A stretch of 64,000 nt of DNA from Eledone cirrhosa (taxonomy: Eukaryota): the NCBI GenBank assembly GCA_964016885.1, contig OZ024741.1:104284001-104348000 (forward strand). Reading direction: 5' to 3'. A program made the position numbers and the translations under genes. The notes beneath the pieces are model-generated. The model saw only the letters and a program-made list of their open reading frames with translations, did not search any database and was not told the DNA's origin. The stretch's first letter is position 1; each line of letters begins with the position of its first letter. Below, one piece after another: positions 1-64,000 of the stretch.

Positions 1-639
1 GAGGGAGAGACAGTGGCGTTAGAATCAATAAAAAACCTTTTGCAATACTAAATAATTATTTCATTATTTCAAAGTCTTTCGGATGAAATTAGTGAGTTCA
101 ATAAGCTAAACAGTTGGTTTATTGATTGAGATCGATAATAGTTGAGTTCAACAAAGTGGTTGTTATTGGTTTGTTTTATTGAAAAAAAGTCTCTCTCTTT
201 CACACACACCCACTCGCATAAACACACACCTACACACATAAACACACACTTACACACATTAATACACACACACGTAAACATACACAAAAACACAAATAAA
301 TACATAAACATATACATAAACACACATACACACACAAACACAAACACACACATACATACACACACACACACATACTCTCAGTCAACCAAGAGAAGAGAAT
401 CAGAGTTCTTCAAAGAAGTTATGAAAAAAGAATGAAACTACCTTTAACAATGATGACACTGTAGAATGGTGTATGGGGCGCGATTTGTGTATGGTGTGCT
501 GCTTGTGTATGAGTTATTGCCTGTGTATAGGGTGTGGCCTGTATAGCGGGTGTTACCTGAGTATGGCGTGTAGCCTGTGTATGAGAACAAAGCCTAGAGC
601 AGATTAAGAAGGATAAGTCAGAAAGTAAACTTTTCTTCT

Positions 640-1060
640 TCGACATTTCGCATCCTTATTAGTGATGGTCAGGGACTAGGAATAATTTATATCCTCTTCC
701 TCGCCCTGACCGTGAACTCTGCCAGCGTTCTTCCCATCAAATCCCCGTGTCATCATTTCAGTGTCTTCTTAGTCTTCCTTTCGATCTTCTGCAATTAATG
801 CACCCCTTCAGGATATGTGTGCACAGATTCCAGGCCCTGATGAAATGGCCAAAGTATTGCAGCTTCCGCTTCCCAAGGGTGAGGACTATCTACTTCTCTG
901 ATCCCATCTCCTCTAGGACTGACTCGTTAGTTTTGTGATCCTTTTAGTTGATGTGCAGTGCCTGCCTATAACATGTCTCAAACGACATCCTTTTGTTAAC
1001 ATCAATGGTTTTCAGAAAGTAGATACTCGTGATATAATAAGTCCCGTGGGGGTAATGTCT
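640..1060 (-). mobile_element. RTE-clade LINE 3' remnant
   Basis: Minus-strand translation with stops gives CYRQALHIN*KDHKTNESVLEEMG...RKLQYFGHFIR...ILKG...RSKGRLRR, the typical RTE C-terminus. Confidence 0.7.
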
Positions 1061-1261
1061 CATGACTTTACCTCTAGGAGTGGATTAGTTCATAGATTTA
1101 GTAAATATTTGGGTGAACTAAAAGTTAGAATTAAAGTAGTAATAAAACATGCTACAGTTGAAACTTGAACTGTCACCAATTCTAAAAAAGTGCACCAAAG
1201 AGACTCCTCGCCATACAACCGATGTCCATACAGGTTATTATACAATGTTCTCCAACGGACT

Positions 1262-1817
1262 GCCCTAATATCACCTTATGGCCGTATAGTGACCGTACTG
1301 GCTACCATACAATGAAACATACACTATATTACAGCGTAATACTCTCATATCGCCATATGGCTGTGTAGTATCCGTACAGGCCACCATAGAATTTGACATA
1401 CACTGTATTACCGCGAAATACTCCCACACCACCATATGACCGTTTAGTGTCCGTACAAGCTACCACAGTATGAAATATAAACTGTATTACACTGGAATAC
1501 TCTTATATCACCATGTAACCATTTAGTATCCTTACAGGCTACCATACAATAAAACACACTGTATAACAGCGGAATACTGTCTCATCACTATATGAACTTG
1601 TCGTGTCAGTACACGCTACCATAGAATAAACCCTCATGTCACTATATGGCCGTGTAGTGTCCTTACAGGCTACCATAGAATGAAACATACACTGTATTAC
1701 AGCGGAATATTCTCAGATCACCATATGGCCGTGTAGTATCCGTACAGGCCACTATAGAATTGAACATACAATGTATTCCAGGGGATTACCCTAGCATCAC
1801 CATATGACCGTATAGTG
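1262..1817. repeat. Diverged ~79-bp tandem minisatellite (~7 units)
   Basis: The motif atcaccatatggccgtgtagt..ccgtacaggctaccatagaat..aacatacactgtattac recurs at ~79-bp spacing (about 1268, 1347, 1426, 1505), with one shortened unit. Confidence 0.85.
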
Positions 1818-2172
1818 CGGGTGGTGGTGGTGGTGGTGGTAATGATAGTAGTAGTAATGATGAAGGAATGGTGGGGGTGGAGATGATGTTAGTGATAGTA
1901 TTGGTGAGAATAGCGTGGTATGTTTGTTGGTTATTTAGTGCCTAGTAACGGGTTGCAGCTATGGCAGCAACATCAGTTTTCTCCATCAAAAGATTTAAAC
2001 AAATTCTAACAAAGATACGAGATTGTTATTTCATTGTTTTTACAGTACAACACTGATTACATGTTGATAGTTTGAATTATTGCTTCATACACACACTAGA
2101 CAGCATTTTCCATCCATTAGGGAAAGACTTGATTTACACACATACACACACACAGAAATATGCATACGAATA

Positions 2173-2206
<34 letters not shown>

Positions 2207-2246
2207 TTTTGCGAGGTTTTTGATATGAAATCGTGTGTCGAAACAA

Positions 2247-3057
2247 ATATTGTTATACTTGGGGAGGGTCATATTTGTGTAATATTGCCAGAATTAATAA
2301 CAGAACACACTCACTGTTTGGTTGGTTTTCGCTTTTCGCTTCTGTGTCTTTTATATCGGTTAATTTAATTTATTCGGTCCTCAATGTTGCCATTGACTGA
2401 CCAACGGTCAAAAATACAGATACAATATAGACACAAACACATATATATAGTTTATCAAAGTTCTTTCGTTGCACATCTGCAACATCGTCAGTGGTGCTAT
2501 TGTTTTCTCCCGTTGCATTGTATGTCTACGCCATCTTTATTTAGTCTGTTTATATATTATTTATTTGTTTATTTTTTTGTCTTCTTTGCGCATGCGTTTG
2601 CGTGTGTGTATAGTGTTTTGTTTGATGTGTGTTCGTGTTTGGGTGACTGTGTATTGGTTAATATATTCTATCTTTACTAGTGTGTGTTTATATGTGTTTG
2701 TTGTTATTGTGCTTGTGTATGTATTTATTTATTTATCTATTTATTTATTTTTTATACTTCTCTTAGGTCAGTGTTGTTTGTTTGGGTGTTGTTGTTATTC
2801 CATTCATTTTTTCTGTTTAGCCTTGGCCTTCTAAGTTCTATTTCGCTGGCCTCTCTGATTTGCCTATCTGCTGGGTCATTTCTATGTTTAGATATTATTC
2901 TAATTTCTATGTTGTCTATGTTACCGTCGTGTTGTTGTCTGGCATGTTCGTATAGTACTGAAAGACACAGAAGCGAAAAGCGAAAACCAACCAAACAGTG
3001 AGTGTGTTCTGTTATTAATTCTGGCAATATTACACAAATATGACCCTCCCCAAGTAT

Positions 3058-3065
<8 letters not shown>
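2247..3065. repeat. 105-bp inverted repeat pair (2247-2351 / 2961-3065), PLE pseudo-LTR-like
   Basis: The arms are reverse complements. The left arm overlaps an HHR 3' half (GAAA caaatattg TT). A related sequence occurs at ~57690-57720, and the region is bounded by (TA)n. Confidence 0.75.
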
Positions 3066-3107
<42 letters not shown>

Positions 3108-3974
3108 ATAATAATAAATATATACATACATATTTATATATTTGTACATGTATATGAATGATTATTTACTATAGAAATTGATTTGGTCGATGATATTGGG
3201 TTTTCAATAAAGTCAATATCGTGTATGGAAAAAATATAATGTTTTGTATTGTGTTGCTGTAACAACTGACATAGTTTGTTTTATTAGGTGTGTAATCGTA
3301 TTAAATATTCTATGACTAAAGAGATAGATCCGGTCGAACAATAGCTGTCATCTGCTCGCCATTACAGCATATGTCAAAAGTTAACTATCACTAGATCTGA
3401 TGCACTTGGCTGCTTAATCTAAAAAGCTTTAATTTGATTGTTAGTTTGCTGGTTTATTTATCGTAATTTGTATTGTTATTGTATTTTTTTAATCTTTTAT
3501 CTTGTTCAGACCATCCCTCAAACATTTGCCAATCACATTCATGACATCGATAAGAAAAAAAACCCTGTTAGTGCAGCAATGATAGTTGTTAACAGAAATA
3601 ATGCTTCACAATTGACATAAAAGATCATGTTACTTCCCTGAGGAAATATTAGGAGGGTATGAAAGGGGGTACGAAAGGGGGTACGAAGAGGGTATGAAAG
3701 GGGGTACGAAGGGGATATGAAAGGGGGTACGAAGAGGATATGAAAGAGATTCGTCTTCCTATCTGCCCTCTTGGTATTTACCTCAAAATCGTAGAAAAGA
3801 AGATAGCTGTTATCACCAAATAAACATATTAGAGAATATCGTGGGCAAAACACGAAGAACTAAAAATAGCCAAAAGTATGAATTATTCTTAAATTGTTAA
3901 TAGAAAACAAAGTGAATGGGAAGAGAAGAGGATGAAAACCAAGAATTAAACCAAAGGGTAAATTCCTGAGGTCT

Positions 3975-4545
3975 GCTTGTAGATGTGATAATTGTTGAAA
4001 CTTCCTGCTCAGGTGATGGAAGACAGGATGCTGAACTAAGTGCAAGAACTGCAGGAGCTGGTGCAATAATGTACGAGCTTCAGCATACGGTCATCAGAAG
4101 ATGAGCATACATGCATGGTCCCGTAACTTCTGAGGGAGTTGTAGGGGCACCGTATTGACATACGGCAATTCTAGGGCATTTTAAAACCTGGCGGAGCCCA
4201 ATCCTCTCCAGGTCAGAACACAGCAGATTTCTTCTAGAGAAGGATAGAGAGAGTAAGAGAATAGAAGTGTGAAAGATATCCAGAAGAATCGATCCCAGTA
4301 CTGGACTGGTACTTTTTTGAACACTGAGAGCAGAGAGTCGAAACGAATACTCCAAAGCATTCTATCCGAGGGTCTCACGACTCAGCCAATTCAACGCTTT
4401 CAGAAGAAGGGAGAGGGGTGTGAGGACTAAACTTGCTATATTCATTTCCGTATTCATGTCAATCCTCAACTATGCTCATGAATCTTGGGTAATGACCGAA
4501 GGAATACGGTCGCAAATACATGCGGCTGAAATGGGGTTCCTCCGA
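3975..4545 (+). mobile_element. RTE LINE RT C-terminal remnant split by a SINE
   Basis: DGRQDAELSART...QHTVIR | ...KLAIFISVFMSILNYAHESWVMTEGIRSQIHAAEMGFLR rejoins across the insertion. Confidence 0.75.
4102..4399 (-). mobile_element. SINE with 8-bp TSD TCAGAAGA
   Basis: TCAGAAGA at 4094-4101 and 4400-4407. The core gtaccagtccagtactgggatcgat is shared with other SINEs here, and a related copy lies at ~19205-19470. Confidence 0.7.
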
Positions 4546-4854
4546 AGTGAGAATAAATATATATATATATAGGCTGACTGAATACACACGTGTTTTTTTC
4601 TAAAAAAAAATTCTTTTCCGTTCATTTCTCTTCTCACTCTCTATCTTTCTGTTTCATCTTTTATTTCTCGTGCTATCTTCTAAAGAAAGAATAGTGTCCG
4701 AAACGTAAAGACTCTTTTCTTACTATACCAAACGTTAAACTAACATATTTCTTTATTGTACTGTGTCGTTTGATTTGTTATTTCTGTTTACTTTTTGCAT
4801 ACCTATACGAACACACATACGCACACACATATGCACACGCGCGCACGCACACGC

Positions 4855-4933
<79 letters not shown>

Positions 4934-5389
4934 TAGAGAGATGTAAACTCTCGACCGCGGTCAAGATTTTACATATCTTTATACCCACTCTGCATCTCCA
5001 CATGCATTGAGTACTCCCATGATTACTCATACGCACACACACACACGCACACACACACACACACACACACGCACACACACACACAAATATATATATATAT
5101 ATATAAAAACCACAGACCCTCCATCTCAACTCACCTTTTGAAAAGCAGAAGAACTGCGAGACCGGTAAAGGAACCAAATAAATATATATATTTTTTTTAA
5201 AATAAGACTCCAGTTGCATTTTCGATTTCATCTCTTTTTCTTTATATATATATATATATATATTCATTAGTTAAGTAAAACAAGAGCACAAATTTCACAA
5301 GGAAGACATTATTAAAAGATTGTCAACATAGTTTTAGTTTAATGTAAGGAATGTAGAGAATAATAATAATAATAATAATATTAATAATA

Positions 5390-5575
5390 ATTGTTTCTAC
5401 TCTTTGGCACAAGGCCAGCAATTACCCAGTGCATTACTGGTACTTTATTTTATCGACCCTGTAAGGATGAAAGGCAAAGTTAACCTCGGCGGGATTTGAA
5501 CTCAGAATGGCAAGGGCCGTAACTCTATGCGTCAAAGCATAGCGTCCGACCCTCTACCGATACTGCCAATCCAAT
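5390..5575 (-). mobile_element. Abundant tRNA-derived SINE (octopus OK-SINE-like)
   Basis: On the minus strand: B-box-like gagttcaaatccc, core gaggttaactttgcctttcatcctt..gggtcgataaaataaagtaccag, and an (ATT)n tail. More than 15 copies occur in the window. Confidence 0.8.
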
Positions 5576-6084
5576 GTCCGTTTACAATTGTTTCGCTACT
5601 CCATATAATTTTTCTGAATCAAATGATTATAGATCATTATTGATCTGGTTCAGTTGAAAATAATTAACTTAGGTACAATTAGAGCAGCTCATCGGAACTT
5701 CAAAAGGAATATAAATTAAAATAAAGAAAGAATGTTACATGAATGTAATGTTCCATATATTGGTATTTCACTATGGTGTCCTGGGTATATCTATTGTCTG
5801 CCATAGTCGAGAAGTATTCTTCTGTCGAGGCTGCATTGTGTGAGATCTGCCTATGGGTAACAAGATGGCCGCCAATGGGCATATTTACCTTACTAATTAG
5901 AGGGTGGTTTCAGGGTAAGTAACTCCTCGAGAAATTAGAAATTGTGGGTAGTTTATAGTTAAGAAGTGCTAATTTTTTTAATTTAGAGACAATGTAAGGG
6001 AGGTAACTTATAATTATCTAAGTTAGCTATAACTATTTAACTTATTAGCTATAAGTAAAAATGGGGCTAGATGACTATATTGGA

Positions 6085-8584
6085 TCAAATATTCTGTTGG
6101 CGAAGGAATTAGCCCTTCGATGTTGACAGCTAATAGTTACCTCCGTTCTATCGTTAATCGGTAGAGGTCGTGATAGAGTTATGTAATATGCTTCGGTAAG
6201 ACAGAGGTCACAAGAGTTTCTTCGTCCATTGAACGGTTGGGCCCTAGCCAAGATATCCCATGTTAGTGAGTGTTCAATGTTGGTTAATTTAAGGTTTTTA
6301 ATGAGCCTAGCTAGAGATGTCGAACATCTGTTGTTAGGGTCTCGGAAGGAAAAAGTGTGCGCGTTATGGCGTACCTTAAAAGGGTTAAAGGTAGAGCCGA
6401 TATAGGAGCTTGTATGCGAAGCAGTTTTAACTGTGCACCTATAAACTATATTGGGTGTCAGGCAATGTCCATTTAGTGGACATGCATTAGGGTAACGGCA
6501 GTTGCAGTTACTTCTGCGGTTAGTGAGAGTAGGGTTGTTTAAACTATGCGGTTGGTCCGTGCTAGAAGGATTAGATGGGGGAGGTGTGCTACTAGAGTAA
6601 GTATTGGTGTAGTGGCGTGGTGTATTTGATGGGGGTGGTGGTACCGCGGTGTGGGAGTTATACTGTCTTAGTTTATGATGGTTACTGAATGCGATGTGGC
6701 TAACTAGGTTAGGTGTTGTGGAGAGTGAGATTTTAATGTTGTTTTTATTAAAGAGTTTGTAATATCTATGGTTGAGGGAGTGGGGGAATGTTTAGATAGG
6801 ATAGAGAAGAAGCGTTTAGGGATATTAGTGGCTAGATTAGATGCGAATGGGGCGTTAAGCCAGGTGATATTTCTAGGCCTATTCCTTCTAGGGGTTCTAG
6901 TGGAGTTGGTATGGGCCTTCATAGGGTTATTATTACCTGGGAATTTGTTATTTGTCATCCCATTGCTCATTCCTATTCTAGGGTTGATTTTTAGTTTGCT
7001 ACTTGGAGTGGGAAGTAGGCCACTGCCACCATTAAGGTTCCCTGTATAGGTGCTGTTACTGATAAAATTCCGGCGGATCTGGCTATATGCTAAGGTATTT
7101 CTAGTTCTAGTGTTAAGTTTATTATGGTTGTGGTGAAGTGCTGTGTTATGGCATTTAGGTATGTAGTAATTGGACTGTTCATAACCAGATTCAGAAAGAG
7201 CCTTATTATAATATGCCGCATATTTATAAATATCTCGTCATTTGCTGATAGCATGGAGATCCTATACGAGATAGATTTGATTACTGCTCTGATGACTGCC
7301 GGTGGGTGGTTAGTGTGTGGGTTAATATATGTAAGTATTTCACCTGGTTTATGATAAGGGTAATATAGGTTATTGTTAAGATCTAGAGTAACGCCCAGGA
7401 AGTTTACTACTTTATGGTTCGGCTCGATGGTGATAGAGAGACCGTTATTTTTAAAGAATCTATGTAATTGTTTTTTGAGCAAGTCAATGCCTCGATTAGT
7501 GCAATTGTGGACTGCAAATAGGGCGTCGTCCCTATATACTCCGCCTTGCAAGGGTTGGATTTCAGCTCTGATGTTATGTAATAGGTAAATTCCAACTAAA
7601 TCGGTGATTTGCGCAGAGTCGCTTGAGCCCATAGTGATGTCAAAGTTGTCTGTTCTGTCTTTTCTAGTCCAGAGTGCCCTATTGAATTCATGATGGTCTG
7701 CCTAGCCATAAGTATGATGTCAATCTCATTATTGGTTATGTCAGAGTTGGTGCTGGTTAGGGTTAATGCTTTGTTGAACAGTGCCGGGGTTATCGAAGCG
7801 TAGTTGGTGTCAATGTCAAATTGGAGGAACCTCATAGATTCCTTCGACCTTAGATCGGAGAACCATCTAATGACTTGGCCGGTGTTGGACCACAGCTTGT
7901 AGGTGATATTATCTCGTAGCCCAGGGATGATCCTATCAAGGATGTTCTTACTGATACGACCCAAGTCAGATGTGGTTGGGCTTATAAATCTAATAGATGG
8001 GTTCTCTATAAAGTTTGGTTTGTGATCCTTGAGAGAAAACCTTGGGATTGTAGGTAAATAAGGGTGGGTAAATCTATCCAGATGCAAGTCCTTAACCAAA
8101 GCCTGGGCTTTTCGGTTAAGTAAGTTTACACTGGAGGGTATAGTTTTTTTTATAGTTTTTATTAAGTTCCTTAAGAAGGAATGAGTTGTAAGTTTCAGGA
8201 GTCATGATGTATAGATGTTTAGTTTTGTCAGACATAACATGTAAGAGGTGGCTATCTTTAAATTTTTTTATAGTTGTTGCTAATTTTGTGAGGAAATTAT
8301 TCTTGTGTCTATAATGCTTTTTGAATTTAATGCTCCTGACGAAATTAAATAGATCTTTCTCAAAAGGGTTCAGCAGGATGTTGTGTGGAGGGTTCTTGCA
8401 GGTGGTAAATCCATATCTATTTGCTGTACTTCCGGCATCAGCAGCACCAGCACGGTCGAAGTGGAAGGCCTTCCATCGTATTCTTCGGATGAAAGAATTG
8501 ACACTCTGTATTAGGAGTTTGAGTCTTCCTGTCCGGGATAGGAATGGACTTAAGTGATATCCTGAGTTCCTGCTTGCTCAACAT
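6085..8584 (-). mobile_element. Near full-length decayed Penelope-like element ORF (RT + C-terminal GIY-YIG)
   Basis: Frameshifted pieces: LKDHKPNF..RFISPTTSDLG, QFDIDTNYASI, MGSSDSAQITDLVG, YRDDAL, FLGVTLDL, PYHKP, NHPP, then CNCR..CPLNGHCL..VY..YIGST..FKVRH..CDLCLTE, with a stop at 6085-6087. Confidence 0.92.
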
Positions 8585-8780
8585 GGTGACTTCTAACAGT
8601 AAGTAGCTCAACTGCGGGAGCTCAAGTATACACAGTTCAAGAGTAACCAATCTTAAAGAGAGAGATGGAGATAGGAGAGAAGATAGGAGAGAAGATAGGA
8701 GAGAAGAGAAGAGAGATTGGTGAATTAGAAGCCAAAGCGTAAAGGCATGTGCTCAATGTGCAATATGCAGTGGAAGGCAG

Positions 8781-8855
<75 letters not shown>

Positions 8856-8940
8856 TTTTACATATCTTTATACCCACTCTGCATCTCCACATGCATTGAG
8901 TACTTCCATGATTGGTACTTGCCTCGGTCTCAACACCGCA

Positions 8941-8999
<59 letters not shown>

Positions 9000-9359
9000 T
9001 ATATGACATATAATTCCATATATAAAACACATCACACATAATAAATACAATAAAAGCTCCATCAATATCCTGTTAATATTCATAATTTCGATTATGTTTT
9101 AGTTGTGGTCGTTATCTCTACATAACATTTAGTTGTAAATGTCAACTGACAATCTATAGCATCTCTTTCTTTATTTTTCTTTCATCCTTCACGACCTACG
9201 CCATGTTGGATCATCTTTGTGTCTCTGTGCGTGCGTATGTGTATGTTGTGTGTATGTGTGTGTATGTCCGTATGTGTGTGTATATGTGTGTATGCGTGTT
9301 TGTATGTAGGTGTGTGTATATATATGTATTTTGTTTTGTTTTAGCCATAACAGAAAATG

Positions 9360-9490
9360 CACGAGCTTGTGTTTAGAGAGATGGGGTTACGATTGCAAGC
9401 CGTAGGTCGATACCCTGGTCGGGTGGTAAATTGCAAATTGTGTCCTTAAGCCATTTCATTTCCCATTACTTCAATCCACTCAGCTGGATT
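9360..9490 (+). mobile_element. Degenerate tRNA-derived SINE
   Basis: tRNA-like head with ggtcgatacc, followed by gtgtccttaagc..acttcaatccactcagctg core. Confidence 0.5.
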
Positions 9491-9922
9491 GCTAGTGTTG
9501 TTGTCGTTGTCGTTGTTGGTATTGTCGTCGTTGTTATTGATGTCGTTGTTGTTGATGTCGTTGTTTTGTTGCTGTCGTTGTTGTTGATATTCTTGTTGGT
9601 GTTATTGTTGTCGCTGTTATCGTTGTTGTATTTGTTGCTGTTTTTGTCCTCGTTGTAGTTTCTTGTTATACTTAGTATTGTTATTTGTTGGAACAGCAAG
9701 TTGCTGAAGGTTGTTTCATATTGGTTCTAGACTTTTCCCCGAGCTGTTACCTGTACAATATAACCTCCGCCGAAAACTAACTAACTAACTATATATATTA
9801 TGCCCCTTTCACAGTCGCCATTAATATTTTTGTTTACGATGCATGGAGACGTAAATCTATTGTGAATAGTTTCAACCAGATTGGACGGTATATTTATTGA
9901 CAGACATTGTATTAACAAACAC

Positions 9923-9979
9923 ATTTCTCTGAAGAGCCCGCATGATTCTTTAATGCGGGTGAAACATTATGTAAGAATT
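9923..9979 (+). ncRNA. Minimal type I hammerhead ribozyme
   Basis: ttct CTGAAGA gcccgcat(gattcttta)atgcgggt GAAA cattatg TA agaa: intact core, 8-bp stem II, minimal stem III and stem I ttct/agaa. Confidence 0.85.
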
Positions 9980-10327
9980 GTATAAAGAACTTGTTATAAC
10001 GGCTAGTAACTCCTTCATTTGCTTATATATATATATATATATATATTTATTCGGGTTTGAGGTTCACCACTGTATAGAGCTGGTCTATTCCGTATGGTCA
10101 ATCGTAATGCAATAATATAGAGAGTACTCAACGTAATGCAGTTCAACCGTCTTTGTTTTTGTAGTTGGTGGTGCTATTACGGAGTTAAATATTATAATGA
10201 AATGACAGGAGGCTGGATTTTCGAGGGCGACCGGTTGAGGTTGAAGGAACAGAATAGCGGTCAACCTCGGGCCCTCGATTTTCAGCCCAATGAATTTTAT
10301 CTATTACATTCACGTATTATATTTCGA

Positions 10328-10385
10328 ATACCTGATGATATCACCGGATTCATACGGAACCCGGTCATTGAAATGATCATAGTAT
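10328..10385 (+). ncRNA. Minimal type I hammerhead ribozyme
   Basis: atac CTGATGA tatcaccgg..ccggtcatt GAAA tgatca TA gtat: palindromic stem III, stem I atac/gtat. Flanked by a ~27-bp inverted repeat (~10193-10220 / ~10410-10437). Confidence 0.8.
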
Positions 10386-10433
10386 AATAAACCTTTCAAG
10401 GATTTACACAAATCTAGCCTCCTGTCATTTCAT

Positions 10434-10482
<49 letters not shown>

Positions 10483-10523
10483 CGAAACATAATTCAATTG
10501 CATGAACTCATAATCCTTTATTT

Positions 10524-10579
10524 ACTGCTATATATATTTCGATGATAGCCATTGAATGGCTATGACCTCATCAGGCAGT
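10524..10579 (-). ncRNA. Minimal type I hammerhead ribozyme
   Basis: Reverse complement reads actgc CTGATGA ggtcatagccat(tca)atggctatcatc GAAA tatata TA gcagt: perfect core, 5-bp stem I, palindromic stem III. Confidence 0.88.
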
Positions 10580-10990
10580 TAGTCAGTTCTTAGATATGCC
10601 ACCTCTGTGTTTATAGTGTTGATGGTATCAGAGCCTTGGGACATATGAGCTTGTTAGGAATAATTTAATGTTGTCAGCAGGAATAGTCTTGATTCTCATT
10701 GGTCAGTTTGTAGATGGTAGTAGGGTTGGTATTTGACCTCAAAGAGGCAGGTAGTTCTGTAAAGTTCAAACCGTCAGGCAAGATGACAATAGTTCCATAT
10801 GACTGATTTTCACAAAAGGCATTCCTGGTCAGATATATATTAAAATAAGGTTAATAGTATGAAAGAGATACTACAGGTCATTCTTAAATTGAGGAATTTA
10901 TGTGGAGTGGTGCTACTGAAAATTATGGTTGGAGTAGAAAAAATATATATATATATATATATATTTGGAAACTCTGCTTCGAAGAATCGA

Positions 10991-11085
10991 GGCGTACCTG
11001 AGGATCTTGCGATTTCAGAGTCAGGTTCGATCATTGCATCGATCGTACCTCGAGCTGGTCGCCAGAGAAACGATTGTAATATGTC
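10991..11085 (+). ncRNA. Hammerhead ribozyme with extended (~62-nt) stem II
   Basis: ggcgtac CTGAGGA tcttgcgat..gtcgccaga GAAA cgattg TA atatgtc. Homologous copies lie at 31290-31384 and 47544-47635. Confidence 0.75.
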
Positions 11086-11129
11086 TAATAAAATTTAATT
11101 CGTTGCACCACTGATTCTCCGTTTCTTAT

Positions 11130-11180
<51 letters not shown>

Positions 11181-11260
11181 TCAGTTTATATAAGTTTATC
11201 CCGGGTTCAACCGGGGGAAACCACAGTAAGTAAGGTCCTGTGTCCTGTGCGCTCCCTATT

Positions 11261-11338
<78 letters not shown>

Positions 11339-11341
<3 letters not shown>

Positions 11342-13755
11342 CTTACAGAACAACTTTTTTGATTTCGATAGCAGTACTTACAAGCAAATATCGGGGACTG
11401 CGATGGGTACAAAAGCCGCTCCAACTTATGCCAACTTAATCATGGCATACTTAGAAGTCCAGATATATGAACAGTCCAAATCAAAATACGGATTGAACTT
11501 CCACAAATATTTATCAGAGAATTGGAAACGCTACTTGGTTGATTGTTTCATTCTTTGGTCCCACACACTCGACCAACTGAATGATTTCAAAAATTTTATT
11601 AACGGCATCAATAACCACATCCAATTCACAATGGAATACAGTCAAGATCAACTCCCATTTCTGGACATCTTAATCTTAAAAAAAGACACAAATATTGAAA
11701 CTGACATACACTACAAACCAACAGATTCCAACCATCTAAAGCACACGAAGACGAACATTCCTTTTAACCTAGCAAGAAGAATTTGCACAATTGTCTCCAA
11801 TTATGAAACGCGAAATAAAAGACTTCAAGAATTAAAGGAAATTCTACTCGAAAGACAGTACCCACCATTACTAATAAACAATGGAATAGAAAGGGCTAAA
11901 GCAATAGGCATTGATGAATTCCGAAAACAGAAACAAATTCAAGGTACGTCCAATATTCTATCATATATCTCAACACACAACCCAAGAAATGCGGAAGCTT
12001 ACAACACTATTCACAAGAACATCCCACTATTGAAACAAGACCCAAGAATGAAAAAAAGCCCTTGAAACACACAAAATAATCAAAAGCAAAAGACAACCGC
12101 AATCACTGAAAACATTACTCACCAATGCCAAATTACCTACCACATACCCACAACCAACTATCAAAAAATGTGGTCGCTCTAATTGTGGAACCTGACTCAC
12201 CTCATTGAAGGCAACACGTATACATTTCAATCAGGACAAAATTTTGCTCTAAAATATCACTTCACTTGCTCATCAAAAAATCTAATTTATGCCATTAAAT
12301 GTAAAGGATGCAATGAAGATTATATAGGACAAACTAAACTCACACTCAGAAACAGAATGACGGTTCATCGCCAACAATTACGAGATCCAACCACGAGACA
12401 GATACCACTAAGCGCATATCTAGACATATGCGCAACTAATAAGACACCCAAATTCCAAGTCTTCCCATTTTACCTTTGCGCTGACAATACAACAGAACAA
12501 ATACGAATAAATAAGGAAAATATGTTTATTCAAAAATATAGACTAGCATTAAATATGGTTTAATATACATTATGTCAACACCATAACATGCTAACCACCC
12601 AAACAGACACATACACACACACATAACACCTTCTACTTTAGAAAATAAAAACCCGAACTAAATAAACCTTAACATACGTTTGCGCTGACAATACAATAGA
12701 ACAAATACGAATAAGGAAAATATGTTCATTCAAAAATATTTCTACTAACGGAATCATTTTCCTACACACACACACACACAAAATATATATTCTCTTCATC
12801 TTAACATGCTAACCATACTCCCACACACCCATTAACACCCATACACAGACACATAACACCCCCCCCCCCACACACACAAGTCCCTCCTCCATTTCTACTA
12901 ATAGAATTACTTTCCTACAAACATACACACACACAAAATATATATATTCTCTCCATCTTAACATACTCCCACACACATACACACACATAACACCCATACA
13001 CACACACACACACAACTCCCTCCCCCATTTCTACTAATAGAATCATCTTCCTATACACACACACACACACAAGCACACAAATAAAGATACATATCTCTAC
13101 TTTCTTTATTTCAATAGAAAGTCTGAATTCTGACACCCCAGCGAACCAGCAATATTCACTGAACCAGAACAATTCTTCCATCCCATTTCTCTTGACCATT
13201 ATCTTTTGTTTGTCATAAAATTCTCTAAAAGGCTACAAAATAAATTCCCAAATACGGATGCGAATTTGAATGAACTTGTTCACGTGACAGTCATAATTTC
13301 ATTTATAACCAATCAAATTACATTTATTTAAAAAAAGCCTTCGTGAGCCACTTTTTTTTAAGTAAAAAGAAATTCAAACAAACTGACGCGAAAGCTGATC
13401 TGCTTATTCACGTGCATTAACCAACCAAACTCCACTCATATATGAAAAAACAACCTGAGCCCCCCTCCCCACTTGTTTGAAGAACTTTGTAACGCGAACT
13501 GGCGCGAAATTTATTATACTTATTGACCAACCAATCAAATTACTTCTCTAAAAACCTGGCGTTTCGAGCCACTTTTTTTCCATATAAAACAAGTAACATT
13601 CTAAGACCAACCAGATGTGAGAAAACCCACAAACCTTCCATCTCAACTCTACTTTTGAAAAGCAGAAGAACTGCGAAACCGGTAAAAGAACCAAATAAAT
13701 ATATATATTTAAAAAAAATAAGACTCCAGTTGCATTTCCGATTTCATCTTTTTTT

Positions 13756-13760
<5 letters not shown>
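11339..13760 (+). mobile_element. 5'-truncated Penelope-like element (Neptune-type): RT + GIY-YIG, ORF ends 12563, plus long 3' region
   Basis: QISGTAMGTKAAPTYANL, WKRYLVDCF (decayed YxDD), LPFLD, YKPTD, CGRSNCGT, FTCSSKNLIYAIKCKGC..YIGQT..RMTVH. The 3' region recurs inverted at ~52455-53080 and partly at ~5106-5245. Confidence 0.92.
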
Positions 13761-13831
<71 letters not shown>

Positions 13832-13864
13832 TGTGTGTGGTGTGTGTGTGTATGTGTGTAATAG

Positions 13865-13902
<38 letters not shown>

Positions 13903-14718
13903 TATATATATGTAGGAAGAGTCAGGACCCCGACGGCTGAGCTCCGGTCCTTTCGACAGCTAGATCCGAACTAAGCCAGTAGTATTAGGACGACAGGGAC
14001 CTAGCTGAACTTATCAAGGGGGTACAGTCCATATATGGGCATGCAATCAAAACACAGTAGAAGTATCATATCAAACAATCCTAAAAATTGTTGTTTTTCT
14101 TTTCTGTCACGGGGAGTGGTCAATGATTTGGGGATGTCATATACATAATTAAATTCCTTCATACCGGCGGGGTGGGGTGGCTGAACTTGTCTGTAGAACA
14201 AAGGGGAGGGAATAAGGTAACATTCTGACATGTGGGTGCCAGGCCGGTCATGCGTTAAGAGAGAATTCTTTACAACTATCTCTAAAGGGGGTAAAATCAA
14301 CACATAAGAATCAAGGAATGTTGTAGAGTGGAAGTAAGTGTGCCAAGTCTAATAGTTAGCTACAGAGCAAAGCAAATGTAAAGTTAATACTAATTTAATT
14401 CCTAATTAATAACATTTAGTTATTAGTTATTCTAATGCTCTGGAATGGCACCTCAATGTAGTGATTTACTAATATTATCTTCCATAATGATATACCCCAT
14501 AAAAAGCCCATGGCTATGTGTTCGGCCGGTACTATGTATATTTAACAAGTGCGAAAATATTCCGGTTAACCTAAGGAAGAATGGAAACTGAATATAATGG
14601 TGTAGATATGCAAAGAACCACATAAGTGTAAACAGAGTATGTAACTAATGAAAAAAAAAAAGAAAAGAAGAAAAAAGAAAACGTTTCTACTTCTACCTAA
14701 GTATGCTTGGGGTTTCCT

Positions 14719-14950
14719 CTATCTTAGTTTGTAAATAGGAAAGCGATATAGCCGCGGTCTACCCTCCCGGCTCATGAGGGGGTTTGACGGTAAGCATGTC
14801 CTATGTATTCTGTATTTACACGAGGTAACAAGTTTATCCTTTTTGTTTCTAAATGCATGTTGGTGTTGGTAATATCGGGTCTTAAAATCGCAGGCGGTTA
14901 ATTCGATGTAGGCCTTGTTGGAGTTTTCCTTCCTCACGTTGCACTGGTAG
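14719..14950 (-). mobile_element. PLE GIY-YIG fragment
   Basis: VYQCNV..AYIELTACDFKTRYYQHQHAF. Confidence 0.75.
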
Positions 14951-15105
14951 ACTACGTTTCGGTCTCAGCACGATGATCTATCCGGACAGTTACACCTCCT
15001 AGTTTGCTCACCACTAATATCATTGTTGTTTCCTCTGTTAGAGAGGAGTTTTTGTTGTTAGATGAAGCGATGGTTTGTGCAAAGTTGGGTGTGGTGCTGA
15101 GGGAA

Positions 15106-15179
<74 letters not shown>

Positions 15180-15189
<10 letters not shown>

Positions 15190-16275
15190 GAATATAAAAT
15201 GAAAGTGATTTTATAAAGGAATTTATTAGGTATTGACATATGTTTCTGTAAAAGACGGAATGCCTATGTATCGCTGCTTGTGTAATCATATAATGTTAGC
15301 AAGTATTCGATAGCAAATGTATAATCAGTTGTCACTTCTTCAGAGATATTGGATAAATTGGAAAAAATCAGAAAAATTGAAGTATTTATATTAGTTGTAA
15401 AAAAGGAAGAAGAGAGGGGATAGTATATGACAGATGGCAATTCAATTTACTGGTAAACAAGTATATAGAAGGTTTTTAATGAGAATACAATGAGTATATG
15501 GCTTATTTTATCTAAATAAGAATTTTTGGGAGTGCCTATTTTAATCTATATTTGACCAATTGAACAATGGACAGGGCTGGTCATTTGGTGTAGTAGTATT
15601 AATACAGATATAAAGTGTCAATTAAGGAAGAGGGAGATTTTCACTGCTACTGTATAACAACAATGCTGGTAGCCTGCTGGTATATGCATTAGGGAATTGA
15701 ATTAAGAAATCTCATTTTATCTATAGCAATTTATATTAAATGGTAAAGAATAGAAGAGTTGATAGAATTAAGACTAATAGAGAATGTTAATATGTATTTT
15801 GACAATCAAACGGAGATGGAAACAGACGTTTAATCCTGGTAGCGTTTGTAATATGAAAATGTAGATTTCAAGCGATGGTTACAGTATAACGATCGCTCTA
15901 TTCTGTTATTTAATAAAATATTTTTGGATTTCATAATACAAAATAATTCCATATTACACAATTTCCAAAATTCCTGTCCTTGGAAATATGCAGGGGCAGC
16001 GCTATTATATCCCATTTTAGGTTAAATTGTTGGTTATTTTCGCGCAGCTGCCAAGCCTTGTCTGCGAGTGTTGTTACATAACGCTGGTTTTCATGTTTTA
16101 TCGAGTAACGATGTCTATAAAGGCGAGATTTGAAGGAGGTAGCTGTAGACCCCTCATAGTACCACTTCTGGCTACCCGATTCGATAGTACATTTGTATAT
16201 GATGTTGCGTTCAAGACACTGATTGTTCAACGGACACATTCCTGGTTGGACACAGTTACAGTTATAATTTTGCGT
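15180..16275 (-). mobile_element. PLE 3' end: GIY-YIG (15830-16275), 3' UTR, and degenerate long-stem-II HHR (~15230-15350)
   Basis: CNCVQP..CPLNNQCLERNIIYKC..YEGSTATSFKSRLYRH..LKWDI..KLCNME..LLN. Downstream, CTGAAGA..(~90 nt)..GAAA catatg TC. Bounded by (TA)n on both sides. Confidence 0.85.
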
Positions 16276-16277
16276 TG

Positions 16278-16356
<79 letters not shown>

Positions 16357-16361
<5 letters not shown>

Positions 16362-18992
16362 TAATAAAAACAATGAAATAAAAACAAAGAACAAGTTCCT
16401 TAAATTAAAAAATATTACAAATTATCAGAGGAAATATACATACCTTCACATATACATGCTGTCTTCAGAAATGATGAGATTTATTTATTGAAAAAAAAAC
16501 AACAAAGATTTAATATAAAAGGTCTGTTTGGGAATAGGTTTTGAATTGACCAATAGAAAAGTAGTTAGAGATCAAGTTGATAGAATAGCGGTAGTAGAAA
16601 TTTAATTTAGGGGTAGAGGAGTGCAGACTTATGTTTTGAATGAAAAGAATACTTTGAATGAAAAGAATACTTTGGAGATGAAAAGAGGTCAAGCCAGTGA
16701 AGGGTACAAGAAAATTTGATGTTATTAAAGAATAATGTTAAAAACGTTGAAAATAAAATTTTAGAGTACGGGTATTAGTGAGAAATACCAATCTTATTTA
16801 AACCACAAGGAATCTAGATCTATAACAAGAAATTAAATTAATTGATAGGTATACTTATAGGGATAAATTTATATTAATTCATATGAATGTGATAAATAAG
16901 AATTAGTGTTGTTAAAAACGAAGGAAAGTAAAATTTTGGGATAAGGGTAGTAGTGAGAAATACCAATCTTATATAAACTATCTATGAATCTAGATTCATA
17001 ACAAGAAATTAAATTAATTTATAGGTATACTTTTAGGTATTAATTTTAGGAAAAGAGAGCTGTAAGAGGGAAATAAAATTATGAAGTTCTCTGTAGTAAA
17101 ATACTAATTATAGGTAACTAAATTAAAAAACTAATTATAATAATATGTAAAATATAAGAGTAAGGTGTATATTAATTAGGTTTATAATATTTGAAGGTTC
17201 TTCTAACTCTATGATTGCAAGATATAATTAATTCCTGTCGCTTATTTAATAGGATATCCTTAGATTTCATGATTTCAAAAAGTTCCTGGGAGCATAACCT
17301 ACACACGTATCTGTTATTTTGATAAGGGGTGGCCCTTTTGAGCACGCTCCAGGTCAGGTTGTAATCGATATTCTTCTTTCGATAATTATTAATTGTTTCA
17401 ACCAAAGATGTTGTATTAGCTAATGCGGCATTTTAAAAACTATGTTTGTGGGTATTAAATCTTACTTTAAATTGGCTAGACGTAGCTCCTATATATGAAT
17501 AAGTGGAGTCCTTAGTGCTAATTTTACATTTATAGACTATGTTATTAATAAGACTTTAATGGGCAATTTCTTTTGATTCTACAGTTACAACCATTCGTGA
17601 ATATTATATCAGGGGAGTTAGTCAAATTTGGTGTGGAATTTACTCGACTTGTTATAGGTGAAGGAGATGGTGGTTTGTTGCGGTTTATTTTAGTATTATG
17701 GTTGGTTTGATGTGTTGTTGGTATATTTGTGGTTATTTTACATTTATATGCGTTGTATGCACTTATATTCTGTTGTATATTTTTGGTAGTGGAGTAGGAA
17801 AATTTGACAGTTGATCTATTTAAAATGTGATGGTTTGGTGGGAAGTTTTTCTCTAGGATAGTAAAAAATCTTTTAGGGATATTATCTTTAATTTGTAGAT
17901 TAAATGGAGTATTATACCAAGTATTACGGTTTCGATATTGTTTTTTATATTTATACGATGTATCAGGATGTTTACTAAGAGAGTTACTATTAGTGAATTT
18001 ATTATATATAGGTTTAGTTAGATAAACTGATTTAGGTGTTTTAGTCTGATTACTAGGAATGTTGTTAGTAATGTTGTTAACATATATTGGGGTATTAGGA
18101 TGAATGGTTTTTTGAAAGTCATATTTTATGTGAGAAGAGGTAGAGAAATTAAGTTTTAGGTTGGTATTTTTAGATGTAGTATGAGTGGCATTTAGGTGTG
18201 GGTTTTTCATTTGGTGTTTGTTGGTAATATTGGGTTGTATGTTTGAAGTATTATTAGTGCAAGGTATATAGACTAATTTGTTTTTGTGGTCGCTTCTAGC
18301 TAAAGTTTCGTTATAAAAGGGCGCGTTTTTATCGAATACATCCTGGTTAGATGAAAGGTTAGAGATTCTGAGTAAGCTGTTATATGCTAGGTTTTTAAGG
18401 ATAGATCTAGGGTGATTGGATTGTGAGTGTATGTAATGTAAGTTTTGGTTAGGTTTATGGTAAGGTTGGTAGATACCCGTAGATAGGTCTAAAGTTATAT
18501 CTAAGAAATTGACTATTTTACTGGTGTTTTCAAATGTAATAGTGAGATTGTAATAGTCTTTGAGGAAAGTTCTAAGTTTTTTTATTTTTTTCAATTTCTG
18601 ATAGGCTAAGATTAGTGGAGACAGTCATCACGATATAAACCACCTTTAAGGTGGGGAAAAGATGAATTAATGTTAAATAGAAGAAAGAGGCCCACAAGAT
18701 CGGTGATTTGGGCAGAATCACTAGAGTCAATTCAAAACCTGTTCCCAAGCAGACCTTTTATATTAAATCTTTGTTGGTTTTTTTTTCAATAAACAAATCT
18801 CATCATTTCTGAAGACAGCATGTATATGTGAAGGTGTGTATATTTCCTCTGATAATTTGTAATATTTTTACATAGATCTATATGATATACATGCCAACAC
18901 ACATATACATCCTAGAAACGATCGTAAAATGATGAATTTTTTAATATAAGGAACTTGTTCTTTGTTTTTATTTCATTGTTTTTATTAATTTA
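16357..18992 (-). mobile_element. 5'-truncated PLE (RT 3' half + GIY-YIG, 17172-18725) with an inverted 5' pseudo-LTR
   Basis: SSDSAQITDLVG, YRDD, FLDITLDL, PYHKP, NHP, CNCR..CPL, CRLCSQE. 16357-16549 and 18726-18992 are inverted copies. Confidence 0.92.
18800..18935 (+). ncRNA. Hammerhead ribozyme with ~99-nt stem II
   Basis: tcatcattt CTGAAGA [18816-18914: atgtatatgtg/cacatatacat, ggtgtgtatat/atatacatgcc] GAAA cgatcg TA aaatgatga: perfect 9-bp stem I and palindromic stem III. Confidence 0.85.
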
Positions 18993-19108
18993 TCTTAACT
19001 CTGTTTTCCTATGATTTTTATCGAAAATTTTTGAATGCATCTTCTCTTTTCATGATATTTGAATTACATTGAGTTCTTCATACGGATTGGACACTAGCGT
19101 ATATTTTG

Positions 19109-19209
<101 letters not shown>

Positions 19210-19704
19210 GGTTCATATCTCACAGAGGTCAACTTTACCTTTCAAGCTTTCGAAGTTGATATAAATACCAGTCATGTACTAGGGTCGATTATTTTTCTTT
19301 ATCTATTTCTCACTTCCCCTCTGTCACTCTATCCAACCTTCTCTGTTCTCAGACCTACATAAAGGGTGGGCTCTGTCATTTTTAAAAAGATAGGCCATGT
19401 GTCACTACGGCGCCTCTACAACTTCATTAGGAGTTACGCGTCCATACATAATAAGAGAGTCAAAGGTGACATCATACATACCTTACATATATAGTAGGGA
19501 CTGGCCTTCATCATACACACTTGGCTTTCTTCTGTCTCTTTTGGTTTTTCACATACCGGATTGCATTTCTTGGCCCTCGGGGAAATGAAATTGACGGCCT
19601 TCCTTTTTGGTTGAATAATAAACAAAAACAAAAATTATTTTTGTGTAGTTTCGTTTTATTAATTCGCAAATCTACGTAGACGAAAATATCGAAAAAACAG
19701 AACC

Positions 19705-20015
19705 AAATACAATACAATACAATACAATACAATACAATACAATACAATACAATACAATACAATACAATACAATACAATATAATATAATATAATATAATAT
19801 CATATCATATCATATCATATCATATCATATCATATCATATCATATCATATCATATCATATCATATCATATCATATCATATCATATCATATCATATCATAT
19901 CATATCATATCATATCATATCATATCATATCATATCATATCATATCATATCATATCATATCATATCATATCATATCATATAATATAATATAATATAATAT
20001 AATATAATATAATAT
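19705..20015. repeat. Compound pentanucleotide array (AATAC)n(AATAT)n(CATAT)n(AATAT)n
   Basis: Read directly from the sequence. Confidence 0.97.
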
Positions 20016-21527
20016 ATGAAAATAATATAAATATATTAAAATTAAATATTGTTATATTCAAATATATATTAGAATAACATACATAAAACACTCCGAGTAT
20101 GATTTAGGGTGTCATTAATAGGGGTGAGAAAAAGTGGGGAATTTAACTTGGCTTATAGCAGAGTGGACTCTGTTAATGACATACAAAGGCCATAAAGTTG
20201 TTTTAAACATGGTGTTGGATTATATCTACCGGCCAGGAACATGTATAATCTACTTGACAAACTTCCAAACAGTCCCTGTGTCTATCCAATTTCACTCATG
20301 TGGCTTTGTTTGACGGGGGGGGGGGGGGGGGGGTCATGATTGAAGATATTTTTTCAAGGTGCCACTCACGTTTTGATTAATTCAATGCAGAGTTTATCAA
20401 GGAACTGTTAAGGTAATTCGGTACAAGACTGAAAAATGTTTGAGACCCAGATTAAAATCTTTTCGAAAACCTCATCATGTATGCTTCTTGGCCATCAATT
20501 AACTACCATGTCGTCAACATCTTCCATCCCAACTTTAAATAAGGAAGTTTTGAAATATTCTGATGACTATGAAAGTTTAACAAAGAACAGTTGGTGTTTT
20601 CTTGCATTAAAGATGTCAGTTATCTCAACTGTAGTTGCCAATTGCACCAACCTTTCAATAAACATAAATAATCTTTTACTATGAATAGTTTGTTTACATG
20701 AATCTACAGGAAGATAGTGTCTTCCTTACTTCCATACTTCGGCACGCACGAATAAGTGAACACATACTGACGAGATTGAAATGCACTCATCGCTGCTACT
20801 CTGATTGTTGAAGTAGCCGCGACATGTTCCCAGATGGAATACTGACAGCGTAACGAGATGCATATTTACTATATGTCAACTTATTTTATATGGATTTATA
20901 CACCACTTTATTCTGAATGATAGAATTGCAACCTTTAATTAAATAAACAAAGATACGTGGCACAATGTAGTCCTTGATTATAATATGTTATGTCTAAGTC
21001 TCCTTTGATGATGACTGATGTGGAGCTAAACAATAACAACACTATCAGCTACAACGACCACATCCACAACCACAACCACAACAGCAACATAACCAGACAA
21101 AACCACTCCCTTTTCCAATAAGTAGACCAATTCTATTAAAAACCGGCCATACACCGAGCTATTAATACAACAGACCGATTCTGTCATCAACCGCCCATAC
21201 ACGGAGCTTCATTTATCTGTTGAAGTATAATATTGTGTAAAGTAGAAGGTATATGTGCATAATTCCGTGTGTAATTGCTATGACTAGAATAAAATGCTGT
21301 TCATTTCAATGATGGTGTCGATAAATGACCGGAAATACAAACACAGCTCATTCCAGAAAATAGCAAAGCTTAACAACTGTAAATATTAGCAAGTCAAATC
21401 TATCATGATTTTCGCAGCCTATATTATAACTGGCACATTCTATTATGCATGTCTATCAACTTGCCACTTTGTCTTATATAGAGTTTTACAATCTTACTCT
21501 ATCTCGAATTATGTTTAACAATTAACA

Positions 21528-21830
21528 AGCACCATGGCCAAATGGCTCACTTCGAAATCATTACATCCGGGTTCGATCCCACTGCGTGAAATCTTGGATA
21601 AGTGCCGACACGTCTTGTGAGTGAAATTTGGTAGATGGAGAGTGTTTGGATTGTGCCTGTAATTCAAAGGATCAGCCATTGGCTCACATTGCACCCTGCT
21701 GAATCTTTCTGGGAATTGGGTAAAAGGTAATCTTGTCTGTGGAATGCTCAATCACTTACATGTTGATTCACGCGAAGACTGTTCTGTTGATCGAACAACT
21801 GGAACAGTCATTGTCGAAACCGACAAAGAT
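21528..21830 (+). mobile_element. tRNA-derived SINE
   Basis: A-box-like tggccaaatgg, B-box ggttcgatccc, and core gtgagtgaaatttggtagatgga. Confidence 0.7.
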
Positions 21831-22656
21831 CTACTCCATTATACAATTCAGAATGTGTTCTACTTGAAAATAACCAGACGTACTATGACCTAACGAGGGG
21901 GCTTCTATATGGTCCAGTCTGTTGGAAGACGATGATAAGGTCTTGATCGAAGAGGAATGTAAATTCGACTCTTTTAGTCGCCTCCGTCGATGATAACGAA
22001 TAAAATAAAAAAAAGATCTAAAATATTTAAGTATAACAATGTACATAATTCACTAATTTACTATAGAAATTGGACACATACCACTCGGGAGTCAACCACT
22101 GAAAGCAGACTAACAGAGCACATGTCATTTGAAAACGAAACCGATTAAGTCTTTTATATAAACAAAAATAACACACAATAGAAATAAAAACCGCATCATT
22201 CAACTCAATGTTAAAAGTGGAATACGTAACTCTGTGTTTGATGCATAAAAAGTATGAAAATGAAACACGGAAAGCTCAGCAGCATCAAACGTCGTATTTT
22301 ATTCTTCAAGACTCGCAAATAAAAGGAGATTAATTTGTTTCCACTTGTTCTTACCTATTATTCTCACTGAGACTTAGACAATGTCTAATTCAATGATAAT
22401 AATTGAACTAAACAATGTACAACACACACAAATGAAAGAAAAGATTGAGACGGAATATTAAAACAGAAAATAAACATCAATGCGCTAACTGAAGTATATA
22501 AATGTTACAGTATTAGTATTCACAACTGGATGATAAATGAGTTAGCAAGAAGAGACATAAAAAAGAAAAATAATTACTACATTTAGAGTAGACCGCCGAA
22601 AATCTAGCGGAGTAAAGACCTTTGGCAATTAGAAAACTATAATAAAATATCTTCTG

Positions 22657-22950
22657 TAAAAGGTAAAGGGTAAAAACCCCTTCGATCACGAATGATCATG
22701 GGTTTTGCACCAGCAATCGCCCGTGCATACCAACCTTTCCTCTCCACAATGTTGTCCAAGGGGAAGACAAAGGCCAATGCATCTTGGTGCCAGGTACGTC
22801 GCAACTCATTTTTTCTAACTGAGTGGACTGGAGCTACGTGAAATAAAGTAATTTGCTCAAGGACGTAACGTACCACCCGGTTCAGGAATCGAACTCACAA
22901 CTTCCCGATTATGAACCAAACGCTCTAACCACTAAGCTACGTGCCTTCAC
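22657..22950 (-). mobile_element. tRNA-derived SINE (second family)
   Basis: Reverse complement has gtagcttagtggttagagcg..gagttcgattcc, a gtccttgagcaa core and a (TTTACC)-type tail. Confidence 0.75.
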
Positions 22951-23219
22951 AAAAATATATAGTGATGGAAACAATGGTGGAAAACTAATTAAAATAGTTA
23001 TAGATCGTGAGCAAAAGAAAACAAAAACTATTTTCGTGCTTCAGGGAAGTCAAGAAATTTAAAATTGTGAGGAGAAAGAAGAAACAACTTCAGAAATTCT
23101 GAAAGGGTTAAAAACTTAGTTAAAAGTAAGGTTGCTGAACAACATTCTAAAACCATGTCAAAAAACCCCTTCGTTCTCAATACATGAAAAATTTGAACTG
23201 AATGAAACTAGGCTAAGAA

Positions 23220-23631
23220 AAACACACTACTAACTGAGAAGTACATGATTCAAACCAGTTATCGAAGGATGTTTTTATATTGCTGCAAAAGCCTGAAACC
23301 ACATCACTAAATCACCAAAATCACATAATGAAGTAGAACACAGAGTATGTAGAATAGGTAGAGTTTTGGAAGAAACAATTAACCACATTGTCCCTGGCTG
23401 CCCATTTGTAATAATAAAAGAATACATCCATAGAGATGACAAAGCTAGGAAGTAGATACACTAGATGTTATGCCAGACTTATAGTATGAACCAGAAAGGG
23501 TGTCCGAATATGGCAATAGCAAAAATAGTCTGGTATATAACAATACAGACATAGAGATCAGGAGTAATCGGTCAGATATTCTTGTCATAGACCAGGAAAA
23601 TGTGTGTCTCCTAATCGAAGTATTAGTCTAA
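23220..23631 (+). mobile_element. RLE-type (R4/Dong-like) non-LTR remnant; related piece at ~26505-26865
   Basis: RVCR..EETINHIVPGC..EYIHRDDK zinc-knuckle region and NRSDILVID..CLLIEV (decayed PD-(D/E)xK). Confidence 0.65.
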
Positions 23632-24183
23632 TCTATATATCTAAAACAGAGAATGTCTGTCCCCCTAAAACTCGAGAACCACCCAACCGATTTTTTTCAA
23701 ACTTTACACATGTAATACTTATGGTCATGTGAGTTTTGAGCAAAAAATATTTCAAATTTTCAATGCCCTACGGACATTAGGCGCCGGTTAGCGATCTCTC
23801 TCTCTCTCTCTCTTTCTTAGTCTGTCTTTTTAGATAGATACATAGTTATAACGTCACGCCCTTAGAATATATGTATGTATGCCTGGCTGTCTGCATCACG
23901 ACATTATGACGCGGTGTGTGTGTGTATATGTATATATATATAGTGTGTAACGTTTTTCGAAATATTTACTTCTGCGGTCACAGATTTATTTTTTTAGTTT
24001 CAGAAGATCCCGTTAAGGGTGAAAGCAGCGATTCTTTGCTTAAACTTTAATTTTTTTATAAGCACAAAATGTAGGCACATCCCAGGCCGAGGTATTCCAT
24101 ACTTCTCTGTACTGTTTCAGAAAGGAGAAATAAACATGCCAATCTATGTTAAAATCCCGAGCAACGCCGGGCCATTCTACTAG
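23632..24183 (+). mobile_element. Non-autonomous Helitron
   Basis: Starts A|TCTATATAT and ends CTAG|T, with subterminal hairpin cccgagcaacgccggg at 24156-24171 and no TSD. Confidence 0.85.
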
Positions 24184-24419
24184 TAATGTCTAAAGCAGGA
24201 CTGTCGAAGTTGGTTCGTTCGAACAAATTTTGCACTATTTGCTCTTAATTTGACTTTTCCGTAAGTTTAATAGCATGATTTGAGATTTTGGTACGTTTTA
24301 AAGATCTAATTTTGTATAATTTATATTCTAAATTCATCATTTAACTCTTTACGATCCAGTTTAATTTCCAACCATAATACTATTTTTACGCATAGCGGTT
24401 AGAGATCGAAAGGTGCACT

Positions 24420-24720
24420 AAATCTAATGAAACATACTCATAGAGTTTATCTTGAACTGGCAATGTTCCCCGGTAGCACTGCCAGGTCAGGGATTTCTGG
24501 AAGTTTTCTATGGACTCTGGACTGCCCAGTGTCTCCCCAAGAACGACATCGCTTTTACTCGCCAGAAACCTTCTATAGAACGCCAAGGTAGAGCTTCCAT
24601 CGATCGTACTATCCGATTGGCAGATAGCTGTGAGCGCTTGAAGACATTCCAGTTTCCAAGCACATCCCTTGTTTTCATTTAACCCATGACTGCAGCTCTG
24701 TCAAGGAGACGAGCTGGGGA
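24420..24720 (-). mobile_element. Tx1/L1-like LINE fragment
   Basis: ENFQKSLTWQCYRGTLPVQDKLY is homologous to 61054-61581. Confidence 0.8.
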
Positions 24721-24739
24721 AAAAACGAATAACAGTGTT

Positions 24740-26579
24740 TTATGATTTTAGCACAAGAATAACAATTTTGGTGGGAAGGGAAAGTCGGTTAAATCGACCT
24801 CAGTGCATTACTGGTACTTTATTTTATCGACTCGTAAGGATGATAGGCAAAGTTAACCTCGACGGGATTTGAACACAGAACATAAAGGGACGTAATTATA
24901 TGCCGCAAAGAATGTTGCCCGGTTACCAGACAGAGATGTTACTAATACAGGTTACAACATTAAGTGGGGGTTTATATAGAAATGAGAAAAAAAGGTGGGG
25001 TGACATATGGCATATGCGTAGTATACAGGTTGGGTATATGTTGTATACAATTATATGAGACATTCAGTCCTCTTGCTGTAGAGAGCTGAATGCCTTAGGA
25101 TATTTGGGGGACCCTACAGATCCACAATGGCCTTCATAATAATAATAATGATTTCTAGTATATAAACTGGGAGAAGTACTTAGAAACAATATTATTTCTT
25201 TATTAGCCACACAGAGCCACCCTAAGAAAACATTAAAGAAGGACAATAATAATAATAATGATTTCTACTATAGGCACAAGGCCAGCATTTTGGGGCGATG
25301 GCAAAGTCGATTAAATCGACCCCAGTGCATTACTGGTACTTTATTTTATCGACACCGTGAAGATGAAAGGCAAAGTTAACCTTGGCGGTATTTGAACTCA
25401 GAACGTAAAGGGTCATAACTCTATGCTGCAAAACATAATGCCTGACGTTCTACCGATACTGCCAATCCACCGCCCTAATAATGATGATTTCTACTATAGG
25501 CACAGGGCCAGCAATTTTGGGGGAGAGGAAAGTCGATTAAATCGACCCCAGTGCATTACTGGTGTTTTAGTTAATCGACCCCGTAAAGATGAAAAGCAAA
25601 ATTTAACCTTATTATTATTTATTTTTATTTGCTACAAGGACCAACAAAAAGGGGACAATACAATAGATAGGTGGGTGCTTACACTGAAATCGAGTAGAAA
25701 GAAATTAACAAACAAATAACAATGAACAAAAGAATTACAACAATGAAAATTCTCCAATTGGGAGAGGATCACCCACGGGTGACTTAGGAACCCCACAAAT
25801 CTTAAACCACCCTAGGAGGGTGCCCCTCTTCTCTTTAAATCCTACAGGCGCATGATCAAAGTAAGCCCATTAACACGGGCCATACCTGCAACATTCACTC
25901 ACCTTTTAGCAAATGTACTGGGGGGAACCATTTCTCTCTCCACCCTCCTCTTCCTTTCCAAATGAAACTTGAAAAAGTTGATGAGGGATTGGCCGAAGAG
26001 AAAAGTATCTGTCTTCAGTCCTTTCAACCAAGTCGACCACAAAACCTCTTTCGCTACTGTCACCAGACAAGAACACAGCCTGACCTTCCCTGCCAAAAGA
26101 AAGCGGCGGGGCGATCTTCACTGTGGACTCGGTCGATAGCCGGATCAGTCCTACACGCAACAACAGTAATGCACGCAACAAGTCAGTAATGCACGGTTTC
26201 GTCATTCTACGCGCATCTCGGGAAAGTCCGTCTGACAGCACTTCCGTCCCTATAGAGTTTATCCCGAACTGGCAGTGCATCCCGGTAGTACTGCCAATCA
26301 AGGGATTTCTGGAAGTTATCCATAGTCCCCGGCTTGAAAGTCCCCCGGAACAGATCGGTCAGTTCAATTTCTTCGACGCCACTGCCTCGCCCAAGAGCGT
26401 CATCGTACTTGCCCACCACTAACCCTCTATAGAATGCAACAGAGGAATTTCCACTGACCACAATGACCGCTGGGTGGAGGACAGTGAGCGCCTGACAACA
26501 TTCCAGATAATGCCCTTAGAACTAAGTGGATGAAACATCATATTGATAAAGAGGAGGCTAACCTGCTCTGTAGGATTTG

Positions 26580-26676
<97 letters not shown>

Positions 26677-28622
26677 AGAGAAGGAGGACTGTTGCTCACA
26701 TCGTATCTGAGTATAAATACCTAGTTCAGACTCATTAAACAGGATGGAAACATGATATAATAGGAGAAGTGATCAAGGTCAGCCCCATCTTCATAGAAGC
26801 ACTAGATACTACCTCGAAGAGTTTCCAATGCTGGTTAAAGAACATTATTCCAGTCCCACCCCAAGGGCGGTGGATTGGCAGTATCGGTAGAGAGTCGGAC
26901 GCCATGCTTTCCAGCATAATTACGTCCCTTTACGGTCTGAGTTCAAACCACGCCGAGGTTTACTTTGCCTTTCATCCTTACGGGGTCGATAAAATAAAGT
27001 ACCAGTAATGCACTGGGTAATTGCTGACCTTGTGCCTAAAGTAGAAACAATTATTCCAGTCCCTTTTTTGGAACACTCCAAACAGCATGCCTACTGGGAA
27101 CAGCAAGGACCCTCCGATACGTCTTGAATATCTGAGGCTACAGGTAGTAGCTTGATGCTCATCAGGGCTAATTTTCCGGTTAAATAATATCAATGACTGA
27201 GATAGCAAATTCATAATGATAATAATGGTTTCTGATTTAGGCACAAGGCCAGCAATTTTATATCGACCCCGGTACATTACTGGTACTATATTTTATCAAC
27301 CCCGTAAGGATGAAAGACAAAGCTAACATCGGCGAGATTTGTACTCAGAACGTAAATATATATAACAATAGAAAACAATAACAAATTCCAACAAGGACAA
27401 GTTCCTCAATAAGGAGGACTGCACTTTGGGGTAATTCTTGGGAGAAACCCCACTAAAATTCTTGGATTGCCCTGGTGACTCGTGGACATTGAAAGTGCCC
27501 TCTTCTGGTTTCCTTCCTCCTACTTAGAAACAACATTATTTCTTCATTCCCGCCGAGGTTAACTTTGCCTTTCATCACTACGAGGTCGATAAAATAAAGT
27601 ACCAGTAATGTACTGGGTATTTGCTGGCCTTGTGCCAAACGTAGAAACAATTATTTCTTTATTAGCCACACAGGGCTCACACCAAGAAAACATTAAAGAA
27701 GGACAATAATAATAATAATAATAATAATTGTTTCTACTTTTTGCACAAGGCCAGCAATTATCCCAGTGTATTACTGGTACTTTATTTTATCGACCCCGTA
27801 AGGATGAAAGGCAAAGTTAACCTCGGCGGGATTTGAACTCAGAATAGCAATAGAATAATAATAATAATAATAATGATTTCTACTATAGGCACAAGGCCAG
27901 CATTTTGGGGCGATGGGAAAGTCGATTAAATCGACCCCAGTGCATTACTGGTGCTTTATTTCATCAATCCCGTAAGGATAAAAGGCCAAGCTAACCTCAG
28001 CGGGATTTGAAACTATAATAATAATAATGATTTCATTTATTGATCACAAGGGTCGACATATAGAGTACAATTCAAAGACAGGGACAGTGGGGTTTACAAT
28101 TAAATTGAGTGAAAATACACAATAGCAAACCAAATTTTACAATGAAAAAATATAAAGATAAAATATAAATATAAAAATATAAAAATATAACAACATAAAT
28201 TTCCGAATAGGGTGGGTGGGTGGGGTGGGGGTGGGGGTGAACCACCCAGAGTCGACTCAGGTACCCCATCAATCTTGAAACGCCCGACGCTTCGAGGGCA
28301 CTCGGGAAGGGCATACCTCTCTTCTTCAAGTTAACCAGCCTATAGACACATGCTTAGAGTAGGCCCGGTAATAATAATTGTTTCTACTTTTGGCACAAGG
28401 TTAGCAATTACTCAGTACATTACTGGTACTTTATTTTATCGACCCCGTAAGGATGAAAGGCAAAGTTGACCTCGGCGGGATTTGAATTCAGAATGGAAAG
28501 GGCCGTAACTCTATGCGTCAAAGCATGGTGTGTGACCCTCTACCGAATCTGTCAATCCAATAATAATTGTTTCTACTGTTAGGCACAAGGCTCGCAATTA
28601 CTCAGTGCATTACTGGTACTTT
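24740..28622. mobile_element. Dense cluster of ~10 OK-like SINEs, mostly minus strand, interleaved with LINE tails
   Basis: Repeated cccagtgcattactggtactttattttatcgaccccgtaaggatgaaaggcaaagttaacctcggcgggatttgaactcagaa with (AAT)n tails; a plus-strand copy lies at ~26873-27052. Confidence 0.85.
25620..26505 (-). mobile_element. Tx1/L1-like LINE 3' part
   Basis: MDNFQKSLDWQYYRDALPVRDKLYR..TFPRC, LRVGLIRLSTES, VAKEVLWSTWLKGL..FFKFHL; shorter tails occur at ~28020-28370 and ~28630-29020. Confidence 0.85.
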
Positions 28623-29291
28623 ATAATATAATATGTTTCCTTTATTAACCACGAGGGTTGATATAAAGTATAACACGAAGGACAGCACAGGACGGTAAAA
28701 GACGGTACAAATGGGCATGTCTGCGTATAAAGAAAAAAACAAAACAAACAAACAAAAGAAATGACAAAAAAAAAAGAGAAACAAAGGAAAATTCTCCAAT
28801 AGGGGGGAGACTTCCGGGGGACAGTCGTGTAGAAAGCCCATTAAAAAAACCACGGTGACCCTGACCACCAAGGCAAGTGCCCTCTCCCAGTTTTCCACCT
28901 TCAATTTACAGGCGCACACTCAGAGCAGGTCCATTCACTCGGACCATGCTTGTCTCTTTCAACAAATTGCTGATAAGAGAGTACTTCCTTCTCCACCCTG
29001 ATTTTCCTTTTCAAATGAAATTTAATTTATAATTAAAATAATATAATGATATAATAACTTCGGAACTTACATTGCGCTTCTGATGCGAGACATCTTGCTG
29101 ACGCTTGGAGTTTGTAATTCTGTAATTCTGTAAATGAGTGTGTTAGTATGTGGATGGGTGTGTCCATGTGTATGCACGCGTGGGTGGGTTTACTTTTAGA
29201 GAAGTTAGAAAAACTCCAACATCTGTGATCGGTAGGAAGCAGGTAAACAACCTATGTATATATATATACTCATTTGGTGTCGTTCTATGTT

Positions 29292-29379
<88 letters not shown>

Positions 29380-29385
29380 GGTATG

Positions 29386-29438
<53 letters not shown>

Positions 29439-29473
29439 TTATGTATGGGTATGTATGTGTATATATATGTGTG

Positions 29474-29505
<32 letters not shown>

Positions 29506-29997
29506 CTTACAGCGGGTGTCGTTGTACAGAGGAACGGTAAATAAAATCCAACCTATCTTCCGAGTGCTTTCTAGTAAATCTAAACCTATATGAGTTGCCT
29601 TTACTTAAACCTGTTTTCAGTTGTTGTTGTTGTTACTGCTGCTGTTGTTTTTATTGTTCTTACTGCTGTTGTTGTTGCTATTGTTATTGTTGTTGTTTAT
29701 ATTTATGTTGTTGATGCAGCTGTTGTTGTTGTTGTTGTTGTGATTATTGATGTTGTTGCTGCTATTGTTGTTGCTATTATTGTTGTTATTGCCGTTGTTA
29801 TTGTTGTTATTGCCGTTGTTATTGTTGTTGTTGCTGCTTTTAATTAACTCATCAACTATGTTGGGAGAAAGTAGTTTATAAACATGGAAAAGTCACATGA
29901 TTTTACAGTGAGTATCTGTGTGGGGGATATTCTTGTAAATGTATGAGTGTATGTATGTTTGTGTGTATATACATATATGTATGTATATATGTATGTT

Positions 29998-31222
<1,225 letters not shown>

Positions 31223-31425
31223 GTCCTCGGATACGTCTCGATTCTACGAAGCAGATTTTCCTATAGGAAAATCTGCTTCGTAGAATCGTGACGTATCCGA
31301 GGACCGCGCGATTTCAGAGTCAGGTTTGATCACCACATCGATCGTGGCTCCAGCTGGTCGCCCGAGAAACAATTGTAATATATCCAATAAATTCCTTTCA
31401 TCGCAACACGGATTCTCTTTTTTCT
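31223..31425 (+). mobile_element. PLE pseudo-LTR fragment: 82-bp spacer-less palindrome (31223-31304) overlapping a long-stem-II HHR (31290-31384, core CCGAGGA)
   Basis: Palindrome centred on cctatagg with one mismatch; homologous to 10970-11130. Confidence 0.8.
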
Positions 31426-31716
31426 GTGATATATATATATATATATAAACGGAAAAAATGAAAAGAAATTTCATTTCTCACTCTTAGTACGGCTGTTACT
31501 TAAATATAAGTATGTATACGTACATACATATATGTATACAGACGTACAGTAGTATGTATATATATATACATACATGCACACATATATATATATGTACGTA
31601 TGGATTCACCGAACATTTATTATAATGCTCGGTGTGTTTGTAAACAAACATCCCGAATTTAGCCGTACAGTGTCTAGCAACCATCGTTGCTCATTTGTTC
31701 AACATTGACAAAGGAA

Positions 31717-31757
31717 CGCTGTAGTAGTTTCAAGCTTATTAGCTATCGTCAGCAACG
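31717..31757 (-). ncRNA. Minimal type I hammerhead ribozyme (slightly decayed)
   Basis: Reverse complement reads cgttg CTGACGA tagct(aata)agctt GAAA ctac TA cagcg. Confidence 0.72.
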
Positions 31758-31949
31758 TATACCTTCCTGCCAGATGATTGAACGTCTGAAAGTATATACT
31801 TTCCTTATGCATATTAACGGCTGAGCAGCCTAATTTGCATATCGCGTGTGTTAATCGGCCGGGGTACCGAAAACGATAAACGGAAAAAATGAAAAGAAAT
31901 TTCATTTCTCACTCTTAGTACGGCTGTTACTTAAATATATGTATGTATA

Positions 31950-34224
31950 TGTAGCAGGAGTTGCCTCCCTTGTTGTGACACTCACATCACCAATAGATTA
32001 ACGCTCTCTAGACAGGAAGTAGAACCCTTTCTGTAACTTCCGGTCAGACCCTATAAAACGAATAACTTTCAGCTCCCTAGCTCTCATTTGCCTTTTCGGC
32101 TCCTGGCCTTCGGCCAGGCGTCTTCGGCCAGGCGCGTTCGCCTGGCGACCAAACGGTAACTAATAACTTTGCTTCATTCTTTCATCTATTCATTGACATG
32201 TCAACTATACTGTTCTATATATCCACAAATTGTTGATTAAATATTATACACACAAACTACGTCTCATGTTATACTAATACACACCAAAATTTTGTTGTTA
32301 TATTCATACACACTAGTATTATGTAATAAGTGGTGTTTCCCCAATAAAGAAAAAAAATAGCAGAATCTGGTGTTGTGTGAGTAACATTACGAATACGCAG
32401 CAAATTTTATTGACAAACTATGAAAATACGCAGACACAGAAACGAACATACGCACATGTGAAATTCTCATTCAGACAGACTCTTTTCCTCTCACGCATCA
32501 ACTAACTGTCGCATTTCACTGTATATATATATATATATGTTTTTCGTTTCTTTCTTACAACGAACACTTTAAAAACAAACAAAAAAAAAAGAAAAAAAGA
32601 AATTTGATTTTTTTTTTTTTTAAACATTTCAACATGAACATTTATTTTCGATGAATCTCAACTATTGCTTTTTTTCATCGTTTTCTTCATCGTTCACAAA
32701 AAAAAAAAATTGAACTCGCCATATTTGTTATACTAAGTGAAGCCTTTCTTTCTTTTTCATCATATTGTCACTTTCACACACACACATTTTTTCAAAATGG
32801 CTGCCAATGACTTGTTGCACTATCATTTTCTCGCGCAATAGAAATTTTTTTTTTTTCAACTTAACCTTGTATTGGCACGTGTAGGCAGCACAATTCTCGA
32901 TTCACGGAGATAACCACACACCATAAGATAACGTTTCTCGCCAAGGATTCTCCAGCCTTAAGCTATATTCTCCTATTTGCCGGTTTAAAAATTTACCACG
33001 TAAATTTGCCGTTGAAAACTGCGCATTTATTCAGAATGCTTATTTCTTTGGTCACTGGCCTCTTGACCCTTCCAGGTCAACGCATTCTCAACATCGACTA
33101 TCAACTTCGGCTGTTATTTCTAGCACTTTGCGCAACTCATTTTTTCTGAAAACATTTTTTACTGTGAATTTAAACATCGAATACGCTCACTCCGCGAGAC
33201 AACAACATCAACAGCAACACAGCTTCATCAACAACCCAAACCAGCAGAACAAGCCAGAGAACTTATTTTTGCAGCACTCTTCCTGTGAGAAAATCCATTC
33301 GGAGGTTGGAAATTTCACGTTATACCACAGAACAGAAACCACCTGCATTCATTCTCTGGAACACACTTTCTTTCCTGCTATCATGTGATTGCACACTTGT
33401 GAACTGTATTTTAAACTTTGAGCTCTTCTCTTACTTTGATTGCATTGTATCTTTGGGTGATGGATAGACAGATGTCCAGTCGTTCTCTGGCCAAGAGCGG
33501 TTGGCTACCTTGATATCTATCATTGATTTTTGCAAACATTATTTTTTTTCGTAATTTTCATGCCTGTTACAACATTCTCGCCAACTTACTACATACATAT
33601 TTCATTCGATTTTTATATTTTAAAAATCTGGCGGGAGATAATGTAGCAGGAGTTGCCTCCCTTGTTGTGACACTCACATCACCAATAGATTAACGCTCTC
33701 TAGATAGGAAGTAGAACCCTTTCTGTAACTTCCGGTCAGACCCTATAAAACGAATAACTTTCAGCTCCCTAGCACTCATTTGCCTTTTCGGCTCCTGGCC
33801 TTCGGCCAGGCGCGTTCGCCTAGCGACCAAACTATAACTAATAACTTTGCTTCATTCTTTCATCTATTCATTGACATGTCAACTATACTGTTCTATATAT
33901 CCACAAATTGTTGATTAAATATTATACACACAAACCACGTCTCATGTTATACTAATACACACCAAAATGTTGTTATTATATTCATACACACTAGTATTAT
34001 GTTATAAGTGGTGACCCCGGAAAAAGAGAAAAGAAGTGGATACAGACAAGACAAGACGTTTTTACAGGCTCTCGTCACGAAAAACCAGTCTGCCATTTAT
34101 TCTCACCTTCCTGGCTGATCGCTGACTCCTGCAATACGCCGAAACTTTACGCCGAAACCACCATACCAACAGTTTCATCCATCCATCCACTTGTCGTTAC
34201 AACCACACATAATATTCCGTTACA
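31950..34224 (+). mobile_element. Non-autonomous LTR retroelement copy 1 (LTRs 31950-32328 and 33642-34006) with an extra 3' segment; TSD TATA
   Basis: Near-identical LTRs starting TGTAGC; PPT ctggcgggagataa; PBS-like TGGTG at 32331 and TGGTGACCCCG at 34009; TATA at 31946-31949 and 34225-34228, confirmed by the empty site at ~31515. Confidence 0.92.
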
Positions 34225-34460
34225 TATACGTACATACATATATGTATACAGACGTACAGTAGTATGTATATATATATACATACATGCACACATATATATA
34301 TATGTATGTATGGATTCACCGAACATTCATTATAATGCTCGGTGTGTTTGTAAACAAACATCCCGAATTAAGCCGTACAGTGTCTAGCAACCATCGTTGC
34401 TCATTTTTTCAACACTGACAAAGGAACGTCTGTATACATATATGTATGTACGTATACATA

Positions 34461-34634
<174 letters not shown>

Positions 34635-34829
34635 GGAGAGATGGTTTCTAATATAGAAACAAGACTCTTTCATTGGAATTCAGACATCAACTAGCTAAAT
34701 ACAGATGTCTGTATATATTTGTTTGTATTTGTGTGCGCGCATAAGTATGCTGTGTTGATTTGTATGTTTTGAGTTACATGTTTAAATTTTGGAATGTTTT
34801 ACACGTTTTTACAATTCCATTTATGGACT

Positions 34830-37800
34830 GTATTTGTAACTCCGTAAATTTTATTTTTGTAACGTGAAGCAGATTAATTAGGTGCTCTTTCTGGTTTTGT
34901 GAAACCAAGCTTCTCAAGATTTGTACTGGGGCAATTAGTAACATATGCCAGAGCCCTAATAATCACAGGTACAGATCTAATGGTTTAATCAAGATGGCGT
35001 GTCTGTAGACTTCTCATTAGTTCAGCATGAACGTTCTCATTTTCGTTAATCTTAAGCATTACATTAACAACTGCTGGGCAGCTGGTATGTATGTATGTAT
35101 GTATGTATGTATGTATGTATGTATGTATGTATGTATGTATGTATGTATGTATGTTATCTCTTTCTCTTAATTTCGAGTATATTTTTTTGACCGGCCACCT
35201 TCCTGGTGGCAAGGTTGTAAAAGAAAAGAAATTGTCATCCCTTGAATCGCAAGAATGTTTTGCAAATTTTGAAGGTGCCAGCTATCGCAGCCATTTGTAG
35301 ACTATGAATTAGGGTGCTGCGCTCTTTGTCCGCAAATACAAGTTCAGTCATACTTTGGTCCAAACGGGTTGGTATATAACCCGTAGCTCCAATAATGATG
35401 GGTATGAAGCTAAAGGTGTGTAGCGGTTGTCTCCCTTGTTTTGATTGGGATCTAGACGGGAGGTGGAACCCTTTCTGCGACTTCCGGTCAGAGCCCTATA
35501 AAACTAACAACTTTAAGCTTCCTCTCTCTCTTTGCCTTTTCGGCACCAGGTCAAGAGTCTTCTCATTTGGCTCTGCCATTAATTTGGCCAACAGGCGCCT
35601 GGCCTTAGCCAGGCGCCCTCTGCCAGCCGCGTTTGCCTGGCAATCAAAACGGTAACTACTAACTTTGTTTCATTCTAACATCTATCTTTGACATGTCAAG
35701 TATTCTATCTACCGTTAATTAAATATTATATACACAAACATTGTCTCGTTTTGTTACATTCATACAACCCAGAATGCTCGCTATATTGGTAACCCTGACG
35801 TGATACGAACACGCAGCCGCTCATCGCTATAAGTGGTCACCCCCCAAAAAAAGAAAAAAATAGCACATCTGGTTTTGTGAGTAACATTACGAATACACAG
35901 CAAATTTAGCGACAAACTATGAAAATACTCAAGGACACGCACACACGCACATGTGGAATTCGCACAGACATACTTTTTCTCTCACGCATCAATTAACTGT
36001 CGCATTTCACCAATATATATATATATATGTTTCTCGTTTCTTACAACGAACACTTTCAAAACAAAAAAAAACATTTCACGATATATATATATGTTTCTCG
36101 TTTCTTACAACGAACACTTTCAAAACAAAAAAAAACATTTCACGATATATATATATGTTTCTCGTTTCTTACAACGAACTCTTTCAAAACACAAAAAAAA
36201 AAAAAGAAATTTGATATTCTTTAAAAAACATTTCAACAGGAACATTTATTTTCGATGAACCATTGCCTTTTGTTCATCGTTCAAGTTTTTTGTTTTTTTC
36301 CAAAGTTCACACCTATAATTATGCTGATTGAAGCCTTTCTTTTTCATCATTGTCACTTTCAAAATTGCACTATCATTTTCTCGCGCGTTAGAAATATTTT
36401 TTTTCAACCTTGTATTGGCACGTGTAGGCAGCATAAATTCTCGATTCACTGAGATGTCTCTACTCACAGACAGCCGCACGCCAGAGATAGCATTTCTCCC
36501 CCAAGGATTCTTCAGCCTTAAGCTATATTCTTCTATTTGCCGGTTTATAAATTTACAATGTAAATTTACCGTTGATAACCGCGCATTTATTGGGAATGCT
36601 TATTTCTCTGGTCGCTGGCCTCTTGACCCTTCCAGGTCAACGCATTCTCAACATCGACCATCAACTTCGGCTGCTATTTCTAGCACTTTGCGCAACTCAT
36701 TTTTTTCTAAAAAAAAATTTTTTTACTGTGAATTTAAACACCGAATACGCTCACTCAGCGAGACAACAGCAGCAGCAACAGCAATATAACAGCAACAGCA
36801 ATACATCAATACAGCTTCACCAAAGCCAGAGAATTCATTTTTGCAGCACTCTTCCTGTGAAAAAATCCATTCGGAGGTTGGAAATTTCACGATATACCAC
36901 AGAACAGAAACCACCTGCATTCATTCTCTGGAACACTTTCTTTCCTGCTGTCATGTGATTGCACACCTGTGAACTATATTTTGAACTTTGAGCTCTTCTA
37001 TTACTTTTACTTTATTACATTGTATCTTTGGGTGATGGATAGATGGATGTCCAGTCGTTCTCTGGCCAAGAGCGGTTGGCTACCTTGATATCTATCATTG
37101 ATTTTTCCAAACATTCTTTTGTCGTAATTTTCATGCCTGTTACAACATTCTCGCCAACTTGCTACATATTTTCATTTCGATTTTTATACACTAAAATTCT
37201 GGCGGGAGGTTATGTAGCGGTTGTCTCCCTTGTTTTGATTGGGATCTAGACGGGAGGTAGAACCCTTTCTGCGACTTCCGGTCAGAGCCCTATAAAACTA
37301 ACAACTTTAAGCTTCCTCTCTCTCTTTGCCTTTTCGGCACCAGGTCAAGAGTCTTCTCATTTGGCTCTGCCATTAATTTGGCCAACAGGCGCCTGGCCTT
37401 AGCCAGGCGCCCTCTGCCAGCCGCGTTTGCCTGGCAATCAAAACGGTAACTACTAACTTTGTTTCATTCTAACATCTATCTTTGACATGTCAAGTATTCT
37501 ATCTACCGTTAATTAAATATTATATACACAAACAATGTCTCGTTTTGTTACATTCATACACCCAGTATCCTCGCTATAGGTGTATCTTGGATACTGGATT
37601 TGCAAACTCCCCATCAATGGTCCGTAGATGTCCTCCTTCTACTGTATTTTTCTGACAACGTTTACCACAAGTGGACAGCTGATCTCCACAACAGAACACG
37701 TTTTCAATGTGTGGTCCCAAACAACAATATCAGGCCGGTTGTGCTTTAATTTGATGGCAGTTTTTATTTTCAAGTTACACCAGTATTCCTAAGTGCCATC

Positions 37801-37987
37801 TGTCTCAATATATCCTTCCTCGTTTGTTGTTAATTTTGTTTTCCGAAGTGCGTTCCAGATGGTTCTAGATATCCCATCGTGTCTCATGGGGAGGTAGAAG
37901 CGAGATGACATTCTTTCGCAGCTGGCAACAATGTGGTTTACATCCTCGATCTTTGTTTTACATAGCCTACATTTATTGTCAGCTGAG
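34830..37987 (-). mobile_element. RLE-type (R4/Dong-like) non-LTR 3' ends in (TACA)n, split by LTR copy 2
   Basis: CRLCKTKIEDVNHIVASC..RHD, HNRPDIVVW..VEISCP. The frame QYPRYT|FSFIPIIIGATGYIP rejoins after removing the insert, with a stop at 35235. A second related tail lies at 34830-35085. Confidence 0.85.
35419..37578 (+). mobile_element. Non-autonomous LTR retroelement copy 2 (LTRs 35419-35785 and 37213-37578); TSD GGTG
   Basis: Near-identical ~367-bp LTRs TGTAGCG...CGCTATA; tRNA-Trp PBS; PPT ctggcgggaggtta; GGTG at 35415-35418 and 37579-37582; internal 64-bp x3 repeat at ~36010-36195. Confidence 0.95.
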
Positions 37988-38542
37988 TATGCAAGCATAC
38001 ATGTATGCAAGCATACATGTATGCATGTATATATATTTGTATGTATGTGTGTGTGTATGAATGTGAGTGTATGTATATGTGTGTATGCATGCCTGCATGC
38101 ATGTATATATATATGTATGAATGTATGTATGTGTGGATGTATGTATGTATATATGTATGTATGGTTGTATGTATGTATATATGTATATATGTATGTATGT
38201 ATGTATGTTTGTATGTATGTGTGCATGTATGTATGCATGTTTGTATGCATGTGTGTTGTGTATTTATATATTTATTAATGTATGTATGATAGTTTATGTA
38301 AGGTGTAAACGTGTGTGTGTCGTTGTCAATTATGTATGAATTCGATGCCGGCTTCATATTTGCATATTTCTTCGCAAACTCGTGCTTGTATATACATAAT
38401 ACGCACACACACATACACACGCGCACACACTGAGTCACAGAAACAGGCCAGGACACGTGTATCTGAATGTAAGTGTATGTATGAATTTATGCATGTATGT
38501 GTGCGTATAGGTATATATTATGTATGCATGTATGCATATACA

Positions 38543-38618
<76 letters not shown>

Positions 38619-38902
38619 ACACACACACATATATATATACACGCATATACATATATACATACACACACATAAACATACAATGTACGTATGGGTTATATCG
38701 AACATTAATAATTCTAATGATATATATATATATATATACATATATATAAGTTTTAATATAGAAGAGCTTCTACAGGACAAGAACTGTTTCATTCGTGAGA
38801 AATCATAGTCCTGTAGAATCTCATCTATATTAAAACTGTTATACTCTGCTATGCATTGAGTACCTTACTTACTGTGGTTATCTCCGATTCAACCCGGAAT
38901 AA

Positions 38903-38974
<72 letters not shown>

Positions 38975-39036
38975 TAGATAGCTTCTACAGGACTAGAACT
39001 GTTTCATTCGAGGGAAATCATATATATATATATATA

Positions 39037-39237
<201 letters not shown>

Positions 39238-40997
39238 AATTAGGTTAGTATATCATGTTCCGTTTTCTCTACCATTCGCTGAAGAAGCCGTCGAGAAAAG
39301 CAATAATTGGTTTGTTTGCTTAATTAATTGCCATTAAATATCGAAATATGATCTGAAGTAGGTGTGGTCTCATATCTGTGGTGAATATATTATATGAAGC
39401 ATATTACAATTCGATAGCTTCTTAGATCGATCACCAATCATAGAGTTACATATTTTTATTTGTGTCATATTGCGTATGTATGTATGTAAGTATGTGTGTA
39501 AGTATTGTGTATGTGTGTATGTATGTGTGTATGCGTGTAAGTACGTGTGTATGTGTGTCCGGGAGAGATGACCCCTTAGCCTTTGTCAAGGCAGAATTCT
39601 AGGAGAAGGAAAACTCTGATATAACACCTGCAACTCTGATGGTATCCAATGATGTTGACTTGTTCTTCTTTTTGGTAAATATCATCTTGGTTAAGAGAGT
39701 GGGACTGGCTTTGTGCAGTGCCTTTGCTCACTATAAAAGCTTCACGGTACAGGCATTGCTTTATATCTGGAGATCTCTCTGCACTTGTCGTCACATGGTA
39801 CCATGGGCCCAGCACTATGTGTCAATAATTGTCACAAGTGTAGTGTTTGTTCCAGAGTTTTCAAGTCGCTGGTTGGGCTAAAAAGTCACACTCGTTCAGC
39901 GCATCGGTAGGAGTTCTCCTATATGGATATAAAGTAGTGGCCGTACTCGAAAACGAGTTGGCAGCCACAATGTATGTATGTATGTATGTATGTATGTATG
40001 TATGTATGTATGTATGTATCTATTTGTTAGTATGCATGTATCTATGTATGTGTGTGTGTATGTATGTTTGTATGTATGTTTGTATGTATGCATGTATGTA
40101 TGTGTGTATGTTTGTATGTGTGTATGTATGTATGTGTGTGAACAGGCTTAGAAACCTGATTGTAAGTTGTTTAACATATAATGTATCGATCTTTCTCTAT
40201 CACGGATCCCTGTGTTGTTGTTGTTATTGTTGTTGATATTGTTATTTAATCACAGGTCAACTCTTATTGAGCACACCTATCCTATGATTATAGCGCTCTC
40301 ACTTCTGACAATCTTGTCTTCCTTTTTTTACCTAGAGACAGTTTACTTAGGAACACATTATGAAATGTATGCCTCTTTTTAAAAGACAGCGCACTATAAT
40401 TTTAGTAAAAATTTCACTGCTATTTCTAGCAAGTCGATCGAATGAATAAAGGCGTCTTCTTTGAATATTTCAACACCTTGACGTGTGTGTATATATATAT
40501 ATGTGTGTGTGTGTGTGTCTATGTGCATATGCATATATTTATATGTATGAGTATATAAATATAAACGCACAAACGCAGACACACTTACAAAATACACACT
40601 CACAGACATACATTCACACAAATATGCATACATTCATACAAACACACATACATTCATACAAACACACACACAATACATTTACACAAACACACACACACAC
40701 ATACACATACACATTCACTCACTCATAGCGTAGCAAAGGGAACGGCAGCCGCTGTTTTGCAAGAGGTTTTCATCATTCCCTTCCTTCCTTTTACACACAC
40801 ATACATTCACACAAATACCCACACATACTCAGACATTGTGATGGACGGTCGGAAGTCGCTCAGATTTATATAGAGATTATCCATATTATTGCCAGGAAAC
40901 GCATAACTGACCTCAGTCGGATTTGAAAACAGAACAATAAAAAATAAAACAAGCATCTCATCAGTTTCTCTACCATTTGACCTGAAACCTCTACACC

Positions 40998-41330
40998 AAG
41001 AATCTCAAACTCTAGGACTCAAAAGGTCCGTTACAGCTTTGGGGAGAAGCACAGCAGACCAAAAGTTAGATTAGATGGAGGAGGAAGTGCTTTCCACCAG
41101 TTATAATTCTAATCTAAATAGAGCTGATAAACTGCTATTTATTATTTTCCCATCACAATGAATACGCATATGATAATAAACGGGATATGTGAATTAGTAC
41201 AAAATGTAAGAGGTCAAATTTTCCGTTTCAAATTTTTCTTTATTAGTCATAAAACTTGTTTTTCTGCTTGCCATAATAATGTAGTTTGCAAAGTACATGC
41301 GGCCCGTGAGTCGTGTGTTTGAGGGCCCTG
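40998..41330. mobile_element. Old hAT-type MITE
   Basis: Ends caagaatctcaaac / gtttgagggccctg, subterminal gcggcccg, and imperfect 8-bp flanks ctctacac/atctacag. Confidence 0.55.
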
Positions 41331-41365
41331 ATCTACAGAGACATTCAATTTGCTGCAAAAGTGCT

Positions 41366-43468
41366 TATAACAGCGACACTGGGTTGTATGAATATAACAA
41401 GACACTCGGTTGTATGTACAATATTTATTTAACAAGGTTGAGTTATGTAGAGCAGAATAGTTGACATGCCAAGAGAGATGAAAGAATGAATTAAAGTTAT
41501 TTGTTTACCCTTTGAAGTCATCGCGTATTAGACCAAGGGGTCTTTACATTACCATGTTCAGGTTGCCAGAGAGTATACTCTCGGCGGAACGAGCCTGGCC
41601 GAAGGGCCAGGTAGGTTAAAAGAGAGGGAGTTAGCTTTCGGCTCTCTCCTTTATAGTTCCCTCGGGCGGAAGTCCCTAAGAAGGTTCTGCCACCTCAACG
41701 GGAAGTAACTCCAGCTACTTTCTGTCTAGAGAGCGCCACCGGCGATGTGATCGCCACAACAAGGGAGGCAACTCTTGCTACATTATCTCCCGCCAGATTT
41801 TTAAAACATAAAAATCGAATCAACCATGTATGAAGTAAGACAGCGAGCATGTAACACCAAAGTCCAGGCATGAAAATTACAAAAAAATAATGTTTGCAAT
41901 AAAAGCAAAACAGCAAAATATAAGCATGCAAAAATTAATGATAGATATCAAGGTAGCCAACCGCTCTTGGTCAGAGAACGACTGGACATCTATCTATCCA
42001 TCACACAAAGATACAATGTAATCAATCTAAAAGAAGAGGTCAAAGGAGCAAAGAAACGTGCTCGAACATAGTTATTAAAAAAAAAAGGTTCAAATGTTCA
42101 AAATACAGTTCACAGGTGACAGCAGGAAAGAAAGTGTGTCCTCAAGAGAATGTATGCAGGTGGTTTCTGGACTGTGGTACAACGTGAAATTCCCAACCTC
42201 CGAAGGCTGGTGGTATTTTCTCACAGGAAGAGTGCTGCAAAAATAAATTCTCTGTGTTTTGTTCTGCTGGTTTTGGTTGTTGATAAAGCAAAGATGAAGC
42301 TGTGTTGTTGTTGTCTCGCGGAGTGAGCCTATTCGATGTTGTTTATATTCACAGTAAAAAGTTTCCCAGAAAAGATGAGTTGCGCAAAGTGCTAGAACTA
42401 ACAGCCAAAGTTGATGGTCGATGTTGAGAACACATTGACCTGGAAGGGTCAAGGGGCCAGCGCCCAAAGAAATAAGCATTCTGAATAAATGCGCAGTTTT
42501 CAACGGCAAATTTACGTGGTAAATTTTTAAACCGGCAAATAGGAGAATATAGCTTAAGGCTGGAGAATCCTTGGCAAGAAACATTATCCATGGTGTGTGT
42601 TATCTCAGTGAGTCGAGATGTGTGCTCCCACACGTGCCGAAACAAGGTTAAAGTCAAGTTGAAAAAAAAATATTTCTATTGCGCGAGAAAATGGCGCAAA
42701 ATGATAGTGCAACAGGTCGTTGGCAGCCATTTTGAAAAAATTGTGTGTGAACGTGTGATAATATGAGGAAAAATAAGTAAAGGCTATATTCACTTTGTAT
42801 ATGGCGAGAGATCAATTTTTTTTTTTGAAAGTGATGAAAAAGTAGTGACATTTAAACGATGTAAACACGTGAGGTGAAAAGCGAAATTTTTTCTTGTCTG
42901 TTTGCTGCTGAGGAAAAGATTACTTATATTTTTCGTTGTAGAAAAAAATCCATGTGGAATGTTGTAGAAAAAATGTTGTAGAAAAATCCATGTGGAATGT
43001 TGTTAGAGGAATTTTTTCTTTTTGAAATACTGCTAATTAATTTTCTTTTTTTTTTATATTCACACAAGACCAGGTCCTATTATTTATTTTTTTCGGGGTC
43101 ACCAATTATAACAGGAGACACTGGGTTGTATGAATATAACAAGACACTCGGTTGTATGTACAATATTTATTTAACAAGGTTGAGTTATGTAGAGCAGAAT
43201 AGTTGACATGCCAAGAGAGATGAAAGAATGAATTAAAGTTATTTGTTTACCCTTTGAAGTCATCGCGTATTAGACCAAGAGGTCTTTACATTACCATGTT
43301 CAGGTTGCCAGAGAGTATACCCTCGGCGGAACGAGGGTATACTCTCTGGTATACTCTCAGGTTAAAAGAGAGGGAGTTAGCTTTCGGCTATAGTTCCCTC
43401 GACCGGAAGTCCCTAAGAAGGTTCTGCCACCTCAACGGGAAGTAACTCCAGCTACTTCCTGTCTAGAG
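41366..43468 (-). mobile_element. Non-autonomous LTR retroelement copy 3 (3' LTR 41366-41782; truncated 5' LTR 43107-43468)
   Basis: Intact PBS TGGTGACCCCGA (43093-43104), PPT at 41783-41796, and an internal region homologous to copies 1 and 2. Confidence 0.92.
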
Positions 43469-43469
43469 T

Positions 43470-44009
43470 CATAGCACCAGGTCATATAATTATCAAATAA
43501 ATAGATATAATCAAAGAATAAAGCAGTACAGACAAGCAGGCTGTTCCAAGCTAATCAGAAAATAATTAATCAAGAAATATAATGGGGAAAACAAGCAATG
43601 AAAGAGTTATACCGGATGTGGAAGAGATCCAGCTGTTTTGGAGTGAGATATAGAATAAAGAAGAGATGAATGGTGCTAACGTAAAGTAGCTGAGAAATTT
43701 GAAACAATCTGTGTTTTGCTCACAACAGAAAGAAATTTGGATCATCGAAAACAGCATTCGACTTATGAGGAGAAAGATGAGTAATTGAAAAGCAGCTGGA
43801 CCTGATATATCTCGTCTGACTACCTGATACTTCGTGGCTACGTTTAAGCCCTCTGTCACTCTCTTCTTCTGACCTCCCCTTTTTAGCCACTGGAATGACT
43901 TTTTATCTCCATGCCCTTTAGTATTTTTGAAAAATTTTCCGTGTAAGCTTTTCCACTCATAATTTTCTAGTTTTGAGGTTTGAGGACTTCGCTGCTGCTG
44001 CTGCTGCTG

Positions 44010-44072
<63 letters not shown>

Positions 44073-44430
44073 TGTGTAGAAGGAGAAGAGATGGTGGCGC
44101 AAGTGGTCTTTGAATGTAAGATGCTTGCTCAAAAATATAATAACTGAAGATATGACAATGTTGCCACACTTTCCCATTGGTGACTGTTTAAAAAGATTGA
44201 ATTTAAACATGCGAAGACGTGGAATGACAACAAACCAGAACTTATCTTTGAAAACAACCATGACAAAGTATCATGGGACATGAAGTTTCAAATAGGTAAA
44301 AAATCATTCACTCCCAGATATTGTTATACTCAATAAAGAGGAAATAGATTATTTGTTAATTGATGTTGCCTGCCAATTTTATATAAGAGTGGTAAACAAA
44401 GAACGCGAGAAAATAGAACAGTACCAAGAT
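43470..44430 (+). mobile_element. Highly decayed RLE-type LINE remnant
   Basis: Fragments resembling IQ.FWS.I, NWKAAGPD, KVSWDM.F, PDIVI..K..YL.IDVA. Confidence 0.5.
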
Positions 44431-46310
44431 CTGAAATACGAAACAACTATACCTAAGATCTGAAATACTAGAGACAACTATATGTACAGAACGAAGCCTA
44501 GTTGAGAAGAATAAAAAATATTTAACAGCATAAACAATAACAGCATAAAGAAACACATTGGTTGACGAAGCTATAAATCGAGGCTGTAAGAGTGAATGAG
44601 GTAAACGATGTTAGTGACATTAATAACATAAATATTGATGTACATAACGATAATAATGTTAATATTGTAAATATTACTATTACTGAACATAGAGACGAGC
44701 GTGTCATATTTCAGCGGTGCGGAAAACATCGGTCATTATTGCTACTAAAATTCAGGCACAATCCGTAGGGATTGAAGAGAAAATGGACGATGACTGCGAC
44801 AGGTCTCATGAACAGACTCAAGTCACTCAGATGAATTACAGAGAGTCTTTAAAAAAAAACGCGGGTAATACCAACTTAAATTCCGAGGTGCTAGGTTCAG
44901 TGACGCAAGGAAAATATCAATATTTTGCAATAGAAAATGTAGGTTTAAATAAATAATGTATTTTTACTAAATATAAGATCCAATAACAGAGAATGGATGA
45001 TTGGAAAAATAAACAGATACTCTATGTACATTGGTGTTATGTAAGATAACACCGATGACAGTAGATAACCCAAATGACACTTCAAGAAAGATTAAGAATA
45101 ATACGCCTGTTTTAAGCAACGATGAATAAATGTGACTCCAAATACTCTACTTTATTAAATATAAATAAGCATTTAAAGTTTAAAATTTCTGGTTACCCTA
45201 TTATTTTAAAACTACGCATTATAAAACAACTCCCCAAAACATCGAAAGGAGAACATGTATTCATAAAAAAGAAGCAGATAAAGATTTGAAACGTTTATGA
45301 AAGCCATTTTGGAAAAAGAATCTCAGTACAGCAAACATAAAGCAGGTATACTACTGATTTCTCGGCAACTGATGGTACAGTAACTCTTTTAATCTATATA
45401 TACGATAATTGCCAATCTGTTTCTTATGGGCAGTAACATAACTACAACCATCTCCAAACTACTCGCTTTGACTGGAGATGAGAATAGTATACTTCAGAAC
45501 ATCCTTAATTCAATATGGACGGCATGCGTAGCATCAGTACCACGTAAGCACAAAACACATTTGGGAAACTACAACAGCCCGACTTGACAGAAAAGAGCGT
45601 TTGAAAAAAACATTGATCAAAATCTTTCAAATATTTTCTTTAAAATTTCATAAAAAACTTCTCCCAAAATTTAGAAGCATGTCACAGTGCTGAAATATGT
45701 AGAGGACATCAGAGGACATCAAACTGTACCTTGAGATAAAAAAGACATATCCTGTACACTATATATCTTTCCTGCAATCAGACCTAGACACAATGCAGCA
45801 ATAGATTACGGACTGGCAACTTAAGCTGGCTGTGGATAAGTATACGACCATGCAATTTTTTTGGAAAAACCCAGCTTTCACATACTCCCTCCACAACAAC
45901 AATCTAAAGAAGTCTTCTTGTAAATGTGACCTGGGCATTATTGTCAACAGCGATTTGTGTCCTCTGGGGCATGTTGCTCGTTGCTGTCTTTGACAGCATT
46001 TAGCTGTTTTAACGGCTCTTCTAGCGATGTTTTCTCATTTTTATCTGTATTCATATACACTCTCGTATGTATATATATATATATATATACATATATGTCG
46101 GGTCAGTCTTGAGTGCTAGTGGTAACATGTAACCCAGTACAACCTGTCGCATGGTCGTGTCGTCGGCAACTAAACCGGCAACCCCACCAAGTTTACTTGG
46201 TGAGGAGGATGATTTTGGACACAGAACCTGACAAAGGGCGGAAAAACTTATAAGAGTCAACGGCCATCCAAAAATGTGTAAATATGTATATACACATGTA
46301 CATATGTATG

Positions 46311-46412
<102 letters not shown>

Positions 46413-46830
46413 CATGTATGCATCTGTATGTAGATGCGCGGGGACATAGAAATAATCGGGCTAGATACCCGATTGCGCGGTTAAACCACTGGGAGTGAAG
46501 GACCCCTAGCCTTTGTCAGGGCATTCTTCTAGGAGAAGGCAACTCAGGAAACTGGGATAACTCCGACATAAAACCTGCGGCTCAGTAGTTACCGATGATG
46601 TTGATCTTTTCTTCTTTTCGGGTTACAGCTACTGTCGCTCAGAGAGTGGGATTGGCTCAGTGCACAGTCTTTCCTCACTTTAAAAAAAATCCTTCACGCA
46701 CATGCTTGCAAGGTAGCATTAATTAATAATTATTAATAATGTTATAACGTGCAATGGCCATACTCGATACCGAGCCATCATATCCATATATGTAAGTATA
46801 CATTTGTATACACACACACACGCGCGCACG

Positions 46831-46864
<34 letters not shown>

Positions 46865-47329
46865 CACATATATATATATATATACGTGTGTGCATCAGTG
46901 TTGCATCATTTCAATATCAATTAGCTAATGTAAAACAAAACAACAATAACATCATATTTCCCGACTGGGGTGGGGGTGGGGTGGGGCAGAAATTAAGCTT
47001 AATAGAAAAGATTTTTTTTTTACTCTTTATTGTAATCATTATGAATGGGTGATTGTATAGTTTAGGTCAACTAATTAACACTTGTTTCATCCGAACTGTC
47101 CTGGGAGTGTCATATTCCTTTTCCTTAGTATTGTGTTGTGTATTTAGTATATAGTCGCTACTAACGCTACAGATGTAGTAGTAGGGGGTGAGAAGCTTTG
47201 GCTCTTTCAACTGACAACCGCCATAACACAGCCACACCAAACATTCTATTAATGGTTCACTTGCTATCAATGCATCAGTATTGGTAATTACAGAGGGCGT
47301 TACCGTGAGTATACATGTATGTCTATACA

Positions 47330-47388
<59 letters not shown>

Positions 47389-47391
<3 letters not shown>

Positions 47392-47693
47392 GTATTAATA
47401 TGTAAGGGAACAAAGAATCAGTGTTGCATCATATACATATGTTTCATTGTCGATCAGCTCTAGGAACGATCTATTAATGATCGAACCTGACTCTGGAATC
47501 GGAAGCTTCTCAGATATGTTTAGACTCGAGTCTACATGTTAAAACATATTTGAGGAGCTTTCGATTCCAGAGTCAGGTTCGATCATTAATAGATCATTCC
47601 TCGAGCTGATCGACAGTGAAACATATGTAATATGTAATTAAATATGTATATGATGCAATACTGATTCTTTGTTCCCTTATATATTAATACTAT
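47389..47693. repeat. Fold-back palindrome of two head-to-head HHR-bearing pseudo-LTRs
   Basis: Arms ~47389-47527 and ~47528-47693 are centred on tagactc|gagtcta. Cores are TTGAGGA (+) and CTGAGAA (-), each with GAAA catatg TA. Confidence 0.85.
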
Positions 47694-47810
47694 TGATACT
47701 CTGCTCCCCAAGAACATCAAGTGCTCATTCGATATACCGATTATGGACGCACTTTATTTGTACCTTAATACCTATATATATATATATATGTGTGTGTGTG
47801 TCTATACACG

Positions 47811-47846
<36 letters not shown>

Positions 47847-48019
47847 ATAAGTATGGACGAGGTGTCAAATATTCATTAAGTTTGTTCAAATGTGACGCAC
47901 AGAGATCGAACCCGATCGACATACTCCCTCCACAACACCAATCTAAAGAAGTCCTCTGGGGGAATTTTGCCCATCGCTGTCTTTGACAGCATTTAGTTGT
48001 TTTAAGGGCTGTTCTGGCA

Positions 48020-48815
48020 TTTTCCTATGCAGTACAGTATTAATAAATAATCCAACGAAGTCCGTTACTTGCGCCGAGTCAGATGATCCCATAGTGATAT
48101 CAAAATTGTTTTTTCTGTCGGTTCTTGTCCAGAGATGATTATTAAATTCTATTAGGGTTTTACGTACTGTTAGAATTATATTCATTTCTTCACTAGATAG
48201 GTCTGTATGTTTAGACGCGTAGATAAATGCCTTATTAAGTAAGCTAGGGGTAATAGAGGAGTAGTAATTTGCAATATCCATTTGAATGAATTTTTTGTTA
48301 TGTTTTGATTTTATGTTATTAAACTAATCTATAACTTCATTAGTACCGTTCCATAGTTTAAGGTGTGATTTTTCTTTAAGTAGTGGTATAATTCTATCTA
48401 ATATATGCTTGCTAATTATGCCTAAGTCCGATTTAGATGGTGCGATGAGTCTGACTGGTATTTCAATTTCAAAGTTTCTTTTGTGGTCCTTCAGGTTAAT
48501 CTTCGGTTTTCTAGGTATAAAGGGTTCGGTCCTATTTTGAATGCCTAATTTATAAATAATTTCCGAAGCTTCACTATTTAACGTTGAAAGATCTTCATTT
48601 GATGTTATTTTGTAGTTTTTACAGAGTTCTTTCAATATAGGTTATTATATTCGTCCTTTTCCATACCATATAAATTATTTGTTTTGTCAGATTTTACCAG
48701 GATCCTCTTTGTTTTTGCTAGATTGTCTATTTTATTCTTGAAGCCTTTAAGGTACTCCTGGCCGATAAATTGGTTTCTTCTGAATTTAATGTTTTGTATA
48801 ATAGAGATTATTTCA
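48020..48815 (-). mobile_element. PLE RT N-terminal fragment
   Basis: VKSDKTNNLY, LKDHKRNF..RLIAPSKSDLG, MDIANYYSSI, FDITMGSSDSAQVTDFVG. Confidence 0.88.
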
Positions 48816-49233
48816 TTTTTCTTTTTTTTTTCTTCTTCCTACTCATACATACATATATCCTAATTATTTAAATTCTGCATAGCGTCTAAAATAACGCTTT
48901 TTCAGCCCTATACCTCAACCTCATTAGCATACTCATCTTAATAATTTGAAATATCTGACTTTTCTTCTCTTTTCCCTTCACTATCCAAGAAAAACTTGAA
49001 CCGTTAAGGTATCTTTTCTTGGTTATGTCAAAATTTATAAAACAAACTTTGTATTTTATCTGATGAAAGCGTACCAAAGTTTTGATACCCTTGAAATATA
49101 TATAATAGAATAAATATGGTTTTATAAATATAGTTTCCATTTATTTAATATCATTGAAAATCTGTCGAGTGCTCTAAATCAGTTATAAACATTTATATTT
49201 GTTGAATTACCAACAAATTGAATATCCCTTTTG

Positions 49234-49273
<40 letters not shown>

Positions 49274-49279
<6 letters not shown>

Positions 49280-49775
49280 GTGTAATGAGTTCAAATCTCA
49301 AGCATTCCTTTACAATGAAAATAGCTCAAAGAAAAGAATATTTCTGAGCCGTGTAATAAATATAAATCAATATATATGATGAAACACAGATACCAACATA
49401 TCTTTGTTTATATTGCAAAAGGAATTAAGTTAGCTAGAATGAAATATACTAATTATAATATTACAGCCTGCCTACATCGATTTAAAATAATAAATCAACA
49501 CAAACAAACAGTATTGGCAAATGGCCATTTACCAATACTGTTTGTTTGTGTTGATTTATTATTTTAAATCGATGTAGGCAGGCTGTAATATTATAATTAG
49601 TATATTTCATTCTAGCTAACTTAATTCCTTTTGCAATATAAACAAAGATATGTTGGTATCTGTGTTTCATCATATATATTGATTTATATTTATTACACGG
49701 CTCAGAAATATTCTTTTCTTTGAGCTATTTTCATTGTAAAGGAATGCTTGAGATTTGAACTCATTACACTTAATA
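49274..49775. repeat. 502-bp spacer-less palindrome
   Basis: Centre ATGG|CCAT at 49524/49525; one mismatch seen (49518/49531); identical ORFs on both strands in the track. Confidence 0.95.
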
Positions 49776-50215
49776 AAATTGCTCCTTAGGTTGAGCTGAT
49801 AGTAGCCCCATATATACGGCTGTTATTTCTAGCAGTACGCGTATGAGGCTGGCTAGAAACTGTAAAACCATGTGCGTTAAACAGTCTTTTAAAATATTTG
49901 GAAGTGAAGCATATCAATTTGTTCTGGGTGTTTACTGAAGAGAGCGGGACATGATATCCTTACACTTATTTATCTCGAAACATATTTGGATTTTAAAGTT
50001 TAAACTTATCTACGGAACAGGTTTGATTTTGAAATTTAAATTTGTCTAAACACCATGGCCATTTGCCAATACTGTTTGTTTGTGTTGATTTATTATTTTA
50101 AATCGATGTAGGCAGGCTGTAATATTATAATTAGTATATTTCATTCTAGCTAACTTAATTCCTTTTGCAATATAAACAAAGATATGTTGGTATCTGTGTT
50201 TCATCATATATATTG

Positions 50216-50224
<9 letters not shown>
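49521..50224 (+). mobile_element. ORF-less 534-bp partial-tandem double-HHR element (retrozyme/mini-PLE-like)
   Basis: 49521-49690 is repeated at 50055-50224. The unit holds a degenerate HHR (~49790-49890) and an intact HHR (49927-50054). Confidence 0.8.
49927..50054 (+). ncRNA. Intact type I hammerhead ribozyme with very long stem III; GUC at 50044-50046
   Basis: ggtgttta CTGAAGA gag..ctc GAAA [catatttggattttaaagtttaaactt..aggtttgattttgaaatttaaatttg] TC taaacacc: perfect 8-bp stem I. Confidence 0.88.
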
Positions 50225-50250
<26 letters not shown>

Positions 50251-50257
<7 letters not shown>

Positions 50258-50993
50258 AATTTATATCTAGTAACATTTATATACACACAGATGCATATCA
50301 ATGCTAGCAAATATATAGGTTTTGTCTTATTAACAATGTGGTTCAATGCATGGGGTTGCAGAACGATAATATGAGAGACGTAAAATAAGAAAATTATAAA
50401 ATTAACTTACTTACTAAAAAATCACTTCCAACTAATTAGTTTCTGGAATGGAGTAAATATATTTTCCGAAGAAACTTATAGAAAATCATTCCGTCATCAG
50501 GAAAGTCTTTTTCCGTATAGGTCTCCAGGCATAGCGAGGACACTGGAAACTTATTAAAAAAATAATTCAGTGGAATGGAAATAGCGATGCGTGGACTGGA
50601 TTCCAAGCCATTGAAAAAATCACTGCCTCTACGTCCGTGGCAAATTCAAAAAGAATCAATCACGTGACATCGAGGTCAATCAGTGGAAAGCGAGTGGTTA
50701 TTAAGACAGCGGCCAGCTTACTACCATAGTAGCAGTCATGGCCAAATATTGCTCGACAAATGAATTGGAGATAATTATAAGGAATTTATATCTAGTAACA
50801 TTTATATACACACAGATGCATATCAATGCTAGCAAATATATAGGTTTTGTCTTATTAACAATGTGGTTCAATGCATGGGGTTGCAGAACGATAATATGAG
50901 AGACGTAAAATAAGAAAATTATAAAATTAACTTACTTACTAAAAAATCACTTCCAACTAATTAGTTTCTGGAATGGAGTAAATATATTTTCCG

Positions 50994-50995
<2 letters not shown>
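50251..50995 (-). mobile_element. 525-bp-period partial tandem unit with an HHR-like core
   Basis: 50251-50470 is repeated at 50776-50995; on the minus strand CTGATGA cgga..ttcg GAAA at ~50464-50500; no stem I found. Confidence 0.6.
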
Positions 50996-51072
<77 letters not shown>

Positions 51073-51076
51073 TATA

Positions 51077-51177
<101 letters not shown>

Positions 51178-53149
51178 TTACATATATATATATCAAATAG
51201 AAGGTCATTTGTCTCTGATGTACTGACAATCTTAATAAATTATAGCTAAACACCACATAGAGAATTATATACATATATAGAGTGACTTTTACAAAGATAG
51301 CCATGGAAGATTCCTAGCAGTGCAGTCTAAAATAAGCCTGCGTTATCGTTAATATCGCTTTTCGTCATTTGACTTAGCAGTTACAAATATAGACGGTCCA
51401 AAAGTTTCCACCACTGTCCATTCAGATTTAATGGCATTACACGTCACCACAACTTGTCACAGGCACTGAGAGATATTATTGATGGATTAACAAACAGCGA
51501 CTTGCCAGGTGCCTTGTTAGCTTTTCATACAGCATTAGATAAAGGCGTGGCAGTTAGCAGGAAACCATTGAAACTATTGGTAAATCTGGTAAAAGCTCTT
51601 AAAGACAGAAACAAGACATAGAGGTTGTTGTAATTGCTGTCGTCATCGTTGTTATTGATGTTGTTGTTGTCGTCGTTGGTGTCATCGTCGTTGTTGTAAT
51701 TGTTATTGTTGTTGTTTATATTCACACCTGTTGTTTTTATTCATCTCCTGATTAACCCTGGCTTCATAAGCAGTCTTATGACAAAAAGACATTCTAAATG
51801 TGACCATTCAACCTTTGTTCACAAGCAGGAAGAAGTCTGAATCGCACTATCCAATGTGAATGTTTTTTAAGATGGTAAGATGTGATTTGAAAGAAATTTA
51901 GTTGTTATTTCTAGGAGGCTGGTTGTTATTATTGTGGCACTAACTGTGTCAGTACACAGGTTCTAATTTTGGTCCTGTCTCACAGGAATTAGATGGAGCC
52001 TTTATTAATTATATACAGTATCCTTGTTAATTATAATGGTAATGATGGACATAAGTCGCTTACGACGATGTTCCTTCTGTTGTTTGATTAACGAGACTTC
52101 AAATGCATGTATGAACGTTCAAGTGGTTGAGTATTCCACAGACAGGTGTACACTTCACGTAATTCTTAAGCAGAATCGGCGTGACAGTTTGAAACAACAA
52201 TAACAAAAAGGACAAGAAATAGGGAGAATTACTGACGGCTGCAGTTTTATGAAAGAATAAATAAGCAAAGCGTTCAGTGTGAAGTCAATTGATTTGACAT
52301 AGTACATATGAAGTTAGGAAAGTTGGACTTGGATTGAATTGCGTTATATGACCGAAAAAGCAATATCAAGTGTGTATATATATATATATATTAGAAAGTG
52401 AGGTTTTTTTTTACAAAATGAAAAATAACCGAGGTGTCCTACACGAGTGAAAGTATAAAGAAAAAAAGATGAAATCGAAAATGCAACTGGAGTCTTATTT
52501 AAAAAAAATATATATATATTTATTTGGTTCCTTTACCGGTTTCGCAGTTCTTCTGCTTTTCAAAAGTAGAGTTGAGATGGAGGGTCTGTGGTTTTTCTCA
52601 CATCTGGTTGGTCTTTGAATGTTACTTGTTTTATATGGAAAAAAGTGGCTCGAAACGCCAGGTTTTTAGAGAAGTAATTTGATTGGTTGGTCAATAAGTA
52701 TAATAAATTCGCGCCAGTTCGCGTTACAAAGTTCTTCAAACAGGGGGGGGGGGGGCAGGTTGTTTTTTCATATATGAGTGTTTGAATTTCTTTTTACTTA
52801 AAAAAAGGGGGGATCACGAAGGCTTTTTTTTTTATAAATGTAATTTGATTGGTTATAAATGAAATTATGGCTGTCACGTGAACAAGTTCATTAAATTTCG
52901 CGCCCGTATTTAGGAATTTATTTTGTAGCCTTTTAGAGAATTTTATGACAAACAAAAGATATGGTCAAGAGAAATGGGATGGGAGAATTGTTCTGGTTCA
53001 GTGAATATAGCAGGTTGTTTTTTCATATATGAGTGAAGTTTGGTTGATGTAGTCACGTGAATAAGTATATCAGCTTTCGCGATATAAAGCACCATAATTT
53101 ACCTTGGTCGCCCTTGAACATTTATTAATATATTGTGTATATATATATA

Positions 53150-53975
53150 TATATGAATAAAGTTAGTCCTTCATCAGTGATCTTCCAACCATCATTGGTA
53201 TTTCATCGCTTTAAAGACCATATACCTCCGGTTGGTGCGAGCAACGGCTAAAAAAAGTCGTTGGGACACGTAAATGAAGGGGACACAAGAGTGTAAACAA
53301 ACAAAGATGGTGAAGCAACGAAAAGTGAGGAAGAAGAAGTCAAGTCACAAATTTCCATGAATATAAGTTCGGTGAAATCGTGAACGAGAGAGAATAAAGA
53401 CCATCAAACCTGGTTGGAATGTGAGCAAGGAAGGAATTCCGTACAGGTCTAACGGGAGGAAGAAGGGATCTAGTCTGTGAATTCGGTGAACGTAAGTTCT
53501 GTGAAATCGTAGACGAGAGAGAGAAAAAAAGCGACCTGCCTGACCAAGGGTGCGAAAGAAAAGAATTACGCACAGGTCAAACGGGAAGAAGGGGGAGGAG
53601 GAGGAGGAGGAGAGGTTGTAACAGAGAGTGAGTGAGTGAAGGGTGAAGAAGAGGCTAACAGAGAGAGTGACTGTTAGAGAGGGTAAAGATACAGAGAAAG
53701 AGGAAGCAGTAAGAACGAAATAGACGGGTCATAGCGGGGGAAAAAATGTGTAAATATGAGAATAAACGTGCTGCGTGGTTGCTAATGGGTTAATATATAT
53801 ATACCATACCATCGTTGTTTGTTTACATGTCTCGCTCGTTTCACCCTAATTTACTTGTCCCAATAACTTTATTTATTATTGCTCGTACCAACCAGAGGTA
53901 TATGATTTTTAAAGCGATGAAATACCAATGAAAGTTGGAAGATCACTGATGAAGGACTAATTTTATTCATATGTA
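53150..53975. mobile_element. Element with ~170-bp diverged terminal inverted repeats (MITE/fold-back-like)
   Basis: ~53150-53330 is the approximate reverse complement of ~53805-53975. Confidence 0.6.
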
Positions 53976-54000
53976 ACCCATGTGCAACCACGCAGCGCTC

Positions 54001-54042
<42 letters not shown>

Positions 54043-54045
<3 letters not shown>

Positions 54046-54385
54046 TCTTTTGATAATGATACGCTGAAAGACACTATGGAAAAACTCCATGCATCTGTTA
54101 AAGAGTTAGTAGAAGAGGTTGATTCAGTGTCATTAACCGCCCATCGCTATTTACAGGATCTTGGACAGGTGTCTAAACTTGACAAGAGGACTCCAATTGA
54201 ACTGAGTATAAACGATCGAAGAAAACGCGTCAACATCTGCACATCTCTTGATTCTTGAGAGTGTAAGTCTCCATTTTTGATCAGTCTAGTAACCGGTGAT
54301 GTAAGAATGTTAAACACCGACGATACTGGACCCAATTACGACAACAAGCAAAACCTCATCCGAAAGAAGATCATCATTCTCCAGA
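54043..54385 (+). pseudogene. Mariner transposase remnant
   Basis: SVKELVEE..TAHRYLQDLGQVSKLDKRTPIELSINDRRKRVNICTSL..PFLISLVTGD, a decayed WVPHEL and first catalytic D region. Confidence 0.8.
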
Positions 54386-54551
54386 GGCGGTAGAACTGCG
54401 GGGCCAGGGTATGCATTCCCCACCAATAATTATATTTTTCTCCCCAAAGTACCAAAACACACATCTATTTGTACATGCAGTACAATTTATGTACATGTAG
54501 ATACAGAGAGGGGAAGAGTTTGGTGTTAACTGATATATAGAGGGAAGAGAT

Positions 54552-54588
54552 ATCTACCAGATATGCATTTTCTTTGTATATATATATA

Positions 54589-54641
<53 letters not shown>

Positions 54642-54645
54642 ATAT

Positions 54646-54682
<37 letters not shown>

Positions 54683-54707
54683 CAAAGAAAATGCATATCT
54701 GGTAGAT
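54552..54707. repeat. Inverted repeat around (TA)/(TG)/(CA) microsatellite
   Basis: atctaccagatatgcattttctttgtat.. and ..atacaaagaaaatgcatatctggtagat. Confidence 0.85.
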
Positions 54708-54976
54708 GGTAATTGAGCAGGGTGGACTTGTGTAGGGAGCAGGTTAAGAGTATTTCAGTATGTTGTAACAGCGCTGTTCTAGATATGTGACCAGTAGCAC
54801 ATAATGGAGTACTTAACAACGCCGAAAACATTTTCCTGTGTCGAAAAAGGAACCTAGTTTTGGTGAGGTAGAGTTCCTAATAATATATATACCAGTTCGT
54901 GTGTAAGTTGATACTTTTTTAGACCAGTTTTCGAACCTATAAATAAGGGGTAGATATTACACAGGCAAGCAATTAC

Positions 54977-55371
54977 CAGACCTGCCAACCTCTAAAAACC
55001 CAAACGGGGAGTGCCATGAAAAATGTGCCCCAAAACGGGGAGAAATGAGGCAAAAATGGGGAGATTTTACATAATTGTTTCTACTTTTGGCACAAGGCCA
55101 TAAATTACCCAGTGCATTACTGGTACTTTATTTTATCGACCCCGTAAGGATGAAAGGTAAAGTTAACCTCGGCGGGATTTGAACTCAGATCATAAAGGGA
55201 GGTAACTCTATGCTACAAAGCATGGTGTCCGACCCTCTACCAATACTGCAAATCCACCGGGAGATTTTACATAATGAAAGCTAAACCCATTTTCACAAGA
55301 GAAGACATCTATCACCCACCCTAAAGTGGGTGGGCGATCTCCCCGTCGGACGGGGAGAGTTGATAGGTCTG
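54977..55371. mobile_element. hAT-like MITE with 6-bp TSD AATTAC, containing a SINE (55076-55258) with a 17-bp TSD
   Basis: TIRs cagacctgccaac/gttgataggtctg; AATTAC at 54971-54976 and 55372-55377; gggagattttacataat at 55059-55075 and 55259-55275. Confidence 0.8.
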
Positions 55372-55964
55372 AATTACATTGAGGAAAAGTCATTTTAGCT
55401 ATTCTAAAAAACACAAAAAGTTGTTAAATTCACTTTACAATGGTCTTATTAAACAGAAACTGCGTAATAGGATAACTGTAACTTGATAAGGTCTGCCTTT
55501 CCCATACCAGTAATTGGTGCGTGTTGGTGACTTGTTTACAGAATATAAGAATCAAGAAATATGAATGATGTCTAGTATATGAGTTTAGTTTATAGTTGGC
55601 TTTAATTTTCTAATTGTATTGTTTATGGGTTAGGACAACTGACAGTCTATTTCATGGATAGTTTTGTGTTTGTTCTAGATGTATTTACATTCAGATTTGA
55701 GTAATTGACTGTTTTATTTACATTTATCATTTATTTCTCGGTTTCAAATTTTTCGTCACATTATTTGCAATCTCTAATATAAGACTTGGATGGGAAGTCC
55801 TATATTACACTTTTGAAAAGAAAAAAAAAAAAAAGAATTGAACCTAGGCAACGCCTCGACACTCAGACTGTGTTCGATCCCTCTAATTATAGGTTTAAAA
55901 CGGGAGTTATATAATCTGGTCTACATGCTGTGTATTCAGGTCATATTTGGTCCACCATAATAAC

Positions 55965-57135
55965 TTTGAATTCAGGCACAAGGCCAATGATATTTGGAGA
56001 GGAGAAAGTTGATTATATCGATTCCAGTACTTGTTTGGTAATTTATTTTATCAATCCCAGAAAGATGTAAGATAAAGTTAATCTTGGCGGAATTTTAACT
56101 CGGGTAAAGGGCTGTAACTAAACGTAAATTGCCGTAAATAAAATGTAAAGGACCCATAGTAATTGTTTCTACATTTGGCACAAGGCCAGCAATTTTAAGG
56201 GAAGAATAAATCGATTAAATCTTTATTTCATCGAACCCGTAAGGATGAAAGGCAACGCTAAACTCGATGGGATTTGAACTTAGAACGTAAAGGGCCGCAA
56301 CTATATGCCGTAAAGCATGTTGTCCGATGCACTACCGATACTGCCAATCCACTGTCCTGGAAGGACCCATAATAATGGTTTCTGATTTAGGCACAAGGCC
56401 AGAAATTTGGGGGAGGGGAAAGTCGATTAAATCAATCCCAGTGCATTACTGGTACTTTACTTTATCGACCCCGTAAGGATGAAAAGCAAAGTTAACCTCG
56501 ACGGGAATTGAACTCAGATCGTAAAGGGGCGTAACTGTATGCCACAAAGGAAAGGACCCATAATAATTGTCTACTTTAGGCAAAAAGCCAAACATTTTGG
56601 GGGAAGGGAAAGTCGATTAAATCGACTCCAGTACATTACTGGTACCTTAAAGGGGCGTAACTGTATGCCACAAAGGAAAGGACTCATAATAATTGTCTAC
56701 TTTAGGCAAAAAGCCAAACATTTTGGGGGAAGGGAAAGTCGATTAAATCGACTCTAGTACATTACTGGTACCGTAAAGGGGCGTAACTGTATGCCACAAA
56801 GGAAAGGACCCATAATAATTGTCTACTTTAGGCAAAAAGCCAACCATTTTGGAGGAGGGGAAAGTCGATTAAATCGAATCCAGTACATTACTGGTACCGT
56901 AAAGGGGCGTAACTGTATGCCACAAAGGAAAGGACCCATAATAATTGTCTACTTTAGGCAAAAAGCCAACCATTTTGGGGGAGGGGAAAGTCGATTAAAT
57001 CGACTCCAGTACATTACTGGTACTTTATTTTATCGACCCCGTAAGGATGAAGGGCAAAGTTAACCTCCGCAGGATTTGAACCCAGAACGCAAAGGGCCGT
57101 AACTCTATACCGCTAAGCGTGTTGTCCGACGCTGA
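55965..57135 (-). repeat. Head-to-tail SINE stack containing a 126-bp x4 tandem repeat (~56521-57025)
   Basis: The unit taaaggggcgtaactgtatgccacaaaggaaaggacccat..cattactggtacc recurs at 126-bp spacing. Confidence 0.88.
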
Positions 57136-57573
57136 CTTACATTGGCTATTAAGATGTATTAAGGGAGATAACTCTATATTGTGCAAGGGAAATAACTAAT
57201 GATAAGAGTTACTTCATCTGATATTAAAAATGTTACACAAACTTCTACAAATATGGTCTATCACTCGAATATGTATAAAACAACATGACACTACCTCGTC
57301 GAGATATAACATGTATTTACACATAACACATTCATATATATATAAATATATGCGTATATTCATACATATTTGGAGTGTATATATTATATGCCTGTATATA
57401 AAGAGCATAAGAGAGTCTCTGTATTAAAGAAAAATAAATTTTCGTTATAAAAAAATATTTTTCTCCCTTTTGACCTGTGAGCATTTCACATATATCTCAG
57501 TAGCCATTGAGAATGTCAGGCAGCTGTTTCAAGATTCACTGAACCGGTACAGAGACGAAAATAGACTAGAACC

Positions 57574-57692
<119 letters not shown>

Positions 57693-58080
57693 ATTGTTAT
57701 ACTTGGGGAGGGTCATATATATATGCAAAAGGCAAATAGAAATAACAAAGCAAACGACACAGTACAATGAAGAAATATATTATTAGTTTTACAAACATAT
57801 AAACACGTGTGTGAGTGTGTGTGCTCGACACCCGTCGGACCCGACGGCGTGTGTTCCAGTTCGAATAATATCCTGCTCATGAAATTAACGTATAAATGTC
57901 TGCTATGGCTTAGTAGCCCAGTCTTTGACATGCATACACGTATAAAGCAGATAAGTTCTAATCTAATGTAAGCAATTCATTGTTCTTGTTTGACCCCAAG
58001 TCAGCACTGGTAGAGTTGACCTACGGCAAAATACATCACTACTATGACCATCTCGTCTTTTATCCAGACACACTATAAAC

Positions 58081-58399
58081 CAGAGGTGTGCAACATATTC
58101 CATTGGTGGGCCACTTTTGAACATTGGAACAACTATTAGGGCCATTAATATTTATTAAGCACTATTCCAAAGATTCACCACAACTTCTTTCCATAACATG
58201 GAACTGGGAAATTATAACACACATAACCTTATCAGTGAAGCCCTTTAGTATAGGTCAACTAACAGAAAATTGTATTACGGTTACGAAAAAAATTCTAAAT
58301 AAGCCTACAAGGTAAAAATTAAAAACGGTCATCGCGGGCCACTTAGACTGGTCTGGCGGGCCGGATTGTGGCCCGCGGGCCGCCTGTTGCATGCCCCTG
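58081..58399. mobile_element. hAT (Charlie-like) MITE
   Basis: TIRs cagaggtgtgcaac/gttgcatgcccctg, subterminal ggcccgcgggcc, and flanks ctataaac / ctatataaac. Confidence 0.75.
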
Positions 58400-58762
58400 C
58401 TATATAAACAGTTCCCCATTATAACAAGCCAGACTAAATATACACTGAATGGTGCTTCATTGCTATTCACCTCACTAGCTAGTCTCCAATGTTTTATGTC
58501 ACAGAATTTACAATTTATCATAAACATTTCTTAAAATTATTTACAGAGATTAGATACATCATATATTTTGTAAAACATTTTAACAATCCACCAATCTTTG
58601 ATAAAAAATATTTTCTAATATTTGTTCTTGCATATTTTTAGAATATTTAGGTACATCTCTCATTTAAACTTTCATTGGTAACCTTTCTGTTACAATATTT
58701 CTAATGAAAGACACTGTTTTGTTGTTGTTGTTGTTGTTGTAAAGGGAATAAACGTAGCTCAC

Positions 58763-58808
58763 CTACTTTGTGGATCCTCTCTTGCCGTTGGTTTCGTCGA
58801 GATGGCAT
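58763..58808 (-). CDS. Possible first coding exon of an unidentified divergent gene (MPSRRNQRQERIHKV)
   Basis: ATG-open 46 nt ending at a good donor G|GTGAG in CpG-richer, non-repetitive DNA, with ACTTCCGG (58967-58974) and TGACG upstream. The protein is not recognised. Confidence 0.3.
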
Positions 58809-59283
58809 ATATCTTTGAGAACCCTATACAAATGAACTTTGGTCAGAACTTATCGATATATTCTCGAGCTCACGCGGCAATCACATCCTTTTGAACCGAC
58901 AGCCAAAGAGAAAGAAAGCTGCCGCGCTGATCGCTCTTCTGCTTACGTGACGCCACTAACCACTATACTTCCGGCAAGCCCCCAGCTTCAGCCCCACACG
59001 TTCCCCTCATCTCAAAGAATGCTCCATCTCCTCACTCCATGTCAAAGTCCGCCATCCACTTGGGAGGATGTTGCTCCCTCGGATACCGCCTCAAAGTTGG
59101 GGTGCTGTTTGCATCGTCTCCTTCGTATCCACCCCGCACACCGGACTACTCGCCTACTCTCCCCAGACTTCTTAATTTTTTTTTACAAACTCCACTGTTC
59201 CAACCTTTTCTCTCGCTGAATTTGCTATTTCCTAAAGAAGGACCTATTTCCGATTTATTGAAACTCTCATTACATATTAACTA

Positions 59284-59354
<71 letters not shown>

Positions 59355-59355
<1 letters not shown>

Positions 59356-61838
59356 AAGAACAAAACTGAAAAGGAACTAGTAGCCAAAGTAGAAGAGACA
59401 CTTAGGAGTGGCAGTACAGCTGATGTGCTAACGGCGAGAACAGCGCTAGACCAGTTCTTCAACGTGAAACACGAAGGTTGTATTGTCAGAGGTAGAACAC
59501 GTGCTCTCAAAGACGAGGGAGCCAAAGCTGTTAGCTGAGCCCGAGTGGCAGAGGCGAAAAGTGGCAACAATTCACAATTCGGTCTTTGGAAAACCAAGAC
59601 GGACGCATAATACTTGAATCCAAACAGATGTGCACGGCCTTCCAGCAGCACTTTGCTCAACTGTTCAGGCAGAGCGGTGATGGTCTTCAGTTCCTACATC
59701 GATGGTCTACCCTATGAGTTTTACATAGGCATTCCAGACTTGTTCTCTGACCTCCTCGAAACAGTCTACTGCAACTGGCAGCAGAACGGAAGAATTCCCA
59801 ATTCTGTAAGCAGAAACGTAGTAACGCTGATCCGGAAAGATGAGGACAAAGGGGATAACATAAGCAATTTCAGACCCATAACTCTGCTCAACGTGTGCAA
59901 TCCCGACCAGGTCCATACATGGAAACCTCCACCTCATGCGATACATCATAGAGAGGGTAGGGTATGAACCTGGCTTCCGTGGGGCTTTGATCAATTTCAA
60001 TCAATCTAAGGCATTTGATAGGGTCGACCATCAATATTTGGAAGCGGTTCTCAAGGCGGCCGGTTTCGGTCCCGTCTTCAGAGGCTGGATCACTGCCATG
60101 CACAGCAACATCGGAGCCATTTCAATCATACGTTCCATCCGTCAAAGATACCCTCTCTCCTCCATTCTGTATGTGCTGAATCTCGAGCCACTGCGGAAGT
60201 TGGAGCTATTGCAGGGCATCCCGATGGAACCAGGACTGCGAAAAGCAGCGTCGGCCTATGCCGATGACATGACCCTAATGGTGTCGAAAACCTCGGAAAT
60301 CGGGGTAATCGGCAACTTATTACAGGAATACGAAACGCTGAGAGGAGCAAAACTAAACACGAACAAGTCTGTCAGTTTGAAACTCGGCACATGGAGAGGC
60401 AAACCGACACCGTCCGACAACGTGAAATTGCTCGGGGTCTGGTTTGGTCCTGACCTCCAGGTGGACAAAAACTGGAACGAGGTTACGGCAAAGGTGTTTG
60501 CACTCATTCAGAAGTGGGCTGAGTGAAAACTCTCCTTAAAAGGTCGAGCGGAGATGGCGAACACTTACACAGCGCCTGTCAACCACTACCGCTTGACAGT
60601 CGTGCATTGTCCCCGCGATCACCTCACCAAAATGGAACATCTACTCTTCAAATTCCTTTGGAAGAAACAGGCTCCATTGGTGAGGAGATCCATCTGCTGT
60701 CAACACCCTTCTAGCGGAGGGCTGGGCATGATGCGCAAATATGCGCTTAGGCTACGCCATCTCCAGGTGTTCCTGATCGGTGTGGTTGTCGTTTGGCGAC
60801 AAGCTTTTCCACAACTCGTCTCGATAACAGAGCTGCAGTCCTGAGTCAAGCGAAGACCGAAAATGGGCGCCTTACACCTCGAATGCTTTCAAGTGCTCAC
60901 ATCCCTCTACCAAGCGGAAACAGCAATCAGCGGATACTCCACGTCGACATTCTATAACTGGAGAATAAGTGCGACGACGTTCTCGGGGAGACTCTAGGCA
61001 TCGAAGAGGGCGAACTCGCCAGTCTGTTCGGGAGGACTTTCCATCCAGGGCCTATGGACAACTTCCAGAGGTCTCTGGCCTGGCAGTGCTACCGAGGAGC
61101 TCTACCAGTTCGAGACAAAATCTACAGGCACGGATGCCCTGGCAGGGATCTTGCCAAAAGGACCTGTCCAAGATGCGAGCAGGACATTGAAACCGTTCTG
61201 CACACAATTGTTCAGTGCCCAGGAGTGACCGACCTGTGGAATTATGTCGAACAGCTACTGTTACGTGTGGGACTTATCCAGTTTTCAGCCGAGTCCATCG
61301 CGAGGATCACCCCGCCGCCTTCATTAGAGAATGAAGGAGAAGCTGTTTTCCTCTGTCTGGTGGTTATGGCGAAAGAGGTAATATGGTGGACGAGGTTGAA
61401 AGGACTGAGGGCAAACGCATCCCTCTCCGGACAACAACTCATCTCCTTCTTTAAATACTACTTCAGAAGGAAGGTGAGAGTGGAGAGAGAGGTGCTACAC
61501 CCCAGTAAATTCGCTGAAAGGTGGGTGAATGTGGCGAAAATGGCCCGAGTGAATGGGCCTTCTCTGTACACAACTCTGTAGGTTGAGGAAGACAAAAAGA
61601 GGGAAGACAGGAACACCTACAAAACGTGCTCCTGGTGTTGAGGGTTGTTCTATCAACGGGCTGTAAAAACAACCCCGCAGTAAGGTTCCCCCTAATGGGG
61701 ATTTCGATTGTTTTATTTTATATATAGTTTATTGTTATTCATCATTGTTAAAGATTTTATGTAACCCCCCCCCCCCCACCGTCATGTCTTGTAATGTCCC
61801 ATTTTTGTACGCTCCTGTGGCAAATAAAGAAAGATATC
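59355..61838 (+). mobile_element. 5'-truncated Tx1/L1-like LINE ORF2 (RT + C-terminal Zn-binding region), frameshifted
   Basis: DGLPYEFY, NFRPITLLN, QSKAFDRVDH, IRQRYPLS, YADD, KLLGVWF, GGLG, CPRC..ETVLHTIVQC; 3' tail aataaagaaa; flanked by (TATC)n. Confidence 0.93.
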
Positions 61839-61855
61839 CATCTATCTATCTACCC

Positions 61856-61918
<63 letters not shown>

Positions 61919-61950
61919 AGTTAGTGTATTGTGTGTGCGTGTATGTCTGT

Positions 61951-61989
<39 letters not shown>

Positions 61990-62504
61990 CATACACATAT
62001 CGACGTCGTACACACACAACCTTCACTGCACATTTTGTTTATTTTCTTTCATTAACTTATCCTCCCTTCCTTCCTCCTATCAATCCATTCATTATCTCTT
62101 CTTTGCCATCTTCCCCTCTCTCTTTCCTTTCATTTTCCTCGTTGTATTCATCCTCTCTCTCATTTCTACTGCTACACTTATAACTTCCATCTTTCTCTCG
62201 TTCACTTTAACTCTTTCCTACAATTCCCTTTTTTTCTTTATTTTGTATATCTCTCTCTTTATCTTTTTCCTTTCTCTCTCTACCTACCTACCCACCTATT
62301 TACCTACCAACATACCTAACTCTATCAGTCTATCCAACTATATACCTATCTAATTGTCTCTCTTTCTACCTTCCTATCTATTGTATTGTCCCTTTCTTGT
62401 TGCGCCCTTGTGGCTAACAAAGAAATCTATCTATCCATTCATCAACCTAACTACATGTTTATCTATATATCTTCCCCGTCCTCTCTCTCATCGACTCCAG
62501 TAAT

Positions 62505-62600
62505 CAGTTATAACGCCGTCTCTGATTGGTCAACAGAGCAGAGAGCACCGACCAAACGCTCACATTTCAATATTGTCTGCTCTGCCTCTCAAGATGGCTG
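62505..62600 (+). promoter_or_regulatory. Likely SELENOI proximal promoter / 5' UTR
   Basis: Reverse CCAAT box (ctgattggt, ~62522-62530) and a YY1/Kozak-like caagATGGC overlapping the start codon. Confidence 0.55.
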
Positions 62601-62650
62601 ATCTAGTTGGCCTCACACCTTCTGTTCTTGCCGGCTTTGACAACTACAAG
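62594..62650 (+). CDS. SELENOI: Exon 1 of ethanolaminephosphotransferase 1 (EPT1/SELENOI family)
   Basis: MADLVGLTPSVLAGFDNYK followed by AAG|GTAACT. It matches the recalled vertebrate SELENOI N-terminus MAGYEYVSPEQLAGFDKYK in length (19 aa) and the LAGFDxYK motif. Confidence 0.85.
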
Positions 62651-63679
62651 GTAACTTTTACATTGCTTTTTTTTCTATACTTACAAACATACTCAATACT
62701 TTTATCTAAGCACACTATAGACACGCTGGATAATTAAGTGAAACCACGTTACAAAAATACACATTTGACTTTCACTCTCCGTTTATTATGTTTCGCTTCT
62801 CTTTCAACATTTTTATCGCTCTCTCTCTCTATATATATCTTTATTTATATATAATATAATATATATATTTCACGCTAAATACAGTATAACTATATGTTGC
62901 AAATAGAATAATATTTACGTAAATACCATAGATGTGGGGCAGGCGAATGTTCGACTAATGTCCGAGCTTCCCATCTCTTGTCTTTCTCCCCTGTATTATA
63001 AAACAATTATTTATATCTGCATCTCCTTCAAGTAAATATGAACAGTGAATGGTATTTGAGATGTATGTTATGTAATTTTCTTTTTTTATGTTTCGTGCGA
63101 CGAAACACACAAAATCTAAATAATGATTGGTTTCGGTCGTTCTAAAAAGGTTTCTTTTCCCTCTTTAGCACCATTATGGTAGTTGTTTAGAAAATTCTCG
63201 ATTGTCTTGACCCTTTAAAGGAATTCTTCGAATATGTCCATCTTGGATAAAGTGAAAGCCAACTGTTGCAGTTCCGACTTTTATTTACAATGTAACTAAC
63301 CCTAATTTGATATTCGGTTCCACTTACTCCACTGTACTAGTTAGTACATTTACATAGATATCTTGTTTTGAGAAAAGCATGAAATTATTTTACAACACTT
63401 CATTTCTCTCCCTCATTCCTTTATCGTACATATCTGACCATTGGGTGGGTGTTGTGAACATGGGAGTTCTGCAGTTAATACTTAGTTTCTGATAGTTTCA
63501 AACCCTCCTACTCTGCGTTCGAATTTCACAGGAGTCGAGTCGTGTTCGCATTTTATTTCGGTCAGAATCACCAGTAATAAGTAGCGGTGATATATTTATA
63601 TATCACTACGGTGCTAAGCCCAGGAGACCACTCATCAAAGTAGTACTCGATGCATAATGGGATGCAGAGTTTGTATATT

Positions 63680-63744
63680 TATTCCTGAAGACGCTTCTCT
63701 GAGTGAAGTCACTGGCAGAAACCATAGGCGCTCGCGGTTGAATA
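63680..63744 (+). ncRNA. Hammerhead ribozyme motif, sense strand of SELENOI intron 1
   Basis: tattc CTGAAGA cgc..agtga ag tcact..gca GAAA cc..gg TT gaata: intact core and stem I, weak stems II and III. Confidence 0.6.
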
Positions 63745-64000
63745 TTTTCTTATAATTCAGTTCGCTTTCAAAATTAAGGTTATTTTATTTCCTAGTTGAA
63801 ACATTCATTTTTTACATTCCTCTGATATGAGCTGACGAAGGAGCATGAATGTTCGGCCGCTTCATGTGCTATAAATAAGCTTTCAAATGTCTTGAATACT
63901 CTACCATATCAGTGAACCTGTTCAGTCAGAGCTAACTCAATGTTACTCAATAAATACAAATCTTTTTGTGTGTCTATATATATATACAAAGACCAAGATC

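Follow-up and report, generated by a model that had tools for sequence, protein, structure and literature searches.

Penelope-like elements (PLEs) leave inverted, truncated copies that insert at (TA)n targets and carry a tail at one end only, and the origin of their tandem and inverted structures is treated as an open question (PMC8557442, in the parts used here). Self-priming at the palindromes of their junctions was proposed earlier (PMC3846280, likewise in part). In the portions of PMC11167929 drawn on here, a purified PLE protein cleaves both strands of its target in vitro and extends each of them, two RNA start sites delimit the tail, and ribozyme cleavage is dispensable. Animal non-LTR retrozymes, whose size and RNA circles are the subject of the relevant passages of PMC7229834, have been argued to be non-autonomous PLEs (bioRxiv 10.64898/2026.07.22.740005, excerpted).

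The locus described here lies in a 64-kb window, by which we mean the whole stretch of DNA that was analysed (64,000 nucleotides); genome-wide statements refer to a 3.0-Gb eukaryotic assembly. The locus contains a repeat with a period of 534 nucleotides, present about 1.3 times (49521-49693 recurs at 50055-50227), preceded by an inverted arm and flanked on both sides by a (TA)n tract. We number unit positions u1-u534 from window position 49521. The original prediction of a tandem, ORF-less unit with a spacer-less 251-bp inverted arm was borne out: the arms 49274-49524 and 49525-49775 abut directly, the doubled unit has no stop-free frame longer than 70 codons, and the centre of the hinge lies 12 nucleotides downstream of the predicted ribozyme cut. 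The 502-bp palindrome had been called perfect; it pairs at 250 of 251 positions, the one mismatch being an A at 49531 of the forward copy, where the inverted arm and the 3’ copy have G, the family base. In the alignment, this A is absent from 21 of the 22 relatives covered. The features are as follows.

49236..49276, no strand: left (TA)n target tract; a TA run stands at the 3’ end in 49/52 non-inverted copies
49274..49524, minus strand: inverted arm, u5 to u255, with its outer end at fixed site B (u255)
49521..49528, no strand: hinge palindrome ATGGCCAT, a hinge in this copy only
49525..50054, plus strand: forward unit u5-u534, non-coding, with the private G-to-A change at 49531
49694..49775, plus strand: 82-nt “tail” between fixed end A (u173-177) and fixed end B (u255)
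49700..49725, plus strand: conserved GCTC-loop-GAGC hairpin directly 3’ of end A, a candidate reverse transcriptase docking site
49781..49796, plus strand: second GCTC-loop-GAGC hairpin directly 3’ of end B, also a candidate docking site
49796..49886, plus strand: hammerhead look-alike (CTGATAG, GAAAC, GTC), unsupported as a ribozyme
49927..50054, plus strand: type I hammerhead with a long (25-pair) stem III, predicted to cut after C50046
50055..50227, plus strand: second partial unit u1-u173, ending at fixed site A
50206..50254, no strand: right (TA)n tract, overlapping the AT-rich end of the element

As far as the animal non-LTR retrozymes are portrayed in the cited parts of PMC7229834 and bioRxiv 10.64898/2026.07.22.740005, the unit resembles them in being low in GC, non-coding and arranged head to tail with a type I hammerhead, in occurring as monomers, short tandems and long arrays, and in its link to PLEs. 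It differs in length (534 nucleotides here and 525-551 in relatives, compared with ~300, which is a typical size rather than a strict criterion) and in stem III, which has 25 pairs rather than 1-2, so that the unit is predicted to cut as a monomer. Furthermore, more than half of the copies, known here as DNA alone, have an inverted arm, unlike those retrozymes. The likeness to Hydra-clade and other EN+ PLEs, within the same limits of PMC8557442 and PMC3846280, extends to partial tandems, an inverted 5’-truncated copy, a tail at one end, (TA)n targets, a hammerhead and palindromes at inverted junctions. In contrast to those elements the unit has no ORF, and its tail is 82 nucleotides long rather than the 30-40 described for them. 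Its non-coding nature, (TA)n targets, two fixed 3’ ends bounding a tail, partial tandems and inverted copies support the proposed assignment to the non-autonomous PLEs or retrozyme-type elements. The family is new and belongs to a known kind, the palindrome being one real instance of known PLE anatomy.

A mirrored sequence of this type could also come from fold-back during library preparation or assembly, or from a DNA rearrangement after insertion. The hinge occurs once in the assembly and is absent from the reads of five runs from other samples, in which the family and its tandem joint are present; such reads are uninformative for a young single insertion. The mirror halts exactly at a fixed end of the family with (TA)n beyond it, the flanks differ and are not mirrored, the palindrome contains a mismatch, and 65 other inverted copies obey the same end rule. 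We therefore consider an artefact or later rearrangement highly improbable and, judged by its anatomy, the mirrored locus is genuine. In the contigs of the other samples, 49539-49574 and 49989-50042 have several-fold higher depth than other parts of the unit, which may point to a more abundant relative with both segments.

Exact patterns of 20-22 letters gave 277, 163 and 80 matches in the genome, with 100, 100 and 80 among the matches listed. From 141 loci we dropped 23 (duplicates of one place, an array, and two loci outside the pattern lists), which left 118 insertions. The family comprises more than 100 dispersed, non-coding copies in (TA)n and also forms two long tandem arrays, of at least 26 kb on C2 and at least 32 kb on C18. 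The arrays, which contain many of the pattern matches, are satellite-like (G000:C2:383780394-383806236 and G000:C18:11547650-11580003), and the C2 array opens with an ordinary site-B end within (TA)n. Copies end at u170-177 (site A) or at u255-257 (site B), 82 nucleotides apart; the non-inverted copies comprise 25 A, 26 B and 1 other, and the end abuts (TA)n in 49/52. A GCTC-loop-GAGC hairpin starts within 5-8 nucleotides past each fixed end, and in an older subfamily the same three letters precede the hairpin. The hairpin at 49700..49725 is conserved, and no compensatory changes were seen in either of the two; we infer that both are candidate docking sites for the reverse transcriptase. The concern that the unit is only the 3’ UTR of a coding PLE was not confirmed, since the 52 non-inverted copies share no PLE ORF upstream of the unit, and the PLE matches in 16 loci are different nested pieces.

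Sixty-six of the 118 insertions examined are inverted. Where both outer ends are standard, one is A and the other B without exception (43/43). Among the outermost ends of the remaining 23 there are five A+B pairs and one A+A pair; each of the others has an end that is non-standard or disrupted. In the older subfamily, 16 of 29 loci are inverted (9 A+B, 1 A+A, 6 non-standard). Every junction differs, so the inversions are separate events. The same one-arm-each rule holds in the neighbouring 525-nt family (11/11, from 20 loci found with a query that ended at one of its two ends) and in a coding Hydra-type PLE (9/9 pairs with both ends found, 10 fetched). The present copy agrees with it: its inverted arm passes site A and ends at site B. 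The original prediction had overlooked that the outer end of the arm is the second fixed start site of the family.

The presence of the rule in three families suggests that both target ends prime on one RNA. Our preferred reading, to which we assign a probability of roughly 65%, is that this is a hammerhead-bearing, non-coding family in (TA)n with two fixed ends, in which a PLE reverse transcriptase primed from both ends of the target, probably on one RNA. Both ends of the cut target would prime, one at each fixed site, with the enzyme provided in trans by a coding PLE, most likely of Hydra type, and with a circle or an uncut multimer as the presumed template. At this locus, one cDNA would have run 703 nucleotides from site A and the other at most 251 nucleotides from site B. 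The ATGGCCAT palindrome, which sits at the base of stem I in a region favoured by cDNA stops, would be where the junction closed, either because the long cDNA folded back or because the two ends annealed. Two same-end inversions (L107 and L216), the lack of compensatory change in the candidate docking hairpins and the lack of DNA similarity between the unit and the two coding families compared count against two-ended priming.

In L1 twin priming, both target ends prime, and the resulting inverted 5’ arm is joined by microhomology. The second site in the present family is, in contrast, fixed, and the two arms share sequence, in many cases over more than one unit; three loci (L084, L100 and L134) resemble the L1 type. 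No twin-priming account of PLE inversions, and no explanation of the one-arm-each rule, was found in the main texts of the open-access papers searched; older PLE papers may contain a twin-priming account. The PAc Poseidon system, as described in the parts of PMC11167929 used here, is similar in that two internal start sites bound the tail, both strands are extended and the main template is uncut RNA, as we propose here. It differs in that genomic copies here use the sites one per arm and their ends merge with the TA target through a few matching letters. In vitro, the top and bottom strands did not differ in start site (PMC11167929, same parts), which counts against our preferred reading.

The two target ends could alternatively have primed on two RNAs held by an asymmetric enzyme pair, with one start site per subunit. 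This would account for the one-arm-each rule equally well, and in some pairs the arms match each other less well than they match other copies: the arm is at least as similar to its partner as to the median other copy in 45/45 testable loci, the partner is closest or tied in 18/45, and in 11/45 more than one tenth of the other copies are nearer to the arm than its partner is, so that two RNAs have to be weighed. We nevertheless regard them as improbable, since the arms of a pair are always of like subfamily though several subfamilies coexist, and since in L118, L129, L032 and L085 no other copy comes anywhere near the similarity between the two arms.

A different origin had been proposed for the palindrome, in which the 5’ end of the RNA is defined by the ribozyme cut, and the cDNA runs off, snaps back on ATGGCCAT and copies the whole arm from itself. 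Hairpin-class junctions, with arm starts no more than 6 nucleotides apart, are indeed in excess (9/66 compared to 1.6 expected, P 3e-5). Six of the nine fold without a spacer, each at a different local palindrome, and in the hairpin cases the short arm always lies inside the range of the long one. The proposal also fits the excess of 5’ ends at u532-u7 and the self-priming suggested for PLEs in the cited part of PMC3846280. Given this excess of spacer-less hairpins, fold-back may have closed the junction of this copy. It does not account for inverted pseudo-LTRs in general: 57/66 inversions are not hairpins, and 26 of the 66, in which neither arm contains the other, lie beyond the reach of self-copying. 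These 26 and a further 31/66, in which the short arm is nested in the long one with starts 15-507 nucleotides away, require a second priming. At this locus, the cDNA had read through the cut site once before, none of the mapped ends coincides with the cut, fold-back alone leaves unexplained why the arm passes A and stops at B, and the arm has G against A in the strand supposedly copied (a later mutation is possible). The genome contains a single ATGGCCAT hairpin, and the idea of a frozen intermediate that explains inverted pseudo-LTRs was not upheld. We thus judge snap-back from a ribozyme-defined end unlikely, and fold-back or annealing at a palindrome a real but minor route.

The original prediction also held that the unit has two hammerheads, of which one survived. 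The sequence 49920-50065 folds as a type I hammerhead whose stem III is long (fold z -2.74) and in which stem I (49927-49934 / 50047-50054) encloses the core elements CTGAAGA (49935-49941), GAAA (49977-49980) and GUC (50044-50046). In a set of 12 hand-picked copies from several subfamilies, whose relatedness inflates such counts, 95.8% of cells pair (slid controls at most 55%), and 5/8 stem I pairs change on both sides. Folding and covariation thus support one real type I hammerhead, as a predicted fold. Its core is canonical in this copy and varies in other subfamilies (compared with the variants in the cited parts of PMC4209133), where some of the variant cores are probably weak. CTGATGT is common in the main copy set; CCGATGA (18) and TTGATGA (16) dominate in the older subfamily (L212-L241), where stem I still covaries. 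Among the Rfam matches listed for the 64-kb window there is no hammerhead, and the hairpin and microsatellite matches are below the gathering score. The second candidate, 49796-49886, lacks G8 and does not fold as a hammerhead; in the older subfamily its first box is kept in 0/31 copies and GAAAC in 0/26, unlike the GAAA and GUC of the first hammerhead, which are retained. Its first letter overlaps a conserved hairpin, which accounts better for the local conservation.

That the ribozyme sets the RNA 5’ end does not hold as a rule: 131 of the 158 passages that reach u45 cross the cut site, and no 5’ end maps to it. Ends are nevertheless enriched just past the ribozyme, the best 10-nt window being u532-u7, the foot of stem I (14 compared to 4.0 expected, scan-corrected p 0.007), a modest excess of cDNA stops 5-15 nucleotides past the cut. 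This excess is compatible both with stalling at the folded ribozyme and with trimming of a cut end; at u7, an AT match with the target may contribute as well. We infer that the template was mostly an uncut multimer or a circle. One locus with 4.7 laps, which differ by 1-4 nucleotides per unit, is compatible with a circular template without proving it; the units of the C2 array, by contrast, differ by 9-43 nucleotides. Some laps within one locus differ by 2-4%, which a circle predicts only by age, and the lap-versus-lap comparison does not separate a circle from a homogeneous multimer.

The coding Hydra-type family is represented by L071 (G000:C2:312470700-312480699), a 4.5-kb inverted duplication of one such PLE with a nested 534-nt unit and flanking DNA at both ends. 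The family is young, with 150 or more near-identical copies, of which many retain an intact 785-aa frame, and it shares the (TA)n target of the 534-nt unit. A C-terminal nuclease, DKT and CxCX5C in its protein fit the Hydra clade, and for the same reason a Naiad label for the neighbouring coding pieces was dropped; these clade labels rest on motifs compared with those in the cited parts of PMC8557442. Pfam returned no families for the three PLE proteins. By blastn, the unit has no DNA similarity to the L071 family or to the 29 loci of the left-flank family, the two coding families compared.

The left flank (47946-49235, minus strand) is a decayed piece of a PLE reverse transcriptase with a DKT motif. 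At 11 of 29 related loci the sequence starts from the same letter, or close to it, next to (TA)n on the 5’ side of the ORF, as would be the case for the 3’ end of an element whose template was an antisense RNA. On the other side, 50246-50995 (minus strand) is an unrelated, young, multi-copy, non-coding hammerhead repeat of period 525, with two fixed ends 123 nucleotides apart and the same one-arm-each rule. The window also contains a decayed palindrome at 47388-47694, which is 79% self-complementary over 334 columns, adjoins a TA tract and has a partial relative near 11000-11174, and a 126-bp tandem repeated four times at 56520-57023 (96% match).

For PLE inverted pseudo-LTRs in general, we give even odds to a model in which two hairpins on a single RNA, probably a circle, mark the start sites where an enzyme pair binds, and this pair primes from both strands at one break; hairpin copies would be the subset closed by fold-back. 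If true, the “tail at one end only” would be an obligatory signature of two-ended priming. It is the one-arm-each rule, more than the palindrome, that is noteworthy here: nearly absolute in three unrelated families of one genome, it yields a precise prediction for the in vitro system already available, and a 534-nt RNA with two marked start sites, together with an intact 785-aa PLE family from the same genome, offers a compact test substrate.
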